Shown: positions 1 to 64,000 of the stretch, piece after piece
Layout: each line of letters begins with the position of its first letter
Position numbering within the stretch: the first letter of the stretch is position 1
DNA from: Diplonema japonicum
Taxonomy: Eukaryota; Protista; Euglenozoa: Diplonemea
Assembly: GCA_964019335.1 (NCBI GenBank)
Contig: OZ025760.1
Location: 141,053-205,052 of the forward strand
Direction of reading: 5' to 3'
DNA: 64,000 nt
Position numbers and translations under genes: made by a program
The notes under the pieces: generated by a model
Seen by the model: only the letters and a program-made list of their open reading frames with translations
What the model was told of the DNA's origin: nothing
The model's database searches: none

Positions 1-60
1 TAATACGCCAAACCTTGCGACGCTCTCCAGGCCCTGGAGAGGCTTCTCCAGGGCCGTGAG

Positions 61-1252
61 TTTCCTAAGGGAAATTTCAACATGCCAAATAGTGCCAAGA
101 TCTTTTTTTTTCCACTAGGGGACTCATTATTTAACGCGAAATGGCCATTATTTAACTACCGTAAAACGAAAAACTCCCGGACGGAAAAATGTCCGAGTTT
201 TTTTTTTTTTTTATTTCACTCTTCAGAAATTACTTCACGCACTGGGGGGCCCATTACTTCACGCTAAATCTCATTACTTCACGCTAAATCTCATTACTTC
301 ACGGTGAAATAATGGCCTGTTTTCCGTGAAGTAATAGGGGGTTTCCGTTAAATAATATGCCTCGGTAGGCCAATTTTTGCCTCGGTTCGGTTCCCAGTGG
401 GGCTACTTTTTCCTCTCAGTTTGCTATTTCCCCCCAGGTTCAGCTCAATTGGCCAACTTTTGCCTCGGCCCAGTTCCAAGTTGGACAACTTTTTCCTCCC
501 AATTTGCCCACTTTTGGCTAGGCCTTGTTCCCAGTTTCTGGGGGTAACTCTTCTGTGGGTAAGGGTAACTTAGTCAGCTTACCCAAGCACCCCAAATGAC
601 TTCAAAATACCGAAGCAGCAGAAAAAAAGGAGCCAGCGGCCGCGCCAGGTATGGGAAGGCCTGATTAGAGATGGTGACAGTGGCAATGCCAGCGACAGCG
701 GCAGCTCTTAGTCAACAAAAGGAGGGAAAACAACTTGTATTGTAACCTTTGTAACCCCTCTCTTGTTGTACCCCTTGTCACCCTGTTGTGCCCCTCGTGG
801 TGAAGTAATTTCAGAGTGTCGTGAAATAAAACCACTTACCTACCGCCAAGTAATGCTTTACCGACCTCTCGGTTCCGCATTTTACCATCTCGGGCCCTGC
901 GGGCCCTCGACGGTAAAATGCGGAAACCTCGAGGTAACGGTAAAGTCATTACTTGTTGGCAGTAAATAGCTATTTTTGGTGTCCAGGAGTTTTCCCGTCC
1001 GACATTATTCGTTTTACAGTAGTTAAATAATGAGATTTTGGAGTTAAATTATGGGGCTTCAGAGTGAAAAAAATGGGTCTTGTCGTGAAAAAAGTGTACC
1101 CAACCCCTTGAAAAACTTTTTTTGGAGTGGGGGTATTTTGACTATAGGCATCCAACATGCCAAATCGTTCCAGATTTTTCCGAAGCCCATTTTTTCTACA
1201 TAAGGGAAATTTCAACACGCCATTTAGTACATGCCAAATCGTTCCAAGATTT
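61..1252. repeat. Older repeat element hosting the 159-1019 insertion
   Basis: TAAGGGAAATTTCAACA(T/C)GCC at 67 and 1201. ACATGCCAAATCGTTCC at about 1156 and 1229. Its right edge truncates the kinase pseudogene. Confidence 0.45.
159..1019. mobile_element. Non-autonomous Tc1/mariner (pogo-like) element with TIRs and TA target duplication
   Basis: Left end TA|CCGTAAAACGAAAAACTCCCGGACGG (157-) and right end CCCGTCCGACATTATTCGTTTTACAG|TA (-1021). Internal ATTACTTCACG repeats. The same terminus recurs at 44610-44652. Confidence 0.65.
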
Positions 1253-1801
1253 TACGAAGAGGAGGAGTAGGCATCCCCGAAGAACTCGGGTGCCATGAAG
1301 AGAGGTGTCCCTGTTGTGACCGTCTCCCCGCTCACGACCTTCCGCCCGAGCCCAAGGTCTCCCAGTGCGAACACCTTCTCGCCACCATCCCCGACGAGCA
1401 CGTTGGCGGGCTTCACGTCAGGTGGATCACCTGCTTCTTCTCGTGCAGGTACGACAGCCCACTGCACACCTCCCGAAGCATCTGAAGCACTACTTTTTCC
1501 ACGACTCCCTTCCGCTTCACGAGTTCCTCCAGAGTCCCCTCGTTGAGGGTCATCACGATGCACACAGTCGTCGCCCCATCCCCAGCAAGGAACACCTTGT
1601 GGGCCTTCACGATGTGCGGGTGCTCCACCTCAGAAAGCAGGAACGCCTCCGCGAGTCCCCCGTGCCTCATAGTCTCACACCCAGCAGTTTTATTGCGTAC
1701 ACCTTCCCATCCTTCACCGCCCTCCACACCTCCCCGAATGCACCCTTCCCGAGCTTCTTCTCCAAGCGGTACCCTTTCAGGATCTTCCCTGTGTGCCACA
1801 T
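1252..1801 (-). pseudogene. Ser/Thr protein kinase pseudogene (2 frameshifts, 3' truncated)
   Basis: Joined frames give MWHTGKILKGYRLEKKLGKGAFGEVWRAVKDGKVYAIK / ...EHPHIVK...LSYLHEKKQVIHL / DVKPANVLV...LGDLGL...GTPLFMAPE. The sequence ends at the repeat edge. Confidence 0.85.
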
Positions 1802-1875
1802 TCTTTTATTGTCTCCTTTTTTTCCCGTTCACTGTATTGTGGTCAAGGTGCTTGAGAAATGAGGCAAAACTCAAA

Positions 1876-1929
<54 letters not shown>

Positions 1930-2208
1930 CAACCTTACTCAAAAGAAAAACCCCAGCTGGCTGACAACGGGCATAAGAAAATATATTCTTGAATTCCTTT
2001 CTTTGTGTGAACGAAAGGGGCTGTTTGTTTGTTTATAGAAGGGGGGAGGGGGGGATGGATAAAAAAAGAGGAAAGTAATGCATGTTACACCACTCTTCTA
2101 GAACTGATATTTTACTCAGGCTGAAGCAAAGACGATGGGAAAAGAACATAAAAGGCGATGTTTAAGGGCAAATCCCACTCGAGGACCACCCTTAGGGGGG
2201 GTGGGGGT

Positions 2209-5200
2209 CTATCTCTTGATGCTTCCCTTTTGGAGCCTCGCTTTCGTTCCGATGGCGGATACCAGTGTCTTTCGCAGACGGTTGATGCGGTCCTTCTTCA
2301 GGTTGGTTTTCAGCTCTTTTAGCCTGTCCTGGGTTTCTCGTGAGGCGAAGATCGGTCTCCTTGCAAAGCCTATCGCCGCCTTCCCTCCTATTGCCATGAG
2401 GGACTTCACTCTCGTTTTGTTCTTCGCCGGGAAAGGCTTTTTCTTTCCTTGTAATGCGCACCTGTCGTTCACCTTTTGGATCAGTTTCTTGATCCTTCGC
2501 GCCTTTTCCTCCTGCGTCACTCCCAGCGATCTTCGTGTCGTCGCTTCGAAGTCTAGGGCTAACTCCACCGCCGTCACCTCCGACGTCGTGTCTTCTTTAA
2601 CCCATCTTACGTTTTGCTACTATCATCGCCAGGTACCTCTGCAACCTCTCCAGGTGTGCAAACCCGTGCCCCCTCGGCAAGATCCCGTGCAGTTCCAGGC
2701 AGAGAGGCCAGCCTGACCTGTCGCGTAGCGGTTCCAACCCGTCCCTCGCTAGCTCTTCCTGCGCAAGTGGGCATTCGTACAGCTGGTGCCGTAGCAGCGT
2801 CACTGTGTTCTGGTGTACTGCCGTGCATATGTCGCATCTATAATTCTGAGGAAGCATTGTCTCTCCGGGTGGTCTCCCGTCCTCTCTTTTCAAGTCATCA
2901 TTGTCCGGTTCTTCTTCCTCACTTGCCGGGTCGAGCGGTACGGTTTTCGGTCCCGCACTGGCGTGTGGGCTTATGTAGGGGACTGCTCCTGCTATGATCC
3001 TCCTGAACTGGTAGGCTACCACCGGATCCCTCTCCTCCTTCTACAGCCTATTCGTTTCAGGGTCAGCCCCAGCCTCGAGTCCTCGTACCGTGCTCCTTTC
3101 TTTCGTGAGGTCCCCGCATCGGGCCTTCCTCACAGCTCCCTGAAGACGTGTCCTCTTTCTGGCCATCCCATGTTCTTGCAGTCCAATCGGCTCCAGCTCC
3201 ATCCGATGTACGGCAGCCATCTTTTCAACAGGTTCCCAACCGGACCTCTCGGCATCCCCCCTTCCACGTAGCGCTCCGCTATTCTCTGCAACCTTTGTCG
3301 CAGTCCTTCCTTTTCCATGCCCTCGGATATCATTTTGAGGGACCGGTACGCCACTAATGAGGTAGGGTCGTTGGTGTGTCCCTTCAGTAGGACTGCATTC
3401 ACAGCGATAGGCGAGCGGCCACGGTGGTGGGGGCCCCATAGGCATACGGTGATCCTCGTCGTCAATTTCTTGATCGTTTCCTTATTCGGCGGCGAGAAGG
3501 GGCTCGCGTATAGGCAGGAGGGCAGTATCGACGAGCTCACAAAGTGCGCTTTGGTTTCGAAGGCCAGGTTCGTGTTCCCCAGTCTATCCAGGGACCCGAA
3601 TGCTTTGGTCGATGGGGCGATGTCGTCCCTGCTTCCATGCTCTTCAGGCTCTTTACCGTTTTGTACGGCACTGTGACCTCAACGCCCTTCCGGCTCTCCT
3701 TTCTGTTCCCCAGGACCTCGGATTTGAACCCTCTCGCCGTGCCGAAGGCTACGGTCTTCGTATCGTTCAGCTTCATGTCTGTTAGGGTGCAGAACTCCAG
3801 TGCGCCATCTATCCCTGCCTGCAGAATCGAGCGGAGCTTTGCCAGGAGGTATGCATCGTCCGCGTAGGCTACAACGTCCACCCCCGCTGCCTCCATCGTT
3901 TTGATCATCACAGAGAGCAGCGCGTTGATGATGATCACCGACAATGGGCAGCCCTGGAGGATGCCGTTGGTTGCCTCGAACGGGTCGCCCACTCCAATCG
4001 GGAACTTAAACCTCCTTGAAATCTGGTTGTACAGTGCTCTCCTTATTGGTTCTGCCAAGCCCATTGCACTCATCAGGTCCAGTGATAGTCTCTGCGGTAC
4101 CATGTCGAAGCATTTGCTGAAGTCAAGGGCTATACCTTGGAGTGGTTCTTCCTCGACTAGTGCTAGTTCCAACTTTGTACAGAGTTCCATCAGAGCTGAA
4201 GTCGTGCTGTGCTTAGGCCTGAATCCGTGCTGATTTGGCGTGATCCACCGCTCTTGCCAGCCTAGCACCTGCCTCAGTCTCGCGCTTGCCCACAGCCGGT
4301 AGATGGTGCTGGTCACCGTGATTGGCCGGTGGTTTAAAAATGCCGACCCCTCCCCTTTCCGTGTGAGCGTTACCAGGGCTGTTGTGATCTGCTCCGGCCA
4401 TTGTCCTGTTCTTTCAACGAGGTTGAAGAGATCCGCGAATCCGCTGAGGATGGGCTTCGGCAGTCGCTTCAGCTCGCTGATGCGCCATCCATCCACTCCG
4501 CACGCTCCTTTGACAGGTTTCTTCCTGATTACCTCTTTCAGGAGGTCAGCGTCTATCGCGCTCTGTGGCATTGGTTTTTCCCCGATGAAGTTTGCGTATT
4601 TCTTTCTGAACGTTTCGAATTGTGGCTCATCCTTTGGTTCCCGTGCACAGAAAATCGCTGACCACGCCTTTCGCATCACCGCGTCCATTTCCTGCAGGTT
4701 TGCCGTCACTCCCTCCTTCGTGCTCACTGCTTCCGTTTTCTGTTCCGGGCGGTCCTTCACCCACGCTGTGATGTGCTTTCGCTCGTCCACAAAGTCTGCG
4801 CGTATGGACCGCTCGTAAGCTTTTTTCTGGCACTCTTTCCGGTGGACGATGAGTTCGGATCTCTCCCCCTCGACGAAGTCCCCCGCTATGTCTAGGTTCT
4901 CCCAGATTGCATCGAAACCCTCTGTCGCATCTATCTGGCAGTATTCCACCTTGAGCGCTGCCCCCAGTTGCGAGATGTTCTTAAGGATGTTCCTCGTTTC
5001 CGTCGGCAGTGGGCCATGGTACCCCTCCTCCAGCTGAGCACGCATCCTTTCTTTCGCGATCCCGATCTTCTTTTTGATTTTCTCCAGTTGCATCTGTCTC
5101 GTCGGGATTGCCCCTCCGGTTCCTGTCCTCTCTTCTTGGCACAGAACTCAGCTGCATCCACCCAGTCTCTCTGGAGTGCCCTTCTCAGCGTCGGTGATCG

Positions 5201-5809
5201 CTCCTCGTCAGTGTTGAAGTCTCCGACCACCGCAACTGGTACCTCTCCCAGATCGAACCTCACACGTTGCAGGATGTGGTGTAGTAGTTCCTCCCTGGCG
5301 TTCTTCATTACCGGGTCCTGCCCTGAGTGACAGTACACGTTGATCACATGAAGCCACCTTTTGCCTGCATCCAGGGAAATCTTCACATGAGTCCATCTGT
5401 CCTTGTGGGGTCCTGGAGTCTCGCATTTTATCGCCGTTCGGGGTCTCTTCACCAGGGTTCCCAGCCCTCCCCGTTTGGCGATTGTCAGCGACGAGATCTC
5501 GTTTGTCCTCCTGCCTGGCTGCGGTTTCCCCCAGAATCTGGTGTACTGCCTGCCCCATTCGTCATCTCTGAGCACGCGTTCCACTTCCAGCTGTGTCTGG
5601 GCTGTGAGCGCCGTCTCCTGGATGCAGAAGACGTCTGGGAGGACTCCAGCATATTCACCCAGCCTGTTGTTTAGGGCCGCGCCATTGTGCGTGAATAGGG
5701 TGAGCTCGTCTGCTCCGCGTCTCTCCAACTCGTCGTTCGCCGGTCCGGGCCCCGGGTTTGGCTCCACCCCATCCTCGACCAGTTGCTTCGATTCTCTGTC
5801 GGAGAGCAA
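2209..5809 (-). pseudogene. Element A ORF2: 2A-like peptide + APE endonuclease + reverse transcriptase + zinc knuckle, frameshifted
   Basis: ORF pieces 4931-5809, 3537-5093, 3130-3540, 2597-3022 and 2209-2577. The APE C-terminal motifs are missing near 5100, consistent with an internal deletion. Confidence 0.88.
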
Positions 5810-5935
5810 CCTCGGGTCGTGCTTCGACCGGGGCCGGGTGATCGTGTGGTGATGATTATAATTGTGATTGATGAAATTGTTTAGGTTAGGGTGTTGGCCG
5901 TTCGGCGGGGTTGGGGGTCATTTATCATATGTCAG

Positions 5936-7659
5936 TCACCACCCGCCTTCCATACATCTACGGCACACGGTGGTCCTGCACTCGTTTATTATGCATTGTT
6001 GGGCCTGGTTCTTCTTGTGCACCCCTTCATCGCATATCTTGCACACTGCTCCCCTCCAGGTCGAGTACGTGCCGTTGAAGACGTGCGTCTTTCCTGTCAC
6101 GCAAATGGTAAGGTCTCCTTCCTCCAACAGTTCCTCGTCCCCGTCTCCCCCTTCAGTTTCAATGTCCGTGTCCGTTCCCGTAGGCGGTGGTCCCAAACTA
6201 GACTCAGCATCTTCTGTTCCTTCCATCTCCGTGCCATACTGTGGGGAGCATGCTTCTTCCGACCTTTGTCCCTGCTTCACGAATACCTTCAGTTGGGCTG
6301 TTAGCTCCGTCATCGCCTGCTGTAGTTGGCGTACCTCCTGGCGTAGCTCGTCATTTTCCTTTCTCAGTTTCAGGACCTCCGACGACTCCTTTGGTTTCTT
6401 GAGTGGTCTGCCGGAGAGTTTCTGAATCGCTTTTTCGGTCCTAGACGGTCTTCCATCGACGTGTTCTTCTGCACCTTCCCCTCTGTGTCTGGCGAACCCT
6501 TCGTTGTCTGAGTCTTAGAGCTAGGGGTGGGACCAGTCTTAGCAACCCCTGCTGCCGCGTTCAGATAGGACTTGGCCCCAGCTGGCGAGGACTGTTTTCT
6601 GCTCCATGTCTGCCCTGGGTGTGACTTTAAGGTGGCCATCGGTCTGGTCGACGTATCCGACGTGATTCTGCAGTTTAGGATCTTCCCTGTCGGGGTCGTG
6701 ATCCTCACCTTGTCGGTCGGAGGTTTCGTTCCTCTGATGTACCAGCACCGAGTCCCGTTGCTCCATCCGCCTCTGACCGGTACTCCCTTCCATCCCATCT
6801 TTGCGGTGATCCTCTCCACGTGCTGTTCGCTGCAATCCGAGTAGAGCCCGGTGAGCTTCCACGTCGGCTCCCCGTGTTGGCTCGACTCTCCCGCTCAGCG
6901 CCGTCAGGAACATCGTCTTGTTGCTGTACTCGGTTGCCGTCTTGACGACGATGTCGACTTCCAGCCTTCCGTCCCCCCCTTGCTTCGTGAGCACCCCCTT
7001 GATCCCTGACCATTTCATTGCCTGCACCTTCAACAAACTCTCCTCAGACAGTAGCACCACGCCGTCCATTCCCTTCGCCATGTCCTATCTCGATAAAGGG
7101 GACTTGAAACTGGTCCTTTTCTAGCTTCCACACTTTCTTGGCGTCCTCCTTCGCTGGGGCCGTTCTCTTCTTGTTGTTGTTGGGGGTGCGCCAGGATTTG
7201 CGTTCTCCGTCTGTTGTTGGCATCCCCACCTTCACCAGCTCAAACTTCTGTTGAACGGTCTTCAGCACCCCTTTTTCGAAGGACTCAGCGACAAAGCAGA
7301 ACCTTCCCTGTCCGTCGTGCCCTATGTGCACTTTCTTTTTCCCGCCTTGAGCGACCTGTACCACTAAGGACCCCTCTGCGAGCACTGCAACATGAATGTT
7401 GGCTTTCAGTGCCCTTGCGGCGGCCTGTATGCACAGGCTGTCTGCGATGGATCCTTCACAGAAGCCGTCGAAGTTGCCTCCTTCCACGAGTGGGGTACTC
7501 CGCCTCGTTCCGCCTCAGTTCCTGCAGGGCCATGCCCTGCACCTCTGCCTTCTTCATCGCTAACTTCTTTGCTAGCACTCCGTACAAGGTGTAGTCCTTC
7601 CCCGCCTCCACCGTCATGCCAAACCCCTTCAGCGCTCGTGAGAGGTCTTGGAACCCCAT
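5936..7659 (-). pseudogene. Element A ORF1 (OTU-like N-terminus, C-terminal Cys-rich zinc finger), frameshifted
   Basis: Consecutive ORF fragments. Shares GW...W.IR.T.PPT with element B ORF1. Ends in CKIC-x12-C-x4-C-x4-CRRC. Confidence 0.7.
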
Positions 7660-8157
7660 CCTGCTTCGGCCTATCCCTTCTGTCGTTTTTACCTTCTCTG
7701 TTGTTATTGTCTTCTCGTCCAGTCTTCTTCGTCCTTCGCTTCCTTCTTTTGATTTGTCTCTTTTTCCGTCTTCCTAGTTCTTCGCTTTCTATTGATTCTT
7801 CCCTCTGTCTTCTCGTCTTTTACTCTTCTTCTATTTTTCCTCTTTTCAAACCGTATTACCTATTGAGTCGGACACCAATAAAGTACAGAAAAAAAAGGGG
7901 GGGGGGAGAAGCATGCTTAGCCTTTGTTTGTTGTGCACAGAACTGAATTAAGTCCTTCGGAGGGAAGGAGAAAGTATGGAGCAGCAAAAGAAAGAAAATG
8001 CAATCAAAAGAGGAAACCCTCCACCCTTGTTGCTTTTTTTTTTTTTTTAGTGGGAGTGAAAAATCAGAATTTACTTTATTTTCTTATCCTTTGTTGTAAT
8101 TTGTACCACCGCCACCTCCCAGACACTCAAATTCTGCTGTCGTTAATAAAAATATCG

Positions 8158-8317
8158 TATTTGTGAATATAAGATTGATTTCACTTGTGGGGGCAGTTTT
8201 GACTCGTTAAATGTTTTAACACCTCGCTTCGCTCGTGAAGTAATTACCTCACTCGTCAAAAAAACCACTGCCACCACCGCGTGAAATCGTGCGATCTTAT
8301 ATTATGTTCACTAAATA
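8158..8317. mobile_element. Small degenerate MITE-like inverted-repeat element
   Basis: Left ...GTGAATATAAGAT.GATTTCAC..GTGG.GGCAG..TTTGAC pairs imperfectly with right GTCAAAA..CTGCCACCAC..GTGAAATC..ATCTTATATT..TTCAC. Confidence 0.45.
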
Positions 8318-8572
8318 TAAATAATTATTCATTACTCTCTTCCCCATATTCCCCGAATCGAACAAAAATAAAACAAAAATAAAACAAAAACAAAAACAAA
8401 AAAGAAATAAAGTTTGCTCGCTCCCTGCTACCCACCGTGGTAGTGCCTAGCTGACGTTTTTTGTACCTTCCAAATCCTTTCATTTTGGTAATCTTCTCTC
8501 AGCTTGGCTGCCGCCATCCCCCCTCCTAGCCATAATTCCTCATGCCAAAATTACCGGTTCCAGCATTTGTCG

Positions 8573-8613
<41 letters not shown>

Positions 8614-9063
8614 CATTACGGCGGGCGTCAAGATCAGACCAGGAATTATATTAGTTAGGTCTTATATATTAATCAAACGAACAACAAAAGACCTAACCCA
8701 GGTTAAAAACAGCCAATGGTGGGTTAGCCTGGAGGGACCCTCAACACCAGAACCTGTAGGGCATCTTGACAAACAAAAAAACAAAACAAACGAACAAAAC
8801 TAAACAACGGTGAAAGGGACTGCCTATAACTTACGCTCGTGTAACGAAGAAGGGGGGGGGGGGGGGGGGAGGAGAAGACCTACCTCATAAGTTTTACTTT
8901 TAACCAAAAAAAAAAAAACTCGATGATTTAAAGCCGGTGGGGGCACCCTGCACAAGCACCATTTACTTGATTACAGGGGGCGCACCTCGGCCAAAAAAAA
9001 AAAAAAAAAAAACACACACGCAGTAAGGCGAGTGCGTACTTAATATATATATATATATTTTTT

Positions 9064-11649
9064 TTAAGCATTCGAGAACAGACTCTTCCTCTCGCTGCCC
9101 TGTTTGGACAATAAAACGTTCAGCTTTCTGTTCATGACCTTCTGGTTGTGGAGAACATCTTGAAGAATGGTAAGAACTTGCGGATGGTTCATGACCCCAC
9201 CAACGATCGTTTCATCATCCCGATGACTATAGGCAGGATTGTGAGAACTTTTTCGCGATTGAGGGCCTCCTCGGTAGGACCCGATGTCCGCTTCTTCCTC
9301 TTCGGGGGGTGAGAGGAGGAGGTTGTGGTGGGAGTGGTCCACGTCCTGATCAGACTGCTGGTTAGGGATGGACAAAAATTTCCGTGTGTTGTGTGATTCC
9401 CTGTGGTTCATCAGATGCATCAGTTCAGCCCCGGTCAGGCTGGGCTGGTGTCGGGGAACGGTGAGAAATGACGGTGCGGGCTGGTTTCCATCGGCATCAT
9501 CCTCAAAGGCGATGCTACCTGACCTGTCTCTCATTTCAGGGTCGCCGTTGCCACCACCGCCTCCTCTTCCTCCTTCTGTCGACCGTCCGTCTTCTCTCAC
9601 CCGCTCCTCGTTTCGGTTTAGCATTGCCTTCTTGCTGAGGAACTTCGACACGCACTCTTCGATCTCCCGTTGGTCCGTCTTACCTGGGGCGATACTTTTC
9701 CCAGATTTTTTCTTCAATAACGGGTGTTCTGGAGGTGGGGCCTTTGTGCGGAGAGCCATCTCTGCCTCCAAGTGGTATCTTAAAAGAGGGAAGGTTTCCA
9801 CGATGGAGTCGAACCCTTCTTTCTTCAAGATCAGCATCTCGCAGTACGACACGCAGCTCACAGACGCTGTACGGGACACGTCGCCGAGAAGCGCAATCTC
9901 TCCGAAGAAGGAACCCTTTTGAAGGGAAGCCACCTGCGTGCCATCGGACTTCAACACCTGCGCGAACCCGTGCACCACAACGAACAATGCATCCCCCTTC
10001 TCACCCTCCACCACAACGTACTCCCCTCGACCGTAAATACGGTGCATCAAGGACTGCGCCAGTGCGATCCGGCAGTCTGCAGATGTGTGTCGGAATATTG
10101 GGACTTGTGACAGATATTCCACTTTCATGTATAGAGCAAGGTGGGCCTGTACAGTGGGAGGAAGCTTGTCCATCACCTCTGTGAAGGAGCGGAGGTGAAT
10201 CTTCTGCGACAGTAAATGCTCTTGAAGAGACAGAATGTCGTCCACGGTCGCCGTGTCCATCCTGTAGTGCTCGATGACCTGAAGGGTCCGGTTCATGTAG
10301 TCTCTGTGTTCCACTTCGGTGTCGACAGCCATCATGTAAGAGGTCACCTTCCCGATCAGCCAGCCGTTCACGATCAGCGCGATCGCGAACAAGAATGTCG
10401 CCAGCATGTAAGCAGATGTAGTGCGGATTTCAATATCGCCGTACCCCACAGAGGACACGGTGTACATTGTCCAGTAGGTTGCCTTCAGGTACCGAATGGC
10501 AGAGGGCCGCACCGTGAAGCAGGGGGCATCGTCGTCGTTGAGGTAACTGCAGGTCGCCACGATGAACAAACAGCTTGTGAGGTGGAGAAACCCCACCGCG
10601 TTCAAGCAGGTCTTCACCATCGGGGCGTACCCGTACTTGCACCGAACCCTGTTCGCCGTTACACGCTTTGCGCTTGAGAACTCGAACAGGGTCCCGATCC
10701 TAGCCCATTTCAACAGCTTTGTACAGTGCAACACAAAGTACACCCAACGGTATTCATCCCCTGTCGCCGCCACCACCAAATCAAATGGTGTCCCCACCAT
10801 TAAGTCTATCGCGAATCCAACAGTTTTGGGATACACTTTCGGCGCTGTCTTGTACCTTACCAATATGTCCGTCAGCAGTGTTGTTGTCGTCAGGATTTCA
10901 AGACAGAGAAGTACTGGGAAGTCCCCGTACCACGGTGTGGGGTGGATCAACACCAAAGGGACTGTTAAGATGTAGTAGAACGCAGAGGCGAGCACCAAGG
11001 AGTCGAAGATCCACCTCTGCGTGGAGTCCTGTACCCACAGAGGGAACCCATCGTAGGACATTGAAAGCTGCGTCTTCAAAAGGTTCCGTGTCTTGTCGTT
11101 GTTCGCTGCAAGGGAGTCGCGGATGGTCGGAACCTTTAACATGGTGCGTCTCCAGACGGACGGCTGGGTTGCTGTTTTTATCGCGCCCATTAAAGTGAGG
11201 AAGATTTCGCTGGAACAGGTCTTCTTGGTGGTGATGTGTGTGTAAGCTAGCCGTATTTCACCTTCTTTTAAGTCGAGGCCGAGAAGCTGGACTGAGGTTA
11301 CGACGTCGGTCAGTGCGATGGATCCTTCCATGCCCCTGTCGAGCTGCGAGAAGATTTCGGAGAAAAGCGATTTTTCACTCGCGCAAAGGTTTTTGTTTCC
11401 TTCCCTCTGCTCCGTCATTGCCCTCATACCCCTTAGTCTCAGTGCACTTGTAGCACCGCCTCCAAGGAGCCCACCAAAATCAGGCGACGGTCCTGGGCTC
11501 AACCCTGGCGATGACCGTGTGGAGGGTGTTACTTCCTTCTCCTCCTGCTCCACCGTGATCTGCGGAACCCGCAGCTTATCCACCGCAAAGGTACTCCTCT
11601 TTCTAGGCTGTAGAGGGTTGTCCCCCTCGGTAACTGGAGGGGGTAGCAT
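9064..11649 (-). CDS. Cyclic-nucleotide-binding-domain K+ channel (EAG/HCN/CNG superfamily) with N-terminal EF-hand-like region
   Basis: 861-aa ORF. Pore motif TVSSVGYGD, cNMP domain (GEKGDALFVVVHG, FFGEIALL, RTASV) and EF-like LDRGMEGSIALTDV. Confidence 0.9.
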   Translation of the reverse strand: MLPPPVTEGDNPLQPRKRSTFAVDKLRVPQITVEQEEKEVTPSTRSSPGLSPGPSPDFGGLLGGGATSALRLRGMRAMTEQREGNKNLCASEKSLFSEIFSQLDRGMEGSIALTDVVTSVQLLGLDLKEGEIRLAYTHITTKKTCSSEIFLTLMGAIKTATQPSVWRRTMLKVPTIRDSLAANNDKTRNLLKTQLSMSYDGFPLWVQDSTQRWIFDSLVLASAFYYILTVPLVLIHPTPWYGDFPVLLCLEILTTTTLLTDILVRYKTAPKVYPKTVGFAIDLMVGTPFDLVVAATGDEYRWVYFVLHCTKLLKWARIGTLFEFSSAKRVTANRVRCKYGYAPMVKTCLNAVGFLHLTSCLFIVATCSYLNDDDAPCFTVRPSAIRYLKATYWTMYTVSSVGYGDIEIRTTSAYMLATFLFAIALIVNGWLIGKVTSYMMAVDTEVEHRDYMNRTLQVIEHYRMDTATVDDILSLQEHLLSQKIHLRSFTEVMDKLPPTVQAHLALYMKVEYLSQVPIFRHTSADCRIALAQSLMHRIYGRGEYVVVEGEKGDALFVVVHGFAQVLKSDGTQVASLQKGSFFGEIALLGDVSRTASVSCVSYCEMLILKKEGFDSIVETFPLLRYHLEAEMALRTKAPPPEHPLLKKKSGKSIAPGKTDQREIEECVSKFLSKKAMLNRNEERVREDGRSTEGGRGGGGGNGDPEMRDRSGSIAFEDDADGNQPAPSFLTVPRHQPSLTGAELMHLMNHRESHNTRKFLSIPNQQSDQDVDHSHHNLLLSPPEEEEADIGSYRGGPQSRKSSHNPAYSHRDDETIVGGVMNHPQVLTILQDVLHNQKVMNRKLNVLLSKQGSERKSLFSNA

Positions 11650-12190
11650 TTTTCTTTTATTTTTCTTTTATTTTGTTTTTGTGTTTTTTTGTGTTTTACC
11701 CGGCACGTACAAACAACGGCCAGTTCCTCTTTTTCCTGTGGTGGTGAAATGGGAGGGACAGCAAAAAAAAAGAAGAAAGAAAAAAAAAGGGGGGGGGAGA
11801 GTATACACTATAGGTTTAGCAAAGGGATGGGGTGGTAGGAGGGGGACACTGCCAGTTAGACAATATTGGTTACGCGTGCTATTTGAAGTTAGCCCCCTTC
11901 CCGCTACCTTCTTTTTTTTTTAAAACATTTTTCTTCCGTTCCAGCGGGGAAGGGGGGGGGGGGGTGTTATTCTATTCTCGTTCTTTTCTTTCTTTGGAGG
12001 TAAAAAAAAAAAAAGTAATATTATATGAAATTAACAACAAACCGTGGGGGAAAAAAAAAAAGAAAAAAAAAAGGAAAGAAGAAAGAGAACCCACAAACTG
12101 GGTGTGTGCTGTATAACCCCCCCCCTTTTTTTTCTCTATTTGGTGCATAAACACCGCCCTTATTGCGACACCCCCCCCCCCCCCCCCCCA

Positions 12191-12389
12191 GGGCTATGCT
12201 GGCATGGAAACGCGTTTCCATGCATTTTTTGAAAAAAAGGGAAACGGAAACGGAAACGGATACGGAAACGGAAACGTTTCCTTATGTTTCCTTAAGAAGG
12301 AAGCCGTTTCCATAAGAATTTTGAAAAGTATGGAAACGGAAACGGGAACGGAAACGGAAACGTTTCCACGTTTCCTGCCAGCATAGCCC
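12191..12389. mobile_element. MITE with GGGCTATGCTGGCA TIRs and internal GGAAAC repeats
   Basis: Perfect 14-bp TIR (GGGCTATGCTGGCA ... TGCCAGCATAGCCC|TA). A relative lies at 44830-44984. Confidence 0.7.
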
Positions 12390-12391
12390 TA

Positions 12392-12833
12392 GGGGGGGTC
12401 ATAAGGGGGTCGTTATTTGCCCTTTTTCAGGCTCTTCGCCAAGGGCATTTTGGGCCCTTAAAAAAACTGTAACCACCTCAAAAGTGCCCACAAATCACCC
12501 AAACCCCCGTTTCCCGATGCTTTCCGGCCCCAGAAGTGCCTAGAATCATGTTCTAATTTTGGGGCCCCCGTTTGGTACTTTCCCTATGTAATCCTAGGGA
12601 ACATAAAATAGGGGCCCCTAGGATTACATAGGGAAAGTACCAAACGGGGGCCCCAAAATTAGAACATGATTCTAGGCACTTCTGGGGTCGGAAAACATCG
12701 GGAAACGGGGGTTTGGGTGATTTGTGGGCACTTTTGGGGTGGTTACAGTTTTTTTAAAGGCCCAAAATGCCCTTGGCGAAGAGCCTGAAAAAGGGCAAAA
12801 AGTGGCCCTTTTTAAGGACCATATGACCCCCCC
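12392..12833. mobile_element. 442-bp foldback (near-perfect palindromic) element flanked by TA
   Basis: TA|GGGGGGGTCATA ... TATGACCCCCCC|TA. Arms of about 200 bp are nearly perfectly complementary around a loop at about 12600-12615. Confidence 0.85.
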
Positions 12834-12878
12834 TACCCCCCCCCCCCCCCCCCCCCCCCCTCTCCTTTTTTTATTAAT

Positions 12879-14406
12879 CTACAGAATGGTCTTTGTCGGG
12901 TCGTTGATCCGCTTTCGCAAGTCGGCGATCTATTTTTATTATTATTAATTTTTATCCTCCTCCCTCCCTCCAACACACACCTTACTGTCTACGTAACTGG
13001 CATCAATGGTAACAGTTTTCCCCTTGTATGTTTCCTGCGCAATGAGTTTTTTTTTTTTATATCATCCATACCGCTTCAAAAGAAATATCCTCAACGATTT
13101 TTTCAATCACGGTGACCAGCCGTCTTGCACCGATGTTCTGCATCTCCCCATTGATGCTCTTAGTGACCGCCGCTACCCGCCGTATCGCGTCCTCAGTAAA
13201 GTTCAGACCGACGCCCTCCGTCTTGAGAAGCTCTTGGTTCTGTTTTATCTGGTTGAAAGCGGGCTCGGTGAGGATTCGGTAGAAATCGTTTTCGGTCAGA
13301 TCGGAGAGTTCAACACGGACGGGGAGACGGCCTTGCAGTTCGGCTATCATCTCCGAGGGCTTCGCGATGTGGAAGGCACCGGAACAAATGAACAATACGT
13401 TGTCGGTTTTAATAGTTGTCCCGTCCTTAAGGGTCACAACACAGCCTTCGATTAAGGGGAGGAGGTCTTGCTGTACACCTTCTCCTGAAGTGTCAGCGGA
13501 TCTGTTTTTCTTTGGGGCGACCACCTTGTCGATCTCGTCGATGAATACTACTCCGTGGTTCTCTGCTAGCTTCACGGCGTCGAGTTGGATCTGCTTACTG
13601 TCGATTAGTTTTTCTAGCTCGTCGTTTATGATTAGTTGCATGGCTTCCTTGATCTTCGCGGTGAGCTTTTTCGTCTTCCCCTTCTCGTCCTTCCCCTTGT
13701 GGTCGCTGAAGATTATCAACCCTTGCATCCTTTCGTCATCCATTTTGACTTTTTTGTTCGGCTCTTCCGCAGCAACGGAAAAATCGATTTCTTTTTCGTC
13801 AAGCGCGCCTTCAAGAAGCAATGCCTTGTACTTCTCAAGCTCCTCCGGGTTGTTATCCGGAACGATCTTGCTCAGGATGATTTGAATCGCGGCTTGCTGT
13901 GTGTGTGTGTTTTTTTTTTTTTTAAATACTTTTGCATTGTCTTGCTGTCTTGCTTGAGCGAGTTTTTTAGCTCGTTGGACGGATGCGGTGAAGAGGTCTT
14001 CGACTATACTGTCAACGTCTCGACCTTTGAAGCCTACCTCGGTGTACTTTGTGGCTTCGACCTTTACGAAGGGAGCATCTGTGAGCTTCGCCATTCTCCT
14101 TGAAATCTCGGTTTTCCCCACCCCGGTGGGGCCGACCATTAAGATGTTCTTCGGGTGGATGTCGTCACGGAGGTCCTTATCCTTCAACATAGTTCGCCTC
14201 CACCTGTTGCGGAGAGATATCGCGACCGCCCTTTTCGCTGCGTCTTGACCTATAATATACTTATCAAGCTCTGTTACCACCGCTCGGGGGATCATGGCTC
14301 GCTCAAGAATCTCCTTCTCAAGGTCCCAGTAGGTGGTGGTGGCGATCTCTGGTGCAGGTTGTGCTGCCGCCTGAATGCATCGCCGCGTAATACCGCGGAG
14401 CAACAT
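12879..14406 (-). CDS. hslU: Mitochondrial ATP-dependent protease ATPase subunit HslU (4 exons)
   Basis: ELDKYIIGQ, NRWRR, GPTGVGKTE, FIDEIDK, GVQQDLLP, ELQGRLP and NIGARRL, after an MLLRGITRR presequence. Introns 13929-13897, 13071-13035 and 12980-12930 restore the C-terminus ...IADLRKRINDPTKTIL*. Confidence 0.93.
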
Positions 14407-14568
14407 TTTCTTTTTTTTTCTTCTTTTTTTTTTTGTGTGTGTTCTGTTTTTAGATTTAATACGCAAAGAAGAAAGAGAGGGGGATGGGGGAAAAGGGGTA
14501 ATATTACACACTTTTTCCTTTTTTTTTTCCCCCCCCTTTCTCCTCCATTTTTCTTTTTTTCTTTTTTT

Positions 14569-15033
14569 TCAAACAAGTTCGTCGCAGTCGTCTTCCACCT
14601 TTTGCTCTCGTCCTATTTTTTTTTTTTTTATATTTATTTGTAAAAATATAATTACCTGACACCGCCATGTCCCAGTAGTGCCCGCTTCCAAGGGTGTCGA
14701 GGTACTTCTTCGCCTTCAGCCCGTCGGTGAAGGTGAGGGATTTGAACTCTTTCTGCATCTTCCTCTCGGAGTAGCCTTGCCACACGCAGCAGGCGTTGTT
14801 CTTGTTGTCCTCGTTTTCAGCCAGTTCGTAGTCGATACGGTGGAGGAGCAGCCTAGAGAATTTCCGGGTTGGCTTCCTCCCACCGTCAATCATCACCAAG
14901 TTGACACCATTTGTTCGTATCAACATCCCTGTTAGGTGCAGCTGCTTGGCGTTCTCAATAATCTTCCAGATGGCCCTCGCTGAGTGAAGCGCATTTATCC
15001 TGTTTTTTTTTTTTTTTTTTAATACCCGCTTTA

Positions 15034-15068
<35 letters not shown>

Positions 15069-16233
15069 GTAAATACTAGACACGGGGTCTTCATTAGCTT
15101 CTCGCGTCATCTTTCCTATTATTTTCCGCCTCTTGGCATCCGGGTCGAGTTTGCGTTCCTTTTTTTTTTTTTTTTTGAAAAAAAAAAAAAAAAAAAAACC
15201 TGATTCCGCGCTTCGTGTCTGCCCATTCTCTCTGCCATTTGCGTTCGGACAAATCTCTCGATCGTTGTGGGGTCCTATTTTTTTTTTTTTTTTTTAATTG
15301 TTCCCTTCCCCCTACCTGCACGGCTTCCTTCCCCATCACCTTCATGATATTTGAGATCTTCACCTTCGGCGGCGGCGGTGCTAAAAGCCCCATCGCGATT
15401 TGTTCCTGTTTGTCCTTCTCCCGCTCCACCCTGGTTCGCGTTCGGATCTTCTTTGCTTCCTTCTTGGTGAGGATAAGTGCCTGCGGCTCTGGGGCTGCTG
15501 CAGAGTTCGGCCCCTCTATCGGAACAGGGTGCTCTATATAATGGGTCAACACCTTGAACTTAAGCCTCCACTGCAATGCGTCGCTTGTAAGATCATCCCT
15601 CACGTCAGAATAGGACTTTGTGAGTAAAATGCTGGCGTCCCACCATTCCGTATCTGGGACATCGGTGATGTCGCTTTGGAGCTGTTCTTCTGTCAGAACG
15701 ACAGCTGTTTCAGATGGTTGGATTTGAGGAGCGGACATTTTTAAGTCTGCGTCTGCAGCTTTCCGTTTTTCTTTGAATTCTTTTCTGGCGTCCATCAGCT
15801 TTCTCATTTTCTCGCCTTGTTCGGTGTACTTTCCCGTTTCGCCGAAGATCATCCGTTTTCTGTCTTTTCCCTTCATGTGGACTAGTGACTCATCGAAGTA
15901 AGCGGACTTGGGTTTGTCGTAAAGGCCTGGTTCGATTTCTTCCTTCTTAGGGGGCTGCCTTCGTGTGTCGTTTTTCCCCTTCCCCGTCTCGGGTTCCAGT
16001 AGCGTGCCGTTTTCGTCGACAAGCCTACCTGAGTCGTCTAAAAAGGCTTTTATCGGCCTGTTTTGTGCGACCTTTTTCAGCTTGGCGGCGATGTGGTCCA
16101 TGTGCGTGCTGGGGAGGAGCTCTGTCAAGTCATCCGGTTCAGGATCTGGGTACACATCCCTGCTCCTCTTTCTAACTTTGTTTGATCCCGTCGACCCGCG
16201 GCTTGCAGCACCGCTTTTTCGTGAAAACGACAT
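14569..16233 (-). CDS. PRP3: U4/U6 snRNP protein Prp3 (5 exons)
   Basis: EWWD, YIEHPVPI, LTKKEAKKIR and PPPPKVKISNIMKV. Splicing 15315-15275, 15199-15159, 15066-15000 and 14655-14613 gives DPTTIE...ENAKQLHLTG...VWQG...HYWDMA. Confidence 0.92.
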
Positions 16234-16338
16234 TTTTTTTTTTTTTTTTTCCCTTCAAAAATTCAAAAAATTCAAAAAAAAAAAAAAAAAAATGATTGAT
16301 AGGGTGGGAGACAGGGTTTTTTTTTTTTTTTTTCCTCT

Positions 16339-16839
16339 TCAATCCGTGTTGCTACGTCTGAGTTTTCGCATTGCTTCTCGTTTCGCCGTTGCTCGGCTCG
16401 ACGCGGCTTGTTTCAACCGCTCTGTTTTCCCCAGGCCCTTTATTTTGTCCATAGAGGATGTCAGCCCCGACTCCTTCTTCTTGTTCTTCTTCGCAAGTGG
16501 TATTTTTCGTGCTCTGGGGGTGTTGGCCTTGTTCAACGAGGTTCGAAGTTCGTCCTTCGCCCCCGCGATGGTCCCCCGGGCCGCCTCCTTCACGATGACG
16601 TAGTTCCCCACTGTGTTCTGCATACCAGCGTTGTCGTTCCGCACCATCCCCCTCCCGATGAGGCCTTCCAGGATCGGCTCCAACCACTCTGAGGTCCGCT
16701 TGACCGCTGCCTTGGGCAGACACGATTCAAATCGCTTTACAAGAACACCCCCGATCGCCTTTTTCGACAGACCTCCTTTGGATTTTGACTGCGCTTCGCT
16801 TAAAACCCCCAACACCAGCATCTCTGGTTCAACTTCCAT
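16339..16839 (-). CDS. Small basic protein, possible winged-helix (linker-histone-like) domain plus K/R-rich tail
   Basis: 166-aa ORF with A-rich start context. GLSKKAI...LEGLIGRGMV resembles an H15-type helix pattern. The product call is weak. Confidence 0.55.
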   Translation of the reverse strand: MEVEPEMLVLGVLSEAQSKSKGGLSKKAIGGVLVKRFESCLPKAAVKRTSEWLEPILEGLIGRGMVRNDNAGMQNTVGNYVIVKEAARGTIAGAKDELRTSLNKANTPRARKIPLAKKNKKKESGLTSSMDKIKGLGKTERLKQAASSRATAKREAMRKLRRSNTD

Positions 16840-17083
16840 CTTTTTTTTTTTTTTTTTTTTTTCCTTAATATGAGTGTGTGAAGCAATATAATTTTTTTTT
16901 TTTTTTTATAAATACATGGGATACAATTTTTTTTTTTTTTTGTTTTAACAATATTATTGTCGAGACTAAAAACTAGTTGATGGCAGCGTAATGAGCTATT
17001 TTATTAGGTAAAATTCCGCTCGTGCGCACAAACAAAATGGAGCACCAAACTAGTTTTTTTTTTTTTTTTTTTTTTTTTTTCTT

Positions 17084-17788
17084 CTACGTGAGAGGGTGCT
17101 GCACCTCACTCGCGATCTTTTTCACAACGCGATCAAGCTGCAGGACGATGCTGTGTAACAAATTTTGCTGGACTCGTTGGGGTTGGGGTTGGGGTTGGGG
17201 TTGGGGTTGGGGTTGGGGTTGGGGTTGGGGTTGGGGTTGGGGTTGGGGTTGGGGTTGGGGTTGGGGGTTGACCGGTTGCTCCCAAGGCACGCAGGCGGGC
17301 GCCGAGAGGACCGACATTGTCAGAGAGGACGCCAGTTGCGCTTGGAGCTCTTGTTTTTTCGCCTCCGCCTCCCAGTACCGTGCCGTGTAGGCGGCAGAGA
17401 CGGCTTCTCGATGCCGTTCAGCTTCGGCAATCCGCATTTTCTCCTTCAAACGGGTGATTTCTTGCTCTTTGCGCACCCTATCCAATTCACGAAGAGATGT
17501 TTCCTCTGCGATTCTTCCTTCCAGCCATTGTTTTACGGCTGCTGTGTGCTCGTCTTGCTGCAGGGACTTTAGTGTGACGGTGGCTCCTGATTCCAGTTCT
17601 TCTTTTTCTTCTTCTTCTTCTTCTTCTTCTTCTTCTTCTTCTTCTTCCTCGTCGTCTTCTTGTAGTGATTGCAGTTCTTTTTCTAAATCCCACACGGATT
17701 TTCCGCTTTCGGCATGTTGGTAATATGCCCTCCCCGTTCTTTTGTCGAATTTCTCCTTCCACTCCCCAGATGTTAGGGCTTCGTTCAT
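17084..17788 (-). CDS. WW-domain protein with poly-E, coiled coil and (PQ)n tract
   Basis: WKEKFDKRTGRAYYQHAESGKSVWDL. ATG at 17788 follows a poly(A) run. Confidence 0.8.
   Translation of the reverse strand: MNEALTSGEWKEKFDKRTGRAYYQHAESGKSVWDLEKELQSLQEDDEEEEEEEEEEEEEEEKEELESGATVTLKSLQQDEHTAAVKQWLEGRIAEETSLRELDRVRKEQEITRLKEKMRIAEAERHREAVSAAYTARYWEAEAKKQELQAQLASSLTMSVLSAPACVPWEQPVNPQPQPQPQPQPQPQPQPQPQPQPQPQPQPQRVQQNLLHSIVLQLDRVVKKIASEVQHPLT
17177..17266 (+). repeat. (TTGGGG)15 coding microsatellite (encodes the PQ repeat on the minus strand)
   Basis: Directly visible. Confidence 0.95.
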
Positions 17789-18338
17789 TTTTTTTTTTTT
17801 TTCCGCTTTTCTCCTTCTCCTTCTCCTTTGATCGGGTGTTTGAAGAAGGGAGGGGAAAAAAAAAGAGAAAAAAAAAAACTGGTTTTCCTTTTTTTTTTTT
17901 TTATAATTTTTTTTTTTCCCCCGTTCGCCATTTTTAAATGGGCAAGTGCGGCGAGAAGCCCAAAAGGGAAGGAAAAACAAAATGGCGGGGGTGGGGGTGG
18001 GGGGTATTTTTAATAAAGGAGTGCGAGTAGTCAAAAAATAAAAATGCCTTAATGTGAGGGAAGAGAAAAGAAGAGAAAAAAAAGAAGAAAAAAAAGAGCC
18101 CTCGGTTTAACCTACTGTTCTCCCACCTTGCTTACCCACAGTCCTTTTTTTGTGAACGAAATTAATTTTTTTTTTTTTTACCAACCCCTCCTCTCTTTTT
18201 TTTTGGGGAAAAAAACAACGTTTTCAGTAAACATCTTTTGGGGTGTGTTTGGCAATGTTCAGTAACTCCGAAAAACCATAATTGGCAAAACGACCAAAAA
18301 AAAAAAAAAACACTACAAAAAAATTCACTGAAACCGTT

Positions 18339-18383
<45 letters not shown>

Positions 18384-18490
18384 GAAAAACCACACACTTG
18401 AAAAAAAAAATTCTACTCAAAAAAAAAACTTTTTTTTTCCTTTTTTTTTTTGTTTCTCTCTCTTTTAAAAAAAAAAAAAAAAAAAAAAAA

Positions 18491-18553
18491 TTAAATCACC
18501 GCACTAACTTTCCGCGTCCACGCTGCATCGTTGAAAATCGGGAGGATACTGTA

Positions 18554-18589
<36 letters not shown>

Positions 18590-19793
18590 CAAAGCTATAA
18601 ATTTTCTTCCCCCTCCCTCACCCCCCTATACCAAGCAATCAAAGTCACCCCAATCGTCAGCCTGATTGATTCCGTCCCGGCGCAAAGAAACAAAACAGCG
18701 GAAAGAATCACGGTGATGGAGTCGGTGGTACCCTGCTTCCGACGGCTCCCGGAATCAATACATATATCGTACACCGCCGAACAAGAAACAGCGATCGCAA
18801 GCATGTACACCGTAAGCTGGAACGCGAAAGAGAAAGGCGACCTGTTAATAAGAGCCGGGAGTTCAATCCAAACAACTTCCTTCGCAAGCATAAGCAACGC
18901 CGCGACAATCGACGGCAGGTATCTGGTCAACTGTTCAGGGTCGGCAATTCCATTTAACATCCAACCGTCGTCGTGCATCAACAACAGCAAAGGTGACATT
19001 AACACAGGCAATCCCGGTCCAGCATCTCCGAAGTCCGAACGAAGAATTAACAGCGAAACATATGCTTGCAACACACAAATATTACCCAACAACCCAAACT
19101 GCGATCCGTCCCCAACGGCATTTCGCATACTGTCCACTTTTTTCATGTCGCGTGATCGTAAGGCTGGACGGTCCGTCAGCTTCAGCTTCAACAACGCCGC
19201 GAGTATCAAATTAATCCCGATCGACAACGACAATATACTATTGGACTTCTGATTCGCCGTTTCAAACTTCAACGTTGCATCAAAACTCTCAGGTATGCTC
19301 CAATGGGCGTCGAGAAGTGCTGCAAGAAGCGTAACCAGTGTCCCAGTGTAGAATCCCCAGATTGTGTTCGAATCTTCTCTTTGAGCGGAGACCGAGAAAT
19401 GTGTGAAGTCAACGCATAGAACTGTAAGCCCGAATACAAGTGTGATGTACAGGTAGGCACTCCACCCTGCGTAAGGTATGAACAGTGCTGTGAATGAGAT
19501 CCCACATCCTGTTGATATAATGGTCCACCAGGCCACGCGGAGCCCTGAGTTTTCCGGCATTTGAACGACTCCTAAGAGTGTGATGCCCACTGCTGTTATG
19601 GACAGCAGGCCGAGCGCGGCTCCCCAAGACGGGGCTTGGTACAAATCTATGTCGTTTTCTTCTTCTGAAGCGCCTTCCACCATCGGGTCCATCAACGCGA
19701 TCAAACTCCCAATCACCATGAACGCTTGGCAGATCTTCCTCGCCCTTCGTTGCGATGTGGGCAGAACATGCAGCAACGGGAACTGCAGGACAC

Positions 19794-19824
<31 letters not shown>

Positions 19825-20378
19825 ATATATACCCTGCGTAGATGGCGACGAGACCCAACATCCGTCCGTAACCAAGGTCACTGTCGCCGGTTGTTAGCTC
19901 GCCCAGTGCGAGGACGATGGAGTTTTTCGACAGAATGGCGACCGTACAGCAGCAAACTAGGTACATGTTCACCACCGGTACCAGGCTTGACCTCCTCTTC
20001 TTCTCCTTCTTCTCGTAGTAAAGCTGCAGGAGGATCGTTATCATCGCTGTGCACATGACGTACGCAAGCATCAAAGCGTGCATCCCGTAAGAGTGGTCGT
20101 AAAGATCCGAGTCCCGTTCAGGCAGCGTGCTGACCATGCAGAAGAGGTAGAACTTTGATAGGTACAGACCCGTTAGTACCTTTTTTTTTTTTTTTTTTTT
20201 TTTGTTCCTTTTTTAAAATATATATATACCGAAGCCTGTCCTTTCTCCAGCTTCTTGTTTCGGTACAACTTCTGCACGAAGAACAGCCCCCAGACGGACG
20301 TCCCTATCACACACGTGAAGGGGTAGAGGTTCTCTGGTTGGGAGTACAGGACGTGCTCGATGATCGTAAGGGCAACCA

Positions 20379-20416
<38 letters not shown>

Positions 20417-22144
20417 CTTTCTTCCCTCTTTCCTCACTCACACACCTGCTGCAGCAAACTGATGTAAAACGCAGGCTGGTTTTCAACCAACCCCAACGGG
20501 AAGATGCAGCACTGGATGAGGTACAGCCACAAGATATAAACAGACATCCTGACAATTTTTTTTTTTCTCTTTTTTTTTTTTTAAAAACCAAAACACATAC
20601 TGAGGTAACGAGATATGCTCGGCCCCGCCGAAAATCGCAAGATCCACGTTCAGAAACGAGAACGATTTGTACATCCACCAGGTAAGCAAAATAAATGTAG
20701 TGGACACGAAAATCAGGTAATTGTTCAGATTCCTCGGCTCCAAGCAGAACGACGTCAAGCAAGCAGCAGACAACGCGGAACAACAAATCACAAACCTCGG
20801 CATCCCCGCCACATAGCTGAAAGCAATCGCAGCACAGATACTGAAGAACAGCACACCGGTCCATTTCACAGCACGGTCCATGCCGTTCTGAGGCATTTCT
20901 GCAAGCTGCACAGCCCAATAAACAACAAGCGACCCACAATATCCGGAAATCGCAATTAAAATTACGTTGTAAGGCGGTGTGACCCCTGCAAGAAGATGCG
21001 CGAAACGACCGAACGCCACCCTGTAGATGACCCAGTGAAGCACTATTAGATACGACCCAAGCAAAATCGTGTTTCTTGTGTATGCGGCAGCACTGTCTTT
21101 TTTTGTCTCGGACCGCTGCCCGTAAGGATCAGCGTACGCGAACCACAACGACTCCTTCGCATCGTAAAACAGGTACAGAAGAGGAATGGCAACAAGCGTC
21201 CCGATGTTTAACAGGTGCAGCATTGAAAGATGCTGCTTGTGGTTGATAAGAATCTCGGTCAACGCAGGGAGAACCACAGTGGCAAACGTGAACAAACCGG
21301 GTTCTAATAACCCGTTGATGTATTCCTCATCCTTGGCCTCCGGTGCCAATGCTTCCTTAAACGCGGACTTTCTCTTCGTGTAAAAGATTCTGTGCAAACC
21401 TATCATGACAATCGCCAATCCAAATGGTGCGAGCTGCGACCCGATCAAGCTCAAACAGGTGCTGAACAACAATGGTAAACACACGATCGGGGACAACCCC
21501 AGGAGGACCCTTTCCGCAGCCAAAGCGATCTCGGGCGACTGAATCTGAAGCCATTTAAACTGTATCGTTGAAAAAACCCCCAATATAAAGAGGTACAACG
21601 ACAGATCTAAAAGAATAAACGACGACAGCCACGTGTTCGTCAGCACGTTTATATTCGTGAAGTACATCCCGACCCATACTGATATGACACATGCCCATAC
21701 ACTCACCAAAGCAAGGTTTTTTGCGTTTGTATAGTCAAGGATGTATGTTGCAATGATACCCACGAGTAAAGTTGCCAAAACGTGTTTCCCGCTGACGGCC
21801 AATGCGGGAAGTAAGCATGAGAGCACTAAGGCGCTGAGCTCAGGGATGAAATTGATGTATCCTGGGGTGAATTCTAATTTGAAGGAGCCTTCGCTTCTTT
21901 CCATTTTTCCTCGGCTTGAGAAGTACGGATCGTCGGTGGCGGCTGTTCTTCTATGTACGTTGCTGAAGGCTCGGTCGTCTTCTTTTGATTCCATTACTAC
22001 TTCTCTCGGGGGTTCCCCCACGACTTCCTTCTGTGCCACCACGAGGTGCTGGATGGCCTGGCTGATTTCTTGTGCCAAGATTTTCTTGTCTTGGTCCCGG
22101 TCTTGTTCCAGCGGGACTTGTTCGTACTGAGGTTGACCCGACAT
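18491..22144 (-). CDS. NO EXINE FORMATION 1 (NEF1)-like polytopic membrane protein (6 exons)
   Basis: LFILGVFSTIQFKWLQIQSPEIALAAERVLL matches my recollection of plant NEF1. Introns 20600-20549, 20445-20380, 20229-20180, 19832-19793 and 18631-18549 join the ORF pieces in frame. Confidence 0.8.
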
Positions 22145-22213
22145 ATTCTTTAAAAAAAAAAAAAAGTGGGGGGGTAAACAAACAAGGGTCTTTGGCCCTG
22201 CCCTGTTGTTGTG

Positions 22214-22246
<33 letters not shown>

Positions 22247-22372
22247 AGAAGAATAGAATATAAAAAAGAAATAAAATACTTAAGGAAAAAATGGGGAAAC
22301 TGATCTAACGCAAGATTTTTTTTTTTTTTTTTTTTTTTTTTAGATAGCCCCTTTAAAAAAATAGAAAAATGC

Positions 22373-22405
<33 letters not shown>

Positions 22406-22955
22406 CCTTTCTTTTTTTCTTCTCTTTCTCTTTTTTCTTTTTTTTCTCTTTTTGTGCGATTGCAAGAACCGTTTTCAGAATTATTATTATTGCCCCTTTA
22501 AAAAAAAATCTCTACCGGTTGGTACTACAGTAATTAAGGGCCGCTTTTGCAAAGACTACCCCCCCCCAAAAAAAACCCCTGAGCTGAGATTATCTGATGA
22601 TTTTTTTTCCCTCCTTATTTTCTTGTATCTTAAAAATAAGTTTTAAAAAAAAAATCTTTAAACAACTCCTATTCTTTCCTTTTCTTTTCCTTTTTCAAAT
22701 AATGAGCCATTTTTCCCCTCCCTCCCCCCTTTTTTTTTCGAAGACCGAAAAACTTTTTCCCCCTCCGTAGGTTGTAAAAAAAAATCTTTTTTTGGTCCCT
22801 CTAAAAAAAATATCATTCCTCCCCCCCCTCCCCTTTTTTTTTCTTTCATTCTTTTAATTAAGGTTAAATAATATTTAATATGACGGAGTACATGGGGAGA
22901 GGGAAACAACAACACTCTTTTCCTTCCAAAAAAAAAAAAAAAAAAAAAGAGGAGG

Positions 22956-23465
22956 AAAAGAAAAGAAAAGAAAAGAAAAGAAAAGAAAAGAAAAGAAAAG
23001 AAAAGAAAAGAAAAGAAAAGAAAAGAAAAGAAAAGAAAAGAAAAGAAAAGAAAAGAAAAGAAAAGAAAAGAAAAGAAAAGAAAAGAAAAGAAAAGAAAAG
23101 AAAAGAAAAGAAAAGAAAAGAAAAGAAAAGAAAAGAAAAGAAAAGAAAAGAAAAGAAAAGAAAAGAAAAGAAAAGAAAAGAAAAGAAAAGAAAAGAAAAG
23201 AAAAGAAAAGAAAAGAAAAGAAAAGAAAAGAAAAGAAAAGAAAAGAAAAGAAAAGAAAAGAAAAGAAAAGAAAAGAAAAGAAAAGAAAAGAAAAGAAAAG
23301 AAAAGAAAAGAAAAGAAAAGAAAAGAAAAGAAAAGAAAAGAAAAGAAAAGAAAAGAAAAGAAAAGAAAAGAAAAGAAAAGAAAAGAAAAGAAAAGAAAAG
23401 AAAAGAAAAGAAAAGAAAAGAAAAGAAAAGAAAAGAAAAGAAAAGAAAAGAAAAGAAAAGAAAAG
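22956..23465 (+). repeat. Perfect (AAAAG)n array, about 102 units
   Basis: Directly visible, just downstream of the IP3R stop. Confidence 0.97.
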
Positions 23466-23492
23466 AAAAAAAACCAACCACCACCCCCCCCC

Positions 23493-23556
<64 letters not shown>

Positions 23557-23557
23557 C

Positions 23558-26500
23558 TTACCAACCCTTTCCGTTACTTGTAACACACAAACTAGCATGC
23601 CGCGATATTGCAGGCTTGGGTTCGATATCTGGGAATCTGAAGGAGCCCGCAGACCGATTCCGCTGTAGCCGGCTGTTGTGTGGGCTCTCGTCGAGCACGG
23701 GTACGGTGAGATTTCCGTTGGACCTCTTTAGCTCAGTGACAAGAGCGGAAAATGCAGGCAGTACCTCTCGCAGCTTCTTCTCAATCAAGTCGATTTTTCG
23801 AGATTGCGCTCGGAGCTCTGACCACACCTCACTGTACTTGGTGTCGGGGATGTTTGGTTTCACGCTCGGCTGCTTTCTCGCAGCGTCTTCTTGCTCCTCC
23901 TGCTGCGTCCCCTTATCCTGCAAACTAATCGCCTTATTGCTTGGAAAGAACGACAAATCTAACCCTTGCATTCTGTTCCACACAAATGATTCCTGCCCGG
24001 TGAACTCCGACTGATCCTTTGTACGAAGATGATGGATGAAATAAATGTAAAACCACATATTGTGGTCCCGCTTTATGTGGCACTCGAATCCCATCGCATG
24101 TCTGTCGAACTCGGAAGATTCAATACCTTTTTTAAAAAAAAAAATCTTTTTTTTTATATTGAAACATACCGCATATAAAGCATTTTGTTCGGATTTCCTC
24201 CTCCACCTTCTGCTTCTCGGCACGAAGCTCCGCGAAGGTGTCGATGATGATCCCGAAAATTATGTTCAAGAGGATCACGATGACCACCACATAGAACGAG
24301 AACTCGAATGCCATTCGCAGCCCGTACATCGTGTCGATTGCTCCATCACCGTCAACGTCGAATTTCGGGGGGTGCTGCGTTTTTTTTTTTTTTTTTTTTT
24401 TTTTTCTATACCAACAGCTCCGAGATGCCCCCTGCGGCAATTCCCTTGAACAAGGTGTGGACAAACGTTCTGAAAATAGTAGCTGTGGTCTCCCCTGAGT
24501 CTTGGTAAGACGACCTGAAAAACATGAACCCCGCGACCGCAAAATGGTACACTATAATAACCGCCAGCAAACCCGTCAATAAGAGCGACTTCCCGTTCTT
24601 CGTGATCGACCTTATAACCGACTGAAGAATCGGACTGTTCGCCACGATCGAAAACAGCTGACTCGTGAAAAACAGCGGCGACACAAAGAGCCCCAACACT
24701 GAGCACAACACCATAAAGCACTGCGCTAAAAACTTCGCGTCCTTCAAAAGACACAGCAACACTTCCGCTGAATGGAAATCACCTTCCAATCTCGAGCTTT
24801 CAGGCTGACTGCTATCCTGTTGAACTTGCTGCGAGAAGATAGGCCGCATAGGATGCGGGGAGCCCCTCCGTGCTCTGGGTGAAATCCCATTCCGCCCTTT
24901 TGTCTGCATCAACCCCGGTATCTCATAACTGAAATCATCGTCTGCTAGGCAAGGCGACGCAAAGTTCGGTGATGGTGTCGATTCCGAGCTTGCACCCTGA
25001 TCGGGGGGGAGTAACTTATTTGGTTCGTGTTTGTCTCTGTCCTTGCTGATTTTCCCGGTGATCTCCGGTGATGTGATGGGGCTTGGTCTGTAATCCGACA
25101 TTCTACGCGGGGTTCTCACCGCCGGGGAGGCAACCCCTGAAGAGTACGTCCTGTACCCAAGACCTTCGTCGTCTTCATTGTCACTGCACCGCATCAACGG
25201 GTCCGGCTTCGGTACACGACGTAGCCCACGCAGAGTGTTGCTGAGGACTCCCTCCTTGCGGGATGATGTTAGCGAAGATCCCAGTTTTTCGGTACAACTG
25301 CTGAAAAGTATATCTTTTGCTTCGAGCTGGGGAGACGTGTCAAAGTGGTAACGGGTGTCTAACCGCAATGGAGATGCTACCATTTTGTTCCGACCGTTGG
25401 GAACATTCAGTCTTGCTGGCTGCATGTTGGGTGATTCCATGAACGCGCTGCTTCCTCCTGACACCCTTCGTTGGAACCCACTGTTTGGCGTCGCACGCTT
25501 CGGAGCACGCGGGGACCCGTACACACCCATGTCCGATCCTTTCCGGCTACCCATAGTTACATTAACGGAAGGCGGTGCGGGTATACACCCCATTGCAGGC
25601 GACTCCGGGTACGGATCTTCAGCTTGTCGAAGCTGGAGAAGAACCTCCGGCGACGTCGATCTTCGAGACCAACCTGCTGTGTTGCTGGACTTCAAAAACT
25701 TATGCGCCATGATAGGCCCCTCGGAGACCGCCTTGTTGACGGCAGACGCCGTGGTAAGCAACAGCTGCAGCGTCCCGAAGAAGTACAAGAGGAAGATGAG
25801 AAGCACGGAGTGCTCTTGCTCGATCATCGCAGCGTTGAGGAACGACAGGAGAAGCGAGATGTACACCGTGCAAGAATATATCCCCCAAGAGTGCCGGTGG
25901 ATGTACACAGCTACAATGGTTCCGATGGCAGCCACGTAACTTTTTTCCGCCCATTGTTGGAAGCCTGTCGACAACGCCTTCCTGGAAAAGTGGCTGTCGT
26001 TGTACTTCATCTCAAAGAGCGCATCATCAGCCATCGAGTAAAAGCTCAATATCCTAGCAGTCGGTGTGTCTCTATCCACAGACCACAGAATCCTTTTCTT
26101 TGTGGTTTCGGAGAGGTTTAGACAAAGCTCCGGGACTCTGAAGTAAACCCGTTGAAGGCGGCCTTCTCTCACCGCGATTTCTATGCGACCTGTCATGGCC
26201 TGGTAGTACATGAAACCCTTTTCGACCCTCATGAAGAATCGGTTGTCCGCCAGGATGTGCTGTTCGTCGAAGGCGGACAGTGTTTCCATGAAGATGTAGA
26301 GGTTGAACCCGAGCTCAAGTGCCGTGTCGTGTTCCTCGTTCCCACGTTTTCTGTTGGCCCAGCAGGCGTCCAGTGCGGACCCGATCAGTAACATTAAATC
26401 CGCGTTCTGCATCAGCATGTTGGGAACCTTGTTGTCCTCGCAGCCCTCCAACAACGAGAGCAGTGTGATGGTGGCCGCGTTCTGCATTTCATCGGTTTGC

Positions 26501-29500
26501 TCACGTGTTATCCTGCCTGCAGTGGCACCCTCGTACTCCAGCTTCAGTACTGTTGAAACTTCCTTCGCAAGGTGCGCGTTGACCAAAGCTTCTTGATTCG
26601 TTTTGCAAGGCCCTTGACAGTACTCCGTAAGTGAGTTGAAACATTGCAGAAGTAAGTCGAACAAAACTGGTTCGTAACAAGCTGGTGGGACGGATATCAC
26701 GGATTTTAAAACAAGCAGGCTCTCCTTGACGAGGTCTACGGAATGCAGGTTGTCGGGTTGCGAATGTATGTAGTTCTGCAGCTCGTTGTTGTGTCCCTCG
26801 CAGAAGAGCTGAAGAAGTCTTAACGTTTTCGTAACGCATTGTATGGTAGAAGCAGGGCCGATCCTCGCGGGGGAGAGCGGGAATCTGTGCGACATCCCTG
26901 TTTGATCTGTTAACCACCGTCGCTTCTCCTTTACCTCAACGTCCTTCAGCTCCACTACGGCGGAGTGCAGCTTCTGTCTGATGCATTGAAAGAAAGCCTC
27001 GTCGCTGATTGAATCGAAGTACGACATCAACTGTGCCTGCACTTGCAGGTTCCCCCCTTCCAGCATTGCTATACCAAAGGCCAACGCGTAGTTAACAATA
27101 GCTTCATCGGGGGCTTCAATAAGGGACGACATGAGCAGCGTGCAGCCCAGTCTGTCAAGGTTGCACTGCATTTGACGCATGGCTTCGTCGCCTCCTTTAT
27201 CTTTCTCCGATGTGATTAGATGAGTGAAGACCCTCAGAATGAAGCAGACGCTGAACGTGTCGTCGAAAGAGTTCGAGAAGTGCGATACCAAGTGCCGTAC
27301 GATGACGCCTGAGGTGTTCTGAGTTGATGCGAGCTGTGCTGGTCGGTGTAGGACGTCTTGCTTGATGATGCTGGACAGTCCCACAACCGCCGCGTTCTCC
27401 CTCCCGTCCGCTTCCGGAGGGAAGTCGCCGTACCCTGCACACAATGGGTCGTCGACTAGCGATTTGCAAAGCAGTCTGAACGCGACTTTAAACAACTCGT
27501 CGTCACCTTGGTACATGCTGACCTCTAGTAGAACCTTCGATAAGGCATGGCTGCCCTGCAGCACCCCTGCATGGGTTTCGACAGAATCAACCCACTTCGA
27601 CATCGCCTGGCCCTGCCGTGCTGTGCATTCCAAAAGCTGGCACGCTACTATTTTGCACCCCGTCACCGTTTTGTTGTTTTCCGACTCGCGGAAATTCGCA
27701 TCTTCATGTCCTTGTTTCGGCAGTGCTTCCACCACAGCCTGCTGCCACATACCAGTGGCGGCGTCCTTCTTCTTCGAGAAGTACCCGACGAGCTTCGCGG
27801 CGCCGCTTGTAAGGGTGCAATGGCTTGCCTCGTCCATTGTGTCTGTGGACGGGTCAAGCAGCTGGACGAGGATTGGAGCGAGCTTCTGAAGCTCCTGTTG
27901 GCTGAACCGGTTGTTCTCCACAAGGAGGAGGAGACATTTCAGAGTCTCGCGCACCTGTTCGTTTCTGCCCACCTTCGGGGAGCACAACGATGTGTTCCGC
28001 TTGATATCGTTGCACAGCAGCCTTTTCCATCTCGAGACCAAATCGCCAGGATCCTTCTTCCCACTGGGTGCCAGGTACAGCATCCTGGCAAGGGCAAGGA
28101 ACCGGGTACGAACGGCGTCTCCAAGCGCAGTGGTGTGGGAGCTGGTTGGGTTGGAGAGAAGCCCTTTTTCCAGCGCGACTAAAATGTGGCCACGGGGGAT
28201 CAGGTCAGAGACGTTTTCCCTGCATTCGGGGTTCCCAGCGCAGAGAGCCGCCATCAGATTCAACTGCCGTTCGTAGTACTTTACAGACCGATAGGTCCCG
28301 GTGGCTATGAAGTTTTGCATTGGAACCCACTGTTGGTTCTGCCAGTCGCTGATATCGTGGTGAGTCGTGTCGCCTAGCGGAGTCACCAGGTCGAATATGG
28401 TTGAGGTGTGGAAGTTCAACGACGCATCGCTGGAGTGCTCGGGGAGGATCTCGACTTCTAAAGCGCCTTTGTTCAAACGGGTTCGGTGCAACAACCGGCC
28501 GGGCTGGTTCTGCAACCGGAGAACCTCAGTGCATACTAACGTTTGCGTGCGTGGGATGCCTTCACCGCTTGTCTCGCACACCGCAGACAGAAGATTGAGG
28601 TAAGACGGACTCCGCCCGTAGGAAGGAACGAGGTTAACAAACCGCTTGATTGTCGCGTCTTTAAGTTGCGACAGAACCCGCTCGTGGTCATGCACAATGG
28701 CGTGGACGGTATCGGCAGCATTGAGCCGGTACCCGGACTGGGTTTCGAAGAAACTGATGTAAGGGACGAGGTCGTTGGCAGCCTGTTCGAACCCAGCGAC
28801 TAGCAAGGTGATGAGCCTGTATCCCAATCGGAGGATGACAGAGAGCGAGTCATAGTTCCGGACCGAGTCGAGGGTGATGTTCTTGTTGGTGAAGGGAGCA
28901 GACACTAGTTTGTACACCATGTGGTGAACGCCCTGCTCGTACAGAATTTTCTGACCCTTTTTGACAGGCCGAAGCTTTTTCACGAACAGCTCCTCGGCTT
29001 CCCTCACTGCTGTTGCAGTTGACGGAGGGATGTTCGGCGGTCGGACGCCCTCAAGGATCACCTCCCCCGAGACGAATGCTATCAGATCTGAGAGGACCGT
29101 TATGATAGATGAGATCACCGCTTTGAGGTTTGCACGCCACGCGGATCGCTTGAGCTGGTCCAAGGTGTTCTTGATGAGCTTGTCGGACCCAAGACACGAA
29201 ATGGCTTCGGTTGTTTCTATAACAGAAAGCTCCCTTCGTTTGTAGAGCTTTCGGTTGTACATCCAAGAGACGGACGATATATTCTGCTGTTTGCTTAAAC
29301 CCGAGGTGGTACGGTGTAGAATCGGTTTAGGGCGTTGCTGCCTGCAGCTGCACAAAACTGCAGCGGAGAGAACCGTCATAACAGCGGAGCTTTCTTCTGA
29401 AGTGACGTCTTCCTCGTCACAGTTCCGGCATATAATCAACGGGGCGATGGCGGCCAGCAATTCTTCCCGGAGCGAGGTCGAACCAGAGGGCGACGAAACA

Positions 29501-30852
29501 TCATCTAGCGAATCTGCGAATGATTGTGGAGACAAGTCCGACGCAACTTCATTCCAAACAGCGTAAGTCGATTTTGATTCGAATATCTCAGAAGCAGCTT
29601 TTAAAAGGGGAAGCATAGACCCGACACGTTGCAGTGCTGGTGCGATACCGTACTCCGCATGGTGTATGGCGAAGAGGTCTTCATATATAGGACGCGGTGC
29701 AACGGCCGCAGTGTACCCAGCACCCTCACCAACATCGGAGGTGCAATGGACCCACGTCCCGCTCTTCACCATTTCAAGACGAGCATACCCGCCTGCCTTC
29801 ATAACCTCGTCCTGGTTGTCTAAAGGATGAAAGCTGATCAAAGTGTCATCGATGTAGTCTTCGGTACCATGAACCAGCGACGACACAAGCCCTAATCGTT
29901 GCCTTTGAACAGCGTGCGATGAAGGTCCATTCTGTGCCATGTTAGCATGGCAGCACAGGTATTTACCTGTTGCAAGATGCCGTAATCGGTAAGCTGCTTG
30001 TGCACCTCCGAGCGATGCCGCGGCGATGGTGCCTCCTGTAACAATCTGATTCGATTCGATAATCCACACAGCTCCAGATGGTTGCGGGACGTCTCGTACA
30101 GAGTACGTTGCCTTCGGTGGTTTTACAGGTGTGAAGGATACTGATGACGGGCCGCCTTCGAAAAACGCTTCTTTTTCTTTGTGAAATAGAACAACTGGAT
30201 CGCCTACCCGCAGAGGGGCAACTCCTGTCGTGTGGTCTGGCTGGCTTGCTTGTATGTCGAAAGCCTCGATTGCCCATACTGTTTCTGAGGATGGTTTTTG
30301 CGACAACCCCACACCCCTCCCTGTTGGACGACACGCTCCGTTAGGAAGAGGCGCGAAAGATATTCTTGAAAAAGACGGTCCCACCGATAAGTATTTCGAC
30401 GTAGAGACGGATTCGAGAAGGAGTTGTTCCCCAGCTCGAACAACCTCTCCTTCCTCGCGGATTCTTCCCTTTGGGAGGAGGCGGAAGGTTTCTTCTAAAG
30501 AAACACTAGCGCCTTCGATCCTCTCGGCTAGGCAAAGCCCGACTTGATCGCTGTCTTCTTCATGTGGGACAACTTGTAGGACTTGATTGGCTATGACGGA
30601 GCTGAGTCTGACGCATGAACCATATGTCACTGATCGTACCCCGTCCACGGCTTGGTCCTCCACGGGGCGCAGGATGCTGAAGACGCACCTTTCGAACCCT
30701 TTCGGTATCGTCACCATGCCCACCCCTTCCAGCTGGTGCATTTCGTGAACCGTGACGGTTGGGTAGCACTTCCCGTTCATGAAGTTCCCGCAGAGATGCC
30801 CCTCCGTCAGTATCGGGGACAGCGTTATCTCGTCACCATATTGAAGCTCCAT
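23558..30852 (-). CDS. Inositol 1,4,5-trisphosphate/ryanodine receptor family Ca2+ channel (3 exons)
   Basis: MIR-like YRLRHLATGKYL, RIH-associated LRLLQLFCEGHN...LTEYCQGPC..NQ, S6 ILLNIIFGIIIDTFAELR and CFICG...HNMWFY. Introns 24411-24375 and 24169-24127. Confidence 0.93.
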
Positions 30853-31013
30853 TTAAACAAAAAAAAAAGGAGAGGGGGGGAGGCCCCCCCGCCCGACCCC
30901 CCCCACCCCGTTGTGTTTCTCCCCTCCTTTCTAACCGGATGTATAAAAAAAAAATTTTATCCAATGGAAAAAAATTTTTTAAAAAAAAAGAAAAAAAAAA
31001 AAAAAAAAGAAAC

Positions 31014-31676
31014 TCATCGTTTCCATTGGACAGCGAAGGTGTATTGTGATTCGTAAAGAATCTCGTTCGATACGCTGCTTGGCCGTGGTAAGAGCGACCT
31101 CCAAGGGTTTAGTTCTGTCCCCCATACGTACCAAGGGAACGGGTCTTCAACAGGGGGATGGTACTCGGGGCCCCACAGTTCTTTGATCAAATCATCGACG
31201 ACTTCCTCATCAGCGTCTGACTCAACCGGTGAGTAAGATGTAATGACGAAAGGCACCGAACTCGACTGGAGGATAAGCGCACGCACTGCGGGCCGCCAAG
31301 AAGGGTAACCCCATAGTCCTGCATTGAAAGCTATGCAGAATGTGGGTGGTGGGGTTGCTCGCTCTGTCACGTAATCTTCGTACATTTGCTTGTGGCATTG
31401 AATGCCGTTCGCCGTGATGCCGTCTAGTTCAGCAGGGACGTTGGGGCCCACCAGTACGAGCATTAATTTGTATCCTTTGCTTTTCGCGTCCAGCATTGCC
31501 TCTTCAAAACATTTTTCTACAGCCTGCATCGTCCTCCCCTCCAAATCGTCGCAGCCAACAAGCTCCACAATCCTGTCTCCTGTCAGTTTTAACTTCTCAA
31601 AGCACCACAGGAGCGTCCGCGCCCTTGTTCGCTGCTGTGTCTCGGCTGCTGGTGTATCTTCGTCCCACTCTGACAT
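31014..31676 (-). CDS. MSS51/ZMYND15 C-terminal-domain-like protein
   Basis: CIAFNAGLWGYPSW...PFVITSYS...NPWRS. ATG follows a poly(A) run. Confidence 0.7.
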   Translation of the reverse strand: MSEWDEDTPAAETQQRTRARTLLWCFEKLKLTGDRIVELVGCDDLEGRTMQAVEKCFEEAMLDAKSKGYKLMLVLVGPNVPAELDGITANGIQCHKQMYEDYVTERATPPPTFCIAFNAGLWGYPSWRPAVRALILQSSSVPFVITSYSPVESDADEEVVDDLIKELWGPEYHPPVEDPFPWYVWGTELNPWRSLLPRPSSVSNEILYESQYTFAVQWKR

Positions 31677-32275
31677 TTTTTTTTTTTTTTTTTTTTTCCT
31701 GCAATTTTTTTTTTCTTTTCTTTTTAGGGATTGGGAAAATAAAATAAAAAACTCAGGAAACAAAAAAAAAAAAAAAAAGAAGACAAGAAAAACCGAAACT
31801 GACGGGGGTGTAAAGGGAAGCAAGATATGTTTTTTCTTTTTAAAAAAACTCTTGAAGGACAGGAGGGGAAAACAACTTTGGAGGGGGAGGGGGGGGATCA
31901 AACCTTACAGAGGCCCAAAAAATAAAACATTTGGCCGTATCCGTCCCCGCAAAAAAAAAAAAACATGTTGGTGCAAACAGCCAGACACAGGAACGAGAAG
32001 TCAAGGGCCCGATATGCACTGGCTCTCGCACCATGTGTTTAAGTTGCAAGCACACAGACCCCATGCTCGCCAAGCTTCAGGAGAAGACGCTCTGCTATGT
32101 GAACAACGAAAAGGGGTGGCGATAGCAACACCGCCACCGCCACCGCCACCGACAGGCAGTGACAACATGAGGTGGACATCAAAGGCAGCAGTGACGAGGT
32201 GCCCTGTGACGAGCAGCCACGTGGTAGGACTGCATACCAGAGAAAGAAGACGCTTGTGGCGGATCAGCCAATCTT

Positions 32276-32321
<46 letters not shown>

Positions 32322-32911
32322 TCGCGGTGGTGGAGACATGGCATTTTCTTGACGAAAATACTCTTTTCTTATTGTGTGTTTCTATAGTATTTCCCTTTTT
32401 TTCTTTTTGTTTTGTTCTTCCCCGCTTTGTATCACAGATAGGATCTATCACTAGAGGCTATCTCTTTTTTATTTTTATTTTTTTTTTTGGCAGTTGATTT
32501 TATACAAGGAGGATATTTTTGAAATCAACATTTTTGTCACCCAACAAAAAAAAAAGAGCCGATTTTTCAGTATTGCTATCACTATTTTCTCCCCTCTTCC
32601 CCAAAAAAAAAAAAAAAAAAGAAACGTAATAAAGACCTTGTTTTTACATAAAAAGAAACGTCAGTTGAAAATTTTTCTTCTTTCTTCTCGTTTTATTGTC
32701 TTGCGTTCCCTTTTTTTTTCCCAGTATAGAGAAAAGGCAGAGAGAGAGAGGTAGGAACCTACTTTTATATTCCCCCCCCCCCCCGCCTCCCTTCTTCTTC
32801 TTTTTTCTCTCTCTTTACACAATTAAAGAAAGGAACACGTCCTAGAAAGGAAAGAAGAAGAAAAATAGCAAACAAGATCATCAGGCAGGAGAAACAAAAA
32901 AAAAAGAGAAA

Positions 32912-32944
<33 letters not shown>

Positions 32945-33254
32945 AGCGGAACTCAGTCGGTGTTGGTGCGTGACTGTGGGAGGAGAAAGGGGAAGAATAT
33001 TTGTCCCCGCCCTCCCCTCCCCTCCCTCCCGCCCCTTGTTTTTGTGTAGACATTGAGCTACAAAGTTTTTTAATCGCACTAAAAAAAAAAAAAAAAAAGG
33101 AGAGGGGGGAGACAATTTTTTTTGTTTGTGCACAGCCGGGATTAACCTGTAGAAGGATAAGCCCAACAATGTTTACCACTACTTTTTTTTTTTTTTTTAA
33201 AGCACTAACAATTCATTATCAAGGCGAAAAACAATATCTGTGTCAAAAACTCCG

Positions 33255-33285
<31 letters not shown>

Positions 33286-33362
33286 TTTTTTTCTTGCTTT
33301 GACCAGTTCTTCGCCACCATGTATACGGTTTTTCATTAAAAAAAAAAAAAAAAAAAAAAAAA

Positions 33363-35258
33363 TCATTCTCCAAACAAATTCCCCGGTTCGGGCAAGCTGG
33401 TGCTGGGCTTTCCCACGGACACTAAGAACGGGTGCGCGATCAGCTCCTTGGCGCTAGGGCGGTCCTCCGGCTGTATAACCAAACAGCTATGCATGAACGA
33501 CGTCGCCTGCTCCGACACATGCGTTGGAAGGTTAGTAGGCAAAGTCGTAGAAGAAGCAATATGATAAATTGCTGCCCACATAGTTGGATAGATAGGCCAC
33601 GGCGGCGCGCCCTTATTGAGCATTTCAGAGACTGTGCATCCAACAGACCACACATCGGAAGCAGTTCCATAAATTGCATCACCACCTATAACCTCAGGAG
33701 CCATCCAGTAAGGGGTTCCCACCATAGTGGAACAACCTTTGTTGTTGTTGCACGCGTTTTGAATCTTTTTCGAGCATCCGAAATCCGCCAGCTTCACAAC
33801 CCCGTCGTTGCGGACGAGCACGTTTTCACCTTTTATGTCACGATGTGCTACTTTCATGTTGTGAAGGTACGCCAGGCCTTCTAACAACTGTATAGTGTAA
33901 CGTTTAGCAAGAGCTTCGTCCAAATATGTTGGAAGCCTCTTAACAAGAGAAGACAACGATCCACCGTCGACGAATTCCATGAAAATGTGTAGTTTTACCA
34001 AATGACGGTCGTACTCGACGTCGAGGTACTGGGTGATGTTTGTGTGGGAGAAGTCCTTCATGAGAGAAACCTCCGTAAGAAGATCACAGATCGATTTTTC
34101 AGACACGCCTTTACTGAGGTCGACGACCTTAACAGCGACGAAGAGACCCGTGTGTAGAATACCTAGATACACCTCACCAAAGGAACCCTTACCTATCATG
34201 TGGGATTTCTGCCATTTGTCGAACGTGGAGCGATCGGATTTTACATTAAGCAACATGTCGGGGGTTGGAATGACAGATGAATCCGGCTGCATCGACGCGA
34301 CGAGACCAGACTGTACAGATTGAATGGAGGTTTCTAATGGTTGCGGTTCAGGGGTTTTTTCATCCTTCATTCCGAGGCTGACCTGCGCCACGGATTGAAC
34401 CACGGACGGGAACACAGAACTGTACACCGTGTCCATTGGGGATGTGACTATAACATCAGCAGACGCTTCCAAAGGGTTCTTCGTCTGGTCATGCTCGATG
34501 ACTTTCAATTCCTCTTGTACTGGCTTAACAGGTGGAAGTGAATCTTTTGCTCTCTTATCAGCGACACCCTGTATCTTCCCACGCCTCCAAGACCTCACGA
34601 TCCCGCATAAGGTAAGAGCGACCAACAGAAACGACACCACCGACACTGCGAGGACTATTAGAAGCCATGCTGGGAGATTGTCCGAAGACGATGGGCTGGT
34701 GGTTGTGGTTGGTTGGAAGATTGCAGTGCAGAGCTCCTCGGTGTTGGTGCACACGGCGTAGTCCGGGTCTGTGAGGCAGCGGGAGTATACGTTCTCCCCG
34801 CAACTGTACTTTAAACGGCAAGCGTGGGTTTCTGTTTTGCATGATGGGGTGCATTCTTGCAGCGTGCACACGTCCAGTTTGCGAACGCAGTTTATGGCGT
34901 ACTCGTATGAAGGGAGGTCGCAGCCCCACGCCTTGCAGATATCCCATTCGTGAGTTGCCACCGCGCTCTGGTTGCTCGTATTATGGGGGAACATTATCTT
35001 ACCATCGAACCCGTCTTGACATATGTCATCTGCTTCGGTGATGCAGTGGCTGAAGTTGCACCATGCCTTCGCCCTGTAGTAGGTGTCGAAGTTTTGATTG
35101 TCTCTGTTTGTGTATACTGCACAGTTGCACCCGGGGCTCATGCAGCACTCCGTCTCGCATTCTGCGATCTTGTCCGCGCATTGTTCGCTCAGAGCAGCGG
35201 ACGCGGTGGCCGACAGGCTTGCCGCGAGGTAGACTGTTAAATAGATTGTTGGCTTCAT
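33363..35258 (-). CDS. Receptor-like Ser/Thr kinase: signal peptide, Cys-rich ectodomain, TM helix, STE11/MEKK-type kinase
   Basis: MKPTIYLTVYLAASLSATA, WLLIVLAVSVVSFLLVALTLCGIV, GKGSFGEVY, VAVK, HRDIKGEN, DFG and GTPYWMAPE. Confidence 0.92.
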   Translation of the reverse strand: MKPTIYLTVYLAASLSATASAALSEQCADKIAECETECCMSPGCNCAVYTNRDNQNFDTYYRAKAWCNFSHCITEADDICQDGFDGKIMFPHNTSNQSAVATHEWDICKAWGCDLPSYEYAINCVRKLDVCTLQECTPSCKTETHACRLKYSCGENVYSRCLTDPDYAVCTNTEELCTAIFQPTTTTSPSSSDNLPAWLLIVLAVSVVSFLLVALTLCGIVRSWRRGKIQGVADKRAKDSLPPVKPVQEELKVIEHDQTKNPLEASADVIVTSPMDTVYSSVFPSVVQSVAQVSLGMKDEKTPEPQPLETSIQSVQSGLVASMQPDSSVIPTPDMLLNVKSDRSTFDKWQKSHMIGKGSFGEVYLGILHTGLFVAVKVVDLSKGVSEKSICDLLTEVSLMKDFSHTNITQYLDVEYDRHLVKLHIFMEFVDGGSLSSLVKRLPTYLDEALAKRYTIQLLEGLAYLHNMKVAHRDIKGENVLVRNDGVVKLADFGCSKKIQNACNNNKGCSTMVGTPYWMAPEVIGGDAIYGTASDVWSVGCTVSEMLNKGAPPWPIYPTMWAAIYHIASSTTLPTNLPTHVSEQATSFMHSCLVIQPEDRPSAKELIAHPFLVSVGKPSTSLPEPGNLFGE

Positions 35259-35288
35259 GACATTTCCCTCTTTTTGTTTCTTTCTTTC

Positions 35289-35328
<40 letters not shown>

Positions 35329-35533
35329 TGCTGTGTTGTGTGTGTTTTGTTGTTGTTGTTGTAGTGAAATGAACAAACTAAAAAAAGAATGACCAGCGTG
35401 TCGCTATCATCTTAACCAGTCGAGTCTTGCTGTCCCAATGGGGGCACCAAGGAGGTCGAAGACCCAGCAAACAAAAAAAAAAAAAAAAAAAAAAAAAAAA
35501 ACACACACACACGCACATGCTGTAAAGCGTGTG

Positions 35534-37663
35534 CTATACCCTCTCGGTGAGCACCATAAGAGAGCAGGAAGGAAGCGGGAGGCTGATATTTCGAGGTGTG
35601 GCGCGAAGAGAAGGCAAGGGAGAGACGTCAAGACGGTAAGCAGCAGGGGGTGGAGGGGTGAGAGAGTTTGGGAAACAGCCCTGGCCATGGCAAAACAAAG
35701 AATTGTCGGCGGATACAGCCGAGATTCGAGGAAGGACGGACACCGCCTGGGGGAGGGACAGCAGCGCCTCCTCGAGGGTTTCTATCTTCCTGCCGATGAA
35801 AGCCGCAGCGCGGTAGTTGGAAAACGCCTTCTGCGAGTGAAGCTCGACGTGGAGCAGTCTCAAAACCGTCGTGAGATGCGCCTGCTGAGCTGTCTTAAGG
35901 GCGTCAAGCGATTTCTCCCATAGTTTCCATTTGTTGACCACTTTTTTGACAAGCTTCCGCTTGCTGATGACGGAGTTCTTCGTTCTGTTTGGGAAGCGGC
36001 TCATCCTCACCCCTCCTTCGAACCTGTCATCGTCATCAGATGAGCCATCGTCTCCTTCAGGAAACTGCCCCGAGAGCGACAGAACCTGCCGATGGATAGC
36101 AAGAAGGGTGTCGAGAGCGACTGATAGACTCTCACCGTGTTCCATCTCAGAGAGTTTTATTCTGAGCTCTTCGAGGGTCTGCTCCAAGGTGAGTGTCTGT
36201 ATCTCACACGGTGCGGTGATGATGCTCTTGCTGCAGGCATCGTTCTCGTGATGCATCTGTCGTTGTTCTTTTTCCGCGTTTTCTATTTTTCGAACGGCGT
36301 CTTCGTTTTTTAACACGAGCTCTCGCTCTCTTTTTTTTAAGAGGGTGATGGTGTCTCGGGATTCTATCTCCGCTTTCCGAAGCTTGTTCACCTCGACTTG
36401 AATTTTTTCCCTGTCGGCTTGACACGTTTCAAGTTGTTCTGCTATACGGGCGTGTTCTGCATCCTGTTCGGTCAGGTAGCTTTTGAGTTTTTTCGTTTCG
36501 GTCAACAATTTCTCCATCTTTTTGACCGGTTCATGCGCGTGGGGACCGAGGTCGTTGTTCAGAGTTTCTTTTCGAACAACCGTCGCTGGTTCGTAATCCA
36601 CATCGGTGAGTAATGATGAGAACCGCGTGTACACGGCAGAGGGGAAGTCAATTGCTGCTCCGAGTTTTGCGGACACGTCAAGAAACCTTGATTCAAGATG
36701 GCGGGCGTTATCTATAAATGATGCTAAAGGCGTTTTGGTGGTGGTTTCGAATGGGTTTCCCTTGCATCGAGTCGGGGTGATACCGAGCTCTGATGAGAAG
36801 ACCTGCATCGTGGTCAGGAGGAAGGCCGAGTTGGCACGTTTCAGTTCCCGCACTGTGTTCTTCAAGGGAAGCAGTTGTGTCTCGATATCTTCAAAGGCTG
36901 CTATTTTCGCGGTGAGGCTTTTCATCTTCAGCTCCTGCTCGGCTATGATCGCGCTGGACTCGTCGTTCATCTTCGCAAGTTTTTTGTTCGCGCGTTCTTC
37001 TTTCGCAAGCTGTTGAAGGAGTTCTTTTGTTGCTTCTGATTGAGACACCTCTTCTTCTGGTTGTTCGTCGGTCGTTTTTTGTTGGTCACCGTCTTCTAGC
37101 AATGCTTCTTCCTCTACTTTCAACATTTTTGAGCATTCGCTCGCCGTTTTTGTTACAAGCCACTCCCTGCATTTTCTCATTAACCGGAAGCAGTCTTGTC
37201 GAATCTTCAGCTTGAAGAGAACCGCTTCTTTTGAATGCTGTGCTCGGAGCGCTTGGATCTCCTTTTGTTTTTCCTCAATTTCAAATTTTTTTGCAAGAGT
37301 CTTCTCTGTGAGCGAGCTGATGCGCTCCTTCAGCTTTCGTATGTCGCAGTCCTTTCGGGATATAAGGGCAGTGTACTTCTCTGCGATTTGGTTTTCCAGT
37401 ACCGCTGTTCTCAGATCTGTCGTGAGACCGTTCCACTTGCCTTCGCTCGGTGTTTCGGTTACCGCTTGACTGGGCTCGGAAGGGGCTGGGGCTGTTGGGG
37501 AGTAGACTGCAGACGACGTCTCGCTTTGGTCCTCATCCTCCTTTTGAATTGTTTTCGTCGCGTCGCTGGTTTCCGTGTAAGATTTCAACGCCTCTAGCAG
37601 GCTGCTCCCGTCTTTGGAGTTCATGCCCCCGAGTTTCTTGGCCTTCTTCTTGAACTTTCCCAT
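35534..37663 (-). CDS. Coiled-coil protein of unknown function
   Basis: Long E/K/L-rich ORF. Probable start MGKFKKK at 37663 after an A-run. Confidence 0.75.
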   Translation of the reverse strand: MGKFKKKAKKLGGMNSKDGSSLLEALKSYTETSDATKTIQKEDEDQSETSSAVYSPTAPAPSEPSQAVTETPSEGKWNGLTTDLRTAVLENQIAEKYTALISRKDCDIRKLKERISSLTEKTLAKKFEIEEKQKEIQALRAQHSKEAVLFKLKIRQDCFRLMRKCREWLVTKTASECSKMLKVEEEALLEDGDQQKTTDEQPEEEVSQSEATKELLQQLAKEERANKKLAKMNDESSAIIAEQELKMKSLTAKIAAFEDIETQLLPLKNTVRELKRANSAFLLTTMQVFSSELGITPTRCKGNPFETTTKTPLASFIDNARHLESRFLDVSAKLGAAIDFPSAVYTRFSSLLTDVDYEPATVVRKETLNNDLGPHAHEPVKKMEKLLTETKKLKSYLTEQDAEHARIAEQLETCQADREKIQVEVNKLRKAEIESRDTITLLKKRERELVLKNEDAVRKIENAEKEQRQMHHENDACSKSIITAPCEIQTLTLEQTLEELRIKLSEMEHGESLSVALDTLLAIHRQVLSLSGQFPEGDDGSSDDDDRFEGGVRMSRFPNRTKNSVISKRKLVKKVVNKWKLWEKSLDALKTAQQAHLTTVLRLLHVELHSQKAFSNYRAAAFIGRKIETLEEALLSLPQAVSVLPRISAVSADNSLFCHGQGCFPNSLTPPPPAAYRLDVSPLPSLRATPRNISLPLPSCSLMVLTERV

Positions 37664-38083
37664 GTTTTTCTTTTTTCCCCCCACTCCTTTTTCTAAGCGG
37701 GGGGGAGGGGGATAGAAAAAAAAAAACAAGGGCCGAGCAAATAGCACGTGATGCTGATGCGTACGGCGCACTGAGAACTTTCATCTGCCACCGGCTTTCC
37801 TTCCTGCCACAAAAAAGAAGTGCGTAACGCTACCTTCAAACCATTTATATCTGTGTAACGGTATCTCAAAGTCCTCTGTCACACTGTCTCACATACGAAG
37901 CAGAGGTGCCTCTAGCCCTTCTTATCACGCTTGTATCACTGCCGCATCTATACAGCAATTCTGGTGTGTTATCTTCCGTCGTGTTCAGGTCTCCTCCTAC
38001 TATTCTAGGTACCAGGCGTAGTGTAAAGGGAAAGAAGGGGGGGGGGGGGGGGGGGGGGGAATAGAGAATACTGCAATATAAAG

Positions 38084-38104
38084 GTGACTGACATCCTCAA
38101 GAGG
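38084..38104 (+). repeat. 21-bp direct repeat, copy 1 (GTGACTGACATCCTCAAGAGG)
   Basis: Identical copy at 39337-39357. Confidence 0.85.
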
Positions 38105-38303
38105 CCACCCAACGTACAGGAATTAAGCAGAGGTTGCTTTCATGACCCGTATCAGTCCATTGCCGGAAAGAATTTAAGGAAAGTAACAGAACAAAGGGGA
38201 AGAAGAAGAAGGGAAAAAAAGGGGGGGGGGGAAAGATCCCTGCTAACTATTTTCTTTCTCTACGCTACAATATATGTTCACTACATGCACTCCACCCCTA
38301 CTC

Positions 38304-38864
38304 CTACCCGGTCAGCAGTTTCTGCAAGACGCCTATCAATAAGCTCAGGAGCATCGAACTGCCTATGGGTGCAAAGAAGAAAACATTACCGTAATTGAAA
38401 CTGAGGTCCCCTGGAACGCCAGTCGAAGCGTAGCGGGGGGAGGAAGAAGAAGAGGAAGAAGACGAGGACGATCTAGGCGCGGAGGGGAACAAAACAAATT
38501 TGTACAGAAGCGTCAGAAATATCAAAGAATATATCAACAGTATAGGAAGGCGGTAGGCTGGGAGGATACCGAAAGTGCCTATGTAGTCCTGTGCACGTGT
38601 TAGCAAAGGGACAGGTGGTGGCGGCGGAGGTGAAGAAGTGCTTTGCTGCGTCTCTGTGACCCTCGGTGCCCGCCCTGATTCGATTTCCCTTTCCACGCTT
38701 TCCAGTAGCCTCTCAGCACAGACCGCCACCCTTGTCCCGGGGGACAATGTGCCCACCTTCTTGCAAAACCTCGCCGCGCGCTCAAACTGTCGCTTTCTCA
38801 CGAAGCCCTCGGCCAACGCCATACACCGCTCTGCTTCGCATTCGTTCGCTGTTGAAAGATTCAT
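38304..38864 (-). CDS. Small membrane protein: DNAJB12-like N-terminal helix plus DUF2905-like C-terminus
   Basis: NECEAERCMALAEGF...AARF; TM ILLIYSLIFLTLLY; C-terminal VPGDLSF...FFFAPIGSSMLLSLLI. Confidence 0.65.
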   Translation of the reverse strand: MNLSTANECEAERCMALAEGFVRKRQFERAARFCKKVGTLSPGTRVAVCAERLLESVEREIESGRAPRVTETQQSTSSPPPPPPVPLLTRAQDYIGTFGILPAYRLPILLIYSLIFLTLLYKFVLFPSAPRSSSSSSSSSSSPRYASTGVPGDLSFNYGNVFFFAPIGSSMLLSLLIGVLQKLLTG

Positions 38865-38904
38865 GGTTCGCCTCCCCACACCAAGCCCCCCCTTTTATTA
38901 TCGT

Positions 38905-38949
<45 letters not shown>

Positions 38950-39299
38950 GGTATAGAAAAGGGGGATAAAGAGGATGAAGGGGGGGGGGGTTTCTTTTTT
39001 TTTTTTACGTTGTTCCCGAGGGGGATAAAGCTAGCGGAAGAAGGGAAAAAAAAAAAAAAAAAAAAAAAAAAAGATGTCGCTGAAGGAACGAGAAGAAAGA
39101 GGACAGAACTTAGGTTCAAAACAGAAGTGAGTTGGGGAGTGCAACGGGGGGGGGGGGGGTCACCACCCGAACACAAGGAATCTCATTCCAAAGTAACTCG
39201 CTTAAGCCAGGCCTGAGGTCTTGCTGCCCCTAAAGAAAGAGATAACAAATAACAACTTTAAAAAAAAAAAGGACAAATACTGCAAAATGAAAACGTAAA

Positions 39300-39336
<37 letters not shown>

Positions 39337-39338
<2 letters not shown>

Positions 39339-39357
39339 GACTGACATCCTCAAGAGG
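39337..39357 (+). repeat. 21-bp direct repeat, copy 2
   Basis: Identical to 38084-38104. Both are preceded by AATACTGCAA. Confidence 0.85.
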
Positions 39358-39616
39358 AGACACAAAAAATTAATTTCCTTTTTGAGTGTGTTGGTGGACG
39401 ACGACGGAACACTACTTCAAGAACACCATTTTGTTCTCAGAAATCTCAGAAAACAAAAAAAGACAATCCCGCAGCAGAGCCTTCGTCCCTATTGTTGCCT
39501 TTAGTCTAACGCAGCCGTGCCACTCGGTTTTTCTTGTAGAGGGGTGGATAAGATTGGTCCCACCTCCCTACCCTTACAAGCTGACGATAGTATCGTTTTT
39601 TTTTCTTTTCTTTTTT

Positions 39617-42600
39617 TTAACCCCCCCCTCCCCTTTCATTTTTCAGAACACACTGTTGCTTGAGCCAACCGACGCTCCGTGTCAGGAGGTCGTGGCAGGC
39701 GGCAGAATCCTCGTCCATGGCGACCTCTTCCAAAAAATGGTTCTCTCGTTGGAACAAAACGTGAAAGATAGGCAGCAACGGGTACCGAACAGTCTTGTCA
39801 TGAAGTGCACCTTCAGCTTGTTCCACACAAATCTTGTAGAAGGTTTCTCTCCATTCCTTGTAGCACAGCACCTTTTGTTCAACACCAGTGGCAGCCGCCA
39901 CCGTGTCAAACAGCGCCTTCTTCCGCAGAAACAATGCGGGTATGGCACGGAAAAGAGACACGTTTTGATAACCACTACCTGCAGCATGAAGGATTACCTG
40001 TGCGCACCGGTCAGCAGGAAGCACGTGCATGCCTTGGTCGTCGTTCGCGTCATCGAATGTGTACAGAGGACCGCCATAGAGAAGCGCCTCCAGAAACCTG
40101 TGGTAGTAATCACGTCGTTGGCCTCGTCCGGTGCGGGAGTTGCACCCAATGTACCCCAAGCGTATGATGGCAAGGCTGCCATCGGTACAACCGGCTTGAT
40201 GGTGGATAAGCGCGCGTTCCGCCACAGCCTTGGAAACCGCATACCCGCGTTTGGCCGCGACTTCGTCGAGATCCAGCTTGTCAGACACAGAAGCGACGCT
40301 GGCGGTGGAGATGAACACATAACGTGCGGCAGGGTACAGATGTCTCAGGGTGACCGGCATCATCACGTTGGCATCACGCAAACTTGAGTACGACTTTGAG
40401 AAGTCAACTGCGGCAGCAGCGTCGATCACAAGGTCCACGTTGTTGTGAGGGCAGGTCTCCTTCAATACTTCCGATGACGGCAGTACATGGATAGCTCCAC
40501 TTTCCAGCAGTGTCGCGATGCGTGTGAAGCTATCATCCGCGTCGCCCAGATAGTGCTTTGCCGTGTCCACCACTCGCGCACGTCCCTCGCGTTCGTTTTC
40601 ACACCTCACCAAGCACGTGATCCGTGTGGAAGACTCCACGCGGCTTATCTTCTCAACGAGGCTTGCTAGAACGTGGAACCCAACCAACCCCGTGACACCA
40701 GTGAGAAGCGTTTGTTTTGGAACTTCCCTGCTGGGAGTGTCGGAATGCAGGTCGTCATGACGGAGTGGAACGACCTCCAGGTTGATCGGTTCCTTCAAGG
40801 ACCACTTTGCAATGTCGTCTTGGATGGTCGTGGCTGCTGTGCGTGACAAAAGGCGGTTCGAAACAAACTCCATTGTCGGGGCGTATGATGGGTCGCGTGC
40901 TTTCTTCCCGTCGTCGCTTCGTTGGCGGCGGATTGCGTTTACGAGGAGAACACGGCGGAGGGAGTCTAGTTCCGTGTACGTGTCACCCCCGGTGAGTTGT
41001 TCAGCTTGTTCGTCGAAGGAAGCGTTCACTGCATCTTGCAGCTCCTTCAGATCCTGCTCGTAGTGGTGTTTCACTACGGCACGCTTGACTTTCATCGAGT
41101 CCGTGCGCATGCTGTCATCGAACAAACTGGCTTTGGAAACCACGCGGAGCTTCAGCGGGGCAGATCCTGGCAAATCCTCGCACAGCTTCTGCACGTCTTG
41201 CAGCAGCTTCTCCTCATCGGCGTCTTCCTTCGCCGACGTGAGAAGCGCAACTGTGAAATCACCGCAAAAATGTACGAACATCGACGTGATGCCGTACAAG
41301 CCGACACTGCGCTGTTCTACGACTTCTGGTTGGCAGAATCTTCCGTTCGGAAGCTTCATGGTGCTGTTCAGGCGTCCGGTGAGGACCAGTAAGCGCTGGC
41401 CGCTTTTCGTCTCCCAATGCCCGGTGTCATTCGTACAAAAGTACCCATCCGAGTCCAAGTGAGTTGCCGTGCCATACATCCCGTCGCAGAGGAAGGGGCT
41501 CTTGACCAAGACGGCAGAGTCGGAGTCACGGATGCGGACTTCCACGTCTCTTTGGACGACCCCGTCGCGTGCAATTGGACCGGCTTCGGTAGAGCCGTAG
41601 CCGTTGATCACCCGGAACTGCGAACCAAACGTGCGCTTCATCCATTCCACCACAGGTTCCGGTGTGGCAGCTGTCCCTGTGATGACCACCATACACCGCA
41701 GCCCTACGAGGTCCTCTGCCGCAACACGCGCACCGTGGTACTTGTCAAACAGGGCCTGCCACAGCAGTGGTACCAAAGATACACCTGTGAGATGAAGGTG
41801 CGGGAGAAGCTTCAACATAAGGGTTGTGTCATTGATCAGATATTTCGCCCCACCCGTAAACAGCGATGTCCACAAACCGTGCCGGCCTGAGAAATGCGCC
41901 AAGGGTGTGTACGTTGCAGACACGGTCATGCTCATTGCCCCGTCCTTGGGGGCGCCCTTCGCGAATATCGCCCGCCACTTGTTGCGAGTGTAAAACACGG
42001 GCTGCTTCAGGGTTCCAGAGGTACCGGAGGAGGGGAAGTAGCCAACTGGCGTGTCGTCGCTGACGCCATCTGCCAGCTCCTTACGCAGGAGCTCCAGCAA
42101 CTCCCGAGGAGCTTCTGTGGGAAGCGGACGGGAGAGAAGCTGCGAGAGTGGGAGGTACCTTGTTCCAGGAGCTAAGTCGGGGTGCATTGGTACTACATCA
42201 TCGTTGCATACAACAACGGCAATCGGCACTGCTACTGCGTTGACATCTGCGGCGAGCGCCGTCCCTCCCTGTTGGGGTGCCAGAGGAACTGTCGGAACCC
42301 CCAGTAGCGCACAGGCGAAGTCCACAGCAGCCCACGATACACAGTTGGGAAGAGCAACCGCGACAGCAGCGTCATCGGAAGGGAGCTCTCGTTCCGCCAG
42401 TACTTGCTTGAGTACCAGCGATGCCCGTGCAGTTGCGACGAGAAGATCGCCGAATGTGTGCCAAAGGAAATGACGATGTGGGTCAAGCCCGCCACCCTCC
42501 GCAGCCCCGAAGTCAGAACCCGTCATCCGTTCAGCAAGGAACGGCTTGTCCATGAACTGTTCGAAGTTACGCAGGATCGCAGCCCGCAACGTGGCGTGAT

Positions 42601-43255
42601 CCTGCGGGTGCAGACGCTCGTGCGGTTTCACAAGGAAGCAATGATGTCCAGCCGTGTCGCGTGAATGCTGCTCAGCATGCTGGGAACAAAAGGTAACATT
42701 CGGGCACTCCAGGCAAACATGCATCGCGTCTTCGTCCGGTGTGAGCTTCTCTTGAAGCTCGGTGAGCTCCACGGCAGTCGCCTGTACGTATGCTTGCGGC
42801 GTGAGAGCGTCTTTACAGCAGGCTTCACACCAACGATATGGAATCGATAGCCCAGATGCAGCAACAGAGCTCAGTAGTGAAGAGTCTTCCGACAGGGAAC
42901 GGCGTGAGTACTGCGTTCTCACGCAAGTGAGAAGGCTTTGAGGGACTGGTGTAGACAGCTCCACAGTGCAGGTCCCTCCCACATCGATAATGTCGATCAA
43001 CATCCGTTGCAGCAAAGCAGCAGGATAGACGTCGCGGGGCAGAGCTTTCGACAACGCCTCGAATACTGTGTTCATTCCCTCCTCAAGCCATGCTGTTGCG
43101 GTCGGGGGTCCCTGCGCCACCCAGTTTCCTTCCTCGCATGAATACACCTCTACCTTGCAGGACCTTTCCACACCAGTTAGCGGAAGCCTCAATAGTGCTT
43201 CGGTTTGGACACCATCGCATTTAAGGGAAAGCACACTTTTAAGCGGTCCCACCAT
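39617..43255 (-). CDS. NRPS-like / carboxylic acid reductase-like enzyme (zinc finger-A-T-R)
   Basis: A domain (SSGTSGTLK, GYGSTEAG, DGYFCTNDTG, GRLNSTMKLPNG), carrier DSL motif and thioester reductase (LLTGVTGLVG, GYAVSK, RLGYIG). N-terminal CEAC...CLEC....FC..H...H. Confidence 0.85.
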   Translation of the reverse strand: MVGPLKSVLSLKCDGVQTEALLRLPLTGVERSCKVEVYSCEEGNWVAQGPPTATAWLEEGMNTVFEALSKALPRDVYPAALLQRMLIDIIDVGGTCTVELSTPVPQSLLTCVRTQYSRRSLSEDSSLLSSVAASGLSIPYRWCEACCKDALTPQAYVQATAVELTELQEKLTPDEDAMHVCLECPNVTFCSQHAEQHSRDTAGHHCFLVKPHERLHPQDHATLRAAILRNFEQFMDKPFLAERMTGSDFGAAEGGGLDPHRHFLWHTFGDLLVATARASLVLKQVLAERELPSDDAAVAVALPNCVSWAAVDFACALLGVPTVPLAPQQGGTALAADVNAVAVPIAVVVCNDDVVPMHPDLAPGTRYLPLSQLLSRPLPTEAPRELLELLRKELADGVSDDTPVGYFPSSGTSGTLKQPVFYTRNKWRAIFAKGAPKDGAMSMTVSATYTPLAHFSGRHGLWTSLFTGGAKYLINDTTLMLKLLPHLHLTGVSLVPLLWQALFDKYHGARVAAEDLVGLRCMVVITGTAATPEPVVEWMKRTFGSQFRVINGYGSTEAGPIARDGVVQRDVEVRIRDSDSAVLVKSPFLCDGMYGTATHLDSDGYFCTNDTGHWETKSGQRLLVLTGRLNSTMKLPNGRFCQPEVVEQRSVGLYGITSMFVHFCGDFTVALLTSAKEDADEEKLLQDVQKLCEDLPGSAPLKLRVVSKASLFDDSMRTDSMKVKRAVVKHHYEQDLKELQDAVNASFDEQAEQLTGGDTYTELDSLRRVLLVNAIRRQRSDDGKKARDPSYAPTMEFVSNRLLSRTAATTIQDDIAKWSLKEPINLEVVPLRHDDLHSDTPSREVPKQTLLTGVTGLVGFHVLASLVEKISRVESSTRITCLVRCENEREGRARVVDTAKHYLGDADDSFTRIATLLESGAIHVLPSSEVLKETCPHNNVDLVIDAAAAVDFSKSYSSLRDANVMMPVTLRHLYPAARYVFISTASVASVSDKLDLDEVAAKRGYAVSKAVAERALIHHQAGCTDGSLAIIRLGYIGCNSRTGRGQRRDYYHRFLEALLYGGPLYTFDDANDDQGMHVLPADRCAQVILHAAGSGYQNVSLFRAIPALFLRKKALFDTVAAATGVEQKVLCYKEWRETFYKICVEQAEGALHDKTVRYPLLPIFHVLFQRENHFLEEVAMDEDSAACHDLLTRSVGWLKQQCVLKNERGGGG

Positions 43256-43305
43256 TTCTTTTTTTGATACAGAAGCGGTGGTTTCTTTTTCTTTTTTTTT
43301 TCTTT

Positions 43306-43433
43306 AGGGAACCCATCGTAGGACATTGAAAGCTGCGTCTTCAAAAGGTTCCGTGTCTTGTCGTTGTTCGCTGCTAAGTCGGAACCTTTAACATGGTGCG
43401 TCTCCAGACAGACAGCCGGGTCGCTGTTTTTAT
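43306..43433 (-). repeat. Ectopic copy of an internal fragment of the K+ channel gene (11041-11181)
   Basis: AGGGAACCCATCGTAGGACATTGAAAGC...GTTCGCTGC is identical to 11041-11109. After a short deletion the match continues with GTCGGAACCTTTAACATGGTGCGTCTCCAGAC. Confidence 0.92.
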
Positions 43434-43619
43434 ATTTATCGGGTGCGCAGAGCCAAAATGTTCACCCTGCGTGGCAGTTTGAATTTTTCTTCCCCCTTTC
43501 AATGCACCAAGGGGGCCTGGTCCACTACCACCTACATACTGGCCTGGGCTGCAAATGGCAACCGCGCGAAGAAACCCCCAGGGTTCCCTTTTGCATCGTT
43601 GTCCTCCCTTGCTGCCCCT

Positions 43620-44100
43620 GAGGCAATCAGCTTGTCGAGCCTTCGTGTGGCCCACTATTTATAACCTTTCTTAATAGATGCTTTACAGCTGCGTTCAACC
43701 CAATATCCATCGGTTGAACCATGTAGGTGAGCCCAGGGGGACAAAAGCAATGTGCACGTTTGCGCCTGCGAACCACTCTACGAACCCATAGGCATAGGTC
43801 GTATGAGAGTTGTGGTCGCCGACAAGCAGCAGAATCGGCCCGTTCGGCAAAACCATGGGAATCGATGATTTATAGCAAAAAGGAAGAAACAGCTCCGTAA
43901 CCCAGATACCGAGTATCATAATTAGCCCAATGATTGGGCGATGCCGTTAGGCTCCATTCGGTGGCTCATCCAGCCAAGGAAACAGCCAGCTGTTCGGTTA
44001 TAGCCCGTTTTGTCCCCCAAGCCACGGACTTTTATGACCTTAGCACCGCTTTTTCGTTTTAGTTTTTAACCCCGTATTCCAGACCAATTCCGGCCTTACT
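43620..44100 (-). pseudogene. Decayed pogo/Tigger (DDE_1) transposase
   Basis: Frame-joined remnants GAKVIKVRGLGDK, SPNHWAN, WVTELFLPF, PILLLVGDHNSH and PPGLTYMVQPMDIGLNAAVK (pogo-type P.G.T..xQPxD.G motif). Confidence 0.75.
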
Positions 44101-44569
44101 TTATGGGTGTCGATTATGGACCTGAATTCCATGGTGGAACAGTGTGCCCTCTCGTTGTCCTTCTCGTTTCCGGAGGTGGCTTGCGGCTTTTGTCTTTCTT
44201 GCTGCAAATTTTGTCAGCCTAGACGGTAAAGGGGGCAGCAACAGGCCCAACAGAGCCCCCACTCCTCCGAGATCCACACCCTGGCCGCCGCGACGCCGAT
44301 AGCAGCGTATCGCCCAATACGGGATTTAGCACCCTTCGAGGGCTGAAGCTTTCGGGGGTTTGTACTGGCCTTCTCGGCCCGGTGTAAGGAGTTTATCTCC
44401 TCCACCTCTCGGGGGTGAGCTGGCCGGGGGTGTCAGCACCAAAGTTGGGCCCCTCACAAGCCAGCTGCTCAACGTGCCTTGGGTAGTCGAACTGGTCAAT
44501 TTGACGAAAGAAGTACGGGTTTATGAGAAGTTAAAGATCCCGTGGGTGCTGTTTGTTGGTGACGGCTTA

Positions 44570-44650
44570 CCTAAAAAAAATTCCCGGACGGAAAAACTCC
44601 CGCCAAAAAAACTCGGACATTTTTCCGTCCGGGAGTTTTTCGTTTTACAG
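44570..44650. mobile_element. TIR / mini hairpin of the same family as 159-1019, probably the 5' end of the pogo element
   Basis: CTCGGACATTTTTCCGTCCGGGAGTTTTTCGTTTTACAG|TA is the near-exact reverse complement of 159-197. A degenerate mirror copy starts at 44570. Confidence 0.7.
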
Positions 44651-44829
44651 TAATAATAAAAATAAAAGACTGACCTCTTGTTGAAAAAGAATAAGAAAGA
44701 GAAAGAATTATGAGGGGGGGGGAGGGGTAGTTGAACTATGTTAAGGAGAAAGATAAGAGTTCCTTTTTTTTTCTTCTCCCTCCTCTTTTTTTTTATAGAA
44801 AATGAAGCGGGACCCCCCCCCCCCCCCTA

Positions 44830-44984
44830 GGGCTACGTTGTCGGCGTACGGCCGTACGTACGCCGTGCGCACTTTTTCAAATTTTTCTGCGTACGCGTAC
44901 GCGTTTTGTGCGTACGCCGTTTTCTTAAGTATCTGAATAATAAGGGAAACGGAAATGTTTCCCCGTTTCTTGCCAACATAGCCC
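44830..44984. mobile_element. MITE related to 12191-12389, TA-flanked, within a poly-C tract
   Basis: TA|GGGCTACGTTG ... CAACATAGCCC|TA. The right arm has GGAAAC motifs and the left arm has CGTACG motifs. Confidence 0.7.
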
Positions 44985-45329
44985 TAGCCCCCCCACCATC
45001 ACCCCCCCTTTCTCTTAATAGACACTATTTGTAAGTAAAAACAAAAAAACAAAAACAAAAACAAAAAAGAGCCAGCTGATTGTTTTGTGCAAGCTGTTCC
45101 ACCAAGTACCCCCCCCCAAAAAAAGTCTTCAGAAAAACTTAAACGAAGCTCCTCCCCCCTCCCCACCCCCTCTCCCCCCTTGGTTTACAAAATCCTCAGA
45201 TCGACACCCCCCCCCCCCCCCCCCCCCTTTTGTTTCATAAAAATAAAAAAATTCTCATCTCACAACTTTCTTTTTCCCCCCCGCTGTATATAAGAAGCAA
45301 TTTTCTTTTTTTTTTTTTTTTTTTTTTTT

Positions 45330-46481
45330 TCACTGCCGCATTTCCGGCTCGCCCGTTTTTATCGCTGTGAAGTAAATGCAGTTGTACACGGTCCACTTCA
45401 TGGAGCAGGCGTTGACGGTGTATCCCGACTGCACCCGTCGCTCCTCCTGGATGGTGAATCCGAAGGAGATGACAATACGCCTCACTTCATCATAAGATAA
45501 ATCAACAGAAACCTCGTCAGGAGAGTCGGAGAAATGGTAAAGAAGCGGCCCCACGTTCACCCAGATCGCCCCGGGCTTCAAAAGCCTGTGAATCGTTTCG
45601 ATGTACTCGAAAATATTATGCGCGGTGTCGAGGAAATAACACGTCACAACCGCACCCCAAGTCCCGGCCTCATTCGGGTTACTATACACCTCTAAAAAGT
45701 CTCCCGCAACCATGGAAAAATCACCTTTTTCAAGCCCTTGATCTTCCAAATCGTCAATTGCTTCAGAAGGGCACATATCCGGGATCAGAGCAGGCCTGAA
45801 CTGTTCAGAACGCTGGAACACGTTAATTGTCTGATCGACATAGGGGTAAATCGCGATTTGTTCCTTAGCGGATACATGATTCAGCAGGAAATGACCGGAA
45901 ATTAACATGTGGTGGGAGAATTCGTTTCCTTGCGTGTTGAAGCCCCTTAGTGACAATTCGAACGCGAGGCGTGATAAGCCGCTTCCTGGGATTAAAACCT
46001 TTACCGCAAGCCGTTCTTCTCTTGTTTGGTAGAAATTTTCCAGCGATGTGTATATCGGATCGTAGGTTAGCTGTCTTTCCGCACGGCCCTCTTCGCTCCA
46101 GTCTCGAACAAATTGTTTCAGGGTTGAAATAACCTTGTCGATGTCCAGCCCTGTAGGGGTTTCGAAAAGCGGTTTCAGTTCGCCCTGCGGCCAGTAGCAG
46201 TCGAAGAGAAATTTGCTTGCCTTTGCGATGGAGTCCAAAAACCGTCCGTTAGCATCTATCGCCTGCTGCCACTCGCTAAAAATATGGCTGTGGTCACCCA
46301 TCAGCTGTCTGAATCTTGGTTCCAATCGGTCGAAATGCGCTTTACGCTGCATCATCACGGCACTGCTGGTCGATTTGTATACACGCATTGCCTCCGCGAT
46401 TCGCATGTAAGATTGCTGTTCTTGGATGATATCTGCCTCTCCCATAGGCGGGCCTTCAGGGGGACATGGGGGACCCGACAT
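45330..46481 (-). CDS. CARNMT1: Carnosine N-methyltransferase (N2227-like SAM-dependent methyltransferase)
   Basis: STLKQFVRDWSEEG, VLIPGSGLSRL, QGNEFS, AGDFLEVY, TCYFLDTAHN and NVGPLLYHF. Confidence 0.92.
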   Translation of the reverse strand: MSGPPCPPEGPPMGEADIIQEQQSYMRIAEAMRVYKSTSSAVMMQRKAHFDRLEPRFRQLMGDHSHIFSEWQQAIDANGRFLDSIAKASKFLFDCYWPQGELKPLFETPTGLDIDKVISTLKQFVRDWSEEGRAERQLTYDPIYTSLENFYQTREERLAVKVLIPGSGLSRLAFELSLRGFNTQGNEFSHHMLISGHFLLNHVSAKEQIAIYPYVDQTINVFQRSEQFRPALIPDMCPSEAIDDLEDQGLEKGDFSMVAGDFLEVYSNPNEAGTWGAVVTCYFLDTAHNIFEYIETIHRLLKPGAIWVNVGPLLYHFSDSPDEVSVDLSYDEVRRIVISFGFTIQEERRVQSGYTVNACSMKWTVYNCIYFTAIKTGEPEMRQ

Positions 46482-46565
46482 TTTTTTTTTTTTTTTTAAA
46501 TTTCTTGATGATTTTTTTTTTTGTGATTTTTTTTATAAAAAAAAGAAAAAGAGAGGGGGGAGACG

Positions 46566-46596
<31 letters not shown>

Positions 46597-47547
46597 ACTG
46601 AAAGGGAAAAAAAAAAAAAAAAAAGAACACAAACGAAGATGGATTGGAAAAAAAAAAAAAAATTAAAAAAAAAAAAAAAAAAAACTGTGAGCAAACAACA
46701 AAGGGGGCAGGAAAAAACAAAAAAATTAAAAAAAAAGGGTGTCAGAGGGGAACAAAGACCCTCCAGGAGGTAGGGAAGAAGGAAGAAAAAAAAGGGGGGG
46801 GGAGAAAGAATCACAACAAAGAATCAAAAAAAAGAAATCTGCTCAAATAAAACACAAGGGGGGGAGGGGGGGGGGGGGGGGGGGAGGAGGAGGAATCTTC
46901 ACGCCTTCTTTTTGCCATGATGGTTCTTTTCTTTTTTTTTTTTCAGTTCTTGGCTCCACTGAGCACAAGAAAAAAATGAAGAAAAAAAAAAGGTTCTTAA
47001 AGAAAATAAGAAGGAGCAAAAAGGTGGCGGATGAAGAAAAAAAAAAGGGGGAGATAAAAGGGTGTGTGCCTAATCTTGGCGAAGGGATAAATATATTTTT
47101 TTTTTTTTTTTTTTTTTTTGTGGGTGGCTTCTTAATCAGGTGGCCCTACCTGCGGCTAACCTGTACTTTCACTGAAAAGATTAGCTTTAAGAAAACATGC
47201 CAGGCAAACATGGGGAAAAGAAGTTTTCAGAATTAGGGTGGTCCTTTTCCCCTTCTATAGTTTATCCCCCCCCCCCCCCCCCCCCCCCCCTCCAGAGTGA
47301 TAAGAAGGGAAGAAAAAGAAGTGAAGAAGTGCCTGTGGGAGGAGGTATAGATCTTGTTTACTAGATTTTTCTTTTTTTGTTTGTTCTCTTCCTCTTTCCA
47401 TTTCTTCAGCCCTCCCCCCCCACCCCGGCTGAGGTGAGGAGTGGATTTGGTCCTTTGTTTTCCCTCTCACTCCCTCCCCCCATTCCCCCCCCCGTCATAA
47501 ACACGTAGTGGGAGGGGGGGGAACGGGAAATATAGAAAAAAAAAATC

Positions 47548-47583
<36 letters not shown>

Positions 47584-49089
47584 TTCGGCAAAAAAAGTAA
47601 CATTAGTTATAATAAAACGGGGGTTTTTTTTTTACCCCCTTTTTTTTTTTTTTTTTTTTTGCTCTTACAAGCAACTGAGCAGTAATTTGTATTTTTTTTT
47701 CCCTTCGTAACTCACAATATACCTCGTTGCCAAAGATGCTTTTTTTATTTTTTTTATAACTAACCAATCAATCGTTTTGCTCATTCAATAAAGGGGGGGG
47801 GTTTTTTTTGTGTGAATTTCTTTTTTTTTCTCTCTCTCTCTTTGTGTTGATGCCTCTTAACTGGTAGTTCGGCAAGCCGATTCGGTGGAAAATCCCCTGT
47901 CTTTTCTTACTTTTTCTATCCCTTCTCTTTTCGCCCCCCTCTCCCTCATCTTTTTTTTTTTTTTTTTGCCCAATTTGTATCCAGTGATTTTCTCGATTCG
48001 ATCCCTGTGCTTCGCTGTTGAAGGGGGGTGGGGGCAACTGAGAAAAAGGAAGCATTTATTTATTTATTTGTTTGTTTTTTTTTTTTCCTTCCTATTTCTC
48101 CCCTTCCCCCCCTACCTACAGGTTTTCAAAGAGAATGAAGGCACATCCTATACTTCTCTTTCATTGTCTTTCTACATCGGTTTCGGTTTCTTTTTTTTTT
48201 TCTTTTTTTTTTTTTTTTTCCTCTTTCATTACACGGACAAGTGGGCTACTCCATCATTGGATGGAAAGAGAGAAAAAGTGGGGAAGAAGGGAAGTGGGGA
48301 AAAAAAAAAAAAAAAAAAAGAAAAAAGAAAAAGAAAAGGGAAAAGTAGGATTTTGTGACCTAGGCTGCCGAGTGGTGGTCATTCTGTCAGTTTATATCTG
48401 TGTACCATGTCTTGGGCTTGGGGAAATAAAATAAAGGAGAGGCATAGGGACAGGAGACGTAAGGGGGGAAGGGGGGGATAGGGGCAGAGAGGGGGAACTG
48501 GGAGAGTCTCCCCCGGCCTTCAACACCTTCTTGAAGTCATCTTTTTTTTTTTTTTTTTTTTTTTTTCCCCTTCCTCAACAGAAACACATATCTACCTTCT
48601 GTAACTCCACCTCCCCCCCCCCTTCTATTTTCTATTTTTTCTTTCACTCGATTTTATTTTTCCTTTTCTTTCAGTTCTTGCTTTTTTTTTTTTTTTTTTT
48701 TTTTTTCCCTTCATCTTTCTTTTTTTTTTTAAAGGGTTCTCAAGCTTTTTAACTTCAAAAGGAATCAACAAAAAGGTAGCTTGTGTGAGGCTTTGCGAGG
48801 AGCTAAGAAAAAAACAAAAAAGAAAAAAAAATAGGGGAGAGAAAGGGGGGGGGGGGGCAAAAGAGGAGAGAGCTCCGAGAAGCGTATGCAGGGGGTCCCT
48901 CACTCTTTTTTATTTTCTTCTTCTTCCCTCTTCTTTAAAGGGGTGACGGGGGGTGAGGAGAGACTGAACAAAAGGAAACTTCTTGTAAATGAACTGGGAG
49001 CATGCAGGAAAAAAAAAAAAAAAAAAAAAAGGTCACTATGGCGATATCATTGGCACCATATTACCGTCGGTCTGCAAAGGAAAAAAAAA

Positions 49090-49150
<61 letters not shown>

Positions 49151-49156
49151 TCCATT

Positions 49157-51946
49157 TCATACCATTGAGAACTTTGGTTCACCAACTGCCCCCTCCACCT
49201 GGTGTGTTGACTCCAAGTCAGGCGCATTGCTTTCTTCAACTGACCTCTGCTCTTGCTCCACAAGGGCTTGGTTCTCCTTCTCAGCCCATTCCTCCTCCCA
49301 CTCATCCTCGTCCACTTCTTTCAGGAAAACCATGTAGATGACTGCAATGAGAACGCTGGCCCCCACGAGGAGGAAGACGCCGATGTACCAGAGGGTCCAG
49401 TCAGGCTCGAAGAGGGGGGCAAGAACGAAGGAGAACCTTGTCATGAGCTTGATGAGGATGTTGAGGGCGGGGCCGGAGGTGTCCTTGAAGGGGTCCCCGA
49501 CAGTGTCACCGCACACGGCCGCCTTGTGGCAGTCGCCTCCCTTCTCCGCGAGCTCCCCGTCCACCACCAGTTCCCCTGCTTCCACCCACTTCTTCGCGTT
49601 GTCCCATGCTCCTCCCGAGTTGCTCATTTCCACTCCCAGGAGGTAGCCTGACGAGATGGCCCCCATGAGCAGCCCCACCAGACTGTGCGACCCGAACAGG
49701 AAGCCCACGATCATCGGGGAGAAGATCGCCAGCACCCCAGGCATCAGCATCTCCTTCAGGCTCGACTTCGCGCTGATCTCGATGCACCGATCGTACTCCG
49801 GGACCACGTCCGTGTTCGTCAGGAGGTCCGGGTTCTCCACGAACTGCCTGCGCACCTCCCACATCATCTCCTGTGCCGTCTTGTTCACGCTCAGCATCGT
49901 CATCGCTGCGAACACGTAGGGGAGGAGGGCCCCGAGGAGCACCCCGCACACCACCACAGGCTGCAGGAGGTTCACCTCCTCCACTCCAGCAACACGCGCG
50001 AAGGCCACCAGCAGCGACAGGGCGCTCAGCACAGCGCTCCCGTTCGCAAACCCCTTCCCTGTCGCAGCCGTCGTGTTCCCCAAGGCGTCCAGCTTGTCGG
50101 TCGTCTCGCGCACCCACGGCGGCAGCTGCGTCATCTCAGCGATGCCCCCCGCGTTGTCCGACACAGGGCCGTACGCGTCGGTCGCCATCGTCACCCCGAG
50201 CGTCGACAGCATCCCCACGCAGGCGATTGCCGTCCCGTAGAAGCCCGCAAGGTAGTACGCCGAAAGAGCCGTCCCAGCGATGAAGAGAAGAGGGGCCGCA
50301 GTGCTGTACATACCCATCCCAAGCCCCTGGATGATCACAGGCCCGGGACCGAACTCGCTGGCCCGTGCAATGCTCCTCGTTGGCGACGAGGTGTGGGAAG
50401 TGAAGTACTCAGTCACGATCCCGATGAGGACCCCGCACAGCAGCCCAAGGGACACACACCCGAACATGCGCATCCCGGGGTTCAGCTGCCTCGCAAGTTC
50501 TCCCTCCAGGAGCTGCCTCTCTTCTGTACGGTTCGCCACAGCGTTGTCCAGACGGTCCAGTTCGGTGTCCTCACTGTTGAACAGACCCATGCTCAGGAAC
50601 AGCAGCAGAACTGTGAGGAAACCAGCAGCCCCGAACACGTTGAAGCGGAGAGCCTTCAGAAGGTCCTTCAGCTCAGCAGGTTGCCCTTGTTCCTTCATCA
50701 CCTTCACCTTTATAGTGAAGATCATGGAGACACTCAGGCCGATCATGGAGATCCAGAAGGGATAGGCCACACCCTTCTCACCGAATTCACCAGCACCCAG
50801 AACACAGGCGGCCACCAGTGCCCCGACGTAGGACTCGAAGAGGTCTGCGCCCATCCCAGCCACGTCGCCCACGTTGTCCCCAACGCAGTCCGCGATGGTT
50901 GCAGGGTTGCGGGGGCTGTCCTCAGCAAGGTCCAGGTCCACTTTTCCGCACAGGTCGGCACCTACATCGGCTGCCTTCGTGTAGATCCCACCACCCACAC
51001 GGGCGAACAGAGCCACAGCACTCGCACCGAATCCGAACCCGCCCATTGCATTCGCGTTCGAGAAACTGGCGTAGCTCAGAGCAAGGCCCCCAAGACCGCA
51101 CGACACCACTCCAAGGCCCATGCACGCCCCAGTGCGGAAGGCAATTGCAAGCCCCTTCTTCAGACCTCTATCGTGGTCGGAGTAGCAAGCGGCGGCTGTC
51201 CTGCAGTTGCCTTCTGTCGCGATGAACATGCCCATGTACCCACAGGAGGCGGAGAGGAACGCACCCATGAGGAAAGAGCAGGAGGTGGCGGGGACCCAGT
51301 CGTTCTCGCGGGCGTCGATTGCGAAGAAAAGGAAGGCCCAGAGAGCGACGACGAAGGGGAGGAGGCATGCGTACTCCATGTGGAGGAACTGCAGGGCTGC
51401 CTTGTGGATGGTCTCGGAGGCATCGCTCATCTCGTCCGTCCCACGCGGCTGTGCCATCACGTCCCACGCGTACAAAGAGACCACCACCAATCCAAGGGCA
51501 GAGGCAGCCATCGCCGCAAACACAGAAGGGTAAGGAACACTGTAAATACAGTCAGGGTTGGGGTAGATGGGCTTCTGAGGGGGGTCCAGCTGTGAGAGCT
51601 CGTAGTTCACTGTGATCTGACGCACACAGTCGGACGGGTCGTACAAGTCGAAGTGGCTCTTCCTGAAGGGCTGCAGGGCGCTGAAGTGCCGGTTCAGCAG
51701 TGCTATACGGTTGGGGGAGTACTCGTCGTATCGGGGGCTCGTGTCGTCCTCACTGTAGGCAGAGATCGACAGGGCCACCGCCACAACCGTCCAGAACAGC
51801 CAGAAGAACGCGACGAACAGTAGCCTCTTCCGGCGAGGCGGCTTGTTCTTGTTCCACGGGTCGACAGGGTCGATGTCCGACTCGTCGTAGGACTCCTCAT
51901 CATCGCCCTCTACTCGTTGTTCGTTCTCTTCGTGCACCGAACTCAT
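49157..51946 (-). CDS. Membrane-bound cation-pumping pyrophosphatase, K+-dependent type, catalytically intact
   Basis: GGGIYTKAADVGADLCGKVD, EDSPRNP, DCVGDNVGD, DAYGPVSDNAGG, LDALGNTTAA, GGAWDNAKK and GDTVGDPFKDTSGP. Start MSSVHE follows an A-run. Confidence 0.95.
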   Translation of the reverse strand: MSSVHEENEQRVEGDDEESYDESDIDPVDPWNKNKPPRRKRLLFVAFFWLFWTVVAVALSISAYSEDDTSPRYDEYSPNRIALLNRHFSALQPFRKSHFDLYDPSDCVRQITVNYELSQLDPPQKPIYPNPDCIYSVPYPSVFAAMAASALGLVVVSLYAWDVMAQPRGTDEMSDASETIHKAALQFLHMEYACLLPFVVALWAFLFFAIDARENDWVPATSCSFLMGAFLSASCGYMGMFIATEGNCRTAAACYSDHDRGLKKGLAIAFRTGACMGLGVVSCGLGGLALSYASFSNANAMGGFGFGASAVALFARVGGGIYTKAADVGADLCGKVDLDLAEDSPRNPATIADCVGDNVGDVAGMGADLFESYVGALVAACVLGAGEFGEKGVAYPFWISMIGLSVSMIFTIKVKVMKEQGQPAELKDLLKALRFNVFGAAGFLTVLLLFLSMGLFNSEDTELDRLDNAVANRTEERQLLEGELARQLNPGMRMFGCVSLGLLCGVLIGIVTEYFTSHTSSPTRSIARASEFGPGPVIIQGLGMGMYSTAAPLLFIAGTALSAYYLAGFYGTAIACVGMLSTLGVTMATDAYGPVSDNAGGIAEMTQLPPWVRETTDKLDALGNTTAATGKGFANGSAVLSALSLLVAFARVAGVEEVNLLQPVVVCGVLLGALLPYVFAAMTMLSVNKTAQEMMWEVRRQFVENPDLLTNTDVVPEYDRCIEISAKSSLKEMLMPGVLAIFSPMIVGFLFGSHSLVGLLMGAISSGYLLGVEMSNSGGAWDNAKKWVEAGELVVDGELAEKGGDCHKAAVCGDTVGDPFKDTSGPALNILIKLMTRFSFVLAPLFEPDWTLWYIGVFLLVGASVLIAVIYMVFLKEVDEDEWEEEWAEKENQALVEQEQRSVEESNAPDLESTHQVEGAVGEPKFSMV

Positions 51947-52010
51947 TTTTTCTCTTCTCTTTTTTTTTTTTTTTCTTCTTCTTTTTGTGATCACTAAGGT
52001 TTCACCTCTG

Positions 52011-52051
<41 letters not shown>

Positions 52052-52594
52052 TTTTGTTATTCTGGGGGGAAAAAAAATGATTTCTCCCTCCCCCCTTGTT
52101 TGCGTCGCGTCCATGTTGCATAATACAATACGAAAACTAGAGGGCAAAAAAATAAAAAGGGGGAGGGGAGAAGAATTGGGAGAGGGAATTAAAAAAACCA
52201 AAAAAAAAAAAAATATAGAATGCGGACACAAAGTAAAGGTTCAAAAAAAAAAAAAAGAGGCGGGGAGGGGAGGGGAGGGGGGGGGGAGGAAATGCCAAAG
52301 AAAAACACTACATTTCACAGCTTGACTTCTTCGGGGGCGTATGGGTGTGCTTTTCAAAGGCAATACCCTCTTGGATAATGGGGTGGAATGAGAGGGAGGG
52401 GGGTCAGCTTTCTTTTTTTTTCTTTTTTTTTTCTTCCTGGAAATAACGAGTCTTTGACTCGTTTTAACAAAAGGGGAATGTTGAAAAAAGTGTTTTTACG
52501 GGTTGTAAACATTCCAAGCCTCTGGGGGGGGAAACCTGGGGGAAGTTTTGTTCCCCCTATAGCACATTACAATTAACGGCCAGTTCGGTTTCCC

Positions 52595-52635
<41 letters not shown>

Positions 52636-53993
52636 GTTATCAACACCAGAGGAAGGATTTTTAATGGGAAGGCGAATCCACCACAAAGCTGAAGGGGAAA
52701 TTTACTTTTTTTTTTGGGAGGGGGGAGGACTACACGATAAACAAAGAAGGGGGGAAGAGAGGAAAAAAATAAAGAAAAAAAGAAAAAAGAAGCGGGAGAA
52801 AAGAATCAGGAAAGATAACGACGAAAAAAAAAAAATATTATAAAAAAAAAAAAAAAACAGGGAGAGAGAGGGAGAGAGTACAACGGAGATGGCATATAAA
52901 AAAAAAAGATTGATATTTCTAAAAGGGGACCAGTCTATTGGTAGTGAAACAGGAAAAAAAAAGGGGGGGAGGGGAATCAAAACGGAGAGAGTACAAGCTT
53001 GACATATAGCCAGCACGTCGAAAGACAAAATCTTAATTTTAATTTTAGCTTTCTTCTCTTGATGTTTATTCTTTTTATATATATATATATATTTTTTTTT
53101 ATACAGGCTAAGCCCACCAGAACTCAAGTAACAGATAATCCCTCTTGAGGGCAGCCATTGTGGTATAAAGTTCTTTTCTATTAATGCTTCCCAGCTTTCG
53201 TCCCTGGTGTTTAAAAAAAAAAAAAAGATGAGCATAGCCTTGTTTTTATATCATTTGTTCATTATGAATAAGAAGAAAAATACTTCATATTTTTTTATTT
53301 CCCTTTTTTTTTTTTCGATTACTGTAAAAGCGGGGGGGGAAAAAAAAAAGGAAAAAAAATGTCGGACTGAAACCCAGAAATACAACCAAAAAAAAAAAAA
53401 AATGGAGGCACTTTTTTTTTTTTGAAAAAACTTATGCCAACCCCCCCCCCCCCCCCCCCACCCCCATCACTCACTTGCTTTTTTTATTCTCTTTTTTTTT
53501 TCTCCCCTTTCTCTTTTCGATACCTTTCTCACCAATTTTCTTTCTCTTTGGTCTCTCTCAGAAAAAAAGGAGTGGGGGGGGGGGGGGGGGAGAGAGAGAG
53601 GATCTTTCTAACAAGAACCAAGGGGGGAGGGGGGGAAGGCGTGTTCACAGAGTATTTTGTAAGTTTGTATTTTTAAAAAATCAAACTAATATTTTTTTTA
53701 AAGGGAAAGGAAGAGGGAGACAGGAAGTGGGAGGGGGGACTATCTCCTTTTCGATTATCCCCCTTTACTTCAATTTCTTCCTCACCACCTTTTTTTTTTT
53801 TTTTTTTTTTTTTTTAGAGGAACTTGACAAAAAAAAAACAATATGATTAGGGGACAGGGGGGGGGGGGGGGGGGAAGAGGGAATTTTCATTTTTTTTTTT
53901 TTTTTTGTGTTACAAGTACATTTTTTTTTTCTCTTTTTTTTTTTTTTTATTCACAAAAAAAAAAATTCTTCAAAAAAAAAAAAAAAAAAAAAT

Positions 53994-56900
53994 CTAATCC
54001 TCATCCACCAAAACATTATCTCCGGGTGGAGCTTCATCTTCCTCTGTGTCCTCCTCGTCGTAATCTTTCGGTTTCTTCTCCTTGAGAACCGTGAATTCAA
54101 GCAGAATGGCCAGCAGAATCAAACAACTGACCACAATCACACCACGATCCCAAAATTCCATGTCATCCGCGAATCTCGGTGCAAGAATGAACGAGACGTA
54201 TGCCATACACTTCGACAGGATATTCAACGAGGGACCAGCGGCATCTTTCAGCGGGCTGCCGACAACCTCAGCAGTACAAAGACTGGTGTGTGATGCAGAG
54301 GTCGTGTCGTGCAGCTGTCTATTGATAACAAGCCTGCCCGATTCAATATATTTTTTCGCGGATTTTACAGCAATTCCAAAAATGGACATGAACATCCCCA
54401 AAAGGTACCCGCAAGCAATGCACGACACCAGAAACCCAACCAACGCATGAGAACCCAACCCAAACCCGACAGCAGCAGGCACGAAAAACACGATTAAAAT
54501 GGGGTAGATAACGCTTTTAACAGCCGCAGATTGAACCAGTTTCGCGAGTTTTCTATAATTGGGCCTCGTCTGCCCGTTCACAATTAACATGTCAGGGTTT
54601 TTCCGAACCTGAGCCTGAACCTCATTTACAACTCGTTTCACGGTTTTAACAACCGACATCATCGTCAGCGAGGACACGGCGAACGGTGCCAGAGCACCAA
54701 GGAAGATACCCAAAAGAACAACCGGTTTCACCACTTGAATATCGTCGATTGCAGCAACTCTTGTAAACGCGCACACCATCGCGATCGATGTGAAAGCAGC
54801 TGAGCCGTGCGACATGGATGCAGCGGTCGATGTGGCGGCAATTCCCAAAGACTCCAACGTTTCAGCGTTCTCCTTAACATATCCGGGCAAATTTGAAATA
54901 ACCGCGATCATCTTGGCATTGTGGGAAATACTGTATAAACCGGAAGTCGTAGAAGCTATCGACGATGACGTCAGCAGCCCCAACGCTGCGATGGAAATCC
55001 CGTAGAACCCTGCAAGATAGTTCGCACCGGACATCGCTCCAATAAGCGCGAGTGTTGGTACCGTAGTACAGTACATCCCCATACCAATTCCTTGAAGAAT
55101 GACAAGCGACGTCCCATACTCAGACGCCTTCGCGATGGACTGAGTCGGGTGCTCAAAATACGATGAAAAGTGTTCTGTTATCAGCTCCGATATTATCCCC
55201 GCTGTCGTTCCCAACATAACGCATCCCCATAACCTCGGGCCGGGGTAGTCCTGGTCGTCTGAAGAACCAGGACGGTCGTCAAGCGTGTTTCCAATATCGT
55301 TGAATAAACCAAGGCATAGAAGTAGTGCGATACACGCGTAAAGGATGTTTGCTACCCACATGTTTACGCGGAGATTTCTGTTGAGTTTGAAAACGGACGG
55401 TTGGGTGTTGTTTTTACCCTTCAACCCGCGGACGTACAGAGAGCAGAACGTGTTGACCCCAACAGACAACATCAACAGGTAGAACGGAAGCGCGACACCG
55501 TCGTCGCCGAACTCGCTGGCACCGAGTACCGCAGCGCTGACAAGCGCGCCTGCTGCCGAATCGAACAGATCACAACCCACTCCGATAACGCTCGACAGGT
55601 TCTGTCCTGCAATATACGTCAGCATTCCAGGATTCTTAGACGGGTACTGTGAAAACGCAACCTCTCGTTTCTCCGAAATATCTGTTCCGATTTCACCCGC
55701 TTTCGCATAGACGCTGCCTCCAATTCTCATGAATACCGTGACGACCGACCCGCCCAACGCAAATCCTGCAAGGGATACAACATTTCCGAAAATGTTGTAA
55801 ATCGATGGGATCGTCGCGCATACAGTCGCGAGCACACCGATACCCATGCATCCTGCGGCCCTGTGGATGATTTTCAAACCTCTTCGAACGCCCTTTTCAT
55901 CCGAAGAATAACACGCTGCCGCCGCTCTAGACGACCCTTCATAAGCAGCGAGACCGTTCAACAAAGCGTTCAGCAATGCGATAAGCACCCCTACGAAAAA
56001 CGACATTGCACCAGACGGCATTTCTTGCGGATTGTCTCTGTAATCCACGATTATGTAAATGAGTATCCAGACGACCCCTGTGATGACAAGGATGTAGGGG
56101 AGCATCTTTTTGATGTATTCAAGGAATTTTCTTCTGATGGTGTCCGCCGATCGAGCCATGTTGTCTGTCCCCTTCGGGCGGTACCTTATGAGAACGTGGT
56201 GAACGCATATCACAGCAAGCCCAGTGAAACCCGTGCAGATCGCTGCCATTGTGGCTGTGTATGGAATGTTGTATTCGCACGCCCAGTCGGTTGGGTACTG
56301 TTCCTTGAAGTTTGTTGTTTGTATGCACGACACAGGCTGCCCGCCTAAGAGAAAACCCTTGTCTTGAAGAAACGGGTTGTAATCTGTCCAATGTCTATTA
56401 TTCAAGGATGCTGCATTTGGATGGTAGTTATCTGTCCTTCGAAATCCGTCCTTGTCCCACTTGTACGCGAAAAAAACACAGATCAAAGCACCAAGAGACA
56501 GCTGCACGGCAACCATGACAAGGACGATCTGGTACCACGTGTACCGCTCCTTGTTCTGGTTCCACGGGTCCGAGGATTTGTTCTTTTTCCGTTTCTTCAA
56601 ATCGTTCTCGTCCTCGAACGGGCTTGCGTTGGCCCAGTCCACCACCTCCTCATTAGGATACGGCTGCGCTCCTGGATAACCCTGCTGGTCCTGCGGCTGC
56701 GGCCATTGCTGGACATGACCCGGTTGTTGCCTGAAATGACTTCCTTGCATCTGTCCATCTTGTTTATAAGGGCTTTCTTGTTTATAAGGGCTTCCTTGCG
56801 GTTGTCCCTCCTGCCTGTAAGGAACGCCATTTGGCGCGACTGGAGGTTTATTTTCCATTCCATGAGCGGTCGGGCTTCCCTGTCTTTGACTCCCGGACAT

Positions 56901-57203
56901 AGATCCTTGTCTTTGAGGATAGCCTTGTTGGCCTGCTTGTTGTGGGGGGTAGCCTTGCTGACTCGACTGCATTTGTTGTTGTGGTTGTTGGTATCTACTG
57001 GGGTACGAGGAGGGCATCTGGCTTCGCTGGCTCCCTTGGCTCGCAGGTGCGGGGGGGTATCCTTGAGGCTGTGCGCTGGTTTGGCTCCCTTGCCTTTCAG
57101 GGTAGCCCCCTTGGCTTCCTTGCCTTTCAGGGTACCCCCCTTGGCTCCCGTAGCCTGTCTGGCTTCCCGGCTTTTCGGGGTACGTAGGGTGGGAGTTGCT
57201 CAT
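53994..57203 (-). CDS. Membrane pyrophosphatase paralog with degenerate active site and Q/G/S/Y/P-rich N-terminus (putative pseudoenzyme)
   Basis: Uninterrupted 1069-aa ORF collinear with the neighbouring PPase across the TM helices. The catalytic acidic motifs are substituted. Confidence 0.88.
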   Translation of the reverse strand: MSNSHPTYPEKPGSQTGYGSQGGYPERQGSQGGYPERQGSQTSAQPQGYPPAPASQGSQRSQMPSSYPSRYQQPQQQMQSSQQGYPPQQAGQQGYPQRQGSMSGSQRQGSPTAHGMENKPPVAPNGVPYRQEGQPQGSPYKQESPYKQDGQMQGSHFRQQPGHVQQWPQPQDQQGYPGAQPYPNEEVVDWANASPFEDENDLKKRKKNKSSDPWNQNKERYTWYQIVLVMVAVQLSLGALICVFFAYKWDKDGFRRTDNYHPNAASLNNRHWTDYNPFLQDKGFLLGGQPVSCIQTTNFKEQYPTDWACEYNIPYTATMAAICTGFTGLAVICVHHVLIRYRPKGTDNMARSADTIRRKFLEYIKKMLPYILVITGVVWILIYIIVDYRDNPQEMPSGAMSFFVGVLIALLNALLNGLAAYEGSSRAAAACYSSDEKGVRRGLKIIHRAAGCMGIGVLATVCATIPSIYNIFGNVVSLAGFALGGSVVTVFMRIGGSVYAKAGEIGTDISEKREVAFSQYPSKNPGMLTYIAGQNLSSVIGVGCDLFDSAAGALVSAAVLGASEFGDDGVALPFYLLMLSVGVNTFCSLYVRGLKGKNNTQPSVFKLNRNLRVNMWVANILYACIALLLCLGLFNDIGNTLDDRPGSSDDQDYPGPRLWGCVMLGTTAGIISELITEHFSSYFEHPTQSIAKASEYGTSLVILQGIGMGMYCTTVPTLALIGAMSGANYLAGFYGISIAALGLLTSSSIASTTSGLYSISHNAKMIAVISNLPGYVKENAETLESLGIAATSTAASMSHGSAAFTSIAMVCAFTRVAAIDDIQVVKPVVLLGIFLGALAPFAVSSLTMMSVVKTVKRVVNEVQAQVRKNPDMLIVNGQTRPNYRKLAKLVQSAAVKSVIYPILIVFFVPAAVGFGLGSHALVGFLVSCIACGYLLGMFMSIFGIAVKSAKKYIESGRLVINRQLHDTTSASHTSLCTAEVVGSPLKDAAGPSLNILSKCMAYVSFILAPRFADDMEFWDRGVIVVSCLILLAILLEFTVLKEKKPKDYDEEDTEEDEAPPGDNVLVDED

Positions 57204-57245
57204 TTTCTTTTGAGAGAGAGTGTGAATAAAGAAATTAAATCAAAT

Positions 57246-57282
<37 letters not shown>

Positions 57283-57839
57283 TGCCCACACGCACGCGAG
57301 ACTGTAAAACAAGAGGCACACGGGGAGGGATGCAAAAAAAAAGGGGGGGAGGGGAGGGGAGGGGGAATGAGTAGAGCACCTACGTTCCCTCGCCTGTTTG
57401 GTGTGTTGTGTGTTTTTTTTATTGAGCCCCCTCGTTACGCAATATATAAAAAAGAATGGAATGAAAAAAGAAGAATAAAGGGGGGGGGGAAGAAAAAGGA
57501 TGGTGGGAAAAAAAAAAACAAATGAAAAAAAATAGTAATAACTAGTAGAAGGAGCGGAGAACGGGGGAGGCGGGGGCGTTTTTTTTATTTCTCTTTTTGA
57601 CCTGGGCTCCTTCAGTGCTTTTTTTTGGGGGGGGGATACACTGGTTTTTCTCTTTCTGGGGTAGAACTCATACTACAACGGTTTCCCCTCAAACTACTGT
57701 TTTTTTTTTTTTTTTTTTAAAACGCGCGAGTGGGTGTAAAAGGCAACAATTTTACAACTGGCTGAAAAGAATAAATAAAAAAAAGGTGTCTTTGAAGGGA
57801 ACCTGCAGTATGTGACAGGATCGCCTAACGACAATCAAC

Positions 57840-60800
57840 TCATCTAGTGTTTGATCCCTTCTGTCGTGGTAGTGCCTTAGGCCCGTCGTAGTATCTCATC
57901 AGCAGCTTGGGCGTGAAACCAACTAGCGAGTTGTTGAGGATGCAATGCGTTCGCATTTGTTCCTCTAGGATCGAGTGGGTGACCTTCGGGGACGCGAAGA
58001 TCGGACGAGTGGAGTATCCAGTGACGGCATGGCTGTGGAGCCCTAGGGTGCGTAGTGAGTGTACTGACTTCATAGTTTTTGCCGGAATCAGATGATTCCC
58101 CGTCCCTTTTAGATGGATCCTTTCTAAGACGCTGAGAATCCTGCCGAGCTTTCTCGCCCAGCATGCTATGTCTTCACCACCCATGTGGAGCCTTTCCGTT
58201 GCAATGAGGTCGACCGCCAGTTCCGCTTTAGAAACTTGCCCGCCGTCCTCGCCCCATTTTAGGGCCTTTAACCAGTTGAGGACAAATGGGATTAGGCCTG
58301 GGAAGTATTTCTTCTGCAGCCCATGCTCGTGGTACCAAGGGAGAGGTTTCGGGGTTAAGAGGTTCCCCGGTCGGAATGGTCTATTCCAGAAATGCTGTTT
58401 GGAGTACCTGACCTGCTTGTCGGCGTGCAAGTTCTCGAGCTTGCCTGCCACTTCTGCTAGCATCAGGTGGAGCTCCTTGACCCTCGATAGGCTGATGTCC
58501 AAGTCCGAGGTAATGATGCCGTGTACGCGGGTGCAGATTGGCCAGTTGATGTGCTCTTGCACCAGCCATTCGCGGTCGGCGTTGGCCGTTCTAAAACCGG
58601 TGTGTGCCGGGCAGTGCCAAATTGTATGCTGCAGGAGGTCGCTGGTCCCGCCCCTAATGTCGAAGGGTGCGTCACACCCAAGGCATTTCGTTCGCGTGCC
58701 ATCCATGTCGCCGTAGGCTCTAGGGTGCAGTGGAAGGATGGCGCCAGTAACGGCACAGAGGATTCTCCTCGCTTTCTGCGGGTTGGTGATCGCCACCTCG
58801 TTGTGTAGGACGTTCGTCTTCCTCTCGTCCACTCCTGTTTCGATTCCTTTGAAAGTGTCCCGCTCTTCGGCGAGCTCGCCCCGCAGTTTTTCTTTCAACC
58901 GCGCCCTGACCTCGTGTTTCAGGTGTGGCATGCCCCGTGGCAACTCCTTTACGAAGTCCTTCCATCTCGTCCCGATTTCACGCAGCCATATTTCTGCATT
59001 GCCAAATGGTCCTTTCGAAAGTGACGGCGTTCCATCTCGCTCCTTTGCGTACTTGTAAGTTTCCCAGCCCGACACGAATAGGGACTTGTTCGACTGTCGT
59101 GTGCACAGGCGACCTAGGGTCGAAATGGCTTTATAGACCACCGAAGAGTAAGGGTCTAGGGTGTGTCCTTTGTAGGCAATCCCTAGCAGTGCACTGGCGG
59201 AACGCATCGGGTTGCGTGCACCCCAGATGCATGACGTGATTTGCTTCTTCATCTTCACCAGCCAAGAGTCTGGGATTGGGTCGAAGAGGACGCCGTAGAA
59301 GGCGGACGGTAGGATGTTCTCTGCGATGATCTGTACCTTGCGGTTGTGGTAAAGTCTCGTTGCTGCGAGGCGCTCGATTTCTGCAATTGCCTTGCGGGCT
59401 CTCGTGTTCTCTCTTCTACAAGGCTGGAAATAGACCAGTACCCCTAGGATCTGTAGTTTGCAGGACGTGTCGAAGGTCTCCCCGTGCAGCTGTACGTTGC
59501 CGCAGTACTTGGGCTTCGTTCCAAACGACTTAGTTTTCTTCGGGTGGATAGTCATCCCTGTGAGCTTGCAGAGGGTGCCAAGCAGGTTAACGGAGCGTTG
59601 CACCGCGGCCTCCGAGGTAGCTGACGTGAAGTTTAGGTCGTCTGCATACGACACAGGATGGGCGTTTCTAGGGTTCGCCGTGCATTTCTTGGTGAATATA
59701 GCGAGGATCGCGTTGATGAAGACCGGTGATATTGGACAACCCTGGAGAATTCCATTCGTGGTTCTGAACGGTGCGCCCACCCCCATAGGGAAACGCAAAC
59801 GACGAATTAGGTCTGAGTAGATGGATTTTATCGGTCTCAGGATAAGTTGGCTGAGGCCTAAACGCTCCACTAAATCGAACGTAAGCGCATGGGGGATCGA
59901 GTCGAAGCATTTCTTGAAGTCAACCGAGAGGCCATAGAGGTGCTTACCTGATATTTTCGCCGTCTCTACACTAGTGCAGACTCGGGCGAGGAGATCGTCA
60001 GTGCTGTGTTTCGGCCTGAAACCGAATTGGAGAGGGGTGATCCACGCCTCTTGCCACTCGAGGATCGCGGGTAGTCTAGCGCCTGCCCAGAGTCGGTAGA
60101 ACGCACTCGATACCGTGATCGGGCGGTGTTCCAGCGGTTCTTCGGACTCCCCTTTCGGGATCATCGTTACAAGCGCCGTGAGGACTGCCTTGGGCCATCG
60201 TCCCCCTTCCTCTATCCATTCGTACAGATAGACGAAACCCTCCAGTAGTGCGTCTGGTAAATGTGCGAGTTCACAAAGCCTCCAACCGTCGATCCCTGCA
60301 CACTCCTGCTTCTCCTTTTTTTTCAGGACTACCCGTAGATCGTCCAGAGTGAGCGAGAGGTCCACCATCGGGTGGTGGGAGATCTGCGTCCCAAACGCTT
60401 CTTCAAAAGAGTCGTAGCGCGGTTCGGGATGTTCTTCGTATTTGCGAAAGATGTGGCGCCACGCCGACCTGAAAGCTAGGTCGATCTCTTCAACTGAGGT
60501 CGAGATGGCTCCGTTGGTGTTTGCTGCTACCAGCTCTCTCTCGGGCCTATCTGCTACGAACTGCATGATTGCGCTCCGATTCACCGAGAAGCCTGAATTT
60601 AGCTCCCTCCGTGCTTTTATACTGCGCTGGATCTTCGAGGCAATGTCCATGTCCCGTTGTAATGCTGTCACCTTCCTCTTCACCAGGTCCGCCTCCCTGG
60701 AGATGTTGCCATGGGAAAAAGTCTCAGGGTGAACCTTTAAGACATTGATGGCTCTCGCCTTCATCTTGTCCCACCCTTTACGTAGGTCATAGGGCAGGGC

Positions 60801-62048
60801 AGGGTCTTTCAACATCTGAACTCTCCGTAAAATGGCGGATGCACTTTTTCGGATTTTCTCGAGGGTTAAGTATTTCTTGGATACGGCACCAAAGCTGTTC
60901 TCCGTGGATGGGGCTGCGGTCCTCCGCAAGCTGGGTGAGTTTACTTCGCCTCTGCCTGAGAAAATCGAGTTTCCCAATTGTGTAGTCCCCCTCAAGAGGT
61001 GTTTTTCACAAGTTGTAGAGAGCGCTAAGAAAGCGGCGTCTAGATCTCCGGTGTCCTTCAGGGCCCTCAAAGTTGGGAGAATATCACTGTGCGGTGTACG
61101 GTCTCGGGAGTCCCGGAGAGGGATGATCATCCTGGGCAGATGGTATTGGAGCGAGGGCTCGTGGAATTTTGGGATATCAATCGAGATTTTAAGTGCGTGG
61201 TGGGAGGGGACGCCGATGTCGAAGGTCTGGCAGTCTCTTAGAGCCATCGACGCCGTTGCGTTCATCAGGATGTAGTCTGGCCTGGTTTTCGCCGTTGCCG
61301 TGACGAAGGAGGGAGGGGTCTGTGTACCACGTAGGCGTGAGACCTTGTCCGAGGCGTCTGTCCAATGCTGTGCAAGGGCGTGCGAAAGCACCGGGGAGTC
61401 CTGAATGGTAGTATTAAAATCTCCCGTTACGATGACCGGAACGTCCCCCAGTTGCGTAGTTTTCCGTAGTGTGTCGTCAATCAGTGCTTCCCTGTTTCTT
61501 TTGGCGTGATTACTGCCGTCGTTAACCTGGCAGTAGAGGGTGATGACGTGTAACCAATCCCGTTTCCCCACTGCGACTCTTACGTGAACTCTGCGTGTGT
61601 TGGTGCCGTGGTCTTCGAAAAGAGAAGTCTCCTTCCTCGCAGTCAGCCGCTTGTTCACAATAATTCCCACTCCTCCTCTTTGGGCGATCGAGGGGGACTC
61701 AGCATCCTTGGATATCTTCCCCTGTTGCGGGGGTCCCCAGAAGAGACGGTGTTCTTTCAGGAAAGCGTCACGTTTTGTTTCTTCGTTCACCATCCACTGA
61801 CCAGCTTGCGTTAGAGCCGTCTCCTGGAGGCAGATCAAGTCAAATGATTGTAGTTTGATCCTATTCAGATGGTTCGGGAGGTTCGTGACGTTCACCGAAA
61901 TAAGAGAGAGCTCCCTCTTGTTCTCCACTTCGGGTCCAGGATTCGGATGGATGTCACCGTGGGTCATGAGTCGTTTTCTCGCTTCGCGCGCGATAGATCG
62001 TTTCGACCTCTTCAAAATGAGGAAATGTGCCCGTGGAAGGTGGATCAT
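57840..62048 (-). CDS. Element B ORF2: 2A-like peptide, APE endonuclease, reverse transcriptase, CCHC knuckle
   Basis: GDIHPNPGP; CLQET, TGDFN, TRPDYI, PSHHAL; HRPITV, QFGFR, DFKKCFD, ILQGCPISP, YADDL; CLGC...HTIWHC. Confidence 0.95.
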   Translation of the reverse strand: MIHLPRAHFLILKRSKRSIAREARKRLMTHGDIHPNPGPEVENKRELSLISVNVTNLPNHLNRIKLQSFDLICLQETALTQAGQWMVNEETKRDAFLKEHRLFWGPPQQGKISKDAESPSIAQRGGVGIIVNKRLTARKETSLFEDHGTNTRRVHVRVAVGKRDWLHVITLYCQVNDGSNHAKRNREALIDDTLRKTTQLGDVPVIVTGDFNTTIQDSPVLSHALAQHWTDASDKVSRLRGTQTPPSFVTATAKTRPDYILMNATASMALRDCQTFDIGVPSHHALKISIDIPKFHEPSLQYHLPRMIIPLRDSRDRTPHSDILPTLRALKDTGDLDAAFLALSTTCEKHLLRGTTQLGNSIFSGRGEVNSPSLRRTAAPSTENSFGAVSKKYLTLEKIRKSASAILRRVQMLKDPALPYDLRKGWDKMKARAINVLKVHPETFSHGNISREADLVKRKVTALQRDMDIASKIQRSIKARRELNSGFSVNRSAIMQFVADRPERELVAANTNGAISTSVEEIDLAFRSAWRHIFRKYEEHPEPRYDSFEEAFGTQISHHPMVDLSLTLDDLRVVLKKKEKQECAGIDGWRLCELAHLPDALLEGFVYLYEWIEEGGRWPKAVLTALVTMIPKGESEEPLEHRPITVSSAFYRLWAGARLPAILEWQEAWITPLQFGFRPKHSTDDLLARVCTSVETAKISGKHLYGLSVDFKKCFDSIPHALTFDLVERLGLSQLILRPIKSIYSDLIRRLRFPMGVGAPFRTTNGILQGCPISPVFINAILAIFTKKCTANPRNAHPVSYADDLNFTSATSEAAVQRSVNLLGTLCKLTGMTIHPKKTKSFGTKPKYCGNVQLHGETFDTSCKLQILGVLVYFQPCRRENTRARKAIAEIERLAATRLYHNRKVQIIAENILPSAFYGVLFDPIPDSWLVKMKKQITSCIWGARNPMRSASALLGIAYKGHTLDPYSSVVYKAISTLGRLCTRQSNKSLFVSGWETYKYAKERDGTPSLSKGPFGNAEIWLREIGTRWKDFVKELPRGMPHLKHEVRARLKEKLRGELAEERDTFKGIETGVDERKTNVLHNEVAITNPQKARRILCAVTGAILPLHPRAYGDMDGTRTKCLGCDAPFDIRGGTSDLLQHTIWHCPAHTGFRTANADREWLVQEHINWPICTRVHGIITSDLDISLSRVKELHLMLAEVAGKLENLHADKQVRYSKQHFWNRPFRPGNLLTPKPLPWYHEHGLQKKYFPGLIPFVLNWLKALKWGEDGGQVSKAELAVDLIATERLHMGGEDIACWARKLGRILSVLERIHLKGTGNHLIPAKTMKSVHSLRTLGLHSHAVTGYSTRPIFASPKVTHSILEEQMRTHCILNNSLVGFTPKLLMRYYDGPKALPRQKGSNTR

Positions 62049-62222
62049 TGTTAAGGAGTAGATCAGGAGGTTGTTCCTGGATGGTGAGCCGAGCCAGTCG
62101 CAAACGAAAGGGGCGAAGGGGGTTGGCGTGGCCGAAGAAGTTAGGAGGTCAATGAGTGAAAGAATGATGATAATGGTAATGGGGAGGGATATGACTGCCC
62201 CGCAGAACTTCAGTGCCTCCTG

Positions 62223-63815
62223 TCAGATCTTCTGGTTTTTGGGGCTTGGTGTCGCCTGCGAGTGGGTTTCCGACTCCCCTCTTTTCCTCGAACTCTCGGC
62301 GTTGGCCGCCTCCACACGTGCTTTTTCTTGTGCCGCCCATGAACTGGGGAACTCCGCCTCCGACAGCTTCACCCTCTGTTGCTTCCCTTTGAAGGTCCTC
62401 TCCCTTCTGTCGGGTGTGTCCTCTCGGGTCCAATCCCTGATTACGAGGGAGTGTCGCTTCTCCCCTCTCGCAATGAGCCTGGCCGTAGGGGGGTTGGTTG
62501 CACGTATGAGCCACTTCGACGCACCCAACTTGTCCATGTGGTTAATAACCCACCCACAACCGGCCAGGTCGACTCTCAAGTCGCACTCGTGTTCGCAGTT
62601 CAGACACCCTTCCAGAATGTATTTTTCGCCTGTCTTCTGCGCCGGAAGTAGGATGGGGTTGACCCTGGCCAGGACTTCCTTGCGGTCCGCACCTCTCGGT
62701 AGCATGAGGGCTAATCCGATTGGCGTCACGGTAAGGGAGGTGCCCAGCGACGCGGTGGGGACGTCGGCCGCCCTGATCCCTTTCTTCAGCTGGATGACTT
62801 CCAGTCGGTCTCTCGCGAACGCGTGCGTCCAGAAAACGCCCTGGTCTCCCGAAGCTGCTAACAGTCTCATCGCGAGTTCAGGGTCTACACGTACGAGGGC
62901 GGAGGCTGTCTTGTTCTCTGTGGATCGGTCTATCCTGAAGACGGCATTCGGTAAGACCTTGAAGAGTCTCTCCTTGTCGCGTGCCGCTAGTAGTGCCATC
63001 CTTTTAATGGCGTTGCCGTCCGCTGTGCGTTTCCACTGTGCTGCTGAGCAGTGGTCCTTCGCAATCACCGCTTTGAGTATCGTTGTCCTGTTGTTGTCCT
63101 CCTTGGGAGGGGCGTCCATTGCTTGTGGGAGCACCTCGATCCCAGTGACCCAGGTCCGAATGATCCCTCTCGTCGTGGGGGAGTCTGACTCAGTGCCACC
63201 CACGAATGGCTTGGTGCAGATGATTTTGAAATCAAGGCCGAGCGCCTTGAGACGAGAGGAGAGTTGGACCGGGTCCGAGGGGTTGAAGTAGATACCAGCC
63301 GTGAGCTGGTCGGGAACCACGTTGTGGATCTGCTGGGCTCCCCAGTGTTGCTGTACCAGTGCCAAGGGGGGTTTAACAGGGGCAGGTCTGCTCGTCCAAT
63401 TGGTGGCCACCCCGAGGTATGTCTTGGTGCTTCCTCTTGTCTCCTTCCTCGGGGGTGTCCTCTTCGATTGTTGCTGCTGCTGCTGGGCCAGTTGTCCCTT
63501 CGATTGTTGCTGCTGGCGCGGTTGCCCCTTTGCCTGTTGGTTTTGGAGCTGCTGCTGGAATTGCTGGGGTTGACCCTTCGGTTGGTAAGTCTGTGGAGGT
63601 TGTTGCTGAGCAAATGACTGTTGGGGTTGCGGCGGGGGCTGGTATTGTTGCAGAGCTGGCTGTTGCTGCAGGGTGGGCTGTTGAGGGGAGGCCTGTGCCT
63701 TTTCAACCAACTGTAAGATGCAGCTTAGTGTGGTCAGCACCAGGCTCCTGTTTTCCTCAGAGAGGTCACCCACTAGCAGGCTCTGTGCCCTCTGGACCAG
63801 ATGATGGGGGTCCAT
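62223..63815 (-). CDS. Element B ORF1 (Q-rich N-terminus)
   Basis: 530-aa ORF directly upstream of ORF2. Shares GW...WLIRATNPPT with element A ORF1. Confidence 0.85.
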   Translation of the reverse strand: MDPHHLVQRAQSLLVGDLSEENRSLVLTTLSCILQLVEKAQASPQQPTLQQQPALQQYQPPPQPQQSFAQQQPPQTYQPKGQPQQFQQQLQNQQAKGQPRQQQQSKGQLAQQQQQQSKRTPPRKETRGSTKTYLGVATNWTSRPAPVKPPLALVQQHWGAQQIHNVVPDQLTAGIYFNPSDPVQLSSRLKALGLDFKIICTKPFVGGTESDSPTTRGIIRTWVTGIEVLPQAMDAPPKEDNNRTTILKAVIAKDHCSAAQWKRTADGNAIKRMALLAARDKERLFKVLPNAVFRIDRSTENKTASALVRVDPELAMRLLAASGDQGVFWTHAFARDRLEVIQLKKGIRAADVPTASLGTSLTVTPIGLALMLPRGADRKEVLARVNPILLPAQKTGEKYILEGCLNCEHECDLRVDLAGCGWVINHMDKLGASKWLIRATNPPTARLIARGEKRHSLVIRDWTREDTPDRRERTFKGKQQRVKLSEAEFPSSWAAQEKARVEAANAESSRKRGESETHSQATPSPKNQKI

Positions 63816-64000
63816 AGTCTTCGTCTGTGGGGGGGGAATAAAACTGACTTTATAAGAAACTCGCTCTCTTGTCTACCGATCACTATAAACTCTCGTGCTC
63901 CTTCTGACAAACTTTTCACGTATTCCGACTTTTCACTGATTTGCTGATACTGATATTGAAACTGATACTGATACTTTACTATCACCACTCTGTGCTCCGT

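Follow-up and report, generated by a model that had tools for sequence, protein, structure and literature searches.

Why would a genome keep, beside the gene for a working pyrophosphate-driven ion pump, a full-length sister gene that has lost the residues that split pyrophosphate? The marine protist Diplonema japonicum poses this question in a 64,000 bp window (contig OZ025760.1 of GCA_964019335.1, positions 141,053 to 205,052, forward strand; all coordinates below refer to this window). A first-pass annotation of the sequence noted an active membrane pyrophosphatase (M-PPase) beside a catalytically dead twin with surviving ion-gate residues. It proposed a selected pseudo-PPase acting as a regulatory heterodimer subunit, a scaffold or an uncoupled ion conduit. 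Here we describe the structural features of the twin and evaluate these proposals. The observation itself was confirmed, whereas the interpretation was supported only in part.

Two tandem membrane pyrophosphatase genes

The two genes lie in tandem on the same strand, at the positions first annotated. The first (49157-51946, minus strand) encodes a canonical K+-dependent, Na+-type M-PPase of 929 aa, in which all 29 key catalytic, gate and K+-site positions are canonical. It matches Pfam PF03030 with 774 bits. Its start is the Met at 51946 and not the TTG at 52231, as the EukProt D. japonicum transcript protein P0284 is identical over 928 of 928 residues from that Met. An AT-rich intergenic spacer with long homopolymer runs (52232-53993) follows, over which contig cover is low or patchy. 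The second gene, the twin (53994-57203, minus strand), is an intronless ORF of 1069 codons. The probability that a frame of this length would be open by chance is about 5e-23.

The twin matches PF03030 with 371 bits (cut-off 29.7) over profile positions 3-644 of 645, and matches Vigna radiata PPase chains with an E value of 1.6e-63. BLASTP gives 35% identity between the two proteins over 892 residues, which include a shared N-terminal extension. Each pair of active and twin motifs contrasted in the first-pass annotation is present in this alignment. The PF03030 domain (54186-56222, minus strand; residues 328-1006) is predicted to adopt the 16-helix M-PPase fold. The AF2 model has a pLDDT of 88.9 and a pTM of 0.90, and Foldseek target-normalised TM-scores are 0.86-0.87 (rmsd about 3 A) to chains of the Thermotoga maritima K+-dependent Na+-pumping enzyme (PDB 4AV3 and 5LZQ) and the Vigna H+-PPase (4A01).

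The twin also has additional segments compared to these solved structures. A predicted extra transmembrane helix, TM0 (56457-56537, minus strand; residues 223-249), precedes the canonical 16 helices and is followed by a small lumenal domain (residues 250-314). TM0 is shared with the active diplonemid PPases. A further predicted helix at the C-terminal end, TM17 (54090-54161, minus strand; residues 1015-1038), is followed by an acidic cytosolic tail. The low-complexity segment of roughly 190 aa had been described as a tail, which is misleading because it is the N-terminus (56634-57203, minus strand; residues 1-190). It consists of 23% Q, 15% P, 14% G, 12% S and 7% Y, contains six GYP motifs and is predicted to be disordered and cytosolic.

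Loss of acidic ligands and retention of gate residues

When mapped to Vigna numbering the changes in the twin are D253E, E268Q, D269Y, D279Y, D283Q, D287S, D500S, D507H, D527E, D530E, N534I, D691K, D723E and D727S. The residues R242, K250, D257, K261, N273, D294, S298, N508, K694, K730, D731, N738 and K742 are kept, and position 297 (6.53) is Asp instead of Glu. Of 15 invariant acidic Mg/PPi ligands only D257 and D731 remain; four are Asp to Glu and nine are non-acidic. The general base (Asp 6.43, D287) is Ser. In contrast, all four PPi-contacting lysines (K250, K261, K694 and K730) are kept. The ion gate, as defined in PMC10897367, consists of R242, D294 (6.50), E 6.53/6.57, S298 (6.54), N738 (16.46) and K742 (16.50). 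Five of the six are identical in the twin and the sixth is the Glu to Asp change at 6.53, an acidic residue at this position being found in Na+-type enzymes.

The contrast is visible in two regions. In TM5, loop 5-6 and TM6 (55554-55733, minus strand; residues 491-550) the gate residues R493 (R242), D545 (D294), D548 (position 6.53) and S549 are kept, while the Mg ligands D253, D269, D279, D283 and D287 are replaced. At 54210-54275 (minus strand) a degenerate TM16 motif (D723E and D727S, with K730 and D731 kept) is followed by gate residues N994 and K998 (N738 and K742).

The twin retains 48% of all columns that are invariant in the active diplonemid enzymes, and against that background the acidic ligands are lost more often than expected (2/15 kept, p=0.006) while gate residues plus lysines are kept more often than expected (9/10, p=0.007). 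A direct comparison of gate and acidic positions gives a Fisher p of 0.0055. The claim that the gate residues survive while the catalytic acidic residues are gone therefore holds statistically. Gate residues are buried charged residues, however, and could be kept for folding alone.

One could argue that the twin is still a working pyrophosphatase or pump that uses migrated or alternative catalytic residues. K250, D257, K261, K694, K730 and D731 remain, four changes are Asp to Glu, and some annotated pseudoenzymes have later proved active (PMC10211241). On the other hand, nine acidic ligands are non-acidic, the general base is Ser and D691 is Lys, and the 29 positions are invariant in about 30 active enzymes from bacteria to diplonemids. 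We consider this reading very unlikely, although the lack of activity in the twin, like the activity of its neighbor, is inferred from sequence alone. It is in this sense that we refer to these proteins as dead or active.

Transcription, selection and related paralogs

Decay of a duplicate would be expected to leave neither expression nor purifying selection, and both had been named beforehand as tests. The exact 1069-aa protein is present (P0399) with EukProt as its source, and the EukProt D. japonicum set consists of Trinity transcripts. This evidence concerns transcription, not protein. Contigs of 3.3 kb from two sequencing runs of the same strain stop at 54007 and 57236, but these points lie just inside homopolymer runs and do not distinguish RNA from DNA, and were not used as evidence of expression.

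A related lineage, seen in two other runs, carries a copy that is 91-98% identical in nucleotides. Of 34 listed ORF differences, out of more than 100, 30 are synonymous and four conservative (pN/pS about 0.04, binomial p 1e-15). These differences fall in two stretches of the transmembrane core covering 197 codons (residues 614-672 and 920-1056). The dead motifs around residues 943-951 and 977-987 are unchanged, as is the protein sequence of the TM16 region, and the indels in the N-terminal low-complexity region are in frame (15 and 45 nt). The test rests on one related lineage, because the two runs share almost all differences, and the RNA status of those runs is only a guess.

A decaying duplicate whose frame happens to be open is suggested by the very long branch of the twin, its average codon bias, and the lack of any ortholog above 37% identity in the protein searches. 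The last point is uninformative, as the twin's own cluster is represented by an unrelated 53-aa fragment and the searches could not have seen close orthologs. A metagenome scan returned only a 34% identical relative. The length of the open frame, the pN/pS and the presence of the exact protein in a transcriptome set contradict decay, which we regard as all but excluded.

The twin is not unique. Six more dead paralogs were identified: KAJ9452290 and KAJ9468941 of D. papillatum, EP01062_P062465 and EP01062_P007984 of Namystynia, EP01065_P032693 of Artemidia (the last two genera from transcriptomes), and a second D. japonicum copy on another contig. In these diplonemid-clade PPases 14-23 of the 29 key positions are changed while R242, D294 (Asp or Glu), position 297 (Glu or Asp) and K742 are kept. 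Arg242 and Lys742 are invariant in all seven dead paralogs. Pooled, gate residues are kept in 32/42 cells versus 21/105 for acidic ligands. The replacement residues differ among the copies, and the hemistasiid copies have also lost the lysines (0/4).

Whether any of these is the ortholog of the twin is unresolved. The twin joins KAJ9452290 in one quick tree, the C113-type active genes in another, and all dead copies in a FastTree analysis. AU tests on the best trees obtained reject none of the three placements (with KAJ9452290, p 0.54-0.63; with the C113-type active genes, p 0.25-0.29; all dead copies as one clade, p 0.18 for the better of two constrained trees). A further D. japonicum copy was considered as an example of a decaying PPase, but this was rejected because it looks like an intron-containing gene of the K+-independent type.

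Possible roles and comparison with known systems

The analysis shows that the twin is a transcribed member of the M-PPase family held under purifying selection, with a predicted intact 16-helix core plus the diplonemid-specific TM0 and TM17, a dismantled acidic Mg/PPi cage, and preserved lysines and Arg-Asp-Asp/Glu-Ser-Lys gate. It belongs to a so far undescribed set of dead M-PPase paralogs found across Diplonemea. The core inference of the first-pass annotation, a selected pseudo-PPase rather than a decaying duplicate, is thus well supported. What remains inference is the absence of hydrolysis and ion pumping, dimerisation, and any role as partner subunit, conduit or scaffold.

Our preferred reading is that the twin still dimerises through helices 10, 13 and 15 and works as a non-hydrolysing partner of active PPase subunits. 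M-PPases are obligate dimers whose interface is formed by these helices and for which half-of-the-sites coupling is documented (PMC10897367), so that a one-site heterodimer would alter PPi kinetics or ion coupling. The GYP-rich cytosolic N-terminus would add a docking or regulatory handle. The only indirect support for dimerisation comes from the helices, as TM10 and TM15 are the best retained and TM11, TM12 and TM14 are among the worst; the same-strand tandem position next to an active copy also speaks for this reading. However, TM13 is only averagely retained, and there is no direct evidence of dimerisation, of heterodimers or of any effect on the active enzyme. GC3 is 0.56 for the twin versus 0.78 for its active neighbor, which suggests much lower expression than the eight active genes, in which case at most a minority of dimers could be mixed. 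We give this reading as a whole a probability of about 0.5; we are highly confident that the twin is a maintained non-catalytic paralog, but the heterodimer mechanism is tentative and rather less likely than not.

Alternatively, the twin may be a homodimeric, non-enzymatic ion conduit or ligand sensor. The former active site has turned from acidic to basic (four lysines kept, plus D691K and D507H) and in this view would bind an anion such as PPi, polyphosphate or an inositol pyrophosphate without Mg and without hydrolysis, and so gate or simply allow H+/Na+ movement through the preserved gate. The retention of gate residues and lysines, the invariance of R242 and K742 and the predicted intact fold are in agreement with this. 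Loss of the lysines in the hemistasiid paralogs implies that anion binding is not a family-wide feature, the coupling-funnel residue D287 is lost, and there are no functional data; we consider this role doubtful.

A membrane scaffold or trafficking adaptor is less likely still. Here the PPase body would serve only as an anchor in the acidocalcisome or vacuole membrane, and the function would lie in the GYP/Q-rich N-terminus and the acidic C-tail. The 190-aa N-terminus is unique to the twin and stays in frame in the related lineage, and other dead paralogs also carry long N-terminal additions (the proteins listed as P0128, P0185 and P0206 are 1106-1182 aa). However, purifying selection was measured in the transmembrane core and not in this region, and an anchor-only role would not explain the selective retention of gate residues.

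Literature searches for pseudo or inactive M-PPases found no description of such a protein, and none is mentioned in the papers searched, which included reviews of pseudoenzymes (PMC5106787, PMC10211241). The twin shares the PF03030 match, predicted fold, gate residues and lysines of the Thermotoga and Vigna enzymes, but with 13 of 15 acidic ligands changed it cannot be filed as an active member. Heterodimeric ABC exporters with one degenerate nucleotide-binding site offer an analogy: one catalytic site is dead and serves a structural or regulatory role while the partner site turns over. Their fold and energy source are unrelated, and for the twin pairing with an active subunit is only inferred. 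The iRhoms and Derlins, pseudoproteases of the rhomboid family, are polytopic membrane pseudoenzymes kept by selection, often with added cytosolic N-terminal domains, that reuse the fold for a non-catalytic function, although both family and function are different.

M-PPases are treated as uniformly active homodimeric pumps, and are drug targets in protist parasites. How the two subunits communicate is an open mechanistic question. A naturally maintained subunit that lacks the residues for hydrolysis but has kept those of the gate is an evolutionary "mutant" with which to ask what the gate and the dimer interface do without catalysis, and whether mixed dimers exist. It is possible, though we think it unlikely, that diplonemids use natural asymmetric dimers in which hydrolysis in a live subunit drives or gates ion passage through, or regulation by, a dead one with an intact gate. 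This would be a natural test of the half-of-the-sites and inter-subunit coupling model, and dead M-PPases would then form an ancient, family-wide class that also occurs outside diplonemids. D. papillatum can be transformed, and tagging and knockout of its dead paralogs should be feasible. The results also flag an annotation problem, as at least the two D. papillatum proteins are named putative sodium pumps in NCBI although they lack the catalytic residues. Degenerate homologs also appear in other eukaryotic and prokaryote-sized sequences.

The membrane pyrophosphatase genes of the D. japonicum assembly

Two same-strand open reading frames (ORFs) with homology to the membrane pyrophosphatases (M-PPases) lie 1.76 kb apart in the window. 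The downstream one, at 49157-51946 (-), scores 774 bits on the Pfam profile PF03030 and is the active copy. Its initiating Met was fixed by a EukProt D. japonicum transcript protein, P0284, which is identical to it at 928/928 residues from the Met at 51946. However, P0284 is 939 aa in length against 929 aa in the genomic ORF, and the mRNA therefore differs at the extreme 3' end of the coding region (window 49157-49170), through a small terminal intron or a variant. The upstream ORF, at 53994-57203 (-), has 1069 codons and is referred to here as the twin. It scores 371 bits over profile positions 3-644 of 645. The two proteins are 35% identical over 892 residues, and the alignment includes a pre-domain segment with an extra transmembrane helix and a Cys-containing lumenal stretch.

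A PF03030 inventory of the 62.5-Mb, 132-contig assembly identified seven tandem active genes on contig C50, the active gene of the window on contig C113, the twin, and two further loci. The first of these is a gene in four pieces on contig C26 (about 590.5-592.8 kb; about 2015-4333 (-) of locus L014). It looks like a K+-independent-type PPase (Lys at 12.46, Thr at 12.49) split over four reading frames with gaps of 26-50 nt, which are probably micro-introns. Its catalytic motifs are intact, but the TM16 gate position K742 reads Thr. The second is another, more degraded PPase-like ORF on C50 (about 382.6-384.7 kb; 2082-4184 (-) of locus L013), with 618 aa from its likely Met and a PF03030 score of 106 bits. 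It still has R242, D294, E297, S298 and K742 but lacks the block that carries D691, K694 and D723. In trees it sits with the C50 array genes on a very long branch.

Residue changes and predicted fold of the twin

Residues were numbered with the HMMER alignment to Vigna PPase chains and were audited in two MAFFT alignments. Twenty-nine catalytic, gate and K+-site positions are invariant in about 30 active enzymes from Dehalococcoidia to diplonemids. The twin changes 16 of them: D253E, E268Q, D269Y, D279Y, D283Q, D287S (the general base), D500S, D507H, D527E, D530E, N534I, A537T, D691K, D723E, D727S, and Glu to Asp at 6.53. It keeps R242, K250, D257, K261, N273, D294, S298, N508, K694, K730, D731, N738 and K742. 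By class, 2/15 acidic ligands, 4/4 lysines and 5/6 gate residues are kept, with the gate defined as D6.50, E6.53/57, S6.54, D/N16.46 and K16.50 (PMC10897367). The twin retains 48% of the 316 columns that are invariant in the active diplonemid PPases. Against that background the acidic ligands are depleted (p=0.006), the gate residues plus lysines are enriched (p=0.007), and the comparison of gate with acidic positions gives a Fisher p of 0.0055. Residual activity of the twin is considered very unlikely.

The first-pass annotation had described an active M-PPase beside a full-length twin that lost most Mg/PPi-binding Asp residues but kept the ion gate, and this sequence observation is correct in every motif. 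The one descriptive error concerns the Q/P/G/S/Y-rich stretch of 190 residues, which had been called a tail but is N-terminal.

An AlphaFold2 model of residues 191-1069, built with a 41-sequence alignment, has a pLDDT of 88.9 and a pTM of 0.90. Foldseek places the TmPPase and VrPPase chains on top, with a target-normalised TM-score of 0.86-0.87 and an rmsd of about 3 A. The model adds a helix TM0 (residues 223-249), a small lumenal domain, and a C-terminal TM17. This would place the low-complexity N-terminus and the acidic C-tail in the cytosol, a topology that is inferred from the canonical enzyme. A role as a scaffold acting through the GYP-rich segment was also considered, but is thought unlikely.

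Maintenance of the twin and degenerate relatives

The chance of an open frame of 1069 codons is about 5e-23. Contigs of four public sequencing runs were compared over window positions 52250-57830. Runs of the same organism carry the ORF without differences, whereas two runs labelled as other organisms (X1 and X2) carry short contigs with 2-9% nucleotide differences along the ORF. Of the 34 differences listed inside the ORF, which come from the best-supported rows only, 30 are synonymous third-position changes and 4 are conservative (Ile/Val twice, Ala/Thr and Thr/Ser). This gives a pS of 0.22, a pN of 0.009 and a pN/pS of 0.04 (binomial p 1e-15). Because X1 and X2 share nearly all differences they represent one lineage, and the assignment of such runs to RNA is only a guess. 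The degenerate motifs at residues 943-951 and 977-987 are unchanged at the protein level, so the dead state predates that split. Indels in the low-complexity part are 15 and 45 nt and in frame.

In addition, the exact 1069-aa sequence is present in the protein collection with EukProt as its source, and the D. japonicum set there is a Trinity transcriptome. The gene is therefore transcribed full length and without introns. Protein searches never returned the twin or any close ortholog, but this silence is not evidence, because the 90% cluster that holds the twin (that of P0399/P0400) is represented by an unrelated 53-aa fragment, and length-filtered searches cannot return the twin or its close kin. 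The reading of the twin as a decaying duplicate is hardly tenable.

The twin is not a one-off. Among the best hits are further diplonemid proteins with 14-23 of the 29 positions changed: KAJ9452290 and KAJ9468941 of D. papillatum, both named putative sodium pumps in NCBI, two Trinity transcripts of Namystynia karyoxenos, one Trinity transcript of Artemidia motanka, and the second D. japonicum copy on C50. All seven, the twin included, keep R242 and K742. D294 is Asp in six and Glu in one, position 297 is Glu or Asp in all, and position 298 is Ser or Thr in all. Pooled, gate residues are kept in 32/42 cells against 21/105 for the acidic ligands, although these cells are not independent. In protein P0206 of Namystynia, a sub-threshold EF-hand match (23.6 bits against a cut-off of 30) at residues 528-576 lies in the stretch ahead of the main PF03030 match (residues 633-1143) and is a weak hint of Ca2+ sensing.

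All diplonemid PPases, live and dead, form one clade with full support. However, the placement of the long dead branches is unstable, and AU tests reject none of three placements (the twin with KAJ9452290, the twin with the C113-type active genes, or all dead copies together), so that one ancient loss cannot be told from several. Degenerate homologs also appear outside the diplonemid clade (proteins P0164, P0196, P0204, P0211, P0256, P0159 and P0232). These M-PPase homologs, some of prokaryotic size (665-685 aa), have many catalytic positions replaced while mostly keeping R242 and D294. Dead M-PPases may thus be more widespread than diplonemids.

Possible mechanism and genomic setting

The analysis establishes an intact predicted fold, a dismantled Mg/PPi cage, a retained gate and retained lysines, purifying selection, and transcription. 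The absence of PPi hydrolysis, any dimerization and any ion transport by the twin are inferred, as is the mechanism considered here. The interpretation in the first-pass annotation, a selected pseudo-PPase acting as a regulatory heterodimer subunit, scaffold or uncoupled ion conduit, is partly supported, in that selection is borne out whereas the proposed roles rest on inference.

M-PPases are dimers whose interface is made of helices 10, 13 and 15, and they show half-of-the-sites reactivity (PMC10897367). When retention in the twin was normalised by the conservation among active enzymes, TM10 and TM15 were the best-kept helices (0.64 each). TM11, TM12 and TM14 were among the worst (0.33, 0.31 and 0.22; TM2 is 0.25), and TM13 was average (0.43). 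This pattern, together with the tandem position, makes a non-hydrolysing dimer partner our preferred model, with a probability of about 0.4. The main argument against a stoichiometric partner is codon bias, as GC3 is 0.56 for the twin against 0.78 for the neighbouring active gene, and there are eight active genes. A homodimeric conduit or anion sensor is a more doubtful alternative. The pocket turns basic through D691K and D507H with the lysines kept, but the hemistasiid copies lost the lysines.

Full-text searches, and consultation of two recent PPase reviews and a mechanistic paper, found no mention of inactive, pseudo- or heterodimeric M-PPases in the literature that was searchable, which excludes most subscription journals. 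The pump family itself is well known, and the finding is read as a pseudoenzyme branch within it.

Directly upstream of the twin, window 57840-62048 (-) contains a 1402-aa ORF with endonuclease/exonuclease/phosphatase and reverse-transcriptase domains, that is, a non-LTR retrotransposon. Its flanks give very high contig depth in all runs, so it is a repeat. Of the 21 ORFs of at least 300 aa in the window (1-64000), 16 are on the minus strand, and four of the five plus-strand ORFs merely overlap longer minus-strand ORFs. Spacers rich in long A or T runs separate the genes, an arrangement that looks polycistronic.
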